Source: a virus. Taken from it: a stretch of DNA of 64,000 nt. The notes below the pieces were generated by a model. The model had not been told where the DNA came from. It worked only from the letters and a program-made list of their open reading frames with translations, and searched no databases. The first letter of the stretch is position 1, and every line of letters starts with the position of its first letter. This document shows, piece by piece, positions 1 to 64,000 of this stretch. Location: positions 31,021 through 95,020 of IMG/VR virus record IMGVR_UViG_3300035703_000042; one strand, written 5' to 3'. The translations under genes and the position numbers were made by a program.

Positions 1-14
1 CTGCGATAGCCAGC

Positions 15-458
15 ATGAAGAAAGAGGGCAAGAAAGCCAAATCCATGGTTTCTGAGAGCGAAGTGCAGCAGGCACAAGTGGTGCTGGCAGCGCAAGACAT
101 GGTAGACCGTGTGCAAAAGATGATGGAACAGATCAGCGAGATGCAGTTCAAAGATCTCCCAGCCCTGGCCGACAGCATCAAGAACGACATGGGTGTTGAG
201 CAGTCACAGCAGTTCCAAGCCGCAGCTTCAGCAGCTCTGGGCACACTGCTGACATCTGTGCAGGCTGGCAAGCAAGAACTTGAAGCTGCACAAGGTGTGC
301 TCACCGGTCAAGCTCCTGCTGTGCCAGGTATGGATCAACCTGTGGCCGAACCCGATGCAGAAGCCGGCGATGAGCTGGGCGCTGATCTAGAGCTAGATGC
401 CAATCTCGACGACGAAGAAGACGAAATCGCAGCCGATCTCGGACGCGAGCGTAGATAA
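15..458 (+). CDS. Acidic helical protein, probably 5'-truncated by the window edge (possible head/scaffold-type protein)
   Basis: Frame is open from the window start; D/E-rich C-terminus; stop overlaps the next ATG. Confidence 0.5.
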   Translation: MKKEGKKAKSMVSESEVQQAQVVLAAQDMVDRVQKMMEQISEMQFKDLPALADSIKNDMGVEQSQQFQAAASAALGTLLTSVQAGKQELEAAQGVLTGQAPAVPGMDQPVAEPDAEAGDELGADLELDANLDDEEDEIAADLGRERR

Positions 459-799
459 TGCGCATCAACGAGGTGGATTCAGCTGCTGCTGATTCACAGC
501 GATTGGCAGCCATGACACAGTTCTTGATCGGTCGCAGCGACGACACTGATGCCAAGAAAGTCATGAATCTCGATTCGTACCTGCAGCTGGCCCAGAACCA
601 AGGCATCAGTCTTACCAAACAGAGCTTGATCGATCTGAGTCAGCGTGCTCCGCTAAAGAATCTCATACAAAATGTCGAAGATGACATAGTCACGTTTCGT
701 GGTGACGAAGGCGACAAAGTCACTGACACCATGACCGTGGACCAGGCCAGGAAGAAGGTAGATTCCATGGCCAAGCGTGCTGCCAAGAAAGGTATGTAA
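458..799 (+). CDS. Hypothetical phage protein (MRINEV N-terminus, possibly virion-associated)
   Basis: 113-aa ORF coupled to the upstream gene (TAATG). Confidence 0.55.
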   Translation: MRINEVDSAAADSQRLAAMTQFLIGRSDDTDAKKVMNLDSYLQLAQNQGISLTKQSLIDLSQRAPLKNLIQNVEDDIVTFRGDEGDKVTDTMTVDQARKKVDSMAKRAAKKGM

Positions 800-801
800 A
801 T

Positions 802-918
802 ATGGAAACTTTGTTTTGGGTCGCTGTGGGTGCTTTTATCGGTTGGAACTTCCCCCAACCATTCTGGGCTAAAATCGTGCAGTCCAAAATCGTTGACCTT
901 TTCAATAAAAAAGTCTAA
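802..918 (+). CDS. Small membrane protein, 38 aa (METLFWVAVGAFIGWNFPQPFWAK...)
   Basis: Read directly; fills the gap between genes; hydrophobic N-terminus. Confidence 0.6.
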   Translation: METLFWVAVGAFIGWNFPQPFWAKIVQSKIVDLFNKKV

Positions 919-946
919 CATAGTTTTTTAAATCTAAGAATAAAAC

Positions 947-1849
947 ATGGCCGAACGAATACTACTCGATCGACTCGAGTTCTATATTACCAACGTCTGT
1001 AACCTTACCTGTAACGGTTGTAATCGTTACAACAATTACCATTTCAAGGGGTGGACGGCCTGGGACGAATGGGCCGAGGATCTTGAGCGTTGGTCAAAGT
1101 ACATCGACATCCGACATCCGGTGATCCTGGGCGGCGAACCCTTGATGAATCGTGATATCGTGAAATGGGTCAAAGGCTTGCGTCGACTATGGCCCGATCA
1201 TTCAGGAGTGCAGATCCAAAGCAATGGTACCAGGATCGATCGTGTGCGTGGTTTGTACGATGTGCTGGATCCCAAAGAAGGCAACTGGATCGGTATCAGC
1301 ATACACAACCCTGATGACAAAGAAGAGATTTTTTCGCGCATACGCAACTTCCTCACACATCCCATACGCGAGACTGCAGATAAAAATCATCCCATTGGCA
1401 GCGATTTCCAGTTCTACGATGCCAATAACATGTATGTGCATGCTTGGATGAGTAACAAGTTTGTACAGAGCAATATCATCGAGCGTGATGATGGTACGTT
1501 TACAGTATACAATCACGACAACCCCGAACGCGCACATGAGATCTGTACTTTCCGCAGATTCAAGAACTATCACTGGATCAACGGACGCATTTACAAGTGC
1601 GGACCTGCAGCTCTCATGCCCGAATTTGATCGCCAGCATCATTTTGACATATCCGAAGAGGATCGTGCTATCATGCACGGATATCGAGGACTGAGTGTGG
1701 ACGAGTTTGACGAGCGAGGGCACGACTTCCTTGCCCACATCGATGACATGATTCCGCAATGCAAATTTTGCCCCCAGGACTACGATTACAAACCCATTAC
1801 ATTTTCAGACCGCAAAAAGAGTTGGCGGATCAGCACAGAAATATTATAG
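947..1849 (+). CDS. Radical SAM protein
   Basis: CNLTCNGC motif, GGEPL, SNG, C-terminal Cys cluster. Confidence 0.9.
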   Translation: MAERILLDRLEFYITNVCNLTCNGCNRYNNYHFKGWTAWDEWAEDLERWSKYIDIRHPVILGGEPLMNRDIVKWVKGLRRLWPDHSGVQIQSNGTRIDRVRGLYDVLDPKEGNWIGISIHNPDDKEEIFSRIRNFLTHPIRETADKNHPIGSDFQFYDANNMYVHAWMSNKFVQSNIIERDDGTFTVYNHDNPERAHEICTFRRFKNYHWINGRIYKCGPAALMPEFDRQHHFDISEEDRAIMHGYRGLSVDEFDERGHDFLAHIDDMIPQCKFCPQDYDYKPITFSDRKKSWRISTEIL

Positions 1850-1888
1850 TTAAACTCGCATGCTGGAGCACCAAGCATAAGTACTTGT

Positions 1889-2491
1889 ATGAAAAACAAG
1901 TATGGAATCAAAAAACAGTGCCTACATTGCGGAGAAGAATTTATAACGAAACTTAGGCTAGTTGACTATTGTTCTCAGCCCTGTAAGAACCCTAACAACA
2001 GACCAGGTCATATTCCCTGGAACAAAGGTAAGACATTAACTCAAGAACAAAAAGCAAAACAAAATACAACAGGGTTAACAAAAGGTCGGGGATGGAACAA
2101 AGGACTCCCTAATGAACTTGCTCGAAAAAGATTTTTAGAGAATAATCCAAATAAAGACGGACGAGTTAACAATCTAAGACCTAAAAATTATATAGATGAT
2201 GAGTTTTCTGCTTATAAGAGAGAATGTCGTAAAGCCACTTATAGAAGTGTTTATCAGATGAAGAAGGAAGGACTGGTGCCTGAGAATACTGGTAAAAGAA
2301 AAAACCAGTACCAGTTAGATCACATAATTCCGTTTAGACAAGGTTATGAACTTGGGATAGATCCCCGACTCATTGGGAGCAGACAAAATCTGCGTTACAT
2401 CTTAGGCGAAGAAAATAGATCGAAGTGGGATCGTTTTCAGCCCGACGATGTTTTAAAATCAGTTATAGGAGACAATCATGGCTTACAGTAA
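1889..2491 (+). mobile_element. Free-standing HNH homing endonuclease
   Basis: N-terminal CxxC...CSxxC, repeated PWNKG/GWNKG DNA-binding motifs, C-terminal LDHIIP...NL...N; AT-richer than flanks; overlaps the iscU start. Confidence 0.8.
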
Positions 2492-2874
2492 GGCCGTTAT
2501 TGATCATTATGAGAACCCGCGTAATGTGGGTTCGTTTGACAAAGGAGATACGCACGTTGGGACCGGTATGGTTGGCGCCCCAGCGTGCGGATGACGGAGA
2601 CGTCATGAAACTACAGATCAAGGTCAATGAAGATGGCATCATCGAAGACGCGAGGTTTAAAACTTACGGCTGCGGATCAGCCATTGCCTCCAGCAGTCTT
2701 GTCACCGAGTGGGTCAAAGGCAAGACACTCGACGAGGCAGCAACTATCAAGAACACAGCGATCGCCCAAGAGCTCGCTCTTCCGCCTGTTAAAATCCATT
2801 GCTCAATACTGGCTGAAGATGCCATCAAAGCAGCCATAGAAGACTACAGGAACAAACATGGCCACGCCAATTGA
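2478..2874 (+). CDS. iscU: Fe-S scaffold IscU, split by a 7-nt insert at 2592-2598 (needs a bypass/frameshift, otherwise a pseudogene)
   Basis: SD AGGAGA then MAYSKAVIDHYENPRNVG...GAPACG followed by TGA; the +1 frame continues GDVMKLQIKV...FKTYGCGSAIASSS...LPPVKIHCSILAEDA. Confidence 0.93.
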
Positions 2875-3073
2875 AACAGTGATATTGTGGGCATTGATCA
2901 TCAGCGGTGAACCGCGTGTGCAAGAAGTCTATCGCACCGAAGAGCCGTGTGTGCGTGCTGCGAGATCGCATCGTGCTCAAGGAACTTTCGCTTACTGCAT
3001 GCCCACTAATCAGTTCACGGTTGAAACTAGCACGCATCAACTTCGCAGCCTGGGAGTATTGTTGAATGATTGA
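2858..3073 (+). CDS. Hypothetical protein
   Basis: 71-aa ORF between iscU and iscA with overlapping ends. Confidence 0.5.
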   Translation: MATPIETVILWALIISGEPRVQEVYRTEEPCVRAARSHRAQGTFAYCMPTNQFTVETSTHQLRSLGVLLND

Positions 3074-3395
3074 GATCACCGACACAGCCGCAGAGCGAGT
3101 ACAGCAGGCCATCCAACGACGTGGTCGAGGCGTAGGTATCAAGATTGGCGTAAGAACCACCGGGTGTTCGGGACTGGCCTATACCTTGGAATTTGTTGAT
3201 ACGGCACCAGACACTCAACAAGGCATAGAACACTACGACATCAAAGGTGTTGGCGTTTTTGTCAACACCGAGCACTGTGTGTATTTGCAAGGCATGACCA
3301 TCGACTATCAGCGCCGGGGTCTCAACGAAGGCTTCGAATTCATTAACCCCAACGAAAAAGACCGCTGCGGTTGCGGCGAAAGTTTCCGAGTTTGA
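3066..3395 (+). CDS. iscA: A-type Fe-S carrier IscA/HesB
   Basis: TTGCSGLAY and C-terminal CGCGESF motifs. Confidence 0.92.
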   Translation: MIEITDTAAERVQQAIQRRGRGVGIKIGVRTTGCSGLAYTLEFVDTAPDTQQGIEHYDIKGVGVFVNTEHCVYLQGMTIDYQRRGLNEGFEFINPNEKDRCGCGESFRV

Positions 3396-4108
3396 TAAAT
3401 CAACGTTTCGATTATGCCCCGCTGTCACGCGAAACTGTGAACGGCCGTAGGCTTTATGCCGCCCCCAATGGTGATCGTCTTCCGTCAGTGACTACCATCC
3501 TTGATGCTACCAAGCCCGCAGAAAAGCGAGCAGCATTGCAGGCCTGGCGTGATCGAGTGGGTCATGAACAAGCACAGCAGATCACCACCGAAGCAGCAAA
3601 TCGTGGCACCCGGATGCACACCTATCTCGAGCACTATGTGCGCAGCGGCGAGCTCAAGGAGCGTGGTAGCAATCCATTTTCCTGGCCCAGTCATGCCATG
3701 GCAGCCACAGTGATCGATCAAGGTCTGGGCCAGGTTGATGAATTCTGGGGAGTGGAAGTTCCCTTGTATTTCCCCGGCATCTATGCCGGTACCACCGACT
3801 GTGTGGGCATACATCAAGGTCAGGCTTCCATTATGGACTTCAAGCAAACCAACCGACCCAAGCGAGAAGAGTGGATCGATGACTACAAACTACAGCTCTG
3901 CGCCTATGCTGAAGCACACAACGAAGTGTACGGAACATGCATCCAAAAAGGTGTGGTCTTGATGTGTGTAAAGCCCACAGTCGATCCAGAAACACAGACT
4001 GTGACTACACCGCCGCAGTATCAGGAATTCGTGATCGAGGGTCAAGAATTTGAACATTGGCGAGATCAATGGTGGCGTAGGGTCGAACAGTACTATCTAA
4101 CCTGCTAA
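3392..4108 (+). CDS. PD-(D/E)xK family exonuclease
   Basis: LPSVTTIL, GTRMH, E..L, AGTTD, IMDFK, QLCAY motifs; probable TTG start overlapping the iscA stop. Confidence 0.8.
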   Translation: MINQRFDYAPLSRETVNGRRLYAAPNGDRLPSVTTILDATKPAEKRAALQAWRDRVGHEQAQQITTEAANRGTRMHTYLEHYVRSGELKERGSNPFSWPSHAMAATVIDQGLGQVDEFWGVEVPLYFPGIYAGTTDCVGIHQGQASIMDFKQTNRPKREEWIDDYKLQLCAYAEAHNEVYGTCIQKGVVLMCVKPTVDPETQTVTTPPQYQEFVIEGQEFEHWRDQWWRRVEQYYLTC

Positions 4109-4135
4109 ATACAGGATCAAGCAAGGATCCCAAAA

Positions 4136-6010
4136 GTGGCTATAGTACAAGTATCTCGTATCACCAATCGCAAAGGTCTCACTGAGAACCTGCCGCAGCT
4201 GGCCGGAGCCGAATTGGGCTGGTGTGTGGACAGCCGTAGACTGTTTATCGGCAACGGTACCCTGCAAGAAGGTGCACCGGTGATCGGTAACACAGAGATA
4301 TTGACCGAGTTCTCCAATATCACTGCTCTCAGCAACTACACCTACGAAGATATCGCAGTGGGATACGCTGCACAGACTGGTCCTAATCCCAGCGACCCGG
4401 TGGTGCGCACTGTGCAGGCCAAGCTGGACGATTTCGCATCAGTGAGAGATTTTGGTGCCACCGGCGATGGTATCACCGATGACACAGCAGCTATCAATCG
4501 TGCTCTTTATCAGCTCTACTGTCGCGAGACCAACAGCCAGATACGTCGTTCTCTTTATTTCCCGGCAGGTACTTATCGAATAACAGGAACGATTGTTATT
4601 CCCACATGGGCCAAACTGGTGGGCGAGGGTGCCGATTGTACCATTATGTTATTTCAATTGGCTCCCTCTTGGCAATATTTAGAGTTACCCGATTTGTCGT
4701 TGGTAGGAGCTATTCCTTATACAGCAGGAGCGATTGTAACCGATTCGGGATCCTATTATGAAGCGATAACTAATGTGCCTGAAGGAATCGAAATAACCAA
4801 TACTTCCTTTTGGCAAGAGATTATATCAACCTGGACTAGTACGCAGACCTGGGCAAAAGGATCAATCGTTGTTAATTCAGGTATCTATTACGAAGCACAA
4901 CAACCAGTTCCAGCGGGCATTTCAATCTCTAATTCTACATATTGGTCCGTAACATCATTTTACAGTGCTCGCTTTGGAGACAGCCTGCAGCAAATTGGTG
5001 TCAACATTGGTACCAATGGAGCCACACCGCCTAGGAACATTGAAATATCATCGATGACGTTCCAAAACAACGCTGAAACAGATGTGTTCCTGGTCGAGGA
5101 TGCCACTCAGTGCTGGTTCTCCAGCGTGAACTTTGTCGGACCACTCACAGACCAAGACATCATCGTGGGTCTGGCAGTGGATGACATTGCTGGTGTGAGA
5201 TTCTCGGGCAGTTCAAATCAACTCACATTCGACAAGTGCAGATTCTCCGGTCTCACCTATGGCATCAACACCAATGCAGAGATACAAGATGTCACGGTCA
5301 GCAACAGCAAGTTCAGTGTGCTTTATCAGGGCCTGGTGTTGGGCACCGGAACACTGGAAGGGGTGGGACCCACTGGTGTTCGTGCGGTATTCAACATGTT
5401 TGATGATGTCTATGCCGAAGGTGTGATCTACGGGGCAGTGAGCCTGAATGCTACAGCACACAATGTTTTCTATGATGTGGGCAACAACTTTACCAACAGT
5501 CCAGCCACTCCCATCGTTAGATTCGACGACGACAACAATGTTTCTTTCAGCGACATGTTTGAAAGAGACAACACCGATGCCGTGACACAGCCACGAGTGG
5601 CAGTCATAGGCGGATCCAACTCCACAGCCACAGTGATGCAGCTGGGTCGCTATGCTCGCCGCAGCGGACTCAGCACAGCATTGCCGGCCAATGCCACCAC
5701 TACTTTTTTGCAAGTAAACCGCGATGATGTCAAAGCATTTCGTGTGGATTACACCATGGTCGATGGCGAATTCATCCGGACTGGTACAATGACCATCACT
5801 GCCAAAGGCGGAAGTGGTGCAGACACTGGCTTAGCATACTCGGACGACTATACTGAAAATTCTACGTCTCCTGCGACCTCTCCTGTTGCCAGGTCGGTCA
5901 TGTCAGCAGCGATGGCCACTGTGGGTGCAGACACTGTAGTATCGGTGCGCTGCGCTACACCCGGTGGATCGGCTATCACACTTTCCTACTCAGTCGAACA
6001 TCTCGCTTGA
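4136..6010 (+). CDS. Virion tail/fibre-type protein with a pectate-lyase-3-like beta-helix start and two CBM5/12-like repeats
   Basis: LPQLAGAELGW N-terminal motif; SVRDFGATGDGITDDTAAI..A...LYFPAGTYRI; YTAGAIV..YYEA and WAKGSIV..YYEA repeats. Confidence 0.7.
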   Translation: MAIVQVSRITNRKGLTENLPQLAGAELGWCVDSRRLFIGNGTLQEGAPVIGNTEILTEFSNITALSNYTYEDIAVGYAAQTGPNPSDPVVRTVQAKLDDFASVRDFGATGDGITDDTAAINRALYQLYCRETNSQIRRSLYFPAGTYRITGTIVIPTWAKLVGEGADCTIMLFQLAPSWQYLELPDLSLVGAIPYTAGAIVTDSGSYYEAITNVPEGIEITNTSFWQEIISTWTSTQTWAKGSIVVNSGIYYEAQQPVPAGISISNSTYWSVTSFYSARFGDSLQQIGVNIGTNGATPPRNIEISSMTFQNNAETDVFLVEDATQCWFSSVNFVGPLTDQDIIVGLAVDDIAGVRFSGSSNQLTFDKCRFSGLTYGINTNAEIQDVTVSNSKFSVLYQGLVLGTGTLEGVGPTGVRAVFNMFDDVYAEGVIYGAVSLNATAHNVFYDVGNNFTNSPATPIVRFDDDNNVSFSDMFERDNTDAVTQPRVAVIGGSNSTATVMQLGRYARRSGLSTALPANATTTFLQVNRDDVKAFRVDYTMVDGEFIRTGTMTITAKGGSGADTGLAYSDDYTENSTSPATSPVARSVMSAAMATVGADTVVSVRCATPGGSAITLSYSVEHLA

Positions 6011-6435
6011 CTTGGTCCTCAAAATTCGAAACTCGTCTCTTGGATTGGAATCATCTCAGAGATCAGTGTCGTGAATCAGATCAAGCCGATATCTTCCTAG
6101 AAATCAACGACTGGTGGTTTGAGTGCCCGTGGCGTCCGTATTATCTCCACTGGGACGATCTGCCAACATGGCCCGATCCCTGGGATCTTTTGGCCGACAA
6201 TGTTTACTGCGATCTTGCTCGGGCACTGGGAATCGTGTATACTTTAATGTTACTTGAACGTGACCAAGTCATGACTGTGGAGATAGCCGAAACCGATCAA
6301 GGCAATTTAGTCCTGGTCGATGGAGGAAAATATATATTGAATTGGTCCCGGGGCGAGGTCTTAAATATCACTTCAACACCAATCAACATCAAGCGAATCA
6401 TTGATAGCAGTCGATTAAAAAACAAACTAGGTTGA
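6007..6435 (+). CDS. Hypothetical phage protein
   Basis: 142-aa ORF, WPDPWDLL motif, coupled to the upstream gene. Confidence 0.6.
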   Translation: MTWSSKFETRLLDWNHLRDQCRESDQADIFLEINDWWFECPWRPYYLHWDDLPTWPDPWDLLADNVYCDLARALGIVYTLMLLERDQVMTVEIAETDQGNLVLVDGGKYILNWSRGEVLNITSTPINIKRIIDSSRLKNKLG

Positions 6436-6438
6436 ACC

Positions 6439-8736
6439 ATGACACAAATTCAAGTTTTGAAACGCGATGGAAATCGCGAACCGCTGGACATCGAGAAGCT
6501 GCATCGCGTAGTTTTCTGGGCCACAGAAGGTATCACCGGTGTCAGCGCCAGCGAAGTAGAAATCAAAAGCCACATACAATTCTATCCCGGTATCAAGACC
6601 GCGGACATACAAGAAACTCTGATCAAAAGTGCTGCAGATCTCATCACTGAAGAAACACCCAATTACCAATATGTGGCAGGTCGATTGATCTGCTATCACT
6701 TGCGTAAACAAGTCTACAGTAGATTCGAACCCTGTCACATACGCGAGCTGGTAGAGAAAAATGTCCAGCGTGGATTCTATGATGCCGGGCTACTTGACGC
6801 TTACAACAGCGAAGAATGGGATCGCATCAATGGATTCATCCGTCATGACCGTGATGAACAACTGACCTATGCAGCCATGGAACAGTTCCGCAGCAAGTAT
6901 CTGGTGCAGAATCGTGTCACCAAAGAAATCTTTGAAACACCGCAGATGGCCTATGCGTTGATCGCTGCCACCTTGTTTTCTGCCTATCCCCGGGAAACAA
7001 GGATGACCTGGGTGAGAGATTATTATGATGCCATCTCCACGCATCAGGTCAGCTTGCCCACACCTGTGATGGCAGGAGTTCGCACACCTCAACGCCAATT
7101 CTCATCGTGTGTGCTGATCGAGACCGACGACAGCCTTGACTCGATCAATGCAACAACATCCAGCATCGTCAAGTATGTGAGCCAGAAAGCTGGTATCGGC
7201 ATCGGCGCCAGTCGTATCCGTGCGCTGGGGTCTCCGATCCGCAGTGGTGATGCCTATCACACCGGTGTGATCCCTTTCTATAAACTGTTCCAGTCGGCCA
7301 CACGAAGCTGCAGCCAAGGCGGTGTCAGGAACGGTGCTGCTACCTTGTACTATCCCATCTGGCATCTCGAAGTAGAAGATCTCTTGGTGTTGAAAAACAA
7401 CAAAGGCACCGAAGATAATCGTGTGCGGCACATGGACTACGGTGTGCAATTTAATAAAGTCATGTACGAGCGTTTGTTGGCCAACGGAGACATCACCCTG
7501 TTCTCGCCCAACGATGTGCCCGAGATGTTTGATGCGTTTTACACCGACGTGGATCGTTTCCGCGAGCTCTATGAGCGAGCTGAACGCAATACCAAGCTGA
7601 GAAAAAAGACCATCAAGGCTGTGGATCTGTTCACTAAATTCATGCAAGAGCGCAAGGATACCGGGCGCATCTATCTCATGAACGTGGACCATGCTAACAC
7701 ACATGGTAGTTTCCGTCCAGAAGTGGCGCCTATCCGGCAAAGCAATCTCTGTTGCGAGATCACGCTCCCCACACGTCCACTCAATGATATCAACGACGCT
7801 GATGGCGAAATCGCCCTTTGCACACTTTCTGCCATCAACTGGGGTGCGTTCCGTGAACCCGCAGACATGGAACGAGCCTGCACCTTGGCCGTGCGCGGCC
7901 TTGATGCCTTGTTGAGTTATCAAGATTATCCCATCCTGGCCGCCGAATTGGCCACACAAGGACGTCGTCCCTTGGGTGTGGGCATCATCAATTTGGCCTA
8001 CTGGATGGCCAAGAACGACATGAGCTACAGTGAACCCAATCTCGAATTGATCGATCGCTGGGCCCAGCACTGGAGCTACTATCTCATACGCGCATCAGCT
8101 GATCTAGCCCAGGAACAAGGTGCTTGCCCGCTCAGCGACCAAACAAGATATCACACAGGCGTGCTGCCCGTGGATACGTACAAACGCGAAGTGGATGAGT
8201 TGGTGGCGCACCAGGATCATGTGGACTGGGCTGGACTACGAGCACAACTCCGTGAAACCGGAATCCGCAATTCTACCTTGATGGCCTTGATGCCGGCGGA
8301 AACATCGGCCCAGATCTCCAATGCCACCAATGGAGTAGAACCTCCCCGGAGCTATGTTTCAGTCAAACAAAGCAAGGATGGTGTGTTGCGCCAGGTAGTG
8401 CCCGAGTATCGTCGTCTCAAGAACAAGTACGAGCTATTGTGGAACCAGAAGAGTCCTGAAGGCTATCTCAAGATCATGGCTGTGCTGCAGAAATACATTG
8501 ACCAAGGTATCTCTGTGAACACCAGCTACAATCCACAACACTACGAAGATGAAAAAGTGCCCATGAGCGACATGCTCAAGCACCTCATCATGTTTTACAA
8601 ATACGGCGGCAAGCAGCTCTATTATTTCAACACCTATGACGGATCCGGTGAAATCGACATTGACAAGCTGTCCGCACCCAGTGTAGAATCACAGCAGGAG
8701 TCAGACGACGCTGACTGCGATAGCTGCAAAATTTAA
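6439..8736 (+). CDS. nrdA: Ribonucleotide reductase class Ia alpha subunit
   Basis: ATP-cone start VLKRDG, FSSCVL, SNLCCE, C-terminal CDSCKI. Confidence 0.97.
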   Translation: MTQIQVLKRDGNREPLDIEKLHRVVFWATEGITGVSASEVEIKSHIQFYPGIKTADIQETLIKSAADLITEETPNYQYVAGRLICYHLRKQVYSRFEPCHIRELVEKNVQRGFYDAGLLDAYNSEEWDRINGFIRHDRDEQLTYAAMEQFRSKYLVQNRVTKEIFETPQMAYALIAATLFSAYPRETRMTWVRDYYDAISTHQVSLPTPVMAGVRTPQRQFSSCVLIETDDSLDSINATTSSIVKYVSQKAGIGIGASRIRALGSPIRSGDAYHTGVIPFYKLFQSATRSCSQGGVRNGAATLYYPIWHLEVEDLLVLKNNKGTEDNRVRHMDYGVQFNKVMYERLLANGDITLFSPNDVPEMFDAFYTDVDRFRELYERAERNTKLRKKTIKAVDLFTKFMQERKDTGRIYLMNVDHANTHGSFRPEVAPIRQSNLCCEITLPTRPLNDINDADGEIALCTLSAINWGAFREPADMERACTLAVRGLDALLSYQDYPILAAELATQGRRPLGVGIINLAYWMAKNDMSYSEPNLELIDRWAQHWSYYLIRASADLAQEQGACPLSDQTRYHTGVLPVDTYKREVDELVAHQDHVDWAGLRAQLRETGIRNSTLMALMPAETSAQISNATNGVEPPRSYVSVKQSKDGVLRQVVPEYRRLKNKYELLWNQKSPEGYLKIMAVLQKYIDQGISVNTSYNPQHYEDEKVPMSDMLKHLIMFYKYGGKQLYYFNTYDGSGEIDIDKLSAPSVESQQESDDADCDSCKI

Positions 8737-8749
8737 CGAGAGATCTCAC

Positions 8750-9877
8750 ATGAGCGTACTGAACCTAAGAAAAAATCGAGATCATACCCAGAGTCTCGCC
8801 TTCCTTGATCCTGCTGGCGGAGTAGGCATGCAGAGATACGATACTCTCAAGTATCGCCAATTCGACAAACTCACTGACAAGCAGTTGGGTTTCTTCTGGC
8901 GGCCGGAGGAAGTGGATGTGTTGAGAGATGCCAAGGATTTCCGCGATCTCACTGCCCACGAGCAACACATCTTCAGTTCCAATCTCAAACGCCAGATACT
9001 CCTGGATTCGGTGCAAGGTCGTGCGCCCAGCCTGGCGTTCGCACCCTTGGCCAGCCTGCCTGAACTAGAGACATGGATCGCGACCTGGACCTTTTCCGAG
9101 ACCATCCATAGTCGCAGTTATACTCACATCATACGCAATGTGTATTCAGATCCTGCACAGGTATTTGATGAGATGCTGGACATCGAAGAGATCATACTCT
9201 GTGCCAATGACATCACCCGCTACTACGATGAACTGGTAGACTACAGCGTGCAATATCAACTCCTGGGCGAAGGTACGCATTCAGTGAACGGTAAAACAAT
9301 CACTGTCAGCGAGCGAGAACTCAAGCGACGCTTGTGGTTGGCTTTAGCATCAGTGAACGTGCTGGAAGGAATCCGATTCTATGTGAGCTTTGCTTGCTCC
9401 TGGGCATTCGCTGAACTCAAGAAGATGGAAGGCAATGCCAAGATCATCAAATTCATAGCCAGAGACGAAAATGTACACCTGGCATTTACACAACAGATGT
9501 TGAAACTGTTGCCCCAAGACGATCCCGACTTTGCTGAAATACGGGGAGAAACACAGGCCGAAGTGGTGGCCATGTTTGATGCTGCTGTGGCACAAGAAAA
9601 AGCCTGGGCCGAATACTTGTTCCGTGACGGCAGCATGATTGGCCTCAATCGCCAGCTCTTGTGCGACTATGTGGAATGGATCGCACACAAACGCATGACT
9701 GCCATTGGCCTACCCACTGTCTACAAGGGCGGAAGCAATCCCCTGCCCTGGACAGCCAAATGGATCGCTGGTGCCGATGTACAAGTAGCACCACAGGAAA
9801 CTGAAATCTCTTCCTACGTGATCGGTGGCACACGCCAAGACGTCACAGAAAATACCCTGTCAGGATTGAGCCTATGA
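8750..9877 (+). CDS. nrdB: Ribonucleotide reductase class Ia beta subunit
   Basis: FFWRPEE, ETIHSRSY, EGIRFYVSF, DENVH, VAPQETE. Confidence 0.97.
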   Translation: MSVLNLRKNRDHTQSLAFLDPAGGVGMQRYDTLKYRQFDKLTDKQLGFFWRPEEVDVLRDAKDFRDLTAHEQHIFSSNLKRQILLDSVQGRAPSLAFAPLASLPELETWIATWTFSETIHSRSYTHIIRNVYSDPAQVFDEMLDIEEIILCANDITRYYDELVDYSVQYQLLGEGTHSVNGKTITVSERELKRRLWLALASVNVLEGIRFYVSFACSWAFAELKKMEGNAKIIKFIARDENVHLAFTQQMLKLLPQDDPDFAEIRGETQAEVVAMFDAAVAQEKAWAEYLFRDGSMIGLNRQLLCDYVEWIAHKRMTAIGLPTVYKGGSNPLPWTAKWIAGADVQVAPQETEISSYVIGGTRQDVTENTLSGLSL

Positions 9878-10152
9878 AACTCACAGTCTATAGCAAGACA
9901 CATTGTCCTTATTGTGTAAAAGCCAAACAGTATCTCTCCAACAGCGGCATCGACTACGACGAAATCAACATCGAACAAGATGACTCAGCTCGGGAATTTG
10001 TGGTCGCCCAAGGACATCGCACAGTACCACAGATCTACTATCAAGGTCGCTTGTTTGTCGAGGGCGGCTGTGATGGATTGACCAAGATGACTCGACAAGA
10101 AATCATATCCGAGCTTGAACTTCGCAACGAACTTTTGAATGGAACCCTATGA
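9874..10152 (+). CDS. Glutaredoxin
   Basis: CPYC active site, TVPQI, GG; follows nrdB. Confidence 0.92.
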   Translation: MKLTVYSKTHCPYCVKAKQYLSNSGIDYDEINIEQDDSAREFVVAQGHRTVPQIYYQGRLFVEGGCDGLTKMTRQEIISELELRNELLNGTL

Positions 10153-10448
10153 AATTGGAAAAAAACACAGTCTACACTTTTAAACTCAACACCGGTGAAG
10201 AACTGGTAGCGAGATATGTGTCAGACGAAGGAGATCATTTCGTGATCGAGCATCCCATACTCACAGTGATCTCTCCGCAAGGACTGCAGATGATGCCAGG
10301 CCTGTTTTCGGCCAATCTGGACCAGACTTTGCAACTAAATAAATCTAGTTGGGCCATGATCGCAGAAACCCGGGAAGATGTACGCAACAGTTGGATCCAA
10401 GCCACTACCGGGATCGTTCCAGTCAAGAAACAAATCATCACTGGGTGA
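10149..10448 (+). CDS. Sm-like phage protein
   Basis: FKLNTGEELVA motif; C-terminal TTGIV. Confidence 0.5.
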   Translation: MKLEKNTVYTFKLNTGEELVARYVSDEGDHFVIEHPILTVISPQGLQMMPGLFSANLDQTLQLNKSSWAMIAETREDVRNSWIQATTGIVPVKKQIITG

Positions 10449-10467
10449 GTGGTCTGAAAGGACACTG

Positions 10468-10761
10468 ATGCCAGCCAGCGCAAGAAAAACCGATGCCGGA
10501 GTCACGCACTGCAGTAGCTATACCATCGCTACCGGCAGCGACGATGTATTCATCAACAATCTCGCAGCGGCACGTGTGGGCGACTCCAGCACCAGTCATT
10601 TACGTCCGGCTGGGCCCATATGTGTTTCACATGTGAGCCAGATCGCTGCCGGCAGCCCCGATGTGTTCGTGAATGGTCGTGCCATGGCACGTGTGGGCGA
10701 TCCACTCACGGCCTGCACCACCATCGCCCAAGGCAGCCCCAATGTAAAGGCCAACGGATAA
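10468..10761 (+). CDS. PAAR-repeat baseplate spike protein (gp5.4-like)
   Basis: AARVGD and MARVGD repeats, GSxDVFxNG. Confidence 0.88.
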   Translation: MPASARKTDAGVTHCSSYTIATGSDDVFINNLAAARVGDSSTSHLRPAGPICVSHVSQIAAGSPDVFVNGRAMARVGDPLTACTTIAQGSPNVKANG

Positions 10762-10762
10762 C

Positions 10763-13141
10763 ATGGCCACTGGAGCTCTCAGTTCTAACATGGTCAATGC
10801 TGGGAGTGGAATCACTCCCAATGTGGACAATTCTGCACCACCTTATTACAGCCTGGGCGTGAGTCCTGATCTCATCACTGCCATGGGCGATTACAACGCC
10901 CTGCCTCAGATCGCCAAGTACAAGCAGATCTATGATGCCTTGTTTGATGAAGCTGGCTATTCTGTGCTGAGGACAAGATGGGACGAATTACAGTTGGGCA
11001 GCTGGCCTGCACTCACTGATGGTGCTCCTTACCCCGGTATAGCAGATTTCTCGGGGGGTCCAGCACCGATCAACACCTGGAATCTCACAGCATATAGCTC
11101 GGGAGGAGCCGATGATCCCACAGCAGCTGGACCCCCCAATTGGCGTGTGCCTTACTCTCCCAGGGACTACTATGCCATTGAGCCCGATGCTAGATACCAG
11201 ACGCGTTTTGTGCTCACCAACGCTAGATTGATCATGGGCTATGCCAATCCCAGGGGCACCGACGAAGACAGAGATCTCACCAGGTTCGCCCAAGTCAATG
11301 GCATCTGCTCGGCCTGGCGCACACAGGCCAATGAGATGATCAATTCTTCAGTGAACAGCGAGATATTGGCCACGGCTTTTCCTGGCATGCAGAGTCTCAG
11401 CACTGGCGGAGTCAGCCAAGTCAGTGCTTCGTTTGGTGCGTTTGGTCGGGACCTGTTGGCTCTGGGCCAGATGATCAACCTCGCACAGTTGGACTATCTA
11501 GGATACCCTAGCACTTTGCTACGCCAGATACTGGCAGTGGGAGGCATACTCCCTGGCATCTACGACACCGTATTGGGACTAGGCATATCTGAAACAGTGA
11601 TCACAGACGCACAACGGGCCAGCGCACCTCTGCCGCCCACCGTGGAAGCCGATCTCTATCGTGCTTTTGGATTTGTGATCGGCGAAGATCTCGACGAGGT
11701 CCTGGAGCTCTTGGACATAACCACCTCGGGCATCACATCCATGGCACAGCTCTTGGATCCTGTGAAAATTTTTCCCGAAAGTTATGGCACCTTGCAGGTA
11801 CAGATACCCCAGGACGGTGCTGGGTTCACGTCAGTGCCCATCTACCAAGGCACTGCCATCAACTCTTCGATCGCCCAGCTCTTCGAGCAAAACGAAACCT
11901 ACCTCACTCTGGCCACTGTGATCCCTGCCGACCAGGCCCTGGCCAACTCGGCCTTGATACGCAGCCTGTATCAAGTAAAAAACATCAAGAACATAGAGTT
12001 CCAAGATTTCGCCGAGAGCACCTCTACGCTGGAAAATAACACCGGCCTTGGCCAAGTCAATGCTCTCGCAGCACCGGTGCCTCCTGCAGTACAGAGCACC
12101 ATCAACAGCAGCCTGGCCACAGGAACAGGACCTGACGGAACTATCACTCTCTTTGACATGATTGGCACCGCAGCTGGTCATATACACACGGAAAAGTTTA
12201 ACCAGACCATGGAGGAGTTCAAACTCATTGACTTTACTGAGTTGATACGACTCTATGATCTTTGCATCAATGTGATCCTGGGCGTGTATGATGTCAACTA
12301 CTACTCGATCAATCCTCCTTCCCTTACTTCGGGCGGATCAGGATACACATCAGCATCGGCCACCATAGATGCTCCCACCGGGGACTACTGCCGGATCATC
12401 CCGGCTTTTATGCTGACCATAGACATTGATCCCCTGGAAGGTACTGGCCCGGTGAGTTCGATCACAGCCACCAACTTTGGCAGTGGTTATCGTGACAGTG
12501 ACACAGTGAACATCACTATCACCGGGGACGGTGGCGGAGCCACAGCTACCACCACTATCGGACCACCTTCGTTTGCGTTCGTGAAGTTGCCCGATGGTCG
12601 TGAATTCCAGAGCTGCGGCAATGCCATAGCTGGTCGTCTTGAAGCGCTCAAGGCCTTGATCTACTCGGGGGCGAACGGAGATAACAATGTTCCTGGTCCG
12701 TGGAACACTGTGGAAGCCGAAGCCAAACTGTTGATCAACAACCACCCTGAGCAAGTAGAACAATGCAACGACTATTGGGCCCAGATGGCCAGCCAACTCA
12801 ACACCGAAGCCAAGAACAGATACCCAGCCGAGCTGATATTTGATTTCGCAGACCCACCGTCGGACGCCAAATTCCAAGACCTCAAGGACAACAGCCGCCC
12901 GTCGGCCCTGGCTCTAATCTCTTCCCTGCAGAGTCTGGGCACTAATGCCGAAGAAGGCGGATCAGCTGCCATGTTCGAAAAGATCGCCCAGACCAACAAC
13001 CTCGGCGGTCAGAGCGTGATAGCCAGCCTCAGGGAAGGGCGCAACAATGAATCCTTGCTCAATGCTGGTGTGGGGTCGGACACTCAACTGGAAACTTCGA
13101 ATCCCCGGGCACTACCGGCCACTCTTTCGCCAGCCCAATAA
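10763..13141 (+). CDS. Large putative virion structural protein
   Basis: 792 aa directly after the PAAR gene; GSGYT/GSGY..GGGATA beta repeats. Confidence 0.6.
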   Translation: MATGALSSNMVNAGSGITPNVDNSAPPYYSLGVSPDLITAMGDYNALPQIAKYKQIYDALFDEAGYSVLRTRWDELQLGSWPALTDGAPYPGIADFSGGPAPINTWNLTAYSSGGADDPTAAGPPNWRVPYSPRDYYAIEPDARYQTRFVLTNARLIMGYANPRGTDEDRDLTRFAQVNGICSAWRTQANEMINSSVNSEILATAFPGMQSLSTGGVSQVSASFGAFGRDLLALGQMINLAQLDYLGYPSTLLRQILAVGGILPGIYDTVLGLGISETVITDAQRASAPLPPTVEADLYRAFGFVIGEDLDEVLELLDITTSGITSMAQLLDPVKIFPESYGTLQVQIPQDGAGFTSVPIYQGTAINSSIAQLFEQNETYLTLATVIPADQALANSALIRSLYQVKNIKNIEFQDFAESTSTLENNTGLGQVNALAAPVPPAVQSTINSSLATGTGPDGTITLFDMIGTAAGHIHTEKFNQTMEEFKLIDFTELIRLYDLCINVILGVYDVNYYSINPPSLTSGGSGYTSASATIDAPTGDYCRIIPAFMLTIDIDPLEGTGPVSSITATNFGSGYRDSDTVNITITGDGGGATATTTIGPPSFAFVKLPDGREFQSCGNAIAGRLEALKALIYSGANGDNNVPGPWNTVEAEAKLLINNHPEQVEQCNDYWAQMASQLNTEAKNRYPAELIFDFADPPSDAKFQDLKDNSRPSALALISSLQSLGTNAEEGGSAAMFEKIAQTNNLGGQSVIASLREGRNNESLLNAGVGSDTQLETSNPRALPATLSPAQ

Positions 13142-13143
13142 GC

Positions 13144-13175
13144 GGTTGACCGATAAATCCCAGACCTGGTATACT
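13144..13175 (+). promoter_or_regulatory. Sigma70-like early promoter driving a non-coding region
   Basis: GGTTGACC 13144-13151, 18-nt spacer, TATACT 13170-13175. Confidence 0.7.
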
Positions 13176-13181
13176 TGTGGC

Positions 13182-13376
13182 AACACTGCGATATCAGGAT
13201 TCATTTAACAGCGTGAGTGATGTTGAGGGTCAAGACCAATGGTCCCGAGCAGCCTGATATCTGAGATTTTGACCTGCTCGCCCACCTTCATGGTGCCACT
13301 GGATGCGCCAACGAATCACTTGGTCCAGAGTTGGTAAGTGCTTGCTAACCAATGTTAGTGAGCACTTACCAGCTGG
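13182..13376 (+). ncRNA. Candidate structured non-coding RNA (family not recognised)
   Basis: Own promoter, no ORF of 60 aa or more, several complementary segments, terminal ~21-bp hairpin. Confidence 0.55.
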
Positions 13377-13386
13377 TTTTTGCCCA

Positions 13387-13449
13387 GGTTGACCGGAAAT
13401 GAGTCTTTTCGTATAATATACTCATACAGTAAACAACAAGGAGCAGACG
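13387..13449 (+). promoter_or_regulatory. Early promoter plus leader cassette
   Basis: TTGACC 13389, TATAAT 13412, ATACAGTAAACAACAAGGAG leader; near-identical copy at 40837-40899. Confidence 0.85.
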
Positions 13450-13848
13450 ATGTCTACAGCAATCTACGAAGAACTCAGCCAGCAAGAACTGCGCGAACTC
13501 CGTATGCTCGGCGCCACCCGTGAGCAAGTGGAAGAAGCCGTCTCCAGCTATCTGCGTGAAGGCGACTCGGCGGTGAAGATCATCACTCGCATGATGATGT
13601 CGGCCTGGCGCGAACTGAACTGGGGCGAAGTGGAAGATGCTCGCCAGACCCTGAACCGTGTGAAGATCACCATCCAGCGATTCTATCGCGGCGATGAACG
13701 TGACTTCTTTTTTGACCCTGCTGGCCAGGCCTACTCGATCCTTTCGGATGCCCAGCATCTCATGGAGTACGATGACATGGTTCGTGCCAAGATGTGCATC
13801 GACGAAGCAGTGCAATTCATTGAAAAAGGAGACAACATCCGTGTCTGA
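13450..13848 (+). CDS. Hypothetical early protein
   Basis: Follows promoter and AAGGAG SD. Confidence 0.7.
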   Translation: MSTAIYEELSQQELRELRMLGATREQVEEAVSSYLREGDSAVKIITRMMMSAWRELNWGEVEDARQTLNRVKITIQRFYRGDERDFFFDPAGQAYSILSDAQHLMEYDDMVRAKMCIDEAVQFIEKGDNIRV

Positions 13849-14053
13849 TATCTACACCACTGACATCGTCACCACCGTTCGCTTTAAGGTGCGCCACATT
13901 GGTCAGCTCAGCGATGAGGAGATCCAGCAGATGATCCCTGAAGTCCTGTGCTTTGAATATATGCTGGGCTCAGACGACTGCCCCACGGTCCAATCCTACT
14001 CTGTGATATCAGACGAAATCAAACATGCCAACACTCCCGAGGAGACTGTATGA
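13841..14053 (+). CDS. Hypothetical protein
   Basis: GTG start after AGGAGA. Confidence 0.55.
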   Translation: MSDIYTTDIVTTVRFKVRHIGQLSDEEIQQMIPEVLCFEYMLGSDDCPTVQSYSVISDEIKHANTPEETV

Positions 14054-14208
14054 AGACCTTAAACGATGTGATTGAACAACTGATTTATCTTTCAGAAATT
14101 CGCGGCGAACTGGACCTTGAAGGCAATGCCCGCACCGAACAGCGGATCGCCGAACTCAACGCCGAGTACCTGCGCCTACAGTCCTTGGAACAGCCGGTTG
14201 ACCAATAA
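14050..14208 (+). CDS. Small hypothetical protein (MKTLNDVIEQL...PVDQ)
   Basis: GGAG SD; ends inside the next promoter. Confidence 0.55.
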   Translation: MKTLNDVIEQLIYLSEIRGELDLEGNARTEQRIAELNAEYLRLQSLEQPVDQ

Positions 14209-14256
14209 TGGTGATTTCGGCTATAATATAGCATAGTTAGAAATTAGGAGCCAGAC

Positions 14257-14691
14257 ATGAACACCGCAGTCACACTTACCGCAGAAGAGTTCACCCGAAT
14301 CCATAACGCTCTTTGCTTCGCCCCTAACCGAGGACTCGAAGCCACCGTGGATGCCATCCGTGAGGCTCTGGCAGGTGCTTATCAGCAGGAAGAGGCTGAC
14401 TTTGATCGCAAGATAGCATACTACAGTCGATTCCGGGACGACAACGACCTTGAGGCGGTCTGGTCCATCTACGAACTGCCTGAGTATGGATTTCTGAACG
14501 ATCATCCCTGGCCGGGTGCCACTGTCATGACCTACCAAGGTCACACCGTCCAAATCGCAGGACCCACCTGGGGCGATTTGTATCGCGCCGCCGATGTCTG
14601 CATCCGCGAGTCGGGAGACTTCCACCACTGCTTCATCGAGGCGTTTGATCTCCGCAACGGCAACGAACTGAGAATGACCACCGGATCATGA
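14257..14691 (+). CDS. Hypothetical early protein
   Basis: Promoter TTGACC 14198/TATAAT 14222 and AGGAG SD. Confidence 0.7.
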   Translation: MNTAVTLTAEEFTRIHNALCFAPNRGLEATVDAIREALAGAYQQEEADFDRKIAYYSRFRDDNDLEAVWSIYELPEYGFLNDHPWPGATVMTYQGHTVQIAGPTWGDLYRAADVCIRESGDFHHCFIEAFDLRNGNELRMTTGS

Positions 14692-14781
14692 TTCGAGCTC
14701 TGCTATTCATTGTGATAGGTATATTCTTGGCTCTGCTATGGCAAGATCCAGCCGATGCATTTTTCCAATTGGAGAATCTAT

Positions 14782-16173
14782 ATGACAATGTCAAGACCTT
14801 GGTCATCAACGGAGTTCAACGGCTTAAAAGTGGCGGCTGATTGGATACGCGATCTCGAGAGTTCCGACAGCAGACTACACAAGGAAGCGGTAGTCGAGAA
14901 GGCTCTCATGGCTGCTCGACTGGGGTCTTCCTCGGCCCAGTGTTTTCTCTACAATGCTTACCTGGCCTATAATCCCTTCTATGTTTACGGTGTCAAGTCG
15001 GTGCCGGAAAGTTCAGGCCTGGAAGATCGAGCCAACCCTTGGGTCAAGTTTTGGGCCCTGTGCGAAAGCCTGCGCACACGATCAGTGACAGGCGGCAATG
15101 CCCGTGCAGCCATCGAAGCCATGATGCAGGAGTTTGACTCTGCTCAGTGGAACGGGCTGGCTCGGCGTGTGTTGATCAAGGATTTCCGTTGCGGCATCAC
15201 AGACCGAACATTGAACAAGGTGCTGAAGAACACTGACTGGGCCATCCCCACCTTTGAGTGCCAGTTGGCACAAGACAGCGAGGGGCAGCCCAACAAGATG
15301 CGGGGTCGCAAGCGTCTGGAAGTCAAACTGGATGGTGTACGGGTTCTGGCTGTGTGCTATGCCAGCCTCGGTACAGTGAACCTGTTCAGCCGTAATGGCA
15401 AAGCCTTCGCCAACTTTGGACACATCGAACAGGCCTTGATCCCGCATATCCGTCAGCTCAGTGTCAAGATGTTTGGATCTGTCACAGATTTTGTCCTCGA
15501 CGGCGAGATCACAGGTCGCAGTTTCCAAGAACTCATGCGCCAGGCACAACGCAAGCGGGATGCCGATGCCGCAGATGCAGTATACCATGTGTTTGATGTC
15601 TTGCCCCGAGAGGACTTCTATCGTGGCCATTGGAATGCTCAACAACACAAACGACTGACCATGTTGGAGAAAGTGCGAGAATTACTGGTCGAACAATGTC
15701 CCTCAGTGCAAGTCATGCCAGGCATGGAAGTGGACCTTGACACAGCCGAAGGACATGACGTCATGCGCAGATTTGCCGAAGCTTCGGTTGAGCAAGGCTA
15801 CGAAGGCATCATGATCAAGGATGTTGACGCTCCCTACCAGTGCAAGAGGTCTAGTTTTTGGATGAAATGGAAACCAGTAATCACTGTGGATCTGGAGGTC
15901 TTGGATGTGGAAGCAGGAACCGGAAAGAACCGGGGTCGTTTGGGCGCTCTCGTATGCGGTGGGCAAGATGGCGGGCGTGATATTCGGGTCAATGTTGGTA
16001 GTGGCTTTACAGATGATCAGAGATCCGCTATATGGCTGGATCGGGATAGTGTTGTTGGCAGTGTTGTGGAAGTCATGGCTGATGCAGTGACGCAGAATCA
16101 GGATGGTACCTACAGTCTCAGATTCCCAAGATTCGTGAGATTCCGCGGATTCGACAAAGGAGAAAAACTGTGA
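14782..16173 (+). CDS. ATP-dependent DNA ligase
   Basis: EVKLDGVR adenylation motif, LDGE, FD, EGIMIK, KWK, SLRFPRF. Confidence 0.93.
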   Translation: MTMSRPWSSTEFNGLKVAADWIRDLESSDSRLHKEAVVEKALMAARLGSSSAQCFLYNAYLAYNPFYVYGVKSVPESSGLEDRANPWVKFWALCESLRTRSVTGGNARAAIEAMMQEFDSAQWNGLARRVLIKDFRCGITDRTLNKVLKNTDWAIPTFECQLAQDSEGQPNKMRGRKRLEVKLDGVRVLAVCYASLGTVNLFSRNGKAFANFGHIEQALIPHIRQLSVKMFGSVTDFVLDGEITGRSFQELMRQAQRKRDADAADAVYHVFDVLPREDFYRGHWNAQQHKRLTMLEKVRELLVEQCPSVQVMPGMEVDLDTAEGHDVMRRFAEASVEQGYEGIMIKDVDAPYQCKRSSFWMKWKPVITVDLEVLDVEAGTGKNRGRLGALVCGGQDGGRDIRVNVGSGFTDDQRSAIWLDRDSVVGSVVEVMADAVTQNQDGTYSLRFPRFVRFRGFDKGEKL

Positions 16174-16268
16174 AACATATACCGAGAAGTGAGTGGTTGT
16201 CGTATTTGATCTGGCGCATCCGGCGCCTGTTCCAGAACAAGCGTTTCGTTTAACAACAAGGAGGCAAC

Positions 16269-16403
16269 ATGGGTTGGCATCTGGGATTTTACATTCTCGC
16301 AGTACTCTGTAGTGTGGTCAGTCTTGTGTCTGGCGACCTCAATGTTTTGGCCATTGGCCTGTTGATGAGTATCATGGGCATATTGTCAGAAAAACTGAAA
16401 TAA
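16269..16403 (+). CDS. Small membrane protein, 44 aa
   Basis: AAGGAGG SD; hydrophobic. Confidence 0.55.
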   Translation: MGWHLGFYILAVLCSVVSLVSGDLNVLAIGLLMSIMGILSEKLK

Positions 16404-16421
16404 ATCTTGACCCATGTGCTC

Positions 16422-16448
16422 AAAAGCTGTCGCGATGCGACAGCTTTT
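16422..16448. terminator. Perfect 12-bp inverted repeat, probable bidirectional intrinsic terminator
   Basis: AAAAGCTGTCGC-GAT-GCGACAGCTTTT. Confidence 0.7.
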
Positions 16449-16464
16449 CGTCTATAATTAAACG

Positions 16465-16670
16465 TGCAGTGAATGGGCACAATTGGAGCACTGTTTCTCT
16501 GGGCTCGGGTACATATTCGAGGCCCATGGCCAAGGCGAGAAACGTCAGACTCCGAGGTTGTGGCACCGCCTGGTATCGCCGGTCACTGGGGCGATGCTAA
16601 AACTGTGATCATGTACCAGAGATTGGTACCTCTGACTCAGGAGTAGGCCATGAGGATGACACGGTGAAAA
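16465..16670 (+). ncRNA. Candidate structured non-coding RNA (family not recognised)
   Basis: TATAAT at 16453; at least seven complementary segment pairs in ~200 nt; no credible ORF. Confidence 0.55.
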
Positions 16671-16710
16671 GCATGTGACACATGCATCAACTCAGAGACC
16701 GCTAGAGACT

Positions 16711-17016
16711 ATGTCAAAGATGTATGATCCACTTAGAACAACGACCCAGGAACTGCACCGATTTTGGTTCACGATCGCTACGTTGGAACAATGGTATGCC
16801 ATCATGCGCGAGTGCCGATCTGCGTTTGGTGATCAATGGCGCACGCAGAGCAAGGTACGGCGACGCCTGGAAGAAAAACACAGATACTCACAAGTGCCTA
16901 GATCTGTGATAGAAGTCTGGTTTGACTTGCCCGATCCCAGGATCGCCACATGGATCAGCATCAAGCTCGGCGTAAGAGTACAGGACCACGAGTCCCAAAA
17001 GTCCATAAATAACTGA
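16711..17016 (+). CDS. Hypothetical protein
   Basis: ORF fills the gap; start uncertain. Confidence 0.55.
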   Translation: MSKMYDPLRTTTQELHRFWFTIATLEQWYAIMRECRSAFGDQWRTQSKVRRRLEEKHRYSQVPRSVIEVWFDLPDPRIATWISIKLGVRVQDHESQKSINN

Positions 17017-17018
17017 TC

Positions 17019-18446
17019 ATGTATCTAACTTACATCATGTTGCTGGTGGCTCTTTGCCTGTCAGCAGTGGCCGCATTTTACAGCATAGTGGGACTCACAG
17101 CCATTTTTGCCGCTGCTGCTGTGCCCATCGTCATCATGGGATCCATCTTGGAAGTGGCCAAGCTGGTGGTCACGGTTTGGTTGCACGAATACTGGCGCGA
17201 TATCAAATTCTCAATGAAGGCATATTTGGTACCAGCAGTGGCCATACTCATGCTGATCACCAGCATGGGAATCTTTGGGTTCTTGAGCAAGGCGCACTTG
17301 GATCAAACCGTGCCCACTGGCGACGTGGCCGCTCAAGTGGCCATCATTGATGAAAAGATCAACAACGAGCGCGATACCATAGCCAATGCCCGGGCATTGC
17401 TGACACAGTTGGATCAAGCCGTGAACAACATTGGTGCCGCACCTGATCGTGAAGTGAATGGCCGCGTGGTATCATCGGCCGAACGTGCCTTGCAGGTGCG
17501 TCGCCAGCAGGCTCGTGATCGTGCAAATCTCACTGAAACCATCGAAGCTGCACAGGCCCGTATCATAAAATTGCAGGAAGAAAAGGCTCCTTTTGCCAAG
17601 GAGCTGAGAAAAGTCGAGGCCGAAGTTGGTCCCATCAAATACATCGCTGCCTTGATCTACGGCGACGATGCCACCGACATCAATCTCTTGGAACGAGCCG
17701 TGAGATGGGTGATCATAATCTTGGTCTTGGTGTTTGATCCCTTGGCTGTGATGATGCTGTTGGCCGCCACCGAAAGTCGTCGCTGGGAACTGGAACGACG
17801 TCGTCGATTGGCCACAGAACACGTATTGCCTGACACTGCCGGAGAAACGAACGATGAATCAGATCATGCCCATGTTGATCACACGCCTGTGGTTGAACCA
17901 CCTCGAGGAGATGTTGACCCTGACCCTGCCGTGGCTGACGCCGTGGATACAGGACCAGGACCAGGACCCACTATGGTGGAACCGCAGCTTGAACCAGATC
18001 ATGACATTGACGAGGATGATGACGACGATGCCGACGACGAACCGATCAAGCAGTCCAAGCGTTTGTGGAAACTAGATAACCCAGACAAAACTATCAAGGA
18101 ACAGCGACGCCTTTATGAATTGGGGAAAATCGATCATCTCCCGTGGTTGGACTATCTAGAAAGAGACGAGATAACCAGTGAATTCGGCACAGAATTTCCA
18201 GTATCGGCCATCAAAGGCGATCTGTTTGTGATGATCAATCAGGTTCCTACTTCGCTTTACAAATACAATGGCATCAAGTGGATACAGATTGACAAAAACA
18301 TCACAGATCGCTATGCTTATAATTCAGCTTACATCGACTATTTGATTGCCAAGATTAGTACCGGCGAATACGACCCCGATTTGCTCAGCGACGGCGAACG
18401 GGCACAACTTGAATCTCGACTCAGACAAGACTTGATCAATGAATGA
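17019..18446 (+). CDS. Multi-pass membrane protein with coiled coil and acidic linker
   Basis: Three N-terminal TM segments, coiled coil, a further TM segment (VFDPLAV). Confidence 0.7.
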
Positions 18447-19638
18447 ACCCACCCAATGCTGTAGTTTTTGTGGCAAACCCAAAGACCTTGTAGGAAAACT
18501 CATAGTCAGCGACTCAGTGGCTATCTGTAATGAGTGTGTGGCTTTGTGCGAAGAGTTACTAGCGGATTCCCCTGGCAGTGTCATCACCGATCTCGACGAT
18601 GATAAAATGGATCCTATGCGACTCAAGGATTTCTTGGACGAATATGTGATCGGTCAAGATCAAGCCAAGATCATGCTCAGTGTAGCGATCGTAAATCATT
18701 ACAAACGCATACAAAATACCAGCAACAAAGAGATCTCCAAGGCCAATGTGTTGATGCTGGGACCTACCGGGTCGGGCAAGACTCTCCTGGCACAGACAGT
18801 GGCGCGATATCTAGATGTGCCTTTTGCTATCGCAGATGCTACCAGCCTCACCGAAGCAGGTTATGTAGGCGACGACGTGGAAAGTCTGATCGGGCGTTTG
18901 TATGCCAACTCCGGCAATGATGTGGCTCGTACACAGCGCGGTATCGTATTTGTGGACGAAATTGACAAGATCGCACGCAAGAGCGAAAATGCATCAATCA
19001 CTCGAGACGTGTCAGGCGAAGGCGTACAGCAAGCCTTGCTCAAGCTAGTAGAAGGAACTGTTTGTCGAGTACCCGTGAGTGGGGGGCGCAAGCATCCCAC
19101 TGGTGACATGGTCGAAGTTGACACACGAAACATATTGTTTATTGCCGGTGGTGCTTTTGTGGGATTGGAAAAAATTATCAGCAATCGATTATCGGGCACC
19201 AGCATCGGATTCAACAGCCTGGTAAAACAAAAACAGCAAGTCGATCTATCAATGAGCACACCCGACGATCTTGTGAGATTTGGTCTCATTCCTGAATTGA
19301 TTGGTCGTTTCGCCAGCGTGGTGTCACTGCGAGAATTGGAAAAATCAGATCTCATGCGCGTTTTCACCGAAGTTAAAAACAACTATGTGGACCAGTATTG
19401 TTGGTTGTTTCAACAAGACGGTGTGGACTTACATATCTCACAAGATGCTTTGGAAGGCATGGTTGATCGTGCTATCAAATCAGGCACAGGCGCCCGTGCT
19501 TTACACAGCGAGATAGAACGAGCCCTGATGCCGCACATGTTTTATATCAAGAAGTATATATCGCTGGGGATCAAAAGCATCGACATCACTGCGGATCTGG
19601 TAAATAATCCGCGTTCGATACAGGAGACGTCACATTGA
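18439..19638 (+). CDS. clpX: ClpX ATPase
   Basis: CSFCG...ICNEC zinc finger, [31 protein letters not shown] loop. Confidence 0.96.
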
Positions 19639-19859
19639 GTTTACACGGTAGATCAGTCATGGTTGGGCCCGACGGCAACGTCGAAAAAGCTCTGCGCAAA
19701 TTCAAGAAGAAAATACAGAATTCCAACCTCTTGATTGAATTGCGAGAGCGAGAAACCTACACCAAGCCAACCACTCGTAGGAAACTCAAAAAAGGTGCTG
19801 CCAAAAGTCGTTGGAAAAAATATCTGCGCAGCCAGGAACTTCCTCCCAGGCAGTATTGA
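19635..19859 (+). CDS. rpsU: Ribosomal protein bS21
   Basis: [12 protein letters not shown]...[16 protein letters not shown]. Confidence 0.88.
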
Positions 19860-19860
19860 T

Positions 19861-20859
19861 GTGCGGTCTTGCTTTTTTGTCGAAGAACAAAAACTAGTCT
19901 ATTCAGCCAATCATCACGGATGTTCTGATCTCAATGACATTGATGCTACCCGTGAAAAAATACAACACGATCTCAAAAACGGTGGCAATCTAACGTCACC
20001 AATCACTGAATTAGTTGTGACTTTTGCCAGCGAAGGACATGGTGCCCATGAAGCACGCTGCCTGGCTCGAGCCTTGAAATCTCTTTTGCTACTGCAGAAG
20101 CTGGGTTTTGTGTTTTCTGCCATTGTGGATGATCTATACGACTATCCTTATCGTTGTGTGCCAACGGTCATGACTGACCATTGTGAATGGTTTTCTCGAT
20201 TCCAAAAAGTAGAAAACAATATCCGAGACTTGGAATTAGATCGAAAGTTCCTTTGCCTAAATCGAAGACCCAGCGCGATACGAGAGAGATTGGTGTTTTT
20301 CTTGGAAAAATCATTGTCTGTATCCAGCGCTCGCATCAGCCTGGGAACACAATCCAATCATTATCAAGGGCCGCGCACATGGGTAGATGGTGCTCGCTGG
20401 ATTGATGGTTTAGCCGATCAAGATCGATCACACGATTTATCTGATATTAGATTCCAGTCTTGTCTGATCAATGTAGTGTCTGAAAGCAGCGATCAATCCG
20501 ACAACACGGTTTGGTCATCCAAGTTCATTACCGAAAAGACCTGGAAGGCCTACGGCATGTATCAAATCCCAATTTGGATGGCGGTGCCGGGTCTGGTATC
20601 CTGTGTTAGATCCATGGGATTCGACATGTTTGATGACATCTGCGAACATCACGATTACGATACAATCCAAGACGAACATCAAAGACAGGATCGTTTGATC
20701 GAAATAGTCGCCCGCATCGATGAAATCTACAGCATCTCTGATCTCGGTCAGTTACGACAGGAAATCTGGCCACGTCTTGAACAAAATCGACGACTATTAG
20801 AAAAAATAACAGCGACCTCAGGCCGGTTGTGGTCGCAGGCACTGAGAGAAATCTGGTAA
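19861..20859 (+). CDS. Putative glycosyltransferase-like protein (ITEKTWK family)
   Basis: FLCLNRR, INVVSES, FITEKTWK, GFDMF...YD; paralogous motifs in 23797-25026. Confidence 0.5.
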   Translation: MRSCFFVEEQKLVYSANHHGCSDLNDIDATREKIQHDLKNGGNLTSPITELVVTFASEGHGAHEARCLARALKSLLLLQKLGFVFSAIVDDLYDYPYRCVPTVMTDHCEWFSRFQKVENNIRDLELDRKFLCLNRRPSAIRERLVFFLEKSLSVSSARISLGTQSNHYQGPRTWVDGARWIDGLADQDRSHDLSDIRFQSCLINVVSESSDQSDNTVWSSKFITEKTWKAYGMYQIPIWMAVPGLVSCVRSMGFDMFDDICEHHDYDTIQDEHQRQDRLIEIVARIDEIYSISDLGQLRQEIWPRLEQNRRLLEKITATSGRLWSQALREIW

Positions 20860-21549
20860 ATGAAACGTTTTTTCACGTTTGGTGATAGCTGGAGCTATGG
20901 TGCAGAACTACAGCGACATGAAAAAACTTTTGGTGAATTGATAAGTCAGCAACTAGGCATACGCTGGCATGACTTTTCAGTGGCCAGTACGTCAATACCT
21001 CATTTGATCCTGCAGCTCAACCGTGCCAAAGAATATTGCGATATCAGAGATCATGACTGGCAGTTATCGGGAACCACTGCTCTGTTTTTCTTGACCAGTC
21101 CACATCGAGATCTTGTATGGCGAGATGGTCGAGACAAAGAGCTGCACACGGTGCCGGTGTATCTCAATCCTTCCCACGAGTCAGACATAGATATACGCTG
21201 GTACACCGAATGGCACACGCCCGAGCTGGCCACTTATCGGGTGAACACCACTCTCATGGCCTTGCACCATCTCTGCAGGTATCATGGCATCGATGATCGA
21301 TATGTCTGGGGGTGGGATCGCGTAGAACTCTGTCCCGAAGTGGACCGCGGAAGATTCTGGGATTTTGGTGCCAGCACAATATTAGATCTGTTTGACGACA
21401 TCGATCATCGAGGGTCAATAACCACGTATTCTAACACACATCCCAATCGGTATGTGTGGCCCAACAGCGGGCATCCCAATCAGCAAGGACATCAGCGCAT
21501 AGCAACTGCGCTGACACCTTGGTTAGAACCTACTTTTCGACCTGTTTGA
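20860..21549 (+). CDS. SGNH/GDSL-like hydrolase
   Basis: FGDSWSYG N-terminus and GHPN..GH C-terminus. Confidence 0.7.
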   Translation: MKRFFTFGDSWSYGAELQRHEKTFGELISQQLGIRWHDFSVASTSIPHLILQLNRAKEYCDIRDHDWQLSGTTALFFLTSPHRDLVWRDGRDKELHTVPVYLNPSHESDIDIRWYTEWHTPELATYRVNTTLMALHHLCRYHGIDDRYVWGWDRVELCPEVDRGRFWDFGASTILDLFDDIDHRGSITTYSNTHPNRYVWPNSGHPNQQGHQRIATALTPWLEPTFRPV

Positions 21550-21676
21550 CGTTGTCGTTGTGCTTGAACTCACCGCCACCACCGGCAGTGCCCGAAGACT
21601 TCTTTTTCTTCATCACAAAAGCGATTACTACTACAATGGCCACGATGGCCACGATGATTCCTGTATCAAGTTCCAT
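21530..21676 (-). CDS. Small single-pass membrane protein
   Basis: AGGAGG SD; TM segment followed by KKKK. Confidence 0.6.
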   Translation of the reverse strand: MELDTGIIVAIVAIVVVIAFVMKKKKSSGTAGGGGEFKHNDNVKQVEK

Positions 21677-21760
21677 GATTTTACCTCCTAAAGAGCACAA
21701 GTATTTACTCGGATACTGCACAAGCAGTTGACACAGCACGAGTTTTCATGTATAAATACA

Positions 21761-21822
21761 CTTGTAGCGCCGATGTTTGGGCTACACAAGTCATTCTTGC
21801 TTAACGAAAGGAGAATACAATG
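21761..21822 (+). promoter_or_regulatory. ROSE-like RNA thermometer leader of hsp20
   Basis: 5' hairpin, then UUCUUGCUU (21794-21802) able to pair with AAGGAGAA (21808-21815) with a bulged G; TTGACA 21728 and TATAAATA 21751 upstream. Confidence 0.6.
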
Positions 21823-22260
21823 ACTAAAATCACTAGTTTTGACCTCGCACCTTTTTACCGCAACACAGTGGGTGTCGATCGCTTGTTTGATCGCATCACA
21901 CAGCAGTTTGAATCTGCTGCCGCTGTAGGTAACTACCCTCCCTTTGACACTGTCAAAATCGCCGAAGACAGCTATGAGATCCGCATCGCTGCCGCTGGAT
22001 TCCGGCAAGACGAGATTGATGTAGAACTCAATGACAGTGTACTCACAGTCAAAGGAAGCCACCGCGACCAGCCACGCCAGGAAGTAGAATATCTACATCA
22101 TGGTATCAGCAGTCGCGACTGGGTCCGTCAGTGGACTCTGGGAGAATACGTGGAAGTCAAAGGTGCTATCATGAAGGACGGCATCCTTACCATCCGTTTG
22201 GAGCGTATAGTGCCCGAGACCATGAAGCCTCGACGCATTGAGATCGAGTATCAGGTGTAA
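21820..22260 (+). CDS. Small heat-shock protein (Hsp20/IbpA family)
   Basis: NYPPFD, AAGF, YLHHGIS.R, DGILTI.L...PE. Confidence 0.93.
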   Translation: MTKITSFDLAPFYRNTVGVDRLFDRITQQFESAAAVGNYPPFDTVKIAEDSYEIRIAAAGFRQDEIDVELNDSVLTVKGSHRDQPRQEVEYLHHGISSRDWVRQWTLGEYVEVKGAIMKDGILTIRLERIVPETMKPRRIEIEYQV

Positions 22261-22314
22261 ATAACTGGGTGGGCCAGTCCCACCCTTTTGATAACAATCA
22301 CAACAAGGATCACG

Positions 22315-22623
22315 ATGTCTAATCCCGAGACCAAAACACACATCAGCCCCATGACCGATCTCGCAGAACCTCCCATGTTCCGTGTGATCTATGTCAACGA
22401 CAATCAGACCAGCATGGAATTCGTGATCGAGAGCCTCATCGATCATTTCCAGTACACACCGGTCACGGCTGAGAAAATCACCATAGACATCCACGAGCAA
22501 GGAGCCGCTGTGGTAGCTGTGCTACCCTATGAAGTGGCCGAGCAAAAAGGCATAGAAGTCACTGTGTCAGCTCGTGCTGCTGGATATCCCCTGCAGATCA
22601 AACTCGAACCCGATAACGGTTAA
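22315..22623 (+). CDS. clpS: ClpS N-degron adaptor
   Basis: PPMFRVIYVND..TSMEFV, IHEQG, EVAEQK, YPL. Confidence 0.9.
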   Translation: MSNPETKTHISPMTDLAEPPMFRVIYVNDNQTSMEFVIESLIDHFQYTPVTAEKITIDIHEQGAAVVAVLPYEVAEQKGIEVTVSARAAGYPLQIKLEPDNG

Positions 22624-23411
22624 ACCGGAACTTCGATCCGTAAGGGATGGTAAACTATCTTGCGGAAGTCGCTGTCTCCGCGTCCTCTGCAGTTGTTGAC
22701 AAATCTGATACCACCGGCCAAGCGATCCACAGCACTGTGATAGTGCCCAAAGCACCAGTGGCTGATCTTGGCTTCGGTATCTACCTGCAAAACTTGTTCC
22801 ATGTAGGAATTGCCCATGCAGTTGATCCTGTATGTACCATCGAGATCTAGATCATGATTGATCAAGTTTATGGTTGGCACAGTGTGTGTGACGATCACGA
22901 TTCGTCGAACATCTTGATGTGTTTGCAGTCGTTGAACCGAGTTCTTGAGATACATAGCATCGGCCACGGCCATGTCTTCGATGGTGTCTAGAGTCGATGG
23001 CTGGCAACCTACTTTTTGTTGGTACCATGCTCGAGTCTGATCGTAGTCTATGCTGCCATCGAGATTCCAGCTCCACCAGCCATTGGTAGATAAAATGGCC
23101 ACACCTTCTACCACCACGGCATTGTCCTGTAGATACAAAACATTTTCTATGTTTCGCAATCTACGTTTGATTTCTCGATATCGACCGGGGATGTCATCAA
23201 TGGCGTCGCGATACTCGTCGTTGCCGTCGATGTAGAACACACCTCGATAGCATTGGCCGAGATGCTGTAGAGTGGTCACAAGAGAGTCGAGATCTCGAGA
23301 CACGTCCCCGGCCACTATGCAAAATTGGCTGGTCGGTTGTCCTCTCCAGTCAAACTTGTTGTCCCAGGATTCAATGTGTAGATCTGAAATAAGGTCGAAT
23401 GCAAATGTCAT
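22620..23411 (-). CDS. Calcineurin-like metallophosphoesterase
   Basis: SDLH, AGD, GNDE, THTVP, FGHYH. Confidence 0.85.
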   Translation of the reverse strand: MTFAFDLISDLHIESWDNKFDWRGQPTSQFCIVAGDVSRDLDSLVTTLQHLGQCYRGVFYIDGNDEYRDAIDDIPGRYREIKRRLRNIENVLYLQDNAVVVEGVAILSTNGWWSWNLDGSIDYDQTRAWYQQKVGCQPSTLDTIEDMAVADAMYLKNSVQRLQTHQDVRRIVIVTHTVPTINLINHDLDLDGTYRINCMGNSYMEQVLQVDTEAKISHWCFGHYHSAVDRLAGGIRFVNNCRGRGDSDFRKIVYHPLRIEVPV

Positions 23412-23435
23412 GATACATATTTAAAAGGAAATGCC

Positions 23436-23810
23436 ATGAAGATTATTTTTGCTACGCACGATGAAGCGGATCAACTCGCTGAAAAATACACCATACTAGA
23501 GCTGGATACGCTGAGATTCCAGGACGGAATGCCTCGCACGGCCTGGTGCTTGGTGGCCATGGATGATGTCACACTGCAAGACATGCCAGTGATACAACAA
23601 TTCCGTGACCTGCACAATCGCATGATGTCAAACTACAAAAAGCGTAACTGGAAGTATTGCCAGGATGCTCTCGAGCATCTGCAGGGACGATGGAAAGGTG
23701 AGCTAGATTCTTTCTATCAGGACATGGCCAATCGTGTAGCTGGATATCAAGAACACGAGCCCGACTCGGACTGGGATCCTGTGATTGACCGAGAGATCAA
23801 AAATCCTTGA
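23436..23810 (+). CDS. Hypothetical protein
   Basis: AAGGA SD, 124 aa. Confidence 0.6.
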   Translation: MKIIFATHDEADQLAEKYTILELDTLRFQDGMPRTAWCLVAMDDVTLQDMPVIQQFRDLHNRMMSNYKKRNWKYCQDALEHLQGRWKGELDSFYQDMANRVAGYQEHEPDSDWDPVIDREIKNP

Positions 23811-25026
23811 CCCAGGGGTAACGTTGCTGTATCTGACTAAATCTGTGAGGATCAGTTTTTTCTAAGTAATCACAAAATTTAAATATCCATCCGGAGTAGT
23901 GATCAGACATTTGTATTTTTTGTGAATGAAAATAATCAGCTAGGTAAAAAACATTTCCCCCTGGCATCGAGAGGTGCTTGTCTTTTTGTATTTCTTGTGC
24001 TGCTTGCATGTTTGAATGCAGTTCTTTCAGCAAACGATCTTCAAACTCTTGGCTGAAAAAATGACGATGATTGTGATTTATCACCGATTGGCATTTTTCG
24101 ATTAATCTTTCAAATTCGCTGTCGCTCAACGAGCATATTTTTTCTATTTCTCTGACTATCATCGAAAGACGTCGCTGGTGGTCAATTTCAAAATCGTAGT
24201 CTTCGTTCCACACCTGGGAAAAGGTTTGGAACCCATAATTTTTTAAATATTCAAGGGAACCTGTGCCAGCTACAACAAAAAAAGGTTGGCGCATCACCAT
24301 TGGTTTAAAAACCTTTTCTGTCAGGTGTATTTTATCGCAGTCAAACAAGGTTTCGGCCACGATCTGTATGCTGCCGAGGTTGACGTCTTGGGCAATGATT
24401 TTAGCACTATAGGTGCTGTCTACGTCGGAAAAATCACGATTCCAGTTGTAATATACCTGCTCTTTTAATTTGAAAAGCTGTTGCACTAATTGACTTCGGT
24501 ATTGACGTGTTCCGGTATGATCCCGGGAATACAGCATGAATCGTCTTTCTGGATGCCGTGTGGCGTGAATATCAGCGTGCCATTTCCAGTGACGGAACCA
24601 GTCTCGGGCAATCAGTCCATGCCAAAAATAGTAGCAGTCTACAAATCCTTGATCTTTGATTAATTGTATATCTGTGCTGTTGATTTCGCTGTGACAGAAA
24701 ATGGGCCAAGTAGTTCCGTGGGCAATCACACATAACATCTGTTCAGGACTTACATGGTCCCACATGCTGTGTTTTTTTGATCCTGTGTACCAATTTTTAT
24801 AAGTAATCAGCGCATCGGCAAAAAAAGGTTCTTGGTCGTGCATTATCGTAATGTCTCCGCAGAGATACTCGACACGATTTTCGTGATATCTTTTTTCGTC
24901 GTAGTACGGCATGAGATCGCACAGATTTTTAGATCCGTGAGTTTGGAAGGTCCAGATCATGCCACGGGTTTTGTCCCATCCATAGTGGGAATCAAAAAAG
25001 CTGTAAAAATTATCAACGGAGAACAT
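23797..25026 (-). CDS. Putative glycosyltransferase-like protein (LTEKVFK family), AT-rich
   Basis: HDQEP, IVAET, LTEKVFKP, GFQTF..W.EDYD. Confidence 0.55.
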   Translation of the reverse strand: MFSVDNFYSFFDSHYGWDKTRGMIWTFQTHGSKNLCDLMPYYDEKRYHENRVEYLCGDITIMHDQEPFFADALITYKNWYTGSKKHSMWDHVSPEQMLCVIAHGTTWPIFCHSEINSTDIQLIKDQGFVDCYYFWHGLIARDWFRHWKWHADIHATRHPERRFMLYSRDHTGTRQYRSQLVQQLFKLKEQVYYNWNRDFSDVDSTYSAKIIAQDVNLGSIQIVAETLFDCDKIHLTEKVFKPMVMRQPFFVVAGTGSLEYLKNYGFQTFSQVWNEDYDFEIDHQRRLSMIVREIEKICSLSDSEFERLIEKCQSVINHNHRHFFSQEFEDRLLKELHSNMQAAQEIQKDKHLSMPGGNVFYLADYFHSQKIQMSDHYSGWIFKFCDYLEKTDPHRFSQIQQRYPWVKDF

Positions 25027-25028
25027 GA

Positions 25029-26270
25029 ATGAATATAGGATTTATTGGATTGGGCAAACTGGGCCTCGACTGTGCCGAAGTGTTTGCAGAGAAGCACACT
25101 GTGCGCGGCTACGATATTTACCCACGGGCCAGTGACTCGGTCAAAGTCTGCTCGATCGAAGAGACTGTGAACGAAAGTGAGTGGATCTTTATCGCTGTGC
25201 CTACCCCACACGAAGAAGGCTACGATGGATCGGTGCCCAGCAGTCACATGACACCCAAGGATTTTGGTCACGATGCAGTGAAACAGAGCCTGGAGGCAGT
25301 GAACGCACATGCTCGCTCGCCCAAGAAAATCGTGTTGATTTCCACAGTGTTGCCAGGAACCACACGCCGGCATTTTATCCCTTTGCTGGACAAACAGCAC
25401 CAGTTCCTTTACAATCCCTATCTCATCGCCATGGGATCGGTGAAGTGGGACATGGTCAACCCCGAGATGGTCATGATCGGCACTGAGGACGGCAATCCCA
25501 ATGCTCTCGCAGGCGAGCTGATTGATCTCTACAAAACCATCATGAAAAATGATCCCAGATATGAGATTGGCACCTGGGACGAGTGCGAAGCCATCAAGAT
25601 TTTCTACAACACATTCATTTCCGCCAAAGTGGGTCTGGTCAACATGATCCAGGATTTTGCCATGCGCATCGGCAACATCAACGTGGATGTGGTCACCAAC
25701 GCCCTGGCCAAGTCGACCATGCGCATCATGGGGCCCAAGTACATGACCGCGGGCATGGGTGATGCTGGTGCTTGCCATCCCCGAGACAACATCGCCCTGC
25801 GTTGGTTGGCCGAAGAATATGACATCGGCTACGATCTCTTTGACACAGTGATGCATGCTCGTGAAATCCAGGCCAAAAATCTAGCCCTGTTCCTGGTCAA
25901 GCACGCCCAAGAGCGTGGTCTGCCGGTGGTCATCCACGGCAAAGCCTACAAGCCCGATGTGCCTTACTGTATCGGATCTTACTCCACCCTGGTAGGCCAC
26001 TATGTCAAAGAAGCCGGATTGCCAGTGGTCTATGTCGATCCCTTGGCCGATGACAGTGCCGAAGTGGTCGAAACATTTGATCAACCTGCAGTGTTCCTGT
26101 GGGCGCACAACCGCAAGATCACCTACGAATACACCGGTGAGCAAGCAGACACACAACCTTACTGTGCATTCAAACCTGGCTCTGTCATCGTTGATCCCTG
26201 GCGTAAACTGGAATCGCACGACGGAATCGAGGTCATACATTATGGCAACACCCGGATTCAGGCAGTATAG
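25029..26270 (+). CDS. UDP-glucose/GDP-mannose dehydrogenase family protein
   Basis: GLGKLG Rossmann motif, IAVPTP, STV, E.IK..YN, ACHPRD, GKAYKP. Confidence 0.88.
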   Translation: MNIGFIGLGKLGLDCAEVFAEKHTVRGYDIYPRASDSVKVCSIEETVNESEWIFIAVPTPHEEGYDGSVPSSHMTPKDFGHDAVKQSLEAVNAHARSPKKIVLISTVLPGTTRRHFIPLLDKQHQFLYNPYLIAMGSVKWDMVNPEMVMIGTEDGNPNALAGELIDLYKTIMKNDPRYEIGTWDECEAIKIFYNTFISAKVGLVNMIQDFAMRIGNINVDVVTNALAKSTMRIMGPKYMTAGMGDAGACHPRDNIALRWLAEEYDIGYDLFDTVMHAREIQAKNLALFLVKHAQERGLPVVIHGKAYKPDVPYCIGSYSTLVGHYVKEAGLPVVYVDPLADDSAEVVETFDQPAVFLWAHNRKITYEYTGEQADTQPYCAFKPGSVIVDPWRKLESHDGIEVIHYGNTRIQAV

Positions 26271-26760
26271 TATCGCTCGATTCTGGGATGACGAGTTCAA
26301 GAGTCTCCCTTATCGATTTGAGCCATTCAACGATCCTATGACCATGGCCCGGTGGCAAACACTGGGCTACATGGGCAACTACTGTGGTGCCTTGGCTGAC
26401 ATGAAAGGTCCACAGCCGTCTTGGAATACCAGGTTCGTTGAATACTACACAGCTTTGGGGTGGAAGGATATTGGCACCGCTTACTATCGCATGGGTGCCA
26501 ATACTGTGATGCCCGAGCACGTGGACACTTATCGACGCTACATCGAATTGTTTGGGCTCGAAGGTCAGGCATCGTCGATCCGGCGTGCCTTGATTTTCCT
26601 TGAAGATTGGCAGCCTGGGCACTACCTCCATGTCTGCGATCATGGCATAGTAAACTGGCGTGCCGGCGATGTAGTTGAATGGACACACGATGCTCCTCAT
26701 TCAGCTGCCAACATCGGTGCCGTAGATAGATACACTTTACAGATCACAGGACACATTTGA
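26242..26760 (+). CDS. Cupin/2OG-Fe(II) oxygenase-like protein
   Basis: PEHVD...PHSAAN...R.TLQITG. Confidence 0.7.
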   Translation: MATPGFRQYSIARFWDDEFKSLPYRFEPFNDPMTMARWQTLGYMGNYCGALADMKGPQPSWNTRFVEYYTALGWKDIGTAYYRMGANTVMPEHVDTYRRYIELFGLEGQASSIRRALIFLEDWQPGHYLHVCDHGIVNWRAGDVVEWTHDAPHSAANIGAVDRYTLQITGHI

Positions 26761-27686
26761 AGATACACAGCTACAACGAATGGAGCCAACTGCGAGAGAT
26801 CGTGGTAGGTTCAGCTTCGGGCGCTAATTGGCCCTCCAGCGACCCAGTGTTTGCTCTCGAGAGCGAAAAGACCACCTGGAAAGAAACACCGGTACCTGCG
26901 GGCGCTGTGCCCCAGTGGATCATCGATGAAAGCAACGAAGACCTTGAAGATCTCTGCGGTATACTGCGCACCGCCGGGGTCACTGTGCATCGTCCTCGCG
27001 CCAACGATTTCGTAGCCACCGAAGGCATGTACAACTACTGCCCCAGAGATCGATTGTTGATTGCCGGAGATCGCATCATCAATCCGGCCATGATGTATCC
27101 GTGCCGGGATCAGGAAATCGATTATCTAGACTTTGTTACCGAAGGCAACACGGTGGTGTCCATGCCCCGAGGTCACGGCATGATCTTGGATGCAGCCAAT
27201 GTGGCTCGATTGGGCGACACTTGGCTGTTTTTAGAAAGTTCTTCAGGAAACCAGGCCGCTGCCGAATGGCTGGGCCAACAGCTTGACAATGTCAATGACA
27301 ATGTCAAAGTCGAGGTATGCAACTTTTATGCCGGTGTACATATCGACAGCACTGTGGTTCCTTTGCGCGAAGGAGTGGTCATGCTCAATGCTGCTCGTGT
27401 ATCGCCAGAAACTGTGCCCAAGTGCCTAAAAAACTGGCACAAGATCTGGATCGAGGACTGTGTGCCTATTTCTTTCCACGAGTATCCTTATGCCAGCAAA
27501 TGGATTGGCATGAATACCTTGAGCATAGATAGCCGCACTGTGATCGTGGATCGCAATCAACCTGAAATAATTAAAACATTAGAGGCGTATAGATTTACTG
27601 TGATACCTGCACAGCTCAGGCACAGTCGTACTCTTGGTGGTGGGTTCCACTGCGTGACCTTGGACACGTGGAGACAAGATGATTGA
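26757..27686 (+). CDS. Amidinotransferase family protein
   Basis: SYNEW..L, CPRD, HIDS, C-terminal LGGGFHCVTLD. Confidence 0.88.
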   Translation: MKIHSYNEWSQLREIVVGSASGANWPSSDPVFALESEKTTWKETPVPAGAVPQWIIDESNEDLEDLCGILRTAGVTVHRPRANDFVATEGMYNYCPRDRLLIAGDRIINPAMMYPCRDQEIDYLDFVTEGNTVVSMPRGHGMILDAANVARLGDTWLFLESSSGNQAAAEWLGQQLDNVNDNVKVEVCNFYAGVHIDSTVVPLREGVVMLNAARVSPETVPKCLKNWHKIWIEDCVPISFHEYPYASKWIGMNTLSIDSRTVIVDRNQPEIIKTLEAYRFTVIPAQLRHSRTLGGGFHCVTLDTWRQDD

Positions 27687-28749
27687 GATACAGTCGCTAG
27701 CAACCAGTCTCGAGCAACAGATACGCGATGCTGTAGATCGCAACATGCAGACCTATGTGGAAAAAGAAATTCAGCGTTTGGTGTTGGATCCTGCCTGGAT
27801 GGAAAAAATGCAGGCCGTCGTGAACCAGTCTTTTATCCGCCGCTTCCATGAAAAACTCAGTGTGGTCGATGTCGGTGATCTGATCAGACAGGAACTGGAC
27901 TCGTCCATTGACCGCTTCCGCGCCCGACTCACTGCTGAATTCAAAACCACAGGCATGGTCGATGCGGCCAGCGACACACAACTGGTGATCGAAGATGCAG
28001 TGACTACCATAAACAACAGCCTGGCCGTGAAAGATTTGGCCGTGGCCATTGACGGATCTGTGGGCGGTACACTCACAGTCAACAATCTCTGTGTACGTGG
28101 TTCTGTAAACACTGACAATCGATCATGGCGCGAGATCGAAGAGTCGGCCGCCGATCGCGCCATTGCGCGTATCACTGAACAATGGCGTTCGCAGATCGTG
28201 GCAGACGTGGTCGGTATCATACAATCGGGCAGCGACTTTGAATTCCGACAAATCAACGTCAATGGACATCCGGTGTTTACCGAATCGGGCCTGTCCGGCC
28301 ACATACGAGAAAGCAGCCTGGAAAAACTGGGCACCTTGCGTGATCTCACTGTGAGCGGGCATGTGGAGCTCAATGATACCATGACCGTGAATCGACGCAG
28401 AGTGGGTATCAACACACGCGACCCAGAAATGGCTCTGTCGGTCTGGGACGAAGAAGTCAGCCTGGTGGCTGGAAAGATCAGCCAGAACACTGCGTTCATG
28501 GGCACCAATCGTCGCAGTGCCTTGCACCTAGGGGTGAATCGTACTGCACAGATCGAGATCGACGAAGAAGGCATCACCACCGTCAAGCAACTGAAAGTGG
28601 GGAGGTTCAGGATCGGGCATGAGGATCAAGTACCGGGCTATCAAGGCACACGCGGCGACATAGTATTCAACAGCGATCCTAAACCCAACACTGCTTTTGC
28701 TTGGATCTGCTTGGGCGGATTCAAATGGCAAGCAGTGAAAGGTCTGTGA
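27679..28749 (+). CDS. Hypothetical, probably structural, protein
   Basis: SSLEKLGTL, RVGINT, GDIVFNS.P...WIC beta-rich motifs. Confidence 0.55.
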   Translation: MIEIQSLATSLEQQIRDAVDRNMQTYVEKEIQRLVLDPAWMEKMQAVVNQSFIRRFHEKLSVVDVGDLIRQELDSSIDRFRARLTAEFKTTGMVDAASDTQLVIEDAVTTINNSLAVKDLAVAIDGSVGGTLTVNNLCVRGSVNTDNRSWREIEESAADRAIARITEQWRSQIVADVVGIIQSGSDFEFRQINVNGHPVFTESGLSGHIRESSLEKLGTLRDLTVSGHVELNDTMTVNRRRVGINTRDPEMALSVWDEEVSLVAGKISQNTAFMGTNRRSALHLGVNRTAQIEIDEEGITTVKQLKVGRFRIGHEDQVPGYQGTRGDIVFNSDPKPNTAFAWICLGGFKWQAVKGL

Positions 28750-29303
28750 TGCGTATAAATTGGATATTCGCTGACGGCTATCATCTTGACCCTGGGCGCG
28801 ATCCAGATCAAATCAAAAGCATCGGACCGGCCTGGGGCAGTTGGCGCACTTGGCGTAGTTGCGGCACCGACAATGTGATTTGTCATGATTTTGGAAAAGC
28901 TCGAGAGCTGGTGTCTCGAGCTTTTCATGCTGTCTGCAATTTTTATGTACCTAACAAGCACTTTGCTGATCTTGGTAGACCCATTGGTGCTCGTTTATAC
29001 GAAGGAGAATTCAAGCATGATCTCGATCATCTCGAGGACATCGTGGCCATGCATCTTGTATCTACAACATCAGACATAGTGCTTTTGGTTGGCTTTGATT
29101 TGAAACCGATTCCTGTTGATTTGGATCAACACGGTTTGATCAAAATTAAAAATTACTACGGATTGGTTCGGAGTATCATCGCAGCCGATCCGGCAGTGCA
29201 ATGGGTTTTAGTTGATCATTCAAACAGTATCGATCCTGTGTTTGGAGATCTTCCCAATCTCACTTGCGATGAATTTGACAATGTGCTAAAGTTGCTAATC
29301 TGA
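28749..29303 (+). CDS. Hypothetical protein
   Basis: Coupled TGATG start; LVGFD motif. Confidence 0.55.
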   Translation: MRINWIFADGYHLDPGRDPDQIKSIGPAWGSWRTWRSCGTDNVICHDFGKARELVSRAFHAVCNFYVPNKHFADLGRPIGARLYEGEFKHDLDHLEDIVAMHLVSTTSDIVLLVGFDLKPIPVDLDQHGLIKIKNYYGLVRSIIAADPAVQWVLVDHSNSIDPVFGDLPNLTCDEFDNVLKLLI

Positions 29304-29325
29304 CAACTACAGATTGGTGACCGTT

Positions 29326-30402
29326 ATGTCTGTTCCGCGTGTGGGTTTCTGTTGCAAATGGCTCACTGACCCCGCAGAGTGCGGCGGTATGAAAGTAAAT
29401 GCTGCCAATCGTGAACTCAATGGACGTAGCACCACCATGCGCTGGTTGCGCGAGCATCGCGACCAAGCCGAGCAGCGACAGTGGGACATCATGAATCACA
29501 ACGCCGCTGCCGCACTGCGCATGGTCGAGACCGTGGGTGCCTTGCCCGAGACTTTGAGGATGGTTCGCTTAGGATCAGAAATGCTGCAAGGATATACCGA
29601 AGGAGACTGGCAAGCGTGGTGGCAACGCCGAGAAATCCAAGACCATTGCGAACGGATTTTTGCCCCCATTGGTGAAGCTGCACGACGCTTGGGTGTAAGG
29701 CTCAGCTTCCATCCTGGTCAGTTCTGTGTGCTGGCATCCGAGAGCGACGACATCGTAAATAGAAGCATAGAGGAGTTTGAATATCATGCAGATATGGCCA
29801 GGTGGATGGGGTATGGACGCGAGTTCCAGGACTTTAAAATCAACGTCCACATATCGGGTAGAAAAGGTCCAGCCGGTATCAAAAGCGTCCTTGGGCGTCT
29901 CTCACCAGAGGCGCGAAATTGTATCACCATCGAAAACGACGAAATGTCCTGGGGACTCGACGCCAGCCTCGAACTGGTCGACGATCTCGCTCTGGTGCTA
30001 GACATCCACCATCACTTCGTTAAAACCGGTGAGTATATTCGATCCTCGGATGACCGAATTAAACGTGTTCGAGACAGTTGGCGTGGACGTCGACCGGTTA
30101 TACACTATAGTCAGAGTCGAGAAGATGTGCTAGTAGGGCACGATCCTGACGTATTGCCAGACATGGAGTTGTTGCTAAGCCAAGGACATAAAAAGGCCCG
30201 TCTCCGTGCTCATTCAGACTTTATGTGGAATCAGGCCTGTAATCGATGGGCCATGGAACACTGGGAATGGGCCGACATACAAGTGGAGGCTAAGGGTAAA
30301 AATCTAGCACGGGACCAACTATTTCAATTCTGGAAAAATCTCAAAGAACCCATGACTACGATTCTTGAGACGAAAACAGATTCCTCGTCCGATATTCAGT
30401 AG
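29326..30402 (+). CDS. uvsE: UV-damage endonuclease UvsE/UVDE
   Basis: RLSFHPGQF.VL, IENDE, LDIHH, HYS, AHSD, EAKGK. Confidence 0.9.
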   Translation: MSVPRVGFCCKWLTDPAECGGMKVNAANRELNGRSTTMRWLREHRDQAEQRQWDIMNHNAAAALRMVETVGALPETLRMVRLGSEMLQGYTEGDWQAWWQRREIQDHCERIFAPIGEAARRLGVRLSFHPGQFCVLASESDDIVNRSIEEFEYHADMARWMGYGREFQDFKINVHISGRKGPAGIKSVLGRLSPEARNCITIENDEMSWGLDASLELVDDLALVLDIHHHFVKTGEYIRSSDDRIKRVRDSWRGRRPVIHYSQSREDVLVGHDPDVLPDMELLLSQGHKKARLRAHSDFMWNQACNRWAMEHWEWADIQVEAKGKNLARDQLFQFWKNLKEPMTTILETKTDSSSDIQ

Positions 30403-30954
30403 ATTACTAACATCAGTGACTGATTGGCCTTGGTTCATTAGATCTATGGCCTGTTTGAACTTGTTATAGTTTTTGGTATTTTTCCCGCGTAAGACAGCTA
30501 GCCGCCTTTCTTGAGTGCAAGGAATTTTTTGACCGTACATTGGATTTTTAGAACCTATTTTTGATTCTGACAGTTTTTTGCGCCATTGATCTGTTCTTGG
30601 AATTCCTCGAAGCTTGGCACTTCGTTTATTGAGAGTTAAGGTGTTTGGTTTCCATCCGATCTTAGACGGCGGTCTAGAATCTGCAACTATATTAGAGAGA
30701 TGGATCAGCCCAATATTTTCAATTAGTAACTTTTCATACTCGTAGGCTTCAACCTCTGTAGCAAAATGTTTTATGATTTCAACTATTACCTCTAGCCCAT
30801 CTTGATGTATTTTATTGATGATTCGATCTTTGTGAGGATTTTGATTACCATCTTTGAAGCAACTGTGTGTAAATGCTCTATTTCCCGATCCCTTGCCAAT
30901 ATAAAAAGGTGTATTTGATCTTGGATCTATTAATTGATAGACATAGTATTTCAT
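30319..30954 (-). mobile_element. GIY-YIG homing endonuclease with NUMOD3-like repeats
   Basis: YVYQL.DPR...FYIGKG...R; KLSESKIGSKNPMYG; AT-rich; overlaps the uvsE 3' end convergently. Confidence 0.8.
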
Positions 30955-30985
30955 AGCATTTTTATTTATCACAACGGTATTAGAT

Positions 30986-31306
30986 ATGCACCATCTTCAA
31001 AAATTTCATGACATGATTGACAGTGTATTCCGACCAACCCTAGAATGGATCCGCAATGACTACCGCGTTTACCCTTTTCGTTTCTGTGTCGAAGTGGTGG
31101 CTTGGGCTCTCAGCATTGGTTGTAGCCTCGTCATGGCTATTACAGTACCTGAGCCCCCTTTACTCGCTCTATATCCTGCTTGGATACTCGGTTGCGGCCT
31201 TTATGCTTGGGCTGCTTGGGACCGCGGCAGTTTTGGCATGCTTGCCAATTATCTGCTGCTGGTCGCTATTGACACCACAGGACTGATTAGGTTGTTGATT
31301 TCTTAG
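30986..31306 (+). CDS. Small multi-pass membrane protein
   Basis: Three hydrophobic segments. Confidence 0.6.
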   Translation: MHHLQKFHDMIDSVFRPTLEWIRNDYRVYPFRFCVEVVAWALSIGCSLVMAITVPEPPLLALYPAWILGCGLYAWAAWDRGSFGMLANYLLLVAIDTTGLIRLLIS

Positions 31307-31598
31307 CGGTAGAGCGTTTCACTGCAGCCTTGGCTTTGGTCGCTGCTTTTTTTGCACCGGCTTTTGCTTTTTCAACAACTACCTTGGCATCTTCGGCATC
31401 GACTTTGCCATCTTTGTTGACGTCAGCAGCTTCTTTGACCACTGCAGTCGTATTGTCCAACGCGGCCTTGACGTCGTTGAGGTCTACTTTGCCGTCAGCA
31501 TTGACGTCGGCGGATTTAACGCCTTTTTTGTGATTGGATGCCAGTACTACAGCGAGTGCAGCCACTAGTACGATGGCGATGATCAGTTCGATACTCAT
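31287..31598 (-). CDS. Membrane-anchored protein with two EF-hand/dockerin-like loops and a Lys/Ala tail
   Basis: DVNADGKVDLND, DVNKDGKVDAED; AAGGAG SD. Confidence 0.7.
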   Translation of the reverse strand: MSIELIIAIVLVAALAVVLASNHKKGVKSADVNADGKVDLNDVKAALDNTTAVVKEAADVNKDGKVDAEDAKVVVEKAKAGAKKAATKAKAAVKRSTAKKSTT

Positions 31599-31663
31599 TG
31601 GTATTCTCCTTTGGAACTTTATTTAGCCTTGGGACATTAACTACGCCTATAAGTACCATGTAA

Positions 31664-32791
31664 ATGTCAGGACTTGAAATGAGGATTTTGCCCGATAACT
31701 TTTGCAGATTGCCCTGGAACGGACTCGATGTTGGTCCACAAGGTGGATTCAAACCTTGCTGCAAATATCGCGAAGATATCGCGCAGGACCTCGACGGTTA
31801 TCTCCACAGTGAAAAACTAGATCTCCTGCGGCAGGAATTCCTGTCCGGTCAGCACCCTGCTGGATGTCAACGCTGTTGGGACGACGAAGCTGCGGGTATT
31901 CCCAGCAAACGCCAATTAGACAATGCCTATACTTTTGGCGGACAAGAAGTGGTGTTGGATGGTGTACGCACACTGAGCCTTCCGTTTGGAAACACCTGTA
32001 ATCTGGCCTGTGTTACCTGCGGAAGCCACAGCAGCAGTCGTTGGGTCACCGACGAACGGAAACTGCCCAATCGATTTGGACGCCAGATCTTTGGTCACAG
32101 CCAATTTTATCGAGATCCCGGGTTCCTGGATCGCATCGCTGGCCTCTGTGACGATGTCATACACATCGACATACCCGGCGGCGAACCCTTTTTCTCGGAT
32201 CGAGATCTACATCTGGGCTTCTTGCAACAGTTGAAGAATCCACACAATATCAAACTGCACTACACCACCAATGGCACCGTGTATCCTGATCCCGAGTTCT
32301 GGGCAGTCTGGAGTCGTTTCCGTGCCACGGATATACAGGTCAGCATAGATGGAGTGGGTGATCGTTTCGAATATATCAGGCATCCGGCCCAATGGCACGA
32401 AGTTGAGAAAAATCTTTTCCGATATCGAGATCAGGGCACTACACAGATATCCATCAGCCACACAGTGAGTTGGCTCAATGTCATGTACCTCGACGAGTTC
32501 GTTGGATGGTGCCAAACAAACTCCTTGCCTGAGCCCTATCTTGGTCCGGTAAGCCGTCCGGCCTATCTTGACGCTAGATGCTTGCCGTCAGCAGCCAAAT
32601 CACGGATAGCCCATCATCTCCGATCGAGTTCGCATGCCATGGTGCGGCAGTTTGCCGACTATCTCCTCCAAGACCTCGATCGGGACCTCTGGACACAGGC
32701 ACAGGACTGGGTGGCGGAACTGGATCGATTACGCGATCGGGACTGGCGCCAGACTTTTCCCGAACTCGAGCAGGTCATCCAAAATCCATAA
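31664..32791 (+). CDS. Radical SAM protein with N-terminal SPASM/Twitch-like Cys motifs
   Basis: FCRLPW..PCC..C..CW, CNLACVTC, GGEP, TNG, SIDG. Confidence 0.88.
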   Translation: MSGLEMRILPDNFCRLPWNGLDVGPQGGFKPCCKYREDIAQDLDGYLHSEKLDLLRQEFLSGQHPAGCQRCWDDEAAGIPSKRQLDNAYTFGGQEVVLDGVRTLSLPFGNTCNLACVTCGSHSSSRWVTDERKLPNRFGRQIFGHSQFYRDPGFLDRIAGLCDDVIHIDIPGGEPFFSDRDLHLGFLQQLKNPHNIKLHYTTNGTVYPDPEFWAVWSRFRATDIQVSIDGVGDRFEYIRHPAQWHEVEKNLFRYRDQGTTQISISHTVSWLNVMYLDEFVGWCQTNSLPEPYLGPVSRPAYLDARCLPSAAKSRIAHHLRSSSHAMVRQFADYLLQDLDRDLWTQAQDWVAELDRLRDRDWRQTFPELEQVIQNP

Positions 32792-32907
32792 AAACGGGTT
32801 AGAATTTTGTTGCGCTGCCACATAATTATCATATATACTATAGCAGAGTTAGATGCCGCATGGGGCGGGTCTATACCAAGCTACTCGCTAAACCAAGGAG
32901 AAACACC

Positions 32908-33147
32908 ATGATTGACTATACCAAAATCGACTTCAGCAAGTTTGACGCTACCAAGATGTTCAACCCTGACCAAATGATTGGTCAGATCGAAAGCGTCACA
33001 CGCCAGGCCACTGGCTACATCACCGATGTCAAATCGCGCGAAATCGCTGAAAGCATCGCTGCAGCCAGCATCGAGTTCGTCCGTGCCCAAAATGCCGCTG
33101 CCCAGGCCTATGTAGAAGCTGTAAAAACCGCTTTCCAACCCAAGTAA
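32908..33147 (+). CDS. Small amphipathic helical protein (phasin-like, tentative)
   Basis: AAGGAG SD; Ala-rich helical sequence; structured leader. Confidence 0.45.
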   Translation: MIDYTKIDFSKFDATKMFNPDQMIGQIESVTRQATGYITDVKSREIAESIAAASIEFVRAQNAAAQAYVEAVKTAFQPK

Positions 33148-33222
33148 ACAGTCCGGTTGACCAATAAATCCTGCTTGTGTATTATACACACATGCAGGAT
33201 TTTTTTAACCATTGGAGGCAAA

Positions 33223-33870
33223 ATGAAACACGCTCTAATCGCTGTGGCTGTAGTGGCCGCTCTGGGTCTCACAGCCTGTTCTAGTAATCCCAAGAACCCG
33301 GGATTCGCACAGCCCGAAGATACCAAGACTCCGGTCAAGGATGCTCGCATCGCCACTGACTTCCGTGATCAAGGGCTCCGCTTGCACTACACACTCATGG
33401 GCAACCTTGAGCGCATCGAAGTGTTTGGTGTAGCCCCGGCCTGGCAAGGCAATCACACCATCCGTGCTGAGATGGATGCCAAGGAGAAGCTACTGAAATT
33501 CGTGCATGGTGAGAGCATGACATCGGATACCAAAACACGCATCCTCAGCAAGACCCTGGATCGCGCCAAAGACCAGACCTTGAATCGTTTCGAGACCAAC
33601 TCAGACTTCCAGTTTGATGCCAAGGAAATCGAGAAAGAGTTCAACAACAACGAAGGCGCCCAGCCCGATAACACCAGTCGGCGCACCGCAGATCGCATCG
33701 AGAATACCATGTTACAAAAGACCCAGACACTGGTCAGTTCGGGTCGTCTCACCGGGTTGCACAAGGTAGGTGATTCAGTGAGCAAAGATGGGCGTTACTA
33801 CATCGCCAAGTATGAGTGGAGTGAGCGCAATCAAGCCACTGCTGACACTCTTCGGGCTCGCATGAAATGA
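33223..33870 (+). CDS. Lipoprotein
   Basis: Signal peptide with lipobox LTAC; early promoter 33157/33180. Confidence 0.75.
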   Translation: MKHALIAVAVVAALGLTACSSNPKNPGFAQPEDTKTPVKDARIATDFRDQGLRLHYTLMGNLERIEVFGVAPAWQGNHTIRAEMDAKEKLLKFVHGESMTSDTKTRILSKTLDRAKDQTLNRFETNSDFQFDAKEIEKEFNNNEGAQPDNTSRRTADRIENTMLQKTQTLVSSGRLTGLHKVGDSVSKDGRYYIAKYEWSERNQATADTLRARMK

Positions 33871-34952
33871 AAAAACTTGTAGCGGCTGCGGTGTTGTGTG
33901 TGTTCGCAGGCTCGGCACAGGCTGCTGTACTGCCTTGGTGGGCTCCTAGTCCAGTCAGCGTCGCTATCACTGTGGGACAGTGGATGCTCAAAGAAGATGA
34001 TCCAGTGTTCCAGGTGCGTGTACAGGCCCAGGCCAATACCGAGACCGAAGCACGTCGCGAAGCCTTCCGCAAGGCCACTGAGCTGGCCATTGGGTCTCTG
34101 GTCACTAGCCAGACACGGGTATCCGGAGATCATGTCACGCAACACGAGATCGTGAGCTACTCGTCGGGACGTGTGGATCGCTTCGAAGAAGTGGCCAAGA
34201 CCTATTCTTCAGGGCAGACCCGGCTGACCTTGGACGTATGGGTGCGGCGTAGCACCATCGCGGATCGACTCATGACCGTGCCCGGCAATGCCGCCGAGAT
34301 CAACGGCGAACAGTTGGCCGCGCAGTACGAATCCGTGCAAGAAGAGCGCAGGACCGGTGATCGCATGCTGGAAATGGTGCTGGCTGACTATCCCCGGCAA
34401 GCCTACACAGTCACAGTGACCAACACCCGGGCCGGCATGGATCGCGGCCGTGGTCTCCGGGTAGATGTGGATTTTGAAATTGGCATGAACCCGCGATATC
34501 TGTCAGCCCTGGACCAAGCTGTGCGATCTACCAGCCAGCTACGAGATCAACAACATTGTTTGAAACATCGTTGCGGGCACGGTCACTTGGTCAGTGTGAA
34601 GTATACCAATTCCGGCGACTTCTTCCATGCCGGATCGGCGGTGAGATTTGACGACCAACATCGTTCGCGTATTTTCGGACACTATCTACGCGATGCCAAT
34701 CCGCACATCAAGATGGTCGTCCATGACGGGCATGGGCAGGTGATTTCTTCTCAGTGTTGGGCACAGGCCGAACTCACTTATACCAATCACATGCCTGCTC
34801 GCAGGTTCGTACACTGGGACGAGGGTCGAACCATCATCGACGGTAATCTTCGTGTGCGCGGGCAATTATCCGCTGACTTGCCCGGAGATCAGGTATCAGA
34901 TATACGGAAAGTAGAACTCCAGGTAGTTTCGGCAAACCAGTGCTCTGGCTAG
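33867..34952 (+). CDS. Secreted/periplasmic protein
   Basis: Signal peptide MKKLV...AQA; coupled to the lipoprotein gene. Confidence 0.65.
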   Translation: MKKLVAAAVLCVFAGSAQAAVLPWWAPSPVSVAITVGQWMLKEDDPVFQVRVQAQANTETEARREAFRKATELAIGSLVTSQTRVSGDHVTQHEIVSYSSGRVDRFEEVAKTYSSGQTRLTLDVWVRRSTIADRLMTVPGNAAEINGEQLAAQYESVQEERRTGDRMLEMVLADYPRQAYTVTVTNTRAGMDRGRGLRVDVDFEIGMNPRYLSALDQAVRSTSQLRDQQHCLKHRCGHGHLVSVKYTNSGDFFHAGSAVRFDDQHRSRIFGHYLRDANPHIKMVVHDGHGQVISSQCWAQAELTYTNHMPARRFVHWDEGRTIIDGNLRVRGQLSADLPGDQVSDIRKVELQVVSANQCSG

Positions 34953-34965
34953 AATAAGTAGCTCT

Positions 34966-36363
34966 ATGAGCGATAACAAATATCTGTTTGAAATAAAGCA
35001 AGAACTCGGTCGTGGCGGACCCGGGCTTTGTTTGGCCAAGTGGTACGAAGTCAGCATGCATCTTGAAAGTGGGCACAACCACAGTTGTGTACATCCGCGC
35101 ACGCATCGTGTGTCCGAAGACGAAGTACGTGCCAACTATCATGCCTTGCACAACAGCCAGTACAAGAAATCAGTGCGTGCCGAAATGCTGGCTGGTGGCC
35201 GCCCACCGGAATGCAATTATTGCTGGAACATGGAAGATGTTGGAGACCCTGATATCATCCCCGATCGCGTGTATTTTAGTTCGGTACATCTGGATGAAAA
35301 ACGCAGGATCGGCAAAGATGCAGTACAAGAAATCATCGATCTTGGACCGGATCATGATTTTTTTCCCAGGAGCGTAGAAGTCAGTTTTTCCACCACCTGC
35401 AACTTCAAATGCAGTTATTGCGGTCCGGAGGTCAGTAGTCGCTGGTTCAAAGAGATCGAAAAACACGGACCTTATCCCATCATACTCACTGGCACTAGTA
35501 TCAATCAGATGCAGCGCCAGCAAAAAATACCCATCCCTGACCGAGAGTACAATCCTTACATTGAAGCTTTCTGGAAATGGTTGCCAGAAGCCTATCCGCA
35601 CATAAAGATCCTACGGGTCACCGGTGGAGAGCCTTTGCTGATCCATCATACCTTTCGACTCATGGACTGGGTCAAGGCCAATCCTAGACCTGATCTCGAA
35701 CTTGGCATCAACTCCAATCTTGGAGTACCCGACAGCATCTTTGATCGGTTTGTGGCAGCCATGCGCGAGATATCCGAGCGTAAAAGCGTGGGCAAGCTGG
35801 TGGTATGGACCAGCTGCGAAGCCACAGGAGATCAGTGCGACTATATCCGTTATGGCATGAATTATCAGAAATGGTTGGTAAATCTACGCCGGGTACTAGA
35901 CGAGATTCCCGACTGTTCGATTCGCATCATGACCACCTATTCGGCTCTCAGCGTGACCAGTTACTTGGATTTTTGTCGAGACATCTATGAGCTACGCCGA
36001 CAGTACGGTGATCGTATAATTTTTGATACGCACACCTATCTCCATTATCCCAAGTACCTGGCCATCGACATACTCACACCCGATTTCCGGGAGTACTTCC
36101 AGAAAGAGTGCGATTTCATCGCAGAAATGAAGTCGCAGGGTCTGGCCACTGATCACGAAGTTTTCCAAAGTCAGCGACAGCTTTCCTACTTTGATGCTAG
36201 AATAAAGAATCCTCTAGAACAACTTTCGTTGTTGAGGAAAGACTTTTTTACCTTTGTGGATGAATACGATTACCGTCGTGGTACCAACTTTTTAGAAACT
36301 TTCCCTGAGTTTCGGGATTTTTATGAACTTTGCAAAAACACCATTTGGTGGGACGAGGAATAG
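34966..36363 (+). CDS. Radical SAM protein
   Basis: CNFKCSYC, TGGEP, NSN, N-terminal Cys motifs. Confidence 0.88.
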   Translation: MSDNKYLFEIKQELGRGGPGLCLAKWYEVSMHLESGHNHSCVHPRTHRVSEDEVRANYHALHNSQYKKSVRAEMLAGGRPPECNYCWNMEDVGDPDIIPDRVYFSSVHLDEKRRIGKDAVQEIIDLGPDHDFFPRSVEVSFSTTCNFKCSYCGPEVSSRWFKEIEKHGPYPIILTGTSINQMQRQQKIPIPDREYNPYIEAFWKWLPEAYPHIKILRVTGGEPLLIHHTFRLMDWVKANPRPDLELGINSNLGVPDSIFDRFVAAMREISERKSVGKLVVWTSCEATGDQCDYIRYGMNYQKWLVNLRRVLDEIPDCSIRIMTTYSALSVTSYLDFCRDIYELRRQYGDRIIFDTHTYLHYPKYLAIDILTPDFREYFQKECDFIAEMKSQGLATDHEVFQSQRQLSYFDARIKNPLEQLSLLRKDFFTFVDEYDYRRGTNFLETFPEFRDFYELCKNTIWWDEE

Positions 36364-36924
36364 ATGACTGTAGACAAAGAGCTAGAGTATGACAGCGTTG
36401 GTTCGGCCCTGAACGCCCACGGCATGTTTGTTCTCATGGGCGGGATCAACGAAGAAACAGTGAAACCTGCCATTGAATGGATCCTGCACGAAAATCATGT
36501 CAGGAAGCGCAAGAAAAAAGAACTCCTGCTAATGGTGAACTCCGATGGTGGAAATCTCACCGATGCCTTTGCGCTCATCGATGTCATGCGTTCCAGCGTG
36601 ATCCCTGTCAAGACCGTGGGCCTGGGCATAGTGGCATCTGCTGGCTTGTGTATCTTTATCGCGGGTGCCACCGGACGTCGTGTGCTTACTCCAAACACAT
36701 CGATCCTGAGCCATCAGTTTTCTTGGCACAGTTCGGGCAAGGCTCACGAGCTGTTTGCCACTGTGAAAGAGTTTGAGCTCACCCAACAACGGATGTTGAG
36801 ACTCTATCAAGAATGCACATCGCTGGATGACGACCAGATCCGAGAAGTGCTCTTGCCTCCCCAAGACGTTTATCTATCTGCCGCAGAGGCACTTGAATTC
36901 GGAATCTGCGACGCAGTGGCCTAG
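36364..36924 (+). CDS. Divergent ClpP-like protease
   Basis: NSDGG, ASAG (Ser), SHQ (His), D.YLSA.EALEFGICD. Confidence 0.85.
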   Translation: MTVDKELEYDSVGSALNAHGMFVLMGGINEETVKPAIEWILHENHVRKRKKKELLLMVNSDGGNLTDAFALIDVMRSSVIPVKTVGLGIVASAGLCIFIAGATGRRVLTPNTSILSHQFSWHSSGKAHELFATVKEFELTQQRMLRLYQECTSLDDDQIREVLLPPQDVYLSAAEALEFGICDAVA

Positions 36925-38042
36925 CGACGGCGTCGTCCCAGAGCAGCATCGTCGCCCACACCTTTGCTGGGCGCGGCTTTGACCTCGGGACGCTTTTCTC
37001 TTTTTACTGGTGGCAAGTGTGAAGGCCGCTCGATGACCTTTCCATCCTTGTCTACCAGCACCACATCCTTGTCATAACGACGACCCAGGGCACGCACCAG
37101 AGTAGAGCCCATGGGTCTCAGGCCACGTATGCCGAGGTTCTTGCTGAGTCGTCCTGACGCATTGCGTATCAACCATACCATGAGATGGCTGTCGGGAATA
37201 TCGGCTCGGTTCTTGATCACAGCATGCGCTTCTACCGTGATCTTGTTGCCGTCCTGTACAAAGTGTTCGGGCTGGAAGGTCTGGATCACGATACCACCTT
37301 CGGGATTGAGATCTCCACCAAATATGGCACGGATGGCTTCTTCTTCGGTGGGCTCGACCACGATCTCGCGATCCAGGCGATAGGCATCACCATCGATGGG
37401 TTCCAGGGTGACCACACCCTTTTCCACGAGATCATCCACGATCTCACGAGCACGGGCACCAAAGCTGGAGTCAGCGCTTTCCCATGATTCGGCGTCGAGC
37501 TGTTTGATACTGATGGGCAAGCGACGATCGGCGCTCTTTAACACCACGTCGGCCTTGAGACTGAGACCGGTTTCTTTGTCCCGGACCTGTTTCCCGGTCT
37601 CTTCGACTTCGGTGACATTGTCCAGGCTCAAGGTCTTGCCCCTGGGATCACGGAACTCTACATCAGCGGATCCGTACTTTTCGATCACGCTGCGGATCAA
37701 CTTGGCCAGTTCGGCTTCGTTGGCCACACCGGCACTGCGATCGCCCTGCACACCCTGGTCTTTGACCACTATGCGGGTGGGATCGCTGTCAAAGGCCACT
37801 ACCCCGATCGAGCTCACTTTTGGATCGGCAGTGATGTGTGCGCCTAATCCGGGTTGATCCTGTGCGAGATCTTGCTGTATCTTTTTCAACACATCTGATC
37901 GATGCTGGTTCTTGTTCTTTTCGGGCACCTGTACCAAGACCACGGCATAGTTGCCTTTTACACGCACTTGATAGCCCGAATCCTCTAGGCTGTCCACGAT
38001 GGCGGGATTGGCTGCTTCTAATAGGTTGATTATGTCTCTCAT
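36921..38042 (-). CDS. PD-(D/E)xK nuclease-like protein with an MRDIINLLEA N-terminus
   Basis: E..L...KADVVL...ISIK motif. Confidence 0.55.
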   Translation of the reverse strand: MRDIINLLEAANPAIVDSLEDSGYQVRVKGNYAVVLVQVPEKNKNQHRSDVLKKIQQDLAQDQPGLGAHITADPKVSSIGVVAFDSDPTRIVVKDQGVQGDRSAGVANEAELAKLIRSVIEKYGSADVEFRDPRGKTLSLDNVTEVEETGKQVRDKETGLSLKADVVLKSADRRLPISIKQLDAESWESADSSFGARAREIVDDLVEKGVVTLEPIDGDAYRLDREIVVEPTEEEAIRAIFGGDLNPEGGIVIQTFQPEHFVQDGNKITVEAHAVIKNRADIPDSHLMVWLIRNASGRLSKNLGIRGLRPMGSTLVRALGRRYDKDVVLVDKDGKVIERPSHLPPVKREKRPEVKAAPSKGVGDDAALGRRRR

Positions 38043-38101
38043 GGTTGATCACTGTCAAATAGTATGCTATACTTATGCTTGATCACACCCAAGGAGAACT
38101 C

Positions 38102-38707
38102 ATGCCCAATCTAGTGCCCATCGTGCTGGAACACACCAGCAAAGGCGAACGCAGCTATGACATCTACAGTCGACTGCTCCGAGACCGAATCATCATGCTA
38201 GATACCGAAGTGTCCAGCCACAGCGCCAGCTTGATCGTAGCGCAGATGTTGTTCCTGGAAAGTGAAAATCCCGAACGACCCGTGTACTTTTACATCAACT
38301 CTCCGGGCGGTTCGGTCACAGCCGGAATGAGCATCTATGACACCATGCAGTTCATCCGCTGTCCCATCCACACCATCGTCATGGGGCAAGCAGCAAGCAT
38401 GGGCAGTCTCTTGGCCATGGCCGGAGAACCGGGTCATAGATTCATATTGCCCAATGCTCGTCACATGATCCACCAACCCCTGGGCGGAGCATCGGGACAG
38501 GCCACTGACGTGGAAATCCAGGCACGCGAACTGCTGAGATGGAAAGATGTATTGACCGGTATCTACGTACGACACACCGGGCGCGATCGTGATCAGCTAC
38601 GTGCTGACATGGAACGCGACAATTTTATGACTGCTGAACAGGCTGTGGCTTATGGTCTGGCCGATCAAGTGATCTCAAAACGCGATGATCAAAGCATGAC
38701 TTCGTGA
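38102..38707 (+). CDS. clpP: ClpP protease
   Basis: [39 protein letters not shown]. Confidence 0.96.
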
Positions 38708-39442
38708 TTGTGTTCCCACTGGTTCCAGTAGAACCAGTGTCCGTGCCCGTATCTCAACCGAAAATAAAAGGCCAGCCATGGATCCACCACAGGAGCCATG
38801 GCTCGTGCTTGTTCGGGTGAAAATATCAAGGTAGTCACATCCATCCCCGATGCTGCAGGAACTTGTCGATGTCCTTGATGGAATCGGGATGGATCCTGGC
38901 GAAATAGTGGTCCATCTCGGACCAGCTCCAGCGTTCCAACCAAAGTTCCAGGCGTTTCAGCAATCGCATGATGGACATTCCTGGATCATGCGTTGAGCGG
39001 CTGCAACATCTCCGATGGCAGCTAGACTGGCTGCAGCATGCGCACAGGCCAAGCGGTCAAAAAAGCAAACGATTCGAGCCCAGAGCATCACCAGTAGATC
39101 CCGTTGTCGATGATGCGCTGAGCTTGACGCATCCTGGCTTCAACTATGGCTGCCCAGATTTTTTCAAAAAACTTTTTCATTTTATAGTATTCCTTGTAGG
39201 AGCTTGAGTGTGACCGTGGCCACCATGACCAGAGTGACAGCGTGTAATGCCTGCTCGATTGCGTGTTTTGCAGTGGTAAATTGCATGATTTTCCTTGTGA
39301 GAGTTGATTTTGGTGAGCTTGTGACTCACAGGTATTTATGTGCGAACGCAACATAACTCATGGTTTCTACTGATTTCGTCAGGTTGACCAGAAATGATTC
39401 TTTTCTTATAATAAGGCATACAGTAAAAACAAGGAGCCGAGC

Positions 39443-39715
39443 ATGCGCCAAAAAACCATCGTAGAGGGATTCCGCAACGGACAGCGATTCCGTTTCATCC
39501 TGCGTGAACCTGGGTCCGCCCACGGTGTAGGCATGTACATCACTGTCAAGCAGATGAGCGAGGACTTTGCCACCACCGAGGCCAGGGCCGCGGTGTGGAC
39601 CACGCTCAACCACCTGGCCATGATGCGCCGCGTGGCCCAGCGTGACGGCACTGACATGCCCGTGGGCGTGGTACGTCGTGAGCAGGGCTTTGATGTGCAA
39701 GTAGACCTATGCTGA
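39443..39715 (+). CDS. Hypothetical early protein
   Basis: Promoter 39384/39407 and AAGGAG SD. Confidence 0.65.
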   Translation: MRQKTIVEGFRNGQRFRFILREPGSAHGVGMYITVKQMSEDFATTEARAAVWTTLNHLAMMRRVAQRDGTDMPVGVVRREQGFDVQVDLC

Positions 39716-39945
39716 CCAGACCTGTGTGGGAGACCATGTCGGTGGCCGTGATCTCGGCCTTGGTGGGTGCGGCCACGGTGGTTATTCACTCGCGGGATCG
39801 GCACTTCACTGCCCAAGACATGATGGAGGCCCGAGAATTAGGCGAAAGCCGGGCCCTGGATGTTGTCAACCCCTCGGAGCGTTTAGAGGCAGTATGCGCG
39901 GCCCTGTGGCTCAAAGGGCAACACGATCCGGTTGACCAGAAATGA
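39709..39945 (+). CDS. Hypothetical membrane protein
   Basis: N-terminal TM segment; ends in the next promoter (PVDQK). Confidence 0.55.
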   Translation: MLTRPVWETMSVAVISALVGAATVVIHSRDRHFTAQDMMEARELGESRALDVVNPSERLEAVCAALWLKGQHDPVDQK

Positions 39946-39990
39946 GCCTTTCTTTACAATAACGAATGCCATACACACAAGGAGCAAGAC

Positions 39991-40830
39991 ATGCCTAGAG
40001 GATATCGCAATGATGGCCAGCCTCGTCAGCGCCGTGACGGCAGCGGCCCGGTTTCTGTGAAAATCACCAACCCACAGAATGTGGTGGTGCCCAGTCGTTT
40101 CACTATCAATCAGCGTTTCGGCTTTGTCACTGACATGGTGAACATGGTGGCCCAGGGTGATCAGGCTTCGGTGATCATCTGCGGGCCCGGCGGCCTGGGC
40201 AAGAGCCATACAGTGATGCAGGCCTTGCGCGACAAAGGTTTCCAGGACATCACCTTGGCCGATGAGTACGAAGTGGGCACCCGCATCAATCCAGCCCGGG
40301 CCTACACCGTGGTCAAAGGCTACAGCACCGCCAAGGGCCTGTTCCGCACCTTGTATGAGAATCAAGACGGTGTGATCGTGTTTGATGACTGCGACTCGGT
40401 GCTCAAGGATCCGGTGTGCTTGAGCCTGCTGAAGACAGCCCTGGATTCCTACAGCCGCCGGGTGATTACCTGGCGTGCCGATTTCCGCGACGAGGACCTG
40501 CCCAACAGTTTCCTCTTCCGGGGTCGCGTGGTGTTCATCTCCAACATGAACTCCAGCCAGATGGACCAGGCCATCCTTACCCGCAGTCTCTGCGTGGACC
40601 TGTCAATGACCGCACAGCAAAAGGTCGAGCGCATGCGGCACCTTATCACCAAGCGTGATTTCATGCCCGAGTACACGGCCCGGCACAAGAAAGATGCCAT
40701 GGAGCTGATTGATGGCCTCCGGGATTCGGTCAAAGAGTTGAGCCTGAGGACCTTGATCCAGTGCACCAAGATCCGCAAAACCAACAATGCCAACTGGGCC
40801 GAGCTCGCTGAGTATGCCATCTGTGGTTGA
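39991..40830 (+). CDS. AAA+/P-loop ATPase
   Basis: GPGGLGKS Walker A, VIVFDDCD Walker B, FISN, SR. Confidence 0.8.
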   Translation: MPRGYRNDGQPRQRRDGSGPVSVKITNPQNVVVPSRFTINQRFGFVTDMVNMVAQGDQASVIICGPGGLGKSHTVMQALRDKGFQDITLADEYEVGTRINPARAYTVVKGYSTAKGLFRTLYENQDGVIVFDDCDSVLKDPVCLSLLKTALDSYSRRVITWRADFRDEDLPNSFLFRGRVVFISNMNSSQMDQAILTRSLCVDLSMTAQQKVERMRHLITKRDFMPEYTARHKKDAMELIDGLRDSVKELSLRTLIQCTKIRKTNNANWAELAEYAICG

Positions 40831-40836
40831 TACCCC

Positions 40837-40899
40837 GGTTGACCAGAAATCGGTCTTTTCGTATAATATACTCATACAGTAAACAACAAGGAGCAGGAA
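40837..40899 (+). promoter_or_regulatory. Early promoter plus leader cassette (near-copy of 13387-13449)
   Basis: TTGACC 40839, TATAAT 40862, ATACAGTAAACAACAAGGAG. Confidence 0.85.
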
Positions 40900-41151
40900 A
40901 TGCGTGAAGAGAACTACAAGAACCTGGGCACCATCCGCAAAGCCACCAAGAAAGAGACCGGAGGTGAGAGCGGCTACTTCTTCAAGGCCAATGGAGAGAA
41001 TCGTATGGGCCTGGCCCCTACGCTGAAAGAGGCCCGCGAAGGACTCGAGCTGGCAGCAGACCATCGGCGCGAAATTCAGAGAGCAGTGAACCTCCTGGAG
41101 AGCGCTGGCTACAAGGTCTATCAAGAGATCACCTGGAAGACTTTTGGTTGA
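40900..41151 (+). CDS. Hypothetical early protein
   Basis: Lies between two promoter cassettes. Confidence 0.7.
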   Translation: MREENYKNLGTIRKATKKETGGESGYFFKANGENRMGLAPTLKEAREGLELAADHRREIQRAVNLLESAGYKVYQEITWKTFG

Positions 41152-41206
41152 CCAGAAATGACCATTTTGGTATAATAAGATATACAGTAAGCAAAAGGAG
41201 CTGACC

Positions 41207-41440
41207 ATGATTGACGCAACTGACACCATTGACACCACTGAACTCTACGACCGGCGACACGGCGGTGCCTATGATCGCGGCAGTGCCGATGCCTGGTATG
41301 GTCGTGCGTTTGACCCACATTTCTTCCGCGGCGACACTTATGCCAGTGAGCGAGTGGGCCTGGCTGACATGACCGCCGACGAGATCATAGCCTACACCGC
41401 GGGCTATCGCGACACACCGTTTGATCAGAAGGAGTGGTAA
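41207..41440 (+). CDS. Hypothetical early protein (RHGGAYDRGSAD)
   Basis: Promoter 41148/41171 and SD. Confidence 0.7.
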   Translation: MIDATDTIDTTELYDRRHGGAYDRGSADAWYGRAFDPHFFRGDTYASERVGLADMTADEIIAYTAGYRDTPFDQKEW

Positions 41441-41441
41441 G

Positions 41442-41708
41442 ATGACCTCCCAAGACATCATCCGTGAGATCCGCACCGGCACATTCACCAATGCCGACAT
41501 CGACAACATGTTCATGGCCCTCAAACATGCCCGGACCCAGCTGGGTCGTGAGGTGCGTCGGGAACTATCACCAGGCCTCACGGTGTACTTCCGGGACCAT
41601 TCAGGTCACAGGGTCACCGGCACTGTAGAGTCCATCAAGATCAAGAACGCCGTGGTGCGTACTGCTAGTGGTCGCTATCGAGTGCCTTGCAACATGCTGG
41701 AGGTATGA
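41442..41708 (+). CDS. Hypothetical protein, possibly SH3-like C-terminus
   Basis: Operon position; GTVESIKIKNAVV. Confidence 0.55.
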   Translation: MTSQDIIREIRTGTFTNADIDNMFMALKHARTQLGREVRRELSPGLTVYFRDHSGHRVTGTVESIKIKNAVVRTASGRYRVPCNMLEV

Positions 41709-42374
41709 TGACCTGGAGTGCTAAACATGCGCGCCAGAGCCGCAGGGCCACTGTGGCTCTCCTGGATCTTGCAGAGCAGGGCGTGATCGATTGGGAAAGC
41801 CTGGCCCGTGATGCCTTGGGCTGGATGAGCGAGGCCGATGTGGCCGAGTTTGCTCGCCGCAATGACTACATTACCGAAGAGTGCGAGGACCAAGACCATG
41901 ACCGCACATGAATGGCAAGAGTGGCTGACCCAAACCTGGCAAGAGTGCCAAGATCGGGCATGGAAGGAAGCAGAATGAATGTGTTCTTAGTGTATTACCA
42001 GGAAGCAGATTACGCTGGTGATGTGGGTCGTACGGTATGGGATAATGTATACGATTCAAAAGAAAAAGCACAGGCTCGAGTAGATGAATTGAACAAAGAA
42101 GAAGGTGTCGAGGATGCCAATTACGAACGGTTTGAAGTGAAGTGATGAAAGCCGTATATTTTGATTCGGATTGGCCTGAAGAACTTGGTGAAATTATATT
42201 GGTTACATATGTAAAGTCCGACGAACAAGAATCCGATGCCATTCTTCGTGCTATGGAATTGTATGGTCCAGATAAAGAGTATTATATAAAAGAATCGGGT
42301 GAGAAATGAAAATTGGACAAACCTTGAATGTTATTGCAAGTGGTGAAGGTAAATCAATATTTTGGAGGGAAAGA

Positions 42375-42587
42375 ATGAACGAACGGATTTTGGCATTAGC
42401 AAAAGAATGTGGTCTGTGTGATGAAGATGGTGACTTCTATGGTGCCAAGAACACAGCCTACGAACGGTTCGCTGAGTTGATTGTTCGGGAATGTTCCAAT
42501 CTTCCTTTCAAATCCACCGGGGAAGTGACTACGATTGGTGAGATTGCCGTGAGCAATATGATCCTAAAACACTTTGGAGTTGAATGA
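42375..42587 (+). CDS. MNERI/FAELIVREC/HFGVE family protein, copy 1
   Basis: Shares motif blocks with 62001-62780. Confidence 0.7.
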   Translation: MNERILALAKECGLCDEDGDFYGAKNTAYERFAELIVRECSNLPFKSTGEVTTIGEIAVSNMILKHFGVE

Positions 42588-43074
42588 TCATGGAAACATA
42601 CCAACGCCAGGCCCGGTTCACTGAACTGCGTGCCTATGACCACACCGCTGGGGAACATGACTTCATGGAAGTCGCAGAGTGGCACAACGGCGAAGGCTTT
42701 GATGTCACTGTCAACGACCGTGTGACATCATTTACCTGGGGGCAGTGGGAGTGCCTGCAGGCCTTGGTGGCCTTCAAGGGATGACTACGAGGAAGGCCTA
42801 CCCGCATCTCACCACAGAAGTGTCGGTGAATCCTTGGTTCGAAGATCTTTTGGATCAATACGGTCAGACCCGTGATCCCAGACTACGCGATCACATCAGG
42901 GATCAGTATCAGGCCATGCAAAAATGGCTGATCACTCATGGACTGGAGTGTGGTCGTGACTATCAGGCCACGGATTCGGGCTATAGATTCGCGACACCGG
43001 CACAGGCCTTGATGTTTGTGTTGGCCAATTCTCACAGAGCAAATCCTGTATGAACGGACCAGGAGATCGTTGAC

Positions 43075-43335
43075 ATGCCGCGCGACTTCGTCAAACAGTA
43101 TCAGGAAATATCAGACACCGTGGATGCCTGGTCCGAGTCAGTGCGACAGGCCGAGGCAGCATCGTGGGGAGACCGGACCTCGGCCTATCCCTACACGGCC
43201 GGCTACCTGCAGAGCCTGGTCAAGGGCATGTTGCAGGACCTGCCCCGCGCCCAGCGTGAGCGCTATCTGGCTCGATTCCGCGACGGCACCGCCGAAGCCC
43301 AGCGTCGGATCACCTGGCACAATCTCCGGTCTTGA
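43075..43335 (+). CDS. Hypothetical protein
   Basis: AGGAG SD; YTAGYLQS motif. Confidence 0.55.
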   Translation: MPRDFVKQYQEISDTVDAWSESVRQAEAASWGDRTSAYPYTAGYLQSLVKGMLQDLPRAQRERYLARFRDGTAEAQRRITWHNLRS

Positions 43336-43434
43336 TTGAGCAGACCGATGGTTGACCTTGTAGTTGATGTGCAGTAAACTAGTGGTAGCAGTCAAACTTG
43401 ATCTCGCATCGTGCGAGCTACGAAAGGAAACAGC

Positions 43435-44472
43435 ATGGCCCAGCGTCTCACACGCAAACTCACCGATGTGGCAACGGAAGTGGAAGCCACTATCAAACGC
43501 GAATTCGATGTCACCGACCAAGATCTTGATGCTTGGCGGCGTCGAGCCCAAAGTCTCCCACACACCTTTCCTGAATCCACCATGTCGGCTATCGATGTCT
43601 TGTGGATCGACTACGAAGTCCAACGTGATGTGATCCACAAGCATGTGATGCGGATCATGCGGAAATGGGATCCACGCATCTGCTCGCCGGTGTCGGCTTG
43701 CCGTGTCGTAGGTCGCGATACCGTGGACACCTACGATGGCCAGCATCGGACCCTGGCCGCGGCCATCCTGGGTTTCACTGAAGTGCCGTGTGCCGTGGTA
43801 GAAACTGATGATCCAAACTTTCCCTCTTATGCGTTTGAGATGCTCAACGACACCGGAGTCAAGCGGCTGGGTCCCGGGGATCTTCATCGCAATGCCTTGG
43901 TGCGTTATCGAAATGGCAGCCGAGACATCAAGAATGTCAAGGCCTGGAACATGCAACAGCAGTTTGATACCTTGGGCGTCGACCTTGAGGACAAGAACAC
44001 TCGCAAGAGCGAAGCCTTGCGTGGTGACAATCCTTACTTCTTCAGCCACTTCAAGTATGCACAAAAAGCCTTGGACGCTGATGTGTCGGGCCGTGTTCTC
44101 TATGACATACTCAAAGCCATACGCGACAACTTTCCCGACGATGAAGAAATCGACCAAGGCGTGTTCATTGGCCTCTATGAACTGCGTCGCATTGCCGGAA
44201 CTGCTGGCTTGACCTTGCCTGCAGGCTGGATGGATGTGTTGTTGTCTAGCATATCCAGTGTCTGGACCAGTAGTCATGTAGTACATGCCAAAGGGCGTGC
44301 CCAATGGGCTTTTTACAAGGGAGATGGGGCGACCTGGACCGCTCCCACAGCCATGGCCAATTTCATGCGTGAAGTACACCGGGTCAAAGGCGGATCATTG
44401 CAGTTACCCATGCACGGTGATGGTTCTAAGATGGGCATTGAAGAGGGCGTGATTGCCCCGGGGGTGTTCTAA
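43435..44472 (+). CDS. ParB-like/DGQHR-domain protein
   Basis: IDYEVQR and YDGQHRTLAA motifs; promoter 43352/43375. Confidence 0.7.
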   Translation: MAQRLTRKLTDVATEVEATIKREFDVTDQDLDAWRRRAQSLPHTFPESTMSAIDVLWIDYEVQRDVIHKHVMRIMRKWDPRICSPVSACRVVGRDTVDTYDGQHRTLAAAILGFTEVPCAVVETDDPNFPSYAFEMLNDTGVKRLGPGDLHRNALVRYRNGSRDIKNVKAWNMQQQFDTLGVDLEDKNTRKSEALRGDNPYFFSHFKYAQKALDADVSGRVLYDILKAIRDNFPDDEEIDQGVFIGLYELRRIAGTAGLTLPAGWMDVLLSSISSVWTSSHVVHAKGRAQWAFYKGDGATWTAPTAMANFMREVHRVKGGSLQLPMHGDGSKMGIEEGVIAPGVF

Positions 44473-44885
44473 TGTCAACCAGTGTCATTAAAAATTGGGC
44501 GCCAAAGTGCGCCATGCCAGACTGTTGTAACCGAGTCGGCTACCATAAAAAGTACGTCAAAGCAGATGGAACGATTGGAGTCAAATGGAAAACCTTTTGC
44601 GATAACCATCGTACAGTAAACAAAGCCAGTCGTGACATCTTCATGAAAAGTCGAGGCGGCTGTGAAAATCGAGATGGCAGACTCGGGTGGGTATGTGGTG
44701 ATCCCACTACAGACAGTCTCACTATCGATCACTGGGACGGCGATAGGTACAATGACAATCAGGAAAACTTGGTAGTCTTGTGTGCCAATTGCCATAACAA
44801 AAAAACCAAAATTTTTAGAGATCACACTCAGCGGTATCGACTGGTCAATCCCATGTATCATAATTTCTTTGAGGAAACCGACTGA
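44472..44885 (+). CDS. HNH endonuclease
   Basis: TIDHWDG...N..ENL..LCANCH.KKT. Confidence 0.82.
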   Translation: MSTSVIKNWAPKCAMPDCCNRVGYHKKYVKADGTIGVKWKTFCDNHRTVNKASRDIFMKSRGGCENRDGRLGWVCGDPTTDSLTIDHWDGDRYNDNQENLVVLCANCHNKKTKIFRDHTQRYRLVNPMYHNFFEETD

Positions 44886-45448
44886 TGGATCGCGATCTCA
44901 TCGAATCGTTTGTACCACCGGTGTACAGCCGCACACCGAGGAACTCTGAGAGTTATCGTGCTACCTATCTCTACTGTTCGTCGAGACTAGCCGAGATACT
45001 GGCGATCTATCGTGGCAGCACCAACGACCAGCAGACCTTGAGATTGGTGCGAGATGACATGGACAACCTCCTACGCAGATATCACGGCTATGCCATCAAG
45101 GAGCGTATCGGTGCTCACTATCGCGAAGTAGGTATAGACCAGGCCGCAGATTTCGAACACTTGATTCCTGCGGCTCGCATCCGAGACATGATGATCGCAG
45201 GTGTGATCAGCATCGATCAAGCCTTGAACTGCCCCACGGTGCAATTAAGCCGGGCCAAACATCATGCTCTCAAAGAAGCCGGTTGGTCCAGTCACACTCC
45301 CGATGTGTGGCGACCATTCCGGAGATACACGCAGGTTTTTGAAGCCGAGTTTGAGACTCACGATGGACGATCTATCGATCCCGAAGCCTGGACCATAGCG
45401 GATCATTACCAGTATTTTGGGTATTTGACACAGGTTGACCAGAAATAA
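44885..45448 (+). CDS. Hypothetical protein with an EHxIP His-Me-nuclease-like motif
   Basis: DFEHLIP...H..L...PF.RY. Confidence 0.5.
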   Translation: MDRDLIESFVPPVYSRTPRNSESYRATYLYCSSRLAEILAIYRGSTNDQQTLRLVRDDMDNLLRRYHGYAIKERIGAHYREVGIDQAADFEHLIPAARIRDMMIAGVISIDQALNCPTVQLSRAKHHALKEAGWSSHTPDVWRPFRRYTQVFEAEFETHDGRSIDPEAWTIADHYQYFGYLTQVDQK

Positions 45449-45940
45449 TTCTTTTCGTATAATATAGGTATAGTAAACAAAAGGAGTTGGACATGGACGC
45501 ATTAGCAGCATTGGCCGCAGTGGTGATCTTAAATCAACCCGGTGTGGTACAGACCCTGCAACAGCCCGGGGTGACCACTACCGTACACGTCCTAAGGACC
45601 GGGCATGCTGTGAGCCAGATCACGTCGCACAGCCTGCACGAAGAGTTCCATACGGTGCTCAACACCGAGCTCCGTATCCTACGCGGTCATACCTACGAGA
45701 ATCCTACTTGGCGTCGTGTTCGTTGAGTCCTGACCGCATCACACAGGCCATCAAGTGGACAGCCACAGTGATCGTTCTCGCAGGCGCCTTGTGTACCAGT
45801 CTCAGGATCGATCCTCTCAACATCTGGCTCCTGAACGTGGGCACTGGCCTGTTCGTGATCTGGGCCCTGCGCATCCGTGAACCGGCCATGATCGTGGTCA
45901 ATACCGGACTGCTCGCTATCTACATCCTGGGACTCCTGGT

Positions 45941-46303
45941 ATGAAGATCGTCATGGAACTCACTGAGTGGGCAGTAGACTATCGCCAGCCCAATCACGTG
46001 TACCTCATGGACGGCGATCGTGCTCTGGCCTATGTGCCTTGGGGGCAAGGTCAGCCCATACGTTTCCAGCAGCCCAGCCGCATGGACCTACGTGGACGCC
46101 AGTTCGTCACAGTCAAACGCGACATCTGGGGGTTTGACCTCGTTGATGCTGGAGTGCCGGCGGTGCAGGAATGGCAGGTCGAGGGCAGTCGTGGTGCACG
46201 TTACACCGTGACCGAACAGTCAGACAAGTGGCGGTGCACCTGTGCCGGATTCCAGTTCCGCGGTTCATGCCGTCACATCCAGGAGTGCCAGGCCGATAAA
46301 TAA
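45941..46303 (+). CDS. SWIM zinc-finger protein
   Basis: CTCAGFQFRGSCRH. Confidence 0.75.
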   Translation: MKIVMELTEWAVDYRQPNHVYLMDGDRALAYVPWGQGQPIRFQQPSRMDLRGRQFVTVKRDIWGFDLVDAGVPAVQEWQVEGSRGARYTVTEQSDKWRCTCAGFQFRGSCRHIQECQADK

Positions 46304-46307
46304 CGGC

Positions 46308-46985
46308 ATGAAACTGACTTGGCTTCACGTACCAAAAACCGGCGGAACCGCCATCAAATATCTGCAACACGAACACCGTACCCAGTGGATTATCATTGAT
46401 CCTTTGGGGCATAACATGACCTTGGCTCGCATGCCCGGAGATCGGCGTGTGGCATTTGCCATACGAGACCCCTGGCAGAGATTCTGCTCGGGCTATTGGG
46501 AACGTGCTACCACACCTTTGCGCATAGCCGCACGTCGTGAACGCCGGGATCTGAAATTGCCCGATTTTGGGTACCGAGACGTTCGCAACGACGAAAAGAT
46601 TTTCTACGAAAAATTCCCTACCCCAAATGCTGTGATCACGGGCCTCAGGGACAAAATCTGCGTGATACCTCCCCGATGTCCCACCGAAGAAATGCTGTGG
46701 CCCGCTGCCCACTGGTTGCATGACCTTGCCAGCTACAAAAAACACGAACACAAGGTACAGGTGGTGGTGGACATGCGAGACCTTGACTCGTTGATACACG
46801 AGGTCACTGGACACAAGTTGCCCGAAGATCCATTCCGGCGCCGCAGTCGTGCCTTGTTTGATATCCCTCAGAGCTACGACATCGATGCCGACAATCTAGC
46901 CTGGTTCCGCGACGAGTACCGGCGCGTGGACTATGAACTTTTTGACTATATCCGCAGTCGGCCCTATTTCCGCCAATTTGGCTAA
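46308..46985 (+). CDS. Sulfotransferase family protein
   Basis: HVPKTGGT (5'-PSB), RDPWQRF.S (3'-PB), D.ELFDY. Confidence 0.75.
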   Translation: MKLTWLHVPKTGGTAIKYLQHEHRTQWIIIDPLGHNMTLARMPGDRRVAFAIRDPWQRFCSGYWERATTPLRIAARRERRDLKLPDFGYRDVRNDEKIFYEKFPTPNAVITGLRDKICVIPPRCPTEEMLWPAAHWLHDLASYKKHEHKVQVVVDMRDLDSLIHEVTGHKLPEDPFRRRSRALFDIPQSYDIDADNLAWFRDEYRRVDYELFDYIRSRPYFRQFG

Positions 46986-47076
46986 ATTTCTCCAAAACAG
47001 TGTTGACACGCAATGGCCAGTGTCATATACTCTACACACGCTACACGGTGTAGCCAACACTTAGAGAGGATGTATC

Positions 47077-47349
47077 ATGATGAAAACCATCAACCCTGAA
47101 ACCAAAACCTACAAGGTCTTCCAAGCTCTCCAGAACGGCGAACGCCTTAGTCCCAGCCAAGCTGCCAAGCGTTTTGGTGTGGCCAACCTGTCGGCCGAAG
47201 TGAGCCGCATCCGCCAGAGCGGTTTTGCTGTGTACGCCAACACACGCAAGGCCAAGAACGGCGTAGTGGTCACCGAGTATCGCATCGGTACTCCCAGCCG
47301 CAAGCTGATCGCTGCCGGCTACCGTGCCATTGCTGCCGGCCTGGTTTAA
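47077..47349 (+). CDS. Winged-helix DNA-binding protein
   Basis: HTH-like pattern, basic; promoter TTGACA 47003/TATACT 47026. Confidence 0.6.
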   Translation: MMKTINPETKTYKVFQALQNGERLSPSQAAKRFGVANLSAEVSRIRQSGFAVYANTRKAKNGVVVTEYRIGTPSRKLIAAGYRAIAAGLV

Positions 47350-47386
47350 CGATCCCGCGCTGCTCGTTCACCACGAGCACAACTTC

Positions 47387-47414
47387 AAAAAGGCCATCGC
47401 CCGATGGTCTTTTT
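47387..47414 (+). terminator. Intrinsic terminator
   Basis: AAAAAGGCCATCG-CC-CGATGGTCTTTTT. Confidence 0.7.
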
Positions 47415-47427
47415 GTTTAAATATCCC

Positions 47428-48357
47428 ATGATCGATGTCTTTCCTGAACTGCAGATCGAGACCACGAGTCGATGCACGTTGGCATGCCCGGCATGTTCTC
47501 GTACCCTTTTCGCAGAATATCTAGGTAGACCCTATCCCAAGTTTGATCTTGATCTCAACGATCTCGTGGATTTCATGGACTGCGAGTCTGGGAAAAAAGT
47601 CCATACTCTGATCCTCTGCGGAGATCACGGAGATAGTATCTACTATCCCAGGCTTTTCGATCTCATTGATGCATTTCGGTCTTCTAAGAAATTCCAAATA
47701 CACACCAATGGATCTTATCAGACCAGCGAATTCTGGCATCAGTTGGCTGGTCGCTTGACTGTCGACGACGAAGTGCATTTTGGCATCGACGGGCTCGAGC
47801 ACAACAATCACGTCTACCGTAAAAATTCAGATTGGAATTCGATCATGACCGGGCTGGATATCATGACCCAGTCACCAGCCCAGGTGATATGGAATTGTAT
47901 AGTATTCCAATACAATCAAGATCACATTGACAGCATAAGAGATTTCGCTCACAGTCGAGGCGTCAAATTCCGTGCCAAGATCACTTCGAGGTTCGGTGAC
48001 GACAGCCTCCGTCCCGGAGAACAATACATAGACTTCCAGCGCATGTATCGAAAAGAACTGGACGATCCTGTAGATATAGATCCCAAGTGCAGTAGCAAAT
48101 GGATGATAACCAGCCAGGGTTATCTCCAGCCATGCTGCTGGATAACCGGACCATTTACCTGGTATAAAAGCCGCCCTTATCGCGAACGAAATCGTTGGCA
48201 ACTCAAGGATCAGAATTTAGATCAGGTCATGACCGTGATGGCAGAATGGAAGGATTTCTTGATCCAAAATCCCGATCAAGCCGAGATGGTGTGTCGCATG
48301 CATTGCCGTCGTGGTCAAGATGATCCAGCAGCATTTGACCATAAAATCGCTGTGTAG
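47428..48357 (+). CDS. Radical SAM protein with C-terminal SPASM-like Cys
   Basis: CTLACPAC, HTNG, GIDG, PCC. Confidence 0.85.
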   Translation: MIDVFPELQIETTSRCTLACPACSRTLFAEYLGRPYPKFDLDLNDLVDFMDCESGKKVHTLILCGDHGDSIYYPRLFDLIDAFRSSKKFQIHTNGSYQTSEFWHQLAGRLTVDDEVHFGIDGLEHNNHVYRKNSDWNSIMTGLDIMTQSPAQVIWNCIVFQYNQDHIDSIRDFAHSRGVKFRAKITSRFGDDSLRPGEQYIDFQRMYRKELDDPVDIDPKCSSKWMITSQGYLQPCCWITGPFTWYKSRPYRERNRWQLKDQNLDQVMTVMAEWKDFLIQNPDQAEMVCRMHCRRGQDDPAAFDHKIAV

Positions 48358-48393
48358 TATAATGATGACACTGAAATCGCGAAAGGAATCGCC

Positions 48394-48930
48394 ATGCCCA
48401 ACTGGTGTATGAACACTGCCCGTATCACTGCGCCCGAGCCGGTAATCCTGGAGATCCGTCGGCGTCTAGAACGCGAGGACGGCGAGCCCGGTCTTTTAGA
48501 TTACATGGTGCCGGAACCTCGCGATACGGGCGAGGATTTTGACTGGTACACCTGGCGAGTAAACAATTGGGGCACCAAGTGGGAGATCTCAGATGTACAG
48601 ATCACCGATGACAGTGATCCCGACTGCATAGAGTTTGGTTTTTCGTCGGCTTGGGCGCCGCCTTTGGATGCCTTCCGTGAATGGGCCCACAACGACGGTC
48701 GCGTGACCTATCGCATAGACTACATCGAAGAAGGCATGGGAATCGTGGGCCGCGAGACCTACGACGGTGAAGGCTGGGACGAGGAACACTTCGAACAAGG
48801 CAGCGACCCCGACGGATTTGCAGAGTGGGCCCGAGCCGAATGGGGCTGGGAGCCCTGGGAAGATCCCGAGCCACTCACCGAGTGGCTGGAAGCCGGCATC
48901 AAGGAACTCGAGGAACAACGCCATGATTGA
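48394..48930 (+). CDS. YubB/DUF1281-like ferredoxin-fold protein
   Basis: MPNWC, WR..NWGTKW, F.SAWAPP. Confidence 0.7.
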   Translation: MPNWCMNTARITAPEPVILEIRRRLEREDGEPGLLDYMVPEPRDTGEDFDWYTWRVNNWGTKWEISDVQITDDSDPDCIEFGFSSAWAPPLDAFREWAHNDGRVTYRIDYIEEGMGIVGRETYDGEGWDEEHFEQGSDPDGFAEWARAEWGWEPWEDPEPLTEWLEAGIKELEEQRHD

Positions 48931-49640
48931 ATTTCTAGTGGGCTTGATCACAGGCATGGCTCTGGGCATGTGGTTGCTGTCGCGTTGGATCATCTTCAAG
49001 ATACAACATCTACTGGTGAACGATCCCGAATTGCAAGAGATCCAGACCCAGCAATCGGTATCGGTGATCGATGCTAGGCTGGAACGATTGGGCGATCAAT
49101 ACTTTGTCTACGACACCGCAGATGGACGATTCTTGGCACAAGGACACAATCTCGATGACGTGCGATCCAAGATGGATGCCTCCATGAAAGGTCAGCACGT
49201 GATGGTGCGAGTGGTAGAAGGAGATCCTGATGATATTCGACGATTCCAAGAAGCAGCCTAATCCTGCTAAATGGCTCAGGTACAGCGGTGCCAGCATGTG
49301 TGTGACCGTGAATCCTTGCCACTGGAGCTGGATACCGAGGTTCCGGCGTGAACGGGATATCTGGAGCGGACCAGTTGAGTGGAACGGCAGTGCCAGTTGG
49401 CTGATGCTGACCGTCCGAGTCTGGATCGATGATGGCAGCTGGTAAATGAGCAAGATATCGTTGACGCCGCGACAGATCGAAAGTATAATGATGTATACCC
49501 GGCTCAACGATAATGTCACGAGCATGGTGGTCAGCCAAAAGCCTGCGGCCGGTATCGGTCCGAGGACCTGGGTGCGATACTACAATGACAACGGACGCAT
49601 GATCCTGGAAGAAGAAATCACAGACTTGGAGGTATGGTAG

Positions 49641-50006
49641 ATGAACGAGAACATTCGGCGATTGGCCCAACAGGCCGGATTCATGTTTTGGGACGACGAG
49701 CCACATCGCCCATTGGGCTCGGATATAGACTGGGCAGCACAGTATGATCAGGAATTTGATGATTACACCCGAGCCTTGATCCGAGAGGTGGTGTCACTGG
49801 AACGGTCAGGAACCAATGTGTTGGAACATTTTGGCATTGAGACTTCGGGTCGAGAAATCGTGGAAGTGGATTTTTCCGACCAAGACCTCTTGACCTATGC
49901 CAAGATCGCGCACGATCGAGACATCACTCTCAACAAATTGATCGAGCAGGCCTTGGTGGATTTCATCCTAGATCACGAAAAGGAACAGCAATGCGCGTCC
50001 GAATAG
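49641..50006 (+). CDS. Divergent MNERI-family domain fused to a possible DNA-binding C-terminus
   Basis: MNENIRRLAQQAG...LIREV...EHFGIE then AHDRDITLNKLIE. Confidence 0.5.
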   Translation: MNENIRRLAQQAGFMFWDDEPHRPLGSDIDWAAQYDQEFDDYTRALIREVVSLERSGTNVLEHFGIETSGREIVEVDFSDQDLLTYAKIAHDRDITLNKLIEQALVDFILDHEKEQQCASE

Positions 50007-50707
50007 GCCCATATACCCGCTGGTTCGGTCCTTACCAGTTGGCAGAGTTACTCTGTTTCTGGGTCAAAGAAGAAAAGGACGAACACGGTTTCCTCCAGAA
50101 GCCTGACTGGGTACACGATTTCGGCGAATGGCTGGCTCACGGTAGTGTGGAGCCTGAGCCCCGGGTAGGAGAAGTGCGCCCTTTTGCCAGAGAACGTCCC
50201 ATGACTTGGCTTTTCCGGTTCCTATCTTGGATACACTCAAAACAGAAACGAGTCATCAAAGTCCGGATCGATCCCTGGGATACCTGGAGCATGGATCATA
50301 CATTAGCACACATCATCCTTCCAATGTTGAAACAGCTCAACAAGCGCAAGCACGGTGCTCCTTATGTGGATCTCGCGGATGTGCCCGAGGAACTGCACGG
50401 CGAACCACTTACCCAGCAGCAGAAGGACGAGGGCGAGCTAGACGACAAGCATTTTGAACGTTGGGACTGGGTACTCAAAGAAATGATCTTTGCCTTCGAG
50501 TCAAAGTTGGACGATTCCTGGGAACAGCAGTTCGAATCGGGTGAAAGCGATCATCAACTCTTACAACTGGAAAATGGTATGAGCCAGATGATCAACGGTC
50601 CCAACCATACCAGAGTTTATGACTGGGAAGGACGTAAAGTTTACGAAGCCCGGATCCAAAACGGATTCCGATTGTTTGGAAAATACTATCAAAACCTCTG
50701 GGACTGA
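49991..50707 (+). CDS. Hypothetical phage protein
   Basis: WDTWSMDHTLA..I.P.L, C-terminal LFGKYYQNLWD. Confidence 0.65.
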   Translation: MRVRIGPYTRWFGPYQLAELLCFWVKEEKDEHGFLQKPDWVHDFGEWLAHGSVEPEPRVGEVRPFARERPMTWLFRFLSWIHSKQKRVIKVRIDPWDTWSMDHTLAHIILPMLKQLNKRKHGAPYVDLADVPEELHGEPLTQQQKDEGELDDKHFERWDWVLKEMIFAFESKLDDSWEQQFESGESDHQLLQLENGMSQMINGPNHTRVYDWEGRKVYEARIQNGFRLFGKYYQNLWD

Positions 50708-51221
50708 CACATGACCAATATCACAAACTATCTTCGCTGGGCCGCGAGAGGGGCCGTGACCAGTGTGTTCTTTTGGCTGGAAACAGTGTTCATGCTGGGT
50801 CTGGTCAGTATGGCAGCCGGATGTCCGGTATGGCAGTGGATGGTGGTACCGGCCGGTGTGGGCATCCTGATCTATCTCGGAGTATATGCTGTTCGTAGCC
50901 ACTATCAACTCTATCTTGTCGAACAGCAACGAGTCATGGAGCGTCTGGGCGGGAACGGTCGCTCATGATGGCCAACTCTTGTGCAGTGATATCCAACATG
51001 GTGGATGAATTATTCCAGGCCCAGAATCCCCCGTGTCGCGCGGGTGTTCGGATCACTCAATCACAGTACGATGGCTGGCGGTCGGGATGGATCTTTGACG
51101 GTATCCGCGGACGACGCTATGGTGAGGCCTGGTGCGACCATTTTGACATACAGGACTATCTCATACGATATTCGGACACAGTGGAATCGGCACACAGGAT
51201 GATACAGGAATGGTACGTGCG

Positions 51222-51650
51222 ATGAAGTCACGACTCTATTGGGCCTACGGTGCCAATCTCAACCAACGATCCATGGCACAGCGATGTCCCAATGCTGTGC
51301 CACAAGGTGCCCAATATGTGGATGGCATGAGCCTGATGTTTGCCGGAGTGGCCACCGTGACTGCCGGCCATCGATGCCCCGGGGCACTGTGGTCAATCAC
51401 TCCTGAATGCGAGCAACATCTAGACTGGTTTGAAGGCTATCCTTTCCATTATCGCAAAGAGTATTTCGATCTCGGCGGCGAATCAGTCATGTACTATGTG
51501 ATCAATGACGCCGAACCTGGTGTGCCCACGCAATCCTATGTGGACATGATACGCCAGGGTTATCGAGACTTTGGCTTGGATCAGGATTATCTGGACCAGG
51601 CCGTGGAGACCGCATGCCAACACCGAGAATCAACACCACAACTGATCTAG
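51222..51650 (+). CDS. Gamma-glutamylcyclotransferase-like protein
   Basis: YWAYGANLN, LDWFEGYP. Confidence 0.8.
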   Translation: MKSRLYWAYGANLNQRSMAQRCPNAVPQGAQYVDGMSLMFAGVATVTAGHRCPGALWSITPECEQHLDWFEGYPFHYRKEYFDLGGESVMYYVINDAEPGVPTQSYVDMIRQGYRDFGLDQDYLDQAVETACQHRESTPQLI

Positions 51651-51997
51651 ACGTTTTCCTGCACGAGATTGACCATCGCAGTGCCGAAAGTTTCCGGTTC
51701 GCTCGAGAAATCCACAAGCCCTCGGGCACCATAGATCGTATCTTGCCATGGTGCAAGACCGAGCTCGTGGGTGTCTGGCGCTGGCAAATGGTGGAGATGA
51801 GCGGCGATCACAGGCCCGGACGCTACGTCTTTTACTTCGACGAGCCCAAAGACTACACGGCTTTCATGCTCAAATGGGGCTAGTTATCCGTTTTGGTTGA
51901 TCAGTTAAACTGAGTTTATTATACTGGATCTTGCACATATATAAACTTACGGCCTTTGAGCACGGGCCCTTGTGGCACCGAAACACAGGAGACTGTA

Positions 51998-52546
51998 ATG
52001 ACAAATCTAGCTAGGTTGGTGACTTTGGTTGCCACAGGAGTGATAGTAGCAACTGTATTGGTATTGGTCACACAACACAAATTCAACCGTTTAGAAGCAC
52101 GTCGCATGGCCGATCCCGTGCAGTACAGTTCGGTGAAAGATCTGGATCGCCAACTGCGATGCATGGCACAGAACATCTACTGGGAAGCTGCAGGCGAACC
52201 GCCCGAAGGCAAATTGGCCGTGGGGCAGATCGTGCTCAATCGCGTGGCACACGAAGATTTCCCCAAGGACCCTTGCCAGGTCATATTCCAGCGCAACGTG
52301 GTCTATAGCCGCGTGGTGTGCCAGTTTTCTTGGTACTGCGAAAACAACTATCGTACTCGGGCCATGAATCCCGAATCCTATCGTGAAAGCATGGAAGCGG
52401 CCAAGATGGTGTTGCTGGAAGGATTCCGGCTACCGGCCCTGGAAAACGCTCTCTACTATCATGCCGACTATGTGAACCCACAATGGCGCAAAGAGCGTGT
52501 GGCCAAGATCGGACGGCATATTTTCTATCGTGAAAGGCAAATCTAA
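51998..52546 (+). CDS. SleB-like cell wall hydrolase (Hydrolase_2)
   Basis: CMAQNIYWEA.GE, V.NRV, CQFSW, YYHADYV.P.W, IGRHIFY. Confidence 0.88.
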   Translation: MTNLARLVTLVATGVIVATVLVLVTQHKFNRLEARRMADPVQYSSVKDLDRQLRCMAQNIYWEAAGEPPEGKLAVGQIVLNRVAHEDFPKDPCQVIFQRNVVYSRVVCQFSWYCENNYRTRAMNPESYRESMEAAKMVLLEGFRLPALENALYYHADYVNPQWRKERVAKIGRHIFYRERQI

Positions 52547-52851
52547 TGGCACAGTTTGACATCAAACGCATGGCCGATGCTGTGGCTCGATATGTGGCCC
52601 CAGTGTCATCGGAGACCTTGGCCTGGTTGGCAGTGGTACTGATCCATGCCAGCACAGTGCCTACCTTGTTGGCTGTGCTGGCCGGACTCAGTGACAATCT
52701 ACCCACAGTGGACATGGTGCTCATGACCTGGGCCGGTCTGGCAGCGTTCTTTGCTCAGGCCTGTGTGCAACGGAACATGCTGCAGATCATCACCATTTCG
52801 GTGGGATTCATGATGCAGGCTTCTTTGCTAGTATTGATTTTCTTCAAGTAG
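52546..52851 (+). CDS. Three-TM membrane protein
   Basis: Hydrophobic; coupled to the hydrolase gene. Confidence 0.6.
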   Translation: MAQFDIKRMADAVARYVAPVSSETLAWLAVVLIHASTVPTLLAVLAGLSDNLPTVDMVLMTWAGLAAFFAQACVQRNMLQIITISVGFMMQASLLVLIFFK

Positions 52852-54793
52852 TCGGCAGTGCCGGTCCGGCCCACTGCCCAGACTGCCGCCACGGACCTGA
52901 CCAAGTGATGGGTTCTTGGAATGGTTGCCAAGTGAGTTGATACTTCCATTCAAAGTCGGCTTGCCATGCTCCGTTGGCATCTATGTCAAAGTGATATCGA
53001 GCTTCAAAACTGTCTCCGTGTTGTGGGCAGTTATAATCACCAAATTCGGGCATGTCGATGCCGGGATCAAATCGCAGGTCTAAGCGGAACGCCCCCACTG
53101 CCAGCCAAAGTACTCGGAGCAAGGCCCAGATTTCGTTGGCAGCTGAATCCACTACCGGGTGTACGTTCAGCTCGATGATGTCAAAATCAAAGTCTTCAAA
53201 ATCGATGTCATTGTTGATGTTGGCAGCATCGTATTCTAGGGTGTAATGACGTCCATCTTCAATGCTGGGTCTCTCTTGCGGAACACCATAGTCCACACTG
53301 CGATTTTTCAGCAGATGATTGAGCAAGATATTGGTAATCTTGTATCGGATGAGCCGATGCACGATGGTGTTTTTTAGATCCTGGGTGTACCAATGATGTG
53401 ACAGCTTTTGGTCCACAGGTGCGATACCAAATCTCTCGCGCTCGAGATGCAACGGCGTGTCCATACCAATCTGGCAGGTGCCGGTGCTGCGGTTGGTGAT
53501 GTTGCACTCTCTGGTGCGCCATAGCAGTGTCATGGTTTCGGCGATGTTGGCCACGGTTTCTCCAGGGAATCCCACAAACCAATTGGTGTGTACCTGCATG
53601 CCGGCTGCTGTGAAGTCTTTCATGTTTTGTTCAATGGCATCGCGTTTCACGGCCTTGCGCATGAGATTCAGCACATTTTGGCTGCCTGATTCTACACCAA
53701 AGCTCAGCATATGGCAACCGCTGAGACGTAGATCTTCGATGAAATCGCGATCCATGCGAGCGTCGCACCTGGCATAACCAAACCATCGGATATTGATGCC
53801 ACGTTGTTGTATACCTTGCGCGAATGATCTCAGCTCTCGTAGATTGCCGTTGACCAGGCTGTCAATGAACCACACCGAGTTGATACCATGTGTGCGATAC
53901 TGATAGTCGATCTCGTCGAGGATGTTGGTGGCCGATCGACCTCGATATCTCCAGAACGTGGTCTCGGAACAGAATTCGCACTTGGCCACGCATCCACGGC
54001 TCATTTCTGCGCTGACACCGCGATTGTTGTAGAAGTCAAGATTGAAATCAGTGTAGTCGGGATAAGGAAGACTGTCGAGGTCTATCTTGATGTTCTTGTC
54101 ATGGAACAGGAATTTTTCCGGCAGGCTCTTTCCATGCTCGTAGCGATCCAGGAGATCCAGGAATATTATCTCACCTTCGCCGGCCACGATGTGATCGAAA
54201 AGATCGGGTCTTGTTATCAAGCCCTTGGTGGCCTGCGGTCCGCCGGCCATGAACACTGCATTGGGTAATAGTTCTCTCAAGCGTTCTACCAACCAATTGG
54301 TGCTTTGATTTGATGTGTCATAGACACTGACACCAACAATGGTGGGCGAGAATTCCACGATTTGGGTGATGTAATCGTGATATATGTTTTCAATGAAAGG
54401 GTGTATGTCAGTCCAGTAGGCAGCATGCACCCATTTCCAGGCCTGATAACCGCCCCAGAACGAGTGATCAAACTGCGAGTAACAGGCTGCATTGATGTCA
54501 AATGCCCGGCTTTCGTAGCCGGAAGCTCGTGCTAGACTCAACATGCGAGCCAGATTGTAGGGCGGCATGTGCGGACTCCACTCGGGAGTGAGCAACAGTG
54601 CCACGCGATTACGCCTGGTCACATCATAGGATATCTTCACTGTTTCAGAACGCGCCCGAGGCACCAATTGATCTACCTGTTTCAGGGCAGTGAGCACGGC
54701 CTGATGTTTGGCATCTTCGAGTTCGTTGTTGGGGGCAACATCCAAGGCTGGGGTAGCCGGTCCGGACCCGATAGGGAAAACCTTGTTTTTCAT
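52844..54793 (-). CDS. Cobalamin-binding radical SAM enzyme
   Basis: GGPQAT, GEGE, SRGCVAKCEFC, GVESGS, VGFPGET. Confidence 0.88.
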   Translation of the reverse strand: MKNKVFPIGSGPATPALDVAPNNELEDAKHQAVLTALKQVDQLVPRARSETVKISYDVTRRNRVALLLTPEWSPHMPPYNLARMLSLARASGYESRAFDINAACYSQFDHSFWGGYQAWKWVHAAYWTDIHPFIENIYHDYITQIVEFSPTIVGVSVYDTSNQSTNWLVERLRELLPNAVFMAGGPQATKGLITRPDLFDHIVAGEGEIIFLDLLDRYEHGKSLPEKFLFHDKNIKIDLDSLPYPDYTDFNLDFYNNRGVSAEMSRGCVAKCEFCSETTFWRYRGRSATNILDEIDYQYRTHGINSVWFIDSLVNGNLRELRSFAQGIQQRGINIRWFGYARCDARMDRDFIEDLRLSGCHMLSFGVESGSQNVLNLMRKAVKRDAIEQNMKDFTAAGMQVHTNWFVGFPGETVANIAETMTLLWRTRECNITNRSTGTCQIGMDTPLHLERERFGIAPVDQKLSHHWYTQDLKNTIVHRLIRYKITNILLNHLLKNRSVDYGVPQERPSIEDGRHYTLEYDAANINNDIDFEDFDFDIIELNVHPVVDSAANEIWALLRVLWLAVGAFRLDLRFDPGIDMPEFGDYNCPQHGDSFEARYHFDIDANGAWQADFEWKYQLTWQPFQEPITWSGPWRQSGQWAGPALPTT

Positions 54794-54854
54794 GCAGATA
54801 TTTAAGTGATTGATATTGGTTGACCAATAATTGGCTTTTGCATACACTAGTGGT

Positions 54855-55553
54855 ATGAAAAGTCACTACATGCCCCAAATGAGACCTGCTGCCCGGCGCG
54901 GAAAAGATCTCCCCAAGACTGTCGTGTCAGCCGAACGGGTATGGGCGGCCGCGGTGTACGCTCACCGTGAGAATGCCGGCGAGTACCACAAGGAAGAGCA
55001 GTGGATGATGAATGCCACTCCGCCCTATCGTGCTCACGAAGCCAACAAAACCTTGATGTGGCGAGCCATCATGGACATCAGCCTGCTCACTGAAGCCGAC
55101 TTTGAGTTCGCCCGCACTGTGCGTGACTGGACCCGCAAGGATCTCTTGATCAAGACCTTGAAAGGCGCCCTGTCTGAGTTTGATCAGGCCTTGAGTCAAG
55201 CCGCTGAGCTCGACGAATTCGTGTTGGAAAGTGATCGCTACGAGATTGCCTTGATCACTAGCCGCCCCCGGGCCTACGAAGATGGTCGGCTCATAGAAGA
55301 GGCCATGACCGGGATCCGACTCGAACCTCTAGACTCAGTGGGCGCTAAGGTCGACGAGACTGTCACAGTGGTCAAGTCGGTGTGGAGCCAGAACTACAAT
55401 GTGTACTTCATTACCGCTGTCACAGAGTCGCGGCATGCGGTGTTCTTCAGTTACAGAGAACGGCTCAGCAATGGCCACCAGTGCCGTGTGCGTGGTACTG
55501 TCAAGGCACATCGCGAAAACTCAACCCAACTCAATCGTGTGAGAATCGTATGA
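54855..55553 (+). CDS. Hypothetical protein with an OB-fold-like C-terminus
   Basis: RGTVKAH...TQLNRV; ATG 6 nt after the -10 box of promoter 54820/54843. Confidence 0.6.
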   Translation: MKSHYMPQMRPAARRGKDLPKTVVSAERVWAAAVYAHRENAGEYHKEEQWMMNATPPYRAHEANKTLMWRAIMDISLLTEADFEFARTVRDWTRKDLLIKTLKGALSEFDQALSQAAELDEFVLESDRYEIALITSRPRAYEDGRLIEEAMTGIRLEPLDSVGAKVDETVTVVKSVWSQNYNVYFITAVTESRHAVFFSYRERLSNGHQCRVRGTVKAHRENSTQLNRVRIV

Positions 55554-55885
55554 GTGACACCATAGCCCTGATGTGGGACTCGAACGGCTTGGAAGCCGCT
55601 GTGAACATCACCAGCATACGCCAACAACGAGTTTGGGCCACGCTCAAGGGCGAGGACGTTGGGAAGATTCCCGCAGAACCCAATCTCCTGCATTGGCAGC
55701 TCCGGGCGCGGTTCAACTCTCATCGCCACTACGAGATCTATCTCCTAGAATTGGAGGAAGGCATCACTGTGGACGATGTCCGAGAAGCCTTTGAAGCCGA
55801 CCCGCAGACCATGGCTGATACTGTGCGCAGGATCGGTCACCGATTCTATTCAAATCGAGCAACTGAGAAAGCAAGGATTGTATAA
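55550..55885 (+). CDS. Hypothetical protein
   Basis: Coupled ATGA start. Confidence 0.6.
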   Translation: MSDTIALMWDSNGLEAAVNITSIRQQRVWATLKGEDVGKIPAEPNLLHWQLRARFNSHRHYEIYLLELEEGITVDDVREAFEADPQTMADTVRRIGHRFYSNRATEKARIV

Positions 55886-56244
55886 TGGGCCTTGACATGT
55901 ATGCCTATGTGGCTGCTCGTGAGGGCACTGAATGGAATGATCCCAGCCGCCAAGACCTGGCCTACTGGCGCAAGCATCCACATCTACATCGCTGGATGGA
56001 ACACTTGGCCGAACGGAAAGGTCTTGAATACGATTCGTTCAATGGCGTGGAACTGGAACTGGATTGGCGCGATATCGAGCAGCTGGAAGAAGCCGTAAGC
56101 CAGATGCAACTGCCACCTGCCCAGGGATTCTTCTGGGGCAACGATGCCGACGACCACTATCGCGAGCAGGATCTGGAATTCGTGAAGAAAGCTCGTGCCG
56201 AGCTGTTCCTGAAACGGCGCGTGTTTTACAACTCAAGTTGGTAA
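55885..56244 (+). CDS. Hypothetical phage protein (MGLDMY...YWRKH)
   Basis: Coupled start; recognisable phage motif. Confidence 0.65.
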   Translation: MGLDMYAYVAAREGTEWNDPSRQDLAYWRKHPHLHRWMEHLAERKGLEYDSFNGVELELDWRDIEQLEEAVSQMQLPPAQGFFWGNDADDHYREQDLEFVKKARAELFLKRRVFYNSSW

Positions 56245-56271
56245 ATGCTTACTAACCCAGCGATTTGACGC

Positions 56272-56386
56272 GGTTGACCCGTAATTCCCAATTTCGTATA
56301 ATAAGAACATGCTGAAAAACCCATCCCGGACCGTGTTTTTTGGCACACCGCAAGTGGTTGACCAGAAATCAGCCATTTGTTATAAT
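56272..56386 (+). promoter_or_regulatory. Two tandem early promoters
   Basis: TTGACC 56274/TATAAT 56297 and TTGACC 56358/TATAAT 56381. Confidence 0.8.
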
Positions 56387-56442
56387 AGTGGTACGCTGTA
56401 AAAAACTTCAACTCATAGGCAATCAAGAAAGGCACTTTACTC

Positions 56443-56874
56443 ATGGCAACTGACAAACTCTTTACCGTAGCAGGCACCGCTCGCAACGCCGACGGCACCG
56501 TCAAGGCTCGATTCGCCAACGATCTCGTGGCTCGGATCAAGATCCTCAACAAGGCCGGCTGCACCGACATCAACCTCATCGAGCTGCCCCAGCCCATGAC
56601 CAAACTGGCCGCTCTCGAGTATCTGCAGAGCCAAGGCATCACCGAAGGCGATGCCGGCTATGCCGTGGCCAATAAACTGGCCGAGAAGAGCCGTGTGGCC
56701 CGTCGTGGTGAAGTCAAGATGACAGTGAGCACGGGTTCCAGCAAGTCCATCAAAGCCGCCAAACCCGGCAAACCAGCCACCACCAAAGGTGCTCGTGCTG
56801 TGCAACTGGGCCTGGTCCGAGACCTCGACGAGGCTCGCGAAGTATTGGGCGACGAGTTCGACGCCAAGCTCTAA
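56443..56874 (+). CDS. Hypothetical protein, probably highly expressed
   Basis: Two promoters, own terminator, strongly C-ending codons. Confidence 0.7.
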   Translation: MATDKLFTVAGTARNADGTVKARFANDLVARIKILNKAGCTDINLIELPQPMTKLAALEYLQSQGITEGDAGYAVANKLAEKSRVARRGEVKMTVSTGSSKSIKAAKPGKPATTKGARAVQLGLVRDLDEAREVLGDEFDAKL

Positions 56875-56892
56875 GCTCACTGAGCTGGCACC

Positions 56893-56919
56893 AAAAGCGG
56901 CCCTTTTTGGGCCGCTTTT
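56893..56919 (+). terminator. Intrinsic terminator
   Basis: AAAAGCGGCCC-TTTTT-GGGCCGCTTTT. Confidence 0.8.
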
Positions 56920-57521
56920 GTTTTGTGCATTGCATCTGGCATACATACATCTATGCTCGACCGTCAAGATCTCGAAGAATCAGTGCGCGATCTCATCATT
57001 GAAATCTGCGGGATCCTGTATCTTCGTGGTTACCGAGAAGTAAGCATAGGTGCCATGATGCGTCTAGTGGGAGTAGACAGCGAGTCAGCAGCCAATCACG
57101 ACCAGGACTACATCGAGCTTGGCACAGAATTCGCGGTCTTGATGTCCCAGCAAAACGATCCTGAATTGTCGGCAGTGCCGCCTGATGCCACTATCCATTA
57201 AATGACCATACCTGTATTCCGTAATCACGAACCCTTGTATCTCATCACTGTGCGGGAAAAGGATGCCGAATCCATGATCCGAGATTGGATACGAGATCAT
57301 CGAGCACAGGTCACGCAAGACAACAATCGTATCCGTATCTATGATCAGCACACACTAAATCTCTTCCAGGTCACATGGTCAGGCAACTGGGATCAGATCG
57401 TGATCTGGGACTGTTGGACTCGTCGGCACATTTGGTTAGATTCCTAGCAGTATCCGGTCAAATAAACCTTGACTACGGCTGTTATACAGCATAAAATATA
57501 TCTACAACAAGGAGAAACACA

Positions 57522-57716
57522 ATGTCAGCAAATCATGACACACTCAAAGAGCAGTTCGAAACCTATCTCGCCGAAAACGAGAAGTTCACCCAAAAAGGCG
57601 TAAAAGCTGCCGCTGCTCGTGCCAGAAAGGCCCTGCAGGAAATGTCAAAGGCCATCAAAGAGCGCCGCAAAGAAATCACTGCTGAGAAAGAAGCTCTCAG
57701 CGCGGCCAAGGAGTAG
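57522..57716 (+). CDS. Histone H1-like (Hc1-type) small basic protein
   Basis: KGVKAAAARARKAL..M.K..K..RKEI. Confidence 0.65.
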   Translation: MSANHDTLKEQFETYLAENEKFTQKGVKAAAARARKALQEMSKAIKERRKEITAEKEALSAAKE

Positions 57717-57717
57717 C

Positions 57718-57888
57718 ATGGATCACACAGATCGACCCAGTCGTCTGTGTTCTTGTGGCCGATCGGCCACGGGTTTTTGCACGGGCTTGCATCGCCTCAC
57801 CGATGAGGAATGGGATGCCCGTGTGTTTGACGAATCGTTCCAAGAACCGATTCCATCCACCAAGGAGACAACCAATGAACACCAATAG
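57718..57888 (+). CDS. CDGSH-like Fe-S/zinc-finger mini-protein
   Basis: CSCGRSATGFCTGLH (3 Cys, 1 His). Confidence 0.55.
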   Translation: MDHTDRPSRLCSCGRSATGFCTGLHRLTDEEWDARVFDESFQEPIPSTKETTNEHQ

Positions 57889-58549
57889 CATGAGTGCCGT
57901 CAGTGCCCTTAACACCGCAGTGGCCGGAGTACTGACTCGTATGACCTTGGGAGTAGTGGCCACGTTGATCGTGGCAGCCGTGATCTCTGCCCTGGGCCTA
58001 GTGTCTGTGCTGTTCTCCAGCATCTTGGGCTATGTGATCATCTTCGCACCCTTGGCCATGAGCCTGTTCCTGGCCTGGCGAGGTTCAGACATGAGCGAGT
58101 CCGCCATCCGTGCCTGGTTCTTTGCCTTTGCTGGAGTAATGGGCATCAGTCTCAGCCTCTTGATCTCGATGTTTACCACTGCCAGCATCGTGCAGGCCTT
58201 GGTGGGTACCACCGTGAGCTTTGGCGCCTTGGCCGGCTGGGGGTATTTCACCCGACGTGATTTATCGGGCTGGGGACCATTCTTGTTCGCAGGTGTGATC
58301 GGTTTGATCATTGCCGGCATCGTGGGCATCTTTGTGGAGAGCACGGCTCTGCAAATGACCTTGAACGTGCTGACCATCCTGATCTTCCTGGGCCTTACAG
58401 CCTATGACATGAACCGTATCCGCGACATGTTTTGGACGGCCAGTGCATCAGAGATTGGTCGCATGCAGTGGTTTGGTGCGCTGAGTCTCTACATCAACTT
58501 CATCAACATCTTTGTCAGCCTCTTGCAATTGTTTGGAAACCGCGAATGA
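57875..58549 (+). CDS. Bax inhibitor-1/YccA family membrane protein
   Basis: About seven TM segments; T.RDLS, TAYD, ALSLYINFINIF..LLQLFG. Confidence 0.88.
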   Translation: MNTNSMSAVSALNTAVAGVLTRMTLGVVATLIVAAVISALGLVSVLFSSILGYVIIFAPLAMSLFLAWRGSDMSESAIRAWFFAFAGVMGISLSLLISMFTTASIVQALVGTTVSFGALAGWGYFTRRDLSGWGPFLFAGVIGLIIAGIVGIFVESTALQMTLNVLTILIFLGLTAYDMNRIRDMFWTASASEIGRMQWFGALSLYINFINIFVSLLQLFGNRE

Positions 58550-58791
58550 CCGTCCGCACCGTACAGATCATCCAGGACCCCGATGACGCTGATCAGGTGT
58601 TGTTGGATCTGGGACCGGAGCTTTGTCAAGAACTGGGATGGCACCCAGGTGATCGCCTGGTGTGGCAACTCGGCGAAGATGGATCCGTGACCCTGCACAA
58701 GTGGACGCCACCCCGGGGATGGAGCGAACAGGAAGAAGAAGCCTGGCACGAACTGGAACAACGTATAAGGAACGCTCATGGATCGGGATGA
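58546..58791 (+). CDS. AbrB/SpoVT-like DNA-binding protein
   Basis: L...LCQELGW.PGD.L.W....GSVTL. Confidence 0.6.
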   Translation: MTVRTVQIIQDPDDADQVLLDLGPELCQELGWHPGDRLVWQLGEDGSVTLHKWTPPRGWSEQEEEAWHELEQRIRNAHGSG

Positions 58792-59212
58792 TGGATTACA
58801 TGCGCCCAAGATTGATCTCAGCGATCTCAATCTTGACATCTACGACTACTCACCGTCAACGGCCATAAGCGGTGGTATGTTTTCCATGACCGGTGCCCAG
58901 CCCACTCTGAGTCTGGGATCGGGCATGGATACCATCACTATTTCCGATCTTGATTGGTCTTCGAGAAGTCCCATGACCGTGCATCAAAGCGGCACCATAG
59001 ACCTGCGCGGCGAAGATGCTGACATCATGATCAATGGTGTGAGCCTCTGCGATACCTTGGAAAAGCTACAACAAAGACTGAACGTGCTCACCGTCGACCC
59101 TGAATTGGAAGCCGAGTGGGATCAGCTCCGGGCTCTCGGTGATGAATATCGACGTCTCGAAGCTGAATTGCAGGAAAAATCACAGGCCTGGAAGGCATTG
59201 AAAAAACTATGA
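58778..59212 (+). CDS. Hypothetical protein
   Basis: 144-aa ORF, coiled-coil C-terminus. Confidence 0.55.
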   Translation: MDRDDGLHAPKIDLSDLNLDIYDYSPSTAISGGMFSMTGAQPTLSLGSGMDTITISDLDWSSRSPMTVHQSGTIDLRGEDADIMINGVSLCDTLEKLQQRLNVLTVDPELEAEWDQLRALGDEYRRLEAELQEKSQAWKALKKL

Positions 59213-59985
59213 TACCTAAACAACGCATCAAATTCATCACTGGCTGGATCAAAGACTACGCCAAAAAAAATCGCATCAAGACCTTGGTGGTAGGAGTTTC
59301 TGGCGGCATTGATTCTGCAGTAGTAAGCACCTTGTGTGCTCGCACTGGCCTGCCCACCATTGCTGTGAGCATGCCTATCCGCCAAAGCAAAACCACGCAC
59401 AGCCTCAGCTTGGCTCACGGTGCTTGGTTGAGAGAAAACTTTGAAAACGTGCGGCACGAGACTGTAGATCTCACTCCCACATTCCGGCAGTTTGAAAAAC
59501 TGTTTGATGGCGGATCCGAGCTGGGCTTGGCCAACAGCCGTGCCCGACTTAGGATGATGTGCCTGTACCAAACTGCACAAGACGCTGGTGGTATCGTGGT
59601 AGGCACCGGTAACAAGGTAGAAGATTTTGGCGTGGGTTTTTATACCAAGTACGGCGATGGAGGTGTAGATATCAGTCCCATCGGAGACTGCCTCAAAACC
59701 GAAGTCTGGGCCATGGGAAGAGAGTTGGGTGTGCTCCAAGACATCATCGATGCCGCTCCCACTGACGGTCTCTGGGCCGATGGACGCACCGATGAATCAC
59801 AATTGGGCATGACCTATCCCGAACTGGAAGAGGCCATGCGATTGGATGATCTCGGTGATGACAACATCGAAATCCTCAGTCTCGACCGCACTCAACGATC
59901 ACAGTTGAAACGCTATCGCGAGATCCGTGCCCGCAATCTACACAAGATGCTGCCCATCCCGGTCTGCGTCATTCCCAAGGACTAA
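59209..59985 (+). CDS. nadE: NH3-dependent NAD+ synthetase
   Basis: [36 protein letters not shown]...TDE. Confidence 0.93.
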
Positions 59986-59986
59986 T

Positions 59987-60313
59987 ATGACTCACGTAGT
60001 CACTGAAGCTTGTATCCGTTGTCGTTATACCGATTGTGTGGATGTTTGCCCGGTGGACTGTTTCAAGGCCGGGCCCAACTTCCTGGTCATTGATCCCGAC
60101 GAGTGCATCGACTGTGCAGTATGCATACCCGAATGTCCCGTGAATGCCATCTATGCTGACACGGATCTGCCCGAGGATCAAAAAGGATTCTTGGCTCTCA
60201 ATGCAGAACTGGCGCAGATCTGGCCAGTTATCACTCGACGTACCGAAGCCTTGCCCGACGCCGAAGAGTGGCGCGATCAAACCGGTAAATTACAGCACCT
60301 AGACCGTGGTTGA
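59987..60313 (+). CDS. fdxA: 7Fe ferredoxin (FdxA type)
   Basis: [18 protein letters not shown]...[17 protein letters not shown]. Confidence 0.92.
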
Positions 60314-60370
60314 CCGATAATTCTATCCATAGTATACTAGCAGCATGAACAATGTTGATAGGAAAGCCCA

Positions 60371-60787
60371 ATGACCATGCATCTTGAAGGTCCCTGGATG
60401 ACCACTACTCGCTACAGCAAGCGTCCGCACAAGAAGTGGGCGTCGGCTGCAGCCAAACAACGAGCCGAGCAAGAGGCCCGAGAGTGGTCAGCTCTCAAAC
60501 AAGAATTCGTGGATCGTGCGCCCAACTTCTCTGGGCGTCGTTATCCCGCACCGGAGATGCCGCGTGGTGCGTTCCAGCCGCTCAAGACTGCCAGCATGTA
60601 TCCACCCGGGCGTGAGCCACAGCAACACATACCCAGTCGAGACAGCGGTGTGGGTGTGGCTGCTGCTCCTGCGGCCAAGGTCTATACCGGTACCAAGATC
60701 AAAGGCATCGGCACCATGCACAAGTCAAATGCGGTGCCGATCTTCTCAGACGAGGAAGCCCAAGACATCGCTCGCATGCGGAGATAG
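60371..60787 (+). CDS. Hypothetical phage protein (YTG...GIGTMHKSNAVPIF)
   Basis: Promoter 60310/60333; recognisable C-terminal motif. Confidence 0.65.
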   Translation: MTMHLEGPWMTTTRYSKRPHKKWASAAAKQRAEQEAREWSALKQEFVDRAPNFSGRRYPAPEMPRGAFQPLKTASMYPPGREPQQHIPSRDSGVGVAAAPAAKVYTGTKIKGIGTMHKSNAVPIFSDEEAQDIARMRR

Positions 60788-60788
60788 C

Positions 60789-60974
60789 ATGGATCATCGA
60801 GATCGTGTACGACAACGCTGCAACTGGCTGCTGGCCAGCATGGTAGGCGATAAACTGGTAGACCAGTGGTGGGTCAGTCCAAACCACCACTGGAACGGCC
60901 AGACTCCCGAAAGCATATTCCAGCTCGACCCCGACGAAGTCTATGACTACCTGTTGTATTATGCCATGAAATAA
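60789..60974 (+). CDS. Stand-alone Xre/MbcA/ParS C-terminal-like domain (tentative)
   Basis: QWW.SPN..WNGQTP...V..YL. Confidence 0.5.
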   Translation: MDHRDRVRQRCNWLLASMVGDKLVDQWWVSPNHHWNGQTPESIFQLDPDEVYDYLLYYAMK

Positions 60975-60982
60975 AGGACATC

Positions 60983-61282
60983 ATGAAAACTATCTTTGCC
61001 GCTGTGCTTGCCTTGGCCGTGTCTGTGTCGGCTCAGGCCCAGACGCCCCAGACCGAACTTTGCCGCCAGATCGGCCAGGCCGCCAGCGTGACCATGGAAG
61101 CTCGCCAAGCGGGCGTGTCCATGAGCAATATCATGGCCAACGCAGCCGACACCGACATCCTCAAGAAGATCGTGATCGATGCCTACAGCTATCCCAGATT
61201 TGGGTCGTCGGAGTTTCGAGACCGTGCCGTGGAAGAATTCCGCAACAAGTGGGAACTGGCCTGCTTCCAACTGATCAAGTAG
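60983..61282 (+). CDS. Secreted small protein
   Basis: Signal peptide ending AQA; two Cys. Confidence 0.6.
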   Translation: MKTIFAAVLALAVSVSAQAQTPQTELCRQIGQAASVTMEARQAGVSMSNIMANAADTDILKKIVIDAYSYPRFGSSEFRDRAVEEFRNKWELACFQLIK

Positions 61283-62000
61283 ATCATGGGCCTGCAACTG
61301 CCACGGCATACCCAACGCTGGCGTCAGGCCTCAGTGCCTGGCGTGGGTCCCGTGGTCATACTCACAGACTGGCAGTTCTGGACCCAGCACCAGGCCGAAC
61401 TGGATGCCTGGTGTCTCGAGCACGGTGCCCAGAGAACAGGCATGACCGTGGACATGTGCGATCGTGTGCTGACCTTGTTCGCCCTGAGGTGGTCATGACT
61501 TCCAACACCGTCACTCCGGTCACAGTGACCTGTACAGGATGTGGCCTTGGGGACCACTACACCTCCCGGCAGTGGTGGGGGCTGAACAACTACCATGGAC
61601 TGTCGGGACGATTCTGCGACGACTGCTACGACAAGGTCGCCCACGACAGTTGGGGTCGTCCCAACCAGCCCGAGGAATACTTGATGATGCTGTTGCGGTT
61701 GGGAGGTTCTCGATGAACTGGGTAGATTTGTTAGTGCCTCCTGCTCAGCAAGGGGCAAGTCCAAAATACGAACCCTTGGTTTGGGCCAAGGCCAACTGTG
61801 CAACCTACATCACCAACGACGCTGTTCAAAAAAACGGTGAGTATTACTATCGTTTCTATTTTGGAGACAGCGAACAAGGTGAGCGTGATCGTTTATTGTT
61901 TATATTGAGATGGCTATGACCCCGTATTTTGGGGCGGTTGACAATAAAGCAGTTCGGTGTTATAATATACACATACAGTAAAAGAACAGGAATAAATGAA

Positions 62001-62780
62001 ATGAACGAACGAATTATGGAATTTGCTGAACAGGCTGGATTTACGGAGTGGCATCGCATGGACAATCCCAATGGTGATGCTGTTATTCAAACCTTTGCCG
62101 AGTTGATTGTTCGGGAATGTGCTAATGTTGCCGATGAGAATTACATTCATCGCGGAAGTAGAACTTGTGGGCTAGCGATTAGACTACATTTCGGAGTTGA
62201 AGAATGAAAGTTTATCTCGGTTATGAATGTTACGACGATCGCTGCAATGTGTGGCGGCGAGTGGTAAAAGTATTTGATGATGAAGTCAAAGCATTAGTGT
62301 GGAAAGAAGAAGAACGAGAGCATGCCGACGATGAGTGGCGTGAATATGATGAGATGGAGATGGAATGATGAACAAACGAATTCAAAAACTTTTTAACGAG
62401 GCTGGTTTTCATCAGCCGGAAATGGAACGACTTGGTATTGAAGACAAGTTTGAAAATTTCGCCGAGTTGATTGTTCGGGAATGTGCTGGTATCTTTGAGG
62501 GTGTATATACGGATCAACACAGACCCGAAAGAATTGATAAAAGAATCAAAGAACATTTTGGAGTTGAATGATGAACCAACGAATTGAAGAATTTGCCAAG
62601 CAATGTTATGTTAAAACTGGTAGCCCCCATACTGATCATTTTGAATATTGGAAGTTCGCCGAGTTGATTGTCAGGGAATGTGTCACTAGGTTAGAACAAC
62701 ACCATCCCTTTACCAAAGATCCAGAAGCATATTTGTATGCTATCTCATTGATTGAGGAACATTTCGGAGTTGAGGATTGA
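62001..62780 (+). repeat. Three MNERI/FAELIVREC/HFGVE paralogues (62001-62207, 62365-62571, 62568-62780)
   Basis: Shared DNA blocks ATGAAC.AACGAATT, GCCGAGTTGATTGT..GGGAATGT, CATTT.GGAGTTGA. Confidence 0.8.
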
Positions 62781-63836
62781 GTGATATTTGGCATCGCCGT
62801 GGTGAGATTGATCGAGCACGGTCAAAGAAAATGCAGGAACTCATGGCTGAGTACGACAATACGGTCTACTATCCTGCCAAGCGACAATTGGTACGAGAAT
62901 GCTTTCAAGAAGGACACAGTGGTGGAAAGTATCACGACAATGGGTTTGGATGGAGTTGGTTTTACTGTGGCAAATGTGGTGGCAGATATGATATCACTGG
63001 ACCCAACGGAGAGAAAAAATCATCAGATGGAGCAAAAAATGACAGATCAGATTCGCAAAGCGTTTGAAGAAGTAACTTATTTAACTCTTAGAGCAACCGG
63101 TCATGGACTACGACGAAGACCAGACGGACAATATGTTAGTGATACGCTAGAAGATCACTGGCAGACTTTTCAAGAAGGGTGGGAAGAAGCTATTAAATAT
63201 TTGCAATCTAAAAACAATCCATGTTACAGTGATATTATCAGTGACGGTGGAATGGACCCAAGAAAATGAATGAAAAAATTGAATTAGATTTTGAAACTGC
63301 TGATCGTATTGCAGTTTTGGTTCTTAAAAATTATCGTAATTGTCTTCAAACAGATTTAGATAATTTTAAAAATGGAAAATATCTACATCCCGAAGATGTT
63401 GCAGAAAATAAAAAAGCCGTAAAAGCTTTAAATTTGATAATTAGACATTTTGATACAGACTATTACAAAAATGACTAAATCATATAAAGAAGAAGTTGTG
63501 GACCAAGCAATACTCGGTCTTAAACAAGGTGGTTTGCTTGGAGCCGAATCCTTTCGTCTTTTCATTGAGAGAATTTATGATTGCGGTTATTATGAATGTA
63601 TGCGAGAACTTGATAAACGACAAGAACATTATCAGACTATTCTCGTTGTTGCCGGTACATATGAACAGTTTAGAACATACCATAGAGAAAAAGAATTAGA
63701 CCGTAGATATCGGTATGTATCCGGGCCAGAAGTGTTACGTGGGTTTAGTAATCCAACCGTTGAATTTGTAGGCACTTGGATGGATCGTGATGATATTCGA
63801 GATATCATTATGTTAGTAAAGACATCAAAGCGATAA
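62777..63836 (+). other. AT-rich run of small overlapping hypothetical ORFs
   Basis: ORFs 62777-63067, ~63039-63269, 63266-63478, ~63471-63836. Confidence 0.55.
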
Positions 63837-64000
63837 CATGAGATATTACAGTTATAATGAGTATAATGATCAAGGTGGTTATATTATAACTATGTCCGAA
63901 GAAGAAATTCGAAAGACATATTGGCCTTACTGGTATAAAAAAATGTGTGAAAAATTCGGTCAAAAAGAAGTAGATCAAAAATATAGTTTTAAAGATTGCC

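Follow-up and report, generated by a model that had tools for sequence, protein, structure and literature searches.

A putative homing cassette in a phage iscU gene: an HNH-type nuclease linked to a short insert that may be bypassed in translation

Anatomy of the interrupted iscU locus

How can a phage iscU gene that is broken off by a stop codon and continued in another reading frame still encode an intact protein, and how is the interruption related to the nuclease gene overlapping the iscU start? These questions arise from the window analyzed here, i.e., the whole stretch of 64,000 nucleotides comprising positions 31,021 to 95,020 of the IMG/VR record IMGVR_UViG_3300035703_000042. The best reading of the sequence is that bases 1850 to about 2620 represent a mobile homing cassette, which would consist of a leader, a free-standing HNH-type nuclease gene, the first 38 codons of iscU together with their ribosome binding site, and a 7-nt insert, all encoded on the plus strand.

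Upstream of the cassette and not belonging to it, a gene for a radical SAM protein (947–1849, plus strand; Pfam Radical_SAM at 9e-13) is located. The corresponding empty site can be seen in the relative L032, where the radical SAM homologue (77% identical) abuts iscU with a stop-to-ATG distance of 12 nt. The leader of the window cassette (1850–1888) contains the element GGAGCACC (1865–1872), which corresponds to the Gly-Ala-Pro codons preceding the insert site, the box CATAAGTA (1876–1883) and the 5′ arm of an inverted repeat placed around the nuclease start codon (1881–1888 with 1896–1903). It is followed by the gene for the nuclease of the D-H...N...N type (1889–2491, 200 aa), whose TAA stop codon (2489–2491) ends beyond the iscU ATG at 2478, resulting in an overlap of 14 nt, and whose 3′ end harbors the Shine-Dalgarno sequence AGGAG of iscU (2467–2471). 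The GC content amounts to 0.35–0.41 over positions 1801–2500 compared to about 0.50 in the flanks. Coordinates and base composition thus bear out an earlier note, made from the sequence alone, in which an AT-rich free-standing ORF overlapping iscU by 14 nt and containing its Shine-Dalgarno sequence had been described.

The iscU gene can be read for 38 codons (2478–2591) up to the triplet GGA (2589–2591), the putative take-off codon, which is followed by the stop codon TGA (2592–2594), a single C (2595) and a second GGA (2596–2598), the predicted landing codon, from which the +1 frame extends to the stop codon at 2872–2874. The bases that would be skipped (2592–2595) and either of the two GGA triplets make up a 7-nt insert, which starts about 100 nt beyond the end of the nuclease ORF and falls within the APACGD codons of iscU, where the same note had placed it. 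More precisely, the interruption occurs after Cys37-Gly38, and the codon following the landing triplet is GAC for Asp39. Both iscU pieces match the NifU_N profile, the first at positions 1–35 (4.3e-10) and the second (2596–2874) at positions 35–125 (1.1e-37), so that they are contiguous at profile position 35 and the join is seamless once the two Gly codons are merged. The joined IscU keeps the APACGD, GCGS and HC motifs, with the ligand residues Cys37, Asp39, Cys63 and Cys106 being present. Directly 5′ of the take-off codon and touching it, an RNA hairpin is predicted (2551–2589, stem 2551–2561 with 2579–2589). From relatives and from the break of contig X2 at position 2612, the right end of the mobile block is estimated by analogy to be located approximately at 2610–2630.

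The nuclease ORF and the interrupted iscU in the window are real. Contig X2, obtained in another study, covers 830 nt over positions 1783–2612 with 5 mismatches, and contig X3, from yet another study, covers 213 nt over positions 2481–2687; both span the insert without any gap. Since equivalent iscU inserts are also present in more than 100 IMG/VR contigs, an assembly error can be dismissed as the origin of the insert. The 64-kb window does not contain tRNA genes, and a second copy of the nuclease gene was not found in the 95-kb record.

The nuclease and its association with modified iscU sites

The product of the ORF at 1889–2491 shows an N-terminal CxxC...CxxxC pattern and two WNKG motifs (NUMOD3-like), and its putative catalytic positions are the DH pair (2318–2323), N167 (2387–2389) and N176 (2414–2416). 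Across 84 profile-linked relatives, D144, H145, N167 and N176 are the sole invariant columns. The motif of HNH (His-Me finger) nucleases combines a His as general base, usually within a D/N-H pair, with one Asn of structural role and a further Asn or His that binds the metal, and precisely this pattern is formed by D144-H145, N167 and N176. The window protein itself gave no meaningful match to Pfam (E up to 10) or in a PDB sequence-profile search, nor did a PDB profile search employing the nuclease alignment, and in PHROGs only a family of unknown function was matched. Among the 84 relatives, Pfam matches were obtained to NUMOD3 (19 proteins), HNH_4 (5) and HNH (3). With regard to the beta-beta-alpha-metal fold of HNH nucleases, residues 100–200 are predicted at a pLDDT of about 90 in the AF2 model, and the best fold matches, albeit weak with Z values below 5, are the HNH nickases 4h9d (Z 4.8, rmsd 3.7, 69 aligned residues) and 5h0o (Z 4.0). 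The Foldseek list is likewise dominated by HNH domains, with every E value above 0.5. Judged by conserved motif, remote relatives and predicted fold, the ORF encodes an HNH-type nuclease, although a direct Pfam match is missing, and the HNH label already assigned in the earlier note can be retained.

Among named phage genomes, a close relative of the locus was not detected by blastn and tblastn, whereas the C-terminal half of the nuclease gave weak matches to hypothetical proteins of T4-like Acinetobacter phages. Homology to MobA from T4 was rejected, as aligning the nuclease profile to two T4 MobA fragments with hhalign resulted in probabilities of only 0.1–0.6%. The cassette would work like MobA, but its nuclease is, on the basis of this comparison, not a member of the MobA family.

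The association between nuclease gene and insert was evaluated with 161 distinct iscU alleles from IMG/VR. Part of the sampling was pattern-driven, with GGNGAYGT downstream of the insert as a condition of the scans; in the HNH-anchored allele set, to which this condition did not apply, the same motif is found. All nuclease homologues were found directly 5′ of iscU or inside it. A modified site was present in 67 alleles with an HNH gene and in 18 alleles without, while the canonical site was found in 65 alleles lacking the HNH gene and in none possessing it. Correspondingly, an uninterrupted canonical GAPACGDV sequence is encoded in 0 of 67 HNH-bearing alleles versus 66 of 67 alleles with neither HNH gene nor insert. 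Instead, the HNH-bearing alleles carry an insert of 4–9 nt or an amino acid change at this site, with A36S, V40L or A35S substitutions replacing the insert in 12 of them. Independent contrasts on the backbone tree revealed about six pairs in which both traits differ in the same direction and none with opposite direction. The co-occurrence of HNH gene and insert across relatives, as implied by the cassette proposed in the earlier note, is tight but not absolute, considering the 12 substitution alleles and the 18 insert alleles without HNH gene, which have lost it or never had it. Overall, these sequence comparisons support the interpretation given there of a mobile endonuclease-plus-bypass element. 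A pattern scan of genome contigs was uninformative about hosts: among the matches listed, iscU did not occur, and 102 of 120 read TGG, representing chance matches in GC-rich genomes.

Mobility of the block and its insertion site

Near-identical cassettes, comprising leader, HNH gene, iscU codons 1–38 and insert, sit in backbones that are 65–82% identical, and in five independent pairs of such cassettes the first mismatch appears 14–32 nt after the landing codon. The loci L085 and L087, for example, are 94–100% identical from about −625 to +141 and only 60–76% beyond. The mosaic is repeated in an independent metagenome, as contig X2 and the window are 99.4% identical in the cassette and about 94% over positions 2649–3100. 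AU tests reject a single clade of insert alleles when based on distal 3′ iscU (p 0.0007), whereas they do not reject it with the 5′ part (p-AU 0.90); in the latter, however, selection on the hairpin could have caused convergence and thereby inflated the apparent single origin of the insert alleles; the near-identical mosaic pairs are independent of this clade test. According to mosaic pairs such as L085/L087, the five boundaries and the AU tests, HNH gene, 5′ end of iscU and insert move as one block between diverged phages. As in homing endonuclease systems, the gene is mobile, with co-conversion of its flanks, and occupies the same site in diverged genomes.

In the loci L271 and L272, a first iscU copy is cut short at its Cys37 codon and directly followed by the cassette, and a truncated iscU start is retained upstream of the cassette in 10 of 68 loci. 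From these truncated copies, it can be deduced that the cassette inserts into iscU at the APAC/G codons. The leader element GGAGCACC may be read as a relic of the left half of the target, and GGNGCNCC is found 20–27 nt before the HNH start codon in 44 of 67 leaders compared to 0.17 in shuffled sequences.

The arms of the inverted repeat around the HNH ATG are 90.8% paired, versus 21–52% when slid, with one covarying pair. A hairpin around this start codon was nevertheless rejected, as RNAalifold predicts no structure and covariation is restricted to that one pair. A T4-type late promoter at the ATAAATA box of the leader was discarded as well, since TATAAATA occurs once in the window versus 0.56 times expected, which does not allow calling the box a phage late promoter.

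Proposed decoding across the insert and comparison with known systems

Insert lengths of 4, 6, 7, 8 or 9 nt are found among the 82 insert alleles, resulting in all three frames, and these lengths interleave on the HNH tree. A GGN-stop-N0-3-GGN layout is conserved in 81 of the 82 alleles, with all three stop codons being represented, while the remaining one reads GGT-A-GGC, whereby AGG, a rare codon, comes to lie in the A site. In 36 of the 82 alleles, the third bases of take-off and landing codon are on different sides of the GGY/GGR boundary; hence, a matched-codon rule is not strictly kept. The hairpin, which in the window has an MFE of −31 kcal/mol (z −3.99), is specific for the interrupted genes. 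Its 10-bp stem is paired at 9.7–9.9 of 10 positions in insert alleles, with covariation at three pairs, versus 5.7–5.9 of 10 without insert, and the mean MFE is −23 kcal/mol with insert compared to −12 and −9 kcal/mol without. The structure ends at the Cys37 codon and tracks the insert regardless of the presence of the HNH gene. A further hairpin located 3′, over stop and landing codons (2591–2606), is strong in the window but was rejected for being unconserved among the variants. When joined, the proteins from all 82 insert alleles are free of internal stops, and pN/pS values of 0.25 and 0.19 for the 5′ and 3′ parts of iscU, respectively, versus 0.19 and 0.16 in controls show that both halves remain under purifying selection. 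A recoding of TAG in contigs with 9-nt inserts was rejected, as reading it as a sense codon leaves the ORFs no longer. The insert alleles combine a slow A-site codon after take-off with a cognate or near-cognate landing codon and an insert-specific hairpin, the features expected for bypassing. In particular, the occurrence of Gly-stop-Gly in all frames and the covarying hairpin found specifically with inserts point to ribosomal bypass.

The locus is probably a homing cassette whose insert would block self-cleavage and would be bypassed by a Gly-to-Gly hop of the ribosome. According to this mechanism, the nuclease would recognize and break the conserved DNA coding for G-A-P-A-C-G-D-V in the iscU of competing phages, and repair from cassette-bearing genomes would then copy the whole block. 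The insert, or the A36S, V40L and A35S substitutions in some relatives, would disrupt the target site, which is proposed to render the carrier immune. As the insert would destroy IscU, a programmed bypass over a short distance is proposed for its decoding: the ribosome would pause when peptidyl-tRNA-Gly occupies GGA (2589–2591) and TGA-C, a poor terminator, has entered the A site, the 11-bp hairpin (2551–2589) refolding behind it might pull the mRNA forward, and the tRNA could re-pair with GGA at 2596–2598, so that decoding would restart at GAC and yield wild-type IscU. Such pairing of the mRNA behind the ribosome has been described as driving forward bypassing. Stop-hops in synthetic E. coli constructs are described as low-level events (PMC5009743; PMC10732093) and, consequently, also the yield here may be low.

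Alternatively, a cassette equally mobile could have split IscU, with termination at TGA and restart at the ATG at 2605 (Met41), for which GGAG (2596–2599) would serve as Shine-Dalgarno sequence, and the resulting 38-aa peptide and C-terminal fragment would assemble or work alone. Indeed, GGAG in the window is placed 5 nt before this in-frame ATG, which itself is found 10 nt after the stop codon, the Met41 codon is ATG in 66 of the 82 insert alleles, and reinitiation is compatible with any insert length. However, ATG, GTG or TTG are missing within 20 codons of the landing codon in 10 of the 82 alleles, the second Gly codon is always there, and the Gly-Asp-Val codons preceding the ATG vary synonymously but persist in every allele, also in the HNH-anchored set, which was chosen without regard to them. 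As, moreover, the covarying hairpin 5′ of the stop codon would have no role and both products would be devoid of Asp39, which is a cluster ligand of IscU, a split protein is unlikely. The idea that a purely selfish cassette has left a scar killing a dispensable gene, with no recoding at all, would suit the auxiliary nature of iscU, as the host has its own copy. It is quite unlikely, though, because the sole lesion in 82 distinct alleles concerns one codon, the 5′ part, although diverged within the cassette lineage, and the 3′ part show pN/pS values similar to those of intact alleles, the compensated hairpin is maintained in interrupted alleles only, and the Gly-stop-Gly layout persists while insert length varies.

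A different form of recoding for each length class, i.e., +1 frameshifting at GGA-TGA-C for the 7-nt inserts, +2 or −1 shifts for 8 nt and readthrough for 6 and 9 nt, can be regarded as very improbable. The window does show a +1 change of frame, and its GGA-TGA-C resembles the shifty stop CTT-TGA-C of prfB, in which the weak terminator TGA-C promotes a +1 shift. Yet, three or four unrelated mechanisms would be needed within one closely interleaved cassette lineage, tRNA-Gly is unable to re-pair at +1 (GAT), and the constant Gly codon after the gap would be left unexplained. The +1 product would read Cys-Gly-Asp-Gly-Asp, and class-specific recoding in general would separate the cluster ligands Cys37 and Asp39 by 2–3 additional residues. 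A sequencing or assembly artefact, or the chance neighborhood of an unrelated ORF, might come to mind for a metagenome-derived contig but is practically excluded by the same 7 nt in X2 and X3 and by the more than 100 IMG/VR contigs with inserts beside homologues of the ORF.

With the ribosome hop as the preferred reading, the iscU cassette of this giant phage is most likely a miniature and independently evolved counterpart of the MobA/gene 60 system of T4. The latter is a cassette with a 50-nt bypass (Bonocora et al., 2011, cited by Manning and Atkins, bioRxiv 10.1101/2022.08.31.505936), in which the gene 60 insert prevents self-cleavage. In both systems, a conserved gene harbors a non-coding insert that would form one mobile element with an HNH homing nuclease; the element supplies a substitute for the target sequence close to the nick site (a predicted one in iscU), and its insert is located a few tens of bases from its 3′ end. 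Further parallels are the take-off Gly codon followed by a stop codon, the 5′ stem-loop, which in T4 helps bypassing, and the frequent degradation or loss of the endonuclease while the insert stays. In contrast to the 50 nt of gene 60, the gap here comprises 4–9 nt and is found in each of the three frames, iscU is targeted instead of a topoisomerase gene, and the nuclease, with its HNH motif at the C-terminus, has no detectable homology to MobA. Besides, some carriers of the iscU cassette have amino acid substitutions instead of an insert. Also unlike in T4, the target is not divided into genes for two proteins, since the element brings the whole 5′ end, i.e., codons 1–38 with the ribosome binding site.

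At the level of decoding, the proposed hop is similar to what is known from synthetic constructs in E. coli as stop-hops and short bypassing (Weiss et al., 1987; reviewed in PMC5009743). In these, the peptidyl-tRNA detaches from a codon preceding a stop and pairs again with a synonymous one a few nucleotides further on, the trigger being a slow-to-decode A-site codon. Efficiency was low in these laboratory constructs, whereas the iscU inserts represent a conserved family that occurs in nature and has a hairpin of its own; according to the 2016 review, natural in-frame stop-hops were not known. In the terminase gene of Streptomyces phage Hau3, 10-nt inserts are bypassed at rare UUA codons, and the junction peptide was found by mass spectrometry in E. 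coli (PMC10732093). As with iscU, for which bypassing is predicted, the short inserts (about 10 nt in Hau3) reside in a phage gene occurring in nature, but gene and signals are different, and bypass in Hau3 is regulatory, triggered by a rare sense codon and not associated with a homing endonuclease.

It seems rather likely that the more than 100 wild phage contigs with 4–9 nt inserts constitute a large natural family of hairpin-driven stop-hops, which would have evolved independently of T4 gene 60 as immunity device of a different homing endonuclease lineage. To our knowledge, T4 gene 60 together with MobA has for decades been essentially the sole known mobile element combining homing endonuclease and bypass, to which the iscU cassette would add a second, unrelated and much simpler system. 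If true, recoding would join introns and inteins as a third general way in which selfish nucleases can invade essential coding sequences. The dozens of natural variants, differing in gaps, stop codons, matched or unmatched Gly codons and compensated hairpins, could then serve as a mutational series for take-off, forward drive and landing. As a practical consequence, gene callers will label such iscU genes as broken, and viral auxiliary genes for Fe-S metabolism will be under-counted.

Regarding immunity, the locus is also comparable with intronless homing by the Seg and Mob nucleases of T4, which cut a neighboring conserved gene in genomes without the nuclease gene (PMC2988022). In both cases, an intergenic nuclease gene is found by a conserved gene and flanks are co-converted, with cutting being predicted for the iscU system. 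Immunity in the Seg/Mob case is due to point polymorphisms, while a frame-breaking insert requiring recoding is proposed here. With inteins and group I introns carrying homing endonucleases, the cassette shares the invasion of a conserved coding site and the proposed rescue of gene function, which, however, would take place at translation instead of RNA or protein splicing. Within one gene, insert plus recoding, substitution in the conserved motif and an intein elsewhere would represent alternative immunity routes, and, as they occur side by side, the costs and benefits of selfish elements in auxiliary genes of phages become amenable to testing. The probable intein is located at another iscU site (Cys63) in the relatives L285–L290.

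The probable HNH gene and the interrupted iscU

A probable HNH-type nuclease gene (1889..2491, + strand, 200 aa) directly precedes iscU, with a GC content of 0.35-0.41 compared to about 0.50 on either flank. The gene overlaps the beginning of iscU by 14 nt (iscU start codon at 2478; HNH stop codon at 2489-2491) and harbors AGGAG (2467-2471, + strand), the ribosome-binding site of iscU. The first iscU piece comprises 38 codons ending with GGA (2589-2591). TGA (2592-2594) and a single C separate this codon from another GGA (2596-2598), with which the remainder of iscU begins in the +1 frame, extending to 2874. Pfam NifU_N covers the first piece with profile positions 1-35 and the second with 35-125. 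The two pieces meet at position 35, so that fusing both Gly codons into one restores an IscU without a break. The 7-nt insert is genuine, as contigs of two other studies cross it gap-free, one of 830 nt spanning 1783-2612 with five mismatches and another of 213 nt spanning 2481-2687. ORF, GC content and coordinates hence bear out the anatomy described in the earlier note, i.e., an AT-rich HNH ORF with a 14-nt iscU overlap and an internal Shine-Dalgarno sequence, next to an insert in iscU. In the following, the leader (1850-1888), HNH ORF, iscU codons 1-38 and insert are referred to as the cassette.

The HNH protein itself is recognized neither by Pfam nor by a PDB sequence search, and showed no homology to T4 MobA on comparison. 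A profile search against 1.8 billion representatives, however, retrieved 595 relatives. Aligning 84 of these leaves no invariant columns other than D144, H145, N167 and N176, the HNH catalytic signature, and Pfam matches within this set were obtained to NUMOD3 (19 proteins), a DNA-binding module of homing endonucleases, HNH_4 (5) and HNH (3). Common to 14 close homologues are the motifs CxxC...CxxxC, two WNKG, NPN, DHIIP and N...N-R-x-K-W. The C-terminal half is confidently modeled by AlphaFold, and the structures closest to it, albeit weakly matching, are 4h9d, an HNH nicking endonuclease (Gme; Z 4.8), and 5h0o, an HNH endonuclease of phage GVE2 (Z 4.0); the Foldseek list consists mostly of HNH domains, all weakly scored. 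Relatives and structure together thus make an HNH-type nuclease probable.

Upstream, the cassette adjoins a radical SAM gene (947-1849), one of at least three in the window (others at 31664-32791 and 34966-36363), while an IscA-like gene (3066-3395) and a PD-(D/E)XK exonuclease gene (3371-4108; phrog_298, 7e-53) are found downstream of iscU. The phage appears to supply its own Fe-S assembly genes for its own Fe-S enzymes. Synteny of the exonuclease gene is kept in many relatives, and the presence of a recombination exonuclease near a homing site may be mere conserved gene order. Between iscU and the IscA-like gene, and overlapping both, a 71-aa ORF (2858-3073) without match in Pfam or PHROG has a weak homologue at the same position in three relative loci (L002, L005, and L008). 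The source record is a 95-kb IMG/VR virus with a completeness rated at 27%. Genes for ribonucleotide reductase, a ligase and several radical SAM proteins identify it as part of a large phage not yet cultured.

Insert layout and putative decoding

The order Gly codon, stop codon, 0-3 bases, Gly codon is found in 81 of 82 distinct insert alleles, for example, GGA TGA C GGA (window), GGT TAA C GGA, GGC TGA G GGC, GGA TGA CA GGT, GGT TAG TTA GGT and GGT TGA GGA, whereas in the remaining one (GGT A GGC) the A site would be occupied by AGG, a rare Arg codon, instead of a stop. Overall, the frame is changed by +1, +2 or 0. On the HNH tree, the length classes interleave, for example, with a 7-nt clade being sister to an 8-nt clade and a 6-nt allele nested in an 8-nt clade, indicating that length has changed repeatedly while the layout was retained. 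A single mechanism, a Gly-to-Gly hop over the stop, would fit every insert class: peptidyl-tRNA-Gly would quit the first Gly codon while the stop codon fills the A site and re-pair at the next Gly codon. Only 46 of the 82 alleles have take-off and landing codons that match or share a tRNA class, so that landing may lean on two G:C pairs or a permissive tRNA-Gly. The base after TGA is C in 33 of 40 TGA alleles, a count only suggestive as these alleles are related; TGA-C is the weakest termination context in E. coli. By comparison of alleles, we infer the hop as well as the functions of nuclease and insert.

A hairpin immediately 5' of the take-off codon (2551-2561 paired with 2579-2589; MFE -31 kcal/mol, z -3.99) employs the first G of the take-off GGA in its last pair. 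Of 10 core pairs, 9.7-9.9 are formed in insert alleles, three of them with compensatory changes (for example, AT 51, CG 26 and TA 5 at one, and TA 55, CG 12, TG 8 and GC 5 at another), compared to 5.7-5.9 pairs in insert-free alleles with or without the HNH gene. Likewise, the mean folding energy is -23 kcal/mol with insert versus -12 and -9 kcal/mol without. Since pairing is high only with insert, regardless of HNH, the hairpin is tied to the insert and not to the nuclease, behavior that would be expected of a recoding signal. With the take-off codon in the P site, the 3' arm is inside the ribosome, and refolding would draw the mRNA forward by about the gap length, a role also proposed for the gene 60 5' stem-loop (bioRxiv 10.1101/2024.12.09.627546; Manning & Atkins). 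A second hairpin (2591-2606, AUGACG-GAGA-CGUCAU) with a 6-bp stem and GNRA-type loop spans the stop and the landing codon. Both the window and GAC-GTC-ATG alleles form it strongly, but it lacks conservation in other variants.

Termination at the insert stop followed by reinitiation downstream fails in 10 of the 82 alleles, where ATG, GTG and TTG are all absent in frame over 20 codons from the landing codon. Nor does it account for the retention of the Gly-Asp-Val codons, which occur in 14 synonymous combinations and are also present in the HNH-anchored sample, a set not selected for them. Frameshifting or stop-codon readthrough in place of a hop would require several unrelated mechanisms across the insert classes and place extra residues between the ligands Cys37 and Asp39. 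Recoding of TAG was tested as well, and none was seen. That iscU is a dead gene is unlikely, as no joined protein contains a further stop and pN/pS of insert alleles is 0.25 and 0.19 for the 5' and 3' parts, respectively, compared to 0.19 and 0.16 in uninterrupted ones.

Association with the putative target site and mobility

IMG/VR loci were gathered via the iscU protein (the 80 top matches out of more than 598), via the HNH protein and its profile, and by DNA-pattern scans for 7-nt (57 contigs), 8-nt (35) and 9-nt (25) inserts, resulting after de-duplication in 161 distinct iscU regions, a sample biased in part as the scans demanded Gly-Asp-Val codons. Among alleles without insert, 67 lack HNH and 12 have the full gene, with neither remnants nor genes cut by a contig end, whereas among those with inserts of 4, 6, 7, 8 or 9 nt, the gene is absent in 18, full in 56, a remnant in 7 and cut by a contig end in 1. 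All HNH homologues adjoin iscU on its 5' side, except in two contigs where they lie within it. The peptide GAPACGDV is encoded in 66 of the 67 alleles lacking both elements and, after merging the two Gly codons, in 82/82 insert alleles, but in 0/12 HNH-bearing insert-free alleles (GAPSCGDV 7, GAPACGDL 3, and GSPACGDV 2). In the 150 alleles scorable for both features, HNH coincides with a modified site in 67 cases and with a canonical site in none, while HNH-free alleles are canonical in 65 and modified in 18. Taking the tree of the distal 3' part of iscU as backbone proxy, site modification follows HNH presence in about 6 of 11 independent contrasts and opposes it in 0 (sign test p ~0.03). Hence, HNH is strongly, albeit not absolutely, linked to any disruption of the GAPACGDV site. 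The co-occurrence test proposed in the earlier note thus speaks for its interpretation, a mobile endonuclease plus bypass insert, with the insert-free HNH alleles and HNH-free insert alleles as exceptions. Several further lines support this interpretation as well.

In two loci, the cassette resides inside iscU (L271:1371-2200, likewise L272): a first iscU copy runs from the start codon to the Cys37 codon and ends with TAA, followed by leader, HNH gene, a second, differing set of codons 1-38, the 4-nt insert of GGT A GGC and remaining iscU. Truncated first iscU starts (MAYS..., 4-37 codons) are kept 52-130 nt before the HNH start in 10 of 68 full-HNH loci, representing at least eight lineages. 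Moreover, the leader element GGNGCNCC is identical to the Gly-Ala-Pro codons immediately 5' of the site; 44 of 67 leaders, versus 0.17 expected, have it 20-27 nt upstream of the HNH ATG (window copy 1865-1872). These remnants, the end of the block 14-32 nt to the right of the insert and the alteration of this site in all carriers make the DNA encoding G-A-P-A-C-G-D-V the putative nuclease target. The block brings its own iscU codons 1-38 and ribosome-binding site, the counterpart of the "homR" of the MobA element; owing to the proximity of the site to the 5' end of iscU, the element differs in replacing this whole end, and the protein stays unsplit. Across cassettes, the leader follows the pattern ...ACTCNCA...GGNGCNCC(A/T)AG...(C/G)ATAAATACTTGT-ATG (window 1850-1903), and an 8-bp inverted repeat (1881-1888 with 1896-1903; a single covarying pair) with the HNH start codon in its loop could sequester this codon or be a promoter-like box. 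TATAAATA is not enriched within the window.

Tree tests employed a first data set of 95 alleles, 20 of them with insert. These are dispersed on the distal iscU tree, requiring 13 state changes, and a single insert-allele clade is rejected (AU p 0.0007), whereas it is not rejected for the segment from start codon to insert (p-AU 0.90), although hairpin-driven convergence could inflate this apparent single origin. Independent of the tree test, and hence of such convergence, are near-identical mosaic pairs. Between about 35 nt upstream of the HNH start and 23 nt beyond the insert, loci L085 and L087 share 94-100% identity, compared to 60-76% in the remaining iscU and less than 70% upstream, and in five independent pairs the first mismatch occurs 14, 23, 23, 23, and 32 nt past the landing codon. 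By sequence comparison, these pairs are direct evidence of cassette mobility. Similarly, the cassette in run X2, a metagenome of another study, is 99.4% identical to the window, with about 94% at 2649-3100, and its assembly breaks at 1783-1840 and 2612-2649. At an empty site (L032), a radical SAM gene of 77% identity is separated by 12 nt from uninterrupted iscU. Degraded loci (L004 and others) show an internal deletion retaining the leader and the last 33-76 HNH codons; insert-only alleles are preceded by ordinary promoter regions. Contigs from X2 and a further metagenome run (X3) diverge from the window at two points, 1843, where a short stretch resembling a Shine-Dalgarno sequence follows, and 2595, where uninterrupted ...GCGCCCGCCTG comes before; these contig ends suggest that HNH-less and insert-less alleles share samples with the cassette.

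Relation to known systems

The closest known system is the T4 MobA/gene 60 element, in which the 50-nt gene 60 insert blocks MobA nicking (Bonocora et al., as summarized in Manning & Atkins, bioRxiv 10.1101/2022.08.31.505936) and, as described there for T4 relatives, the endonuclease decays or is lost while the bypass insert stays. Both systems combine HNH nuclease and insert in one mobile element carrying a replacement of the target region, with take-off at a Gly codon directly before a stop, a structure on the 5' side, and nuclease decay with the insert kept. In contrast to MobA/gene 60, the iscU cassette possesses an unrelated nuclease lineage, targets iscU, leaves the gene unsplit and has gaps of 4-9 nt in any frame; substitutions in some carriers may represent an alternative immunity route. 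It would be another homing endonuclease plus bypass cassette. Short stop-codon hops have been demonstrated in synthetic E. coli constructs, and, according to a 2016 review (PMC5009743), natural in-frame stop-hops were not known. In Streptomyces phage Hau3, 10-nt inserts are bypassed at rare UUA codons (PMC10732093), in this case without a homing nuclease. In the literature, searches pairing iscU with bypass, recoding, frameshift or HNH yielded no account of such a system. As a family, these cassettes would represent minimal ribosome hops that are both natural and diverse.

Besides, five relatives (L285:2090-3493, also L286 and L288-L290) encode iscU as a single 468-codon ORF, with the NifU_N match split around a Hint-like module directly after Cys63 (GC/LTSNAPV), which is probably an intein in another conserved site of iscU. 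All five also bear the upstream HNH gene and GAPSCGDV.

Follow-up and report, generated by a model that had tools for sequence, protein, structure and literature searches.

Decoding of an interrupted phage iscU gene

The locus studied here raises the question of how an iscU gene, which codes for an iron-sulfur (Fe-S) scaffold protein, can be decoded when a stop codon closes its frame after codon 38 and the remainder of the protein is encoded in the +1 frame. The gene lies in a 64,000-nt stretch of DNA (hereafter the window) from a large uncultured phage, and its features are collected in Table 1. Judged from the sequence of the window and its relatives, this iscU is probably decoded by a programmed short translational bypass, that is, a stop-hop.

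The otherwise perfect IscU is broken by a 7-nt insert, TGA-C-GGA (2592-2598). All letters are as given in a preliminary description of this DNA, including the start codon (ATG 2478) and the TGC of Cys37 (2586-2588). The stop at 2592-2594 and the shift of the remainder mean that one uninterrupted iscU frame is absent in the window; the +1 frame beginning with GAC GTC ATG AAA at 2599 is open until the stop at 2872-2874. The two halves encode 38 and 91 aa, 129 aa in total. The Pfam profile NifU_N (curated cut-off 22) matched the N part at profile positions 1-35 (40.3 bits, E 4e-10) and the C part at positions 36-125 (126.1 bits, E 1e-36), and the C part was aligned to residues 39-125 of E. coli IscU (2l4x). 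Since the halves abut both on NifU_N (35/36) and on 2l4x (38/39), deletion of exactly 7 nt restores colinearity with no residue gained or lost. Cys37 resides in the N part, whereas Asp39, Cys63, and His105-Cys106 reside in the C part. Only when the 7 nt are passed over do the three cluster Cys, Asp39, and the LPPVKIHC motif line up with E. coli IscU. The earlier claim that removal of 2592-2598 yields an intact IscU is thus borne out by direct reading, by the profile, and by 2l4x.

The insert is real and did not arise in assembly. One independent study supplied an 830-nt contig (X2, depth 18) and a third study a 213-nt contig (X3); both read through 2592-2598 gap-free and contain the 7 nt. A metatranscriptome contig of a relative (X20, 88% identical) also spans the site and retains the insert.

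Table 1. Positions of the iscU gene, its insert, and neighbouring features in the window
Feature	Position	Strand	Basis or remark
HNH endonuclease-like gene, 200 aa	1889..2491	+	ORF; 14-nt overlap with iscU start
Shine-Dalgarno (SD) AGGAGA for iscU start	2467..2472	+	Direct reading; inside 3' end of HNH gene
iscU codons 1-38, the last being Cys37 (2586-2588) and Gly38	2478..2591	+	ORF list, NifU_N
Internal SD-like AGGAG	2543..2547	+	3 nt 5' of the 11-bp hairpin
5' arm of conserved 11-bp hairpin (codon 25 positions 2-3, His26, Val27, Gly28)	2551..2561	+	Fold, covariation, RNAalifold
3' arm of 11-bp hairpin (Ala34 position 3, Pro35, Ala36, Cys37, first G of take-off)	2579..2589	+
Putative take-off codon GGA (Gly38)	2589..2591	+	Direct reading; GGN in all relatives
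3' tetraloop hairpin ATGACG-GAGA-CGTCAT of the preliminary description	2591..2606	+	Real in the window, not a family feature
In-frame stop TGA immediately 3' of take-off	2592..2594	+	TGA/TAG/TAA in relatives
Spacer, 1 nt	2595..2595	+	0-4 nt in relatives
Putative landing codon GGA	2596..2598	+	GGN in relatives
iscU codons 39-129 and stop (Asp39, Cys63, LPPVKIHC with His105 and Cys106)	2599..2874	+	NifU_N, 2l4x

Recurrence of the insert in all three frames

An insert after Gly38 was found in about 75 viral and at least 26 metagenome contigs, with lengths of 6, 7, 8, 9, and 10 nt. It consists of a stop codon (TGA, TAG, or TAA), 0-4 nt, and GGN, followed by GAY GTN ATG for Asp39-Val40-Met41. The viral pattern scan, in which any letters were allowed between stop and ATGAA, was completed and gave 73 iscU loci. 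All 73 fit stop, 0-4 nt, GGN GAY GTN ATG, and so do all 26 of the metagenome matches listed. The 7-, 8-, 9-, and 10-nt classes comprise 29, 19, 22, and 2 of the viral loci, respectively, and a single case has 6 nt. TGG was never observed in the stop position (72 loci), though the search pattern permitted it. TAG and TAA are used as often as TGA; thus, the earlier suggestion that RF2 competition at a weak UGA-C stop tunes IscU output is not generally applicable. Two looser pattern scans of viral contigs, which returned mostly unrelated DNA, added among the matches listed only contig L180, the exception that carries TGT where the others have a stop. Since the same site is interrupted likewise in about 100 other contigs, the insert is far beyond chance.

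Because inserts occur in all three frames, no single frameshift or readthrough accounts for them, and one product could arise only through a frame-independent event. The Gly-Asp-Val past the gap is invariant as protein, whereas its codons alternate among GGA/GGT/GGC, GAT/GAC, and GTA/GTC/GTT/GTG. This exclusively synonymous variation indicates that the codons are translated despite the lack of a start codon before them, and the Asp-Val codons in particular make a restart at Met41 unlikely. For 46 distinct insert genes, the median dN/dS of the N part was 0.11 and that of the C part 0.07, and the insert-bearing genes differ among themselves at pS 0.6-0.8. By this measure both halves of IscU are under purifying selection.

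In the iscU nucleotide tree the insert genes are scattered (19 changes, at least 8 of them forced by starred branches), whereas the AU test did not reject a single clade of insert genes (p = 0.083). Since a single origin is not rejected, the roughly 100 cases are not to be counted as independent gains, and repeated invasions of iscU are not claimed. Megablast of the window region against isolated phages gave no match, and protein searches of isolated phages found only uninterrupted iscU, e.g., in Phage C48C1, so that no cultured carrier is known. Among 185,579 representative species genomes there were 32 pattern matches, none of them in iscU (one example is in Lon protease), which gives no cellular carrier.

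Putative take-off and landing codons

Both codons flanking the gap are GGA in the window, and their first two bases always match in the family. The preliminary description had supposed that matched GGA codons are needed. This is contradicted by the relatives, since the third base differs at many loci, and in 27 of the 72 loci the change from take-off to landing codon (GGA to GGU/C, GGU to GGA) passes from one usual tRNA-Gly box to another. Such crossing between the GGA/G and GGU/C boxes indicates that only two G-C pairs can re-form. At loci where an overlapping GGG precedes the landing site (TGA-G-GGC, TAG-GGC, TGA-CG-GGC), the take-off and landing codons are both GGC or both GGU, as predicted from anticodon re-pairing. 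No tRNA genes were found within the 64-kb window.

A conserved hairpin and an AGGAG motif upstream of the insert

The tetraloop hairpin at the insert had been taken as the bypass signal. It does form in the fold of the window (centroid -7.8 kcal/mol), but the 61-nt region around it folds no better than shuffles (z +0.36), and of 43 distinct variants only the 6 that carry GAC GTC/T have the hairpin. With such a distribution, a take-off stem-loop is not a conserved signal of the family. The conserved structure is instead an 11-bp hairpin located 5' of the insert, with a 3' arm that extends to the take-off codon's first base. It folds at -24 kcal/mol (z -2.25), and the same stem was recovered by RNAalifold. 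In the family, pairing is seen in 97.4% of the cells of this stem, and covariation at synonymous third positions in four of its pairs, one of them occurring as CG 16, AU 14, and UA 2 times. None of 500 shuffles matched the observed values, and slid controls reached 31-49%. Ten to 11 of the 11 pairs form in 32/32 distinct insert genes, as against 3-9 of 11 in 133 normal genes. An invariant U-G pair shows that the structure belongs to the sense RNA.

The hairpin also accounts for a peculiarity of the protein. Residue 26 is His or Gln in 35/35 insert genes compared with 1/121 normal genes, because CAN pairs with the UG of the Cys codon. A reading in which this residue acts through the nascent peptide was dropped, since base-pairing explains the residue and a peptide role, although one may exist, is not needed. 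The other insert-specific residue, 23 (Glu/Gly), is explained by a second element, AGGAG(G), which stands at its site in 41 of 43 distinct insert genes and in 17 of 18 metagenome variants. In the normal genes (n = 133), by comparison, the site showed 4 full AAGGAG matches and 114 sequences without the motif. There is no SD-like element 5-7 nt linearly 5' of the landing codon.

The HNH endonuclease-like gene next to iscU

The ORF that overlaps the start of iscU encodes a protein that carries a CxxC...CxxxC finger at its N-terminus, WNKG repeats, and the motif DH...N...N at its C-terminus. In an alignment of 25 homologues (A1), the Cys residues, DH (144-145), N167, and N176 are invariant. Pfam HNH matches were sub-threshold in 15 of the 25 members (best E 0.0014), and the ORF of the window searched alone against Pfam gave no match. 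Searches of PDB sequences with the ORF and with the A1 profile also gave no match, and in PHROGs the ORF matched only a family of unknown function. The top structural matches were the HNH nickases 4h9d (Z 4.5) and 5h0o (Z 3.8), with a Foldseek E of about 1, and the Atlas neighbours of the gene are HNH/NUMOD3 clusters. As the HNH assignment rests on sub-threshold matches, we refer to the protein as endonuclease-like.

This gene adjoins iscU in 53 of 79 insert loci and in 0 of 167 normal loci, a link that may reflect one historical event because a single origin of the insert is not rejected. The gene order in the window is rSAM-HNH-iscU, whereas in a related genome (L012) the rSAM gene stands directly beside an uninterrupted iscU; the two genomes are 77% identical in rSAM and 92% identical in the C part of IscU. 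At this intergenic site, related genomes are thus polymorphic for the presence of the HNH-like gene.

Alternative explanations

The iscU locus might be a split gene, with a 38-aa piece and a second piece initiated at Met41 (ATG 2605) by a local GGAG, the two being assembled without Asp39 and Val40. ATG 2605 indeed sits 5 nt past the GGAG, several variants have SD-like AGGTGA(T) or GAGGG ahead of this ATG, and split genes that remain functional are known beside Mob endonucleases (bioRxiv 10.1101/2022.08.31.505936). However, GAY GTN would then be an untranslated spacer, yet it encodes Asp-Val in about 100 of 100 cases with synonymous changes only. Asp39, a residue that would be lost, is found next to the cluster ligand Cys37 and never varies in the 133 normal genes, and many variants (e.g., TAG-ATA-GGC-GAT-GTA) carry no credible SD. 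A split gene also leaves the insert-specific hairpin and AGGAG without a role. Even with the hairpin closed, AGGAG is effectively 17-21 nt from ATG 2605, and this spacing led us to reject the two elements as a split ribosome-binding site for Met41. We therefore regard initiation at Met41 as improbable.

Local recoding without a hop, either a +1/+2 skip or readthrough, would add 2-3 residues between Gly38 and Asp39. Each insert length has some frame-restoring shift, and the +1 product of the window would retain a Cys-Gly-Asp string (Cys-Gly-Asp-Gly-Asp). UGA-C is moreover a shifty or leaky context, as established from prfB. Against this stands the need for three mechanisms at one site, namely +1 for inserts of 7 and 10 nt, +2/-1 for those of 8 nt, and readthrough where the insert has 6 or 9 nt, and no slippery codon is available for re-pairing (GGA to GAU). 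In the spacer the letters vary freely and the length changes. The extra residues would enter the cluster-binding loop, and a conserved GGN at the end of the gap is required by re-pairing but not by a shift. It is thus quite improbable that such recoding explains the family. Alternative genetic codes were rejected because the other long ORFs of the window are open under table 11 and all three stops occur at the site.

Inactivation of the gene, with the insert as a disabling scar (e.g., a homing or repair footprint) in a phage that does without its own IscU, is very unlikely. In its favour, the reading frame is formally interrupted, a host IscU is presumably available, and the relative that lost the stop (L180) may be decaying. 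Nevertheless, dN/dS is 0.07-0.11 in both halves though most synonymous sites differ, none of 46 distinct genes has a second lesion, the stop has been kept as a stop while switching among TGA, TAG, and TAA, and the site has acquired a co-varying RNA hairpin around it. Removal of the 6-10 nt at the RNA level, with a nuclease cutting the mRNA and a phage RNA ligase sealing it, is equally unlikely: the GGN...GGN direct repeat would permit seamless rejoining and the hairpin abuts the site, but we know of no splicing of a few bases in this way in bacteria or phages, only one hairpin lies beside the site, and the metatranscriptome contig keeps the insert, although DNA carry-over is possible there.

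Proposed mechanism of the putative stop-hop

The programmed short GGN-to-GGN stop-hop yielding canonical IscU, already put forward in the preliminary description, is strongly supported at the level of sequence by the 6-10-nt inserts in all frames, the synonymous variation of Asp39-Val40, and purifying selection on both halves. Against it stand the crossing of tRNA-Gly boxes at 27 of 72 loci, the lack of a conserved take-off stem-loop and of an SD 5-7 nt before landing, and the TGT of L180. In the proposed course of events, a ribosome with peptidyl-tRNA-Gly on the take-off GGA would meet TGA in the A site, hop from the GGN take-off codon to the GGN landing codon, and restart decoding at Asp39 to give the 129-aa product. 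At take-off the 3' arm of the upstream hairpin would be inside the ribosome; renewed pairing of the two arms behind the ribosome might pull the mRNA forward. Such an mRNA-pulling role has been proposed for the 5' stem-loop of T4 gene 60. With the hairpin closed, and only then, AGGAG would come to an effective distance of 8-12 nt from the landing codon and may hold this codon in the P site through the anti-SD.

The origin of the insert may be related to the neighbouring gene. The gap of gene 60 protects T4 against MobA. By analogy, the adjacent HNH endonuclease may target the invariant Cys-Gly-Asp codons of insert-less iscU, and the insert would protect its carrier. We infer the cutting of the insert-free allele and the protection of the endonuclease's own allele solely from the strict link between HNH gene and insert. 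On balance, we lean slightly toward the view that a minimal module (SD-like element, 11-bp hairpin, Gly codon, stop, 0-4 nt, Gly codon) supports a 6-10-nt hop efficient enough to provide the Fe-S scaffold protein and for which two base pairs suffice, and that this module arose as immunity to a homing endonuclease.

Implications and comparison with known systems

To our knowledge, programmed bypassing is in practice known solely from the gene 60 family, apart from the yeast mitochondrial byps. We found no prior report of this short iscU bypass in the literature, and according to reviews, shorter natural counterparts had long been expected and not found (PMC5009743). If the hop is real, it would be the first natural family of short stop-hops; if the reading of the module is also true, it would be a second, independent pairing of a homing endonuclease with bypassing. 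This suggests that an endonuclease combined with a bypassed insert in the most conserved codons of its target is a recurrent solution and not an oddity of T4. The family provides about 20 natural sequence variants of a 6-10-nt gap in every frame with a co-varying hairpin, and the driving of forward movement by refolding behind the ribosome becomes directly testable in a very small construct. The locus is also a warning for annotation, as bypassed genes are called as two fragments or as pseudogenes.

The window resembles prfB (RF2) in having a UGA-C stop in the A site and an SD-like element upstream. In prfB, the slippery codon CUU-U together with an SD lying 3 nt upstream brings about a +1 shift only. 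In the iscU family, by contrast, the SD-like motif stands 41 nt upstream, a slippery codon is lacking, re-pairing of GGA at +1 is impossible, and inserts of 6, 8, and 9 nt, which a +1 shift does not solve, occur; the prfB type thus does not fit.

The mitochondrial byps of Magnusiomyces capitatus are 27-55 nt long, are present in 81 copies in many genes with a GC-cluster-like spread, and rely on peculiarities of translation in those mitochondria (bioRxiv 10.1101/2022.08.31.505936). Like the iscU insert, they are short non-coding sequences in essential genes and have a first codon that is slow to decode; they are tolerated through bypassing, as the iscU insert probably is. The iscU insert differs in occupying one site of one gene, in phages of bacteria.

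The closest likeness is to T4 gene 60 and the HNH gene mobA. Both systems have a Gly take-off codon, an immediate stop, and a Gly landing codon, with decoding resumed (in iscU, probably) at the next codon. The gap lies about 40 codons into the gene (46 in gene 60, 38 in iscU), in highly conserved codons, just downstream of a free-standing HNH (in iscU, HNH-like) gene and with an RNA stem-loop 5' of take-off, and it persists in some lineages where the endonuclease has been lost (gene 60 and mobA features from bioRxiv 10.1101/2022.08.31.505936 and PMC2988022). The iscU gap is much shorter, 6-10 nt as against 50 nt in T4 and 20 nt in the shortest known relative of gene 60. In contrast to T4, a take-off stem-loop is not conserved in the iscU family, its gap leaves no space for an SD, and the 5' hairpin that abuts the take-off codon dominates among the conserved elements. 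Throughout the gene 60 family the third codon base is always within the wobble range of one tRNA (bioRxiv 10.1101/2022.08.31.505936), whereas in iscU it is often outside. The host gene is iscU, not split by the endonuclease, while T4 gene 60 encodes a topoisomerase, and the iscU-linked endonuclease has no detectable similarity to a named Mob protein.

In form, the iscU insert corresponds to the synthetic stop-hops of E. coli (Weiss et al. 1987), in which, as a review describes them, matched codons lie on either side of a stop and 9 nt are decoded as one amino acid, at a low level and in engineered constructs (PMC5009743). According to the same 2016 review, a natural in-frame stop-hop was unknown at that time (PMC5009743). 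A relative of the window, L409 (GGT-TAG-GGC), has exactly the synthetic form, and the window adds a 1-nt spacer. In contrast to the synthetic cases, the putative iscU stop-hop is natural, conserved under selection, and equipped with dedicated RNA signals.

Anatomy of the interrupted iscU gene

The 95-kb IMG/VR virus record containing the window was estimated by CheckV to be ~27% complete, as would fit a very large phage; relatives sit on contigs of 329-524 kb. Re-reading of the window confirmed every letter cited for iscU in the preliminary description. The 38-aa and 91-aa parts matched Pfam NifU_N at profile positions 1-35 and 36-125, respectively, and the C part starts at the position of E. 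coli IscU residue 39. Because the two profile matches abut and the C part begins at this residue, a colinear 129-aa IscU would result from skipping exactly 7 nt. Three relatives (L003, L005, L009) have counterparts of the 71-aa ORF that follows iscU in the corresponding position, with 37-45% identity. The ORF has no match in Pfam or PHROG and may be a small, conserved partner to the Isc genes of the phage.

Features of the iscU locus (window coordinates)
Feature	Position	Remark
Radical-SAM gene	947-1849	upstream of 200-aa ORF
200-aa ORF	1889-2491	between radical-SAM gene and iscU
iscU	2478-2874	ATG 2478, TGC 2586, GGA 2589 (take-off), TGA 2592, C 2595, GGA 2596 (landing), then GAC GTC ATG in +1 frame; stop 2872-2874
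11-bp helix, 5' arm	2551-2561	
11-bp helix, 3' arm	2579-2589	last pair uses first G of take-off codon
71-aa ORF	2858-3073	overlaps iscU end, extends to iscA
IscA-like gene	3066-3395	downstream of iscU

Occurrence of the insert

An assembly error at the insert had been raised as a concern. Logan contigs were compared with window 2200-3000. From an independent study, a contig of 830 nt (X2) differed by one substitution and was gap-free across 2592-2598; a contig of 213 nt from yet another study, the third (X3), and a metatranscriptome contig belonging to a relative with 88% identity (X20) were likewise gap-free there. The insert is thus not an artefact. The perfectly matching run X1 was left out of the count as a possible source of the record.

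Of the 80 viral loci with the highest similarity to the C part, seven have an insert of different sequence at this position, one of them in-frame. A pattern scan with the landing codon fixed detected inserts in 72 viral contigs: 29 of 7 nt, 19 of 8 nt, 22 of 9 nt, and 2 of 10 nt. Each insert opens with TGA, TAG, or TAA immediately behind Gly38; TGG, which the pattern also permitted, did not occur there. A complete repeat scan that placed no constraint on the letters from the stop to ATGAA gave 73 iscU loci, and GGN GAY GTN precedes ATG in all 73; the sole 6-nt case is GGT-TAG-GGC (L409). At least 26 further cases were found in metagenomes, with new spacers and the same form in all those listed. 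Recurrence in phage homologues, a check proposed in the preliminary description, is seen at the same codon. No iscU insert was found in 185,579 prokaryote species (one genome each), nor any insert-bearing iscU in the isolated phages searched. The only exception seen to the stop is L180 (150-290, minus strand), GGT-TGT-T-GGA, in which TGT replaces it. Its frame 0 continues for 12 more codons to TAA, and its insert looks as though two A's had been lost from TAG-TTA-GGA (9-nt class). The copy may be decaying, the sequence may contain an error, or the hop may occur at a sense codon here.

Reading frame and selection

Every one of the three frames is represented among the inserts. Frame restoration by a +1 shift, by a -1/+2 shift, or by readthrough would in each case account for only a subset of them, whereas a frame-independent event would explain every one. 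If translation restarted at Met41, Asp39 and Val40 would not be translated, although Gly-Asp-Val is invariant as amino acids while its codons vary (GGA/GGT/GGC, GAT/GAC, and all four GTN). Decay of these genes, already doubted from the appearance of both halves, is contradicted by median dN/dS values of 0.11 (N part) and 0.07 (C part) in a set of 46 distinct insert-bearing genes whose synonymous sites are nearly saturated.

Wherever the landing codon is overlapped by a GGG that starts one base earlier, GGC or GGU is used for both take-off and landing, as is expected if the anticodon selects the landing site. The matched GGA codons emphasized previously are present in the window but are not general in relatives: in 27/72 loci, the take-off and landing codons are GGA and GGU/C or GGU and GGA, and because of these third-base mismatches only two base pairs would be able to re-form there.

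A conserved helix upstream of the insert

The tetraloop hairpin of the preliminary description forms in the window (2591-2606), but it does not recur generally: among 43 distinct variants, it was found only in the 6 that use GAC GTC/T. Third-position entropy revealed a suppression of synonymous variation across codons 15-37 that is confined to insert-bearing genes and attributable to an 11-bp helix (-24 kcal/mol, z -2.25 in the window). The number of pairs formed, out of 11, is 10-11 in 32 distinct insert-bearing sequences but only 3-9 in 133 normal iscU sequences, and 97.4% of cells are paired in the insert-gene alignment. Four pairs co-vary at synonymous positions (CG16/AU14/UA2; UA16/CG7/UG6/GC2/GU1; GC24/GU6/AU2; GC18/AU3/CG2). 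None of 500 shuffles matched the observed values, slid registers paired at 31-49%, and RNAalifold independently recovered the same stem. An invariant U-G pair places the helix on the sense RNA. Residue 26 is His or Gln in 35/35 insert genes versus 1/121 normal genes, since CAN pairs with UG of the Cys37 codon in the helix. AGGAG(G) lies 3 nt upstream of the helix in 41/43 insert genes, and 114/133 normal genes have no motif there.

The HNH-like neighbour

Homologues of the 200-aa ORF lie directly upstream of iscU, overlapping its start, in 53/79 insert-bearing loci (47/73 distinct contigs; some copies are only remnants) and in 0/167 normal loci. Both elements are missing from close relatives; in one of these, L012, the radical-SAM gene (77% identical) directly adjoins an uninterrupted iscU with a 92% identical C part. 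Where the ORF is missing from an insert locus, iscU is preceded by a homologue of window ORF 458-799, so the insert can persist without the endonuclease gene. The alignment of homologues shows a Cys4 finger, WNKG repeats, and an invariant DH...N...N; sub-threshold Pfam HNH matches occur in 15/25 family members, the best structural matches are HNH nickases (Z 4.5 and 3.8), and the language-model neighbours are HNH/NUMOD3 clusters. With moderate confidence, the protein is predicted to be HNH-like. Unannotated counterparts with 36-39% identity to its C-terminal half (residues 109-183) occur in T4-like Acinetobacter phages (AbTZA1, Acj61, AB-Navy1, and others), and less similar ones are present in phages of Aeromonas, Vibrio, and Providencia.

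Gene order upstream of iscU varies: the radical-SAM gene adjoins iscU with or without the HNH gene in some relatives, and the ORF 458-799 homologue stands directly before it in others. More than one rearrangement has taken place in this neighbourhood. The gap between iscU and the IscA-like gene, ~200 nt in the window, is 0.8-2 kb in L069, L118, L046, L100, and other relatives, where further inserted genes are likely. In the relative L127 (minus strand), iscU has a 10-nt gap, TAG-AACC-GGC, and its N part (3619-3506) is separated from its C-terminal part (2448-2209) by an apparent intein of ~330 aa, inserted at the second cluster ligand (...KTYG\|CFVGNT...VGSHN\|CGSAIASS). This combination suggests that more than one kind of mobile element is attracted to the invariant codons of iscU.

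A single origin of all inserts was not rejected (AU p = 0.083); the short-gene tree scatters the insert-bearing genes. The ~100 cases are evidence that the insert has long been maintained, not that it was invented repeatedly, and a single historical event could account for the HNH-insert association.

Proposed mechanism and comparison with T4 gene 60

The anatomy, conservation, and covariation of the insert site are direct observations. Judged from these sequences, a ribosomal hop over the insert is most likely how iscU is decoded. The stop in the A site would slow decoding at the take-off codon, when the 3' arm of the helix would lie inside the ribosome and the hairpin would be open. Re-forming behind the ribosome, the hairpin would draw the mRNA forward, and peptidyl-tRNA-Gly would re-pair with the next GGN, 6-10 nt downstream. 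Closure of the hairpin would bring AGGAG to an effective distance of 8-12 nt from the landing codon, where it could pair with the anti-SD.

A full-text literature search found no natural short stop-hop and nothing linking iscU with bypassing or homing endonucleases. A 2016 review describes natural in-frame stop-hops as unknown at the time and anticipates shorter gene 60 counterparts (PMC5009743). MobA is a free-standing HNH nickase beside T4 gene 60, and the gene 60 gap blocks self-nicking (PMC2988022; bioRxiv 10.1101/2022.08.31.505936); by analogy, the insert would shield the carrier's iscU from its own endonuclease. The roles proposed for the 5' stem-loop and gap SD of gene 60 match those proposed here for the hairpin and AGGAG (bioRxiv 10.1101/2022.08.31.505936; 10.1101/2024.12.09.627546). 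The gene 60 family differs from the iscU family, in which only two base pairs would re-form at those 27/72 loci, and its gaps, the shortest being 20 nt, are longer than the 6-10 nt of the iscU inserts.
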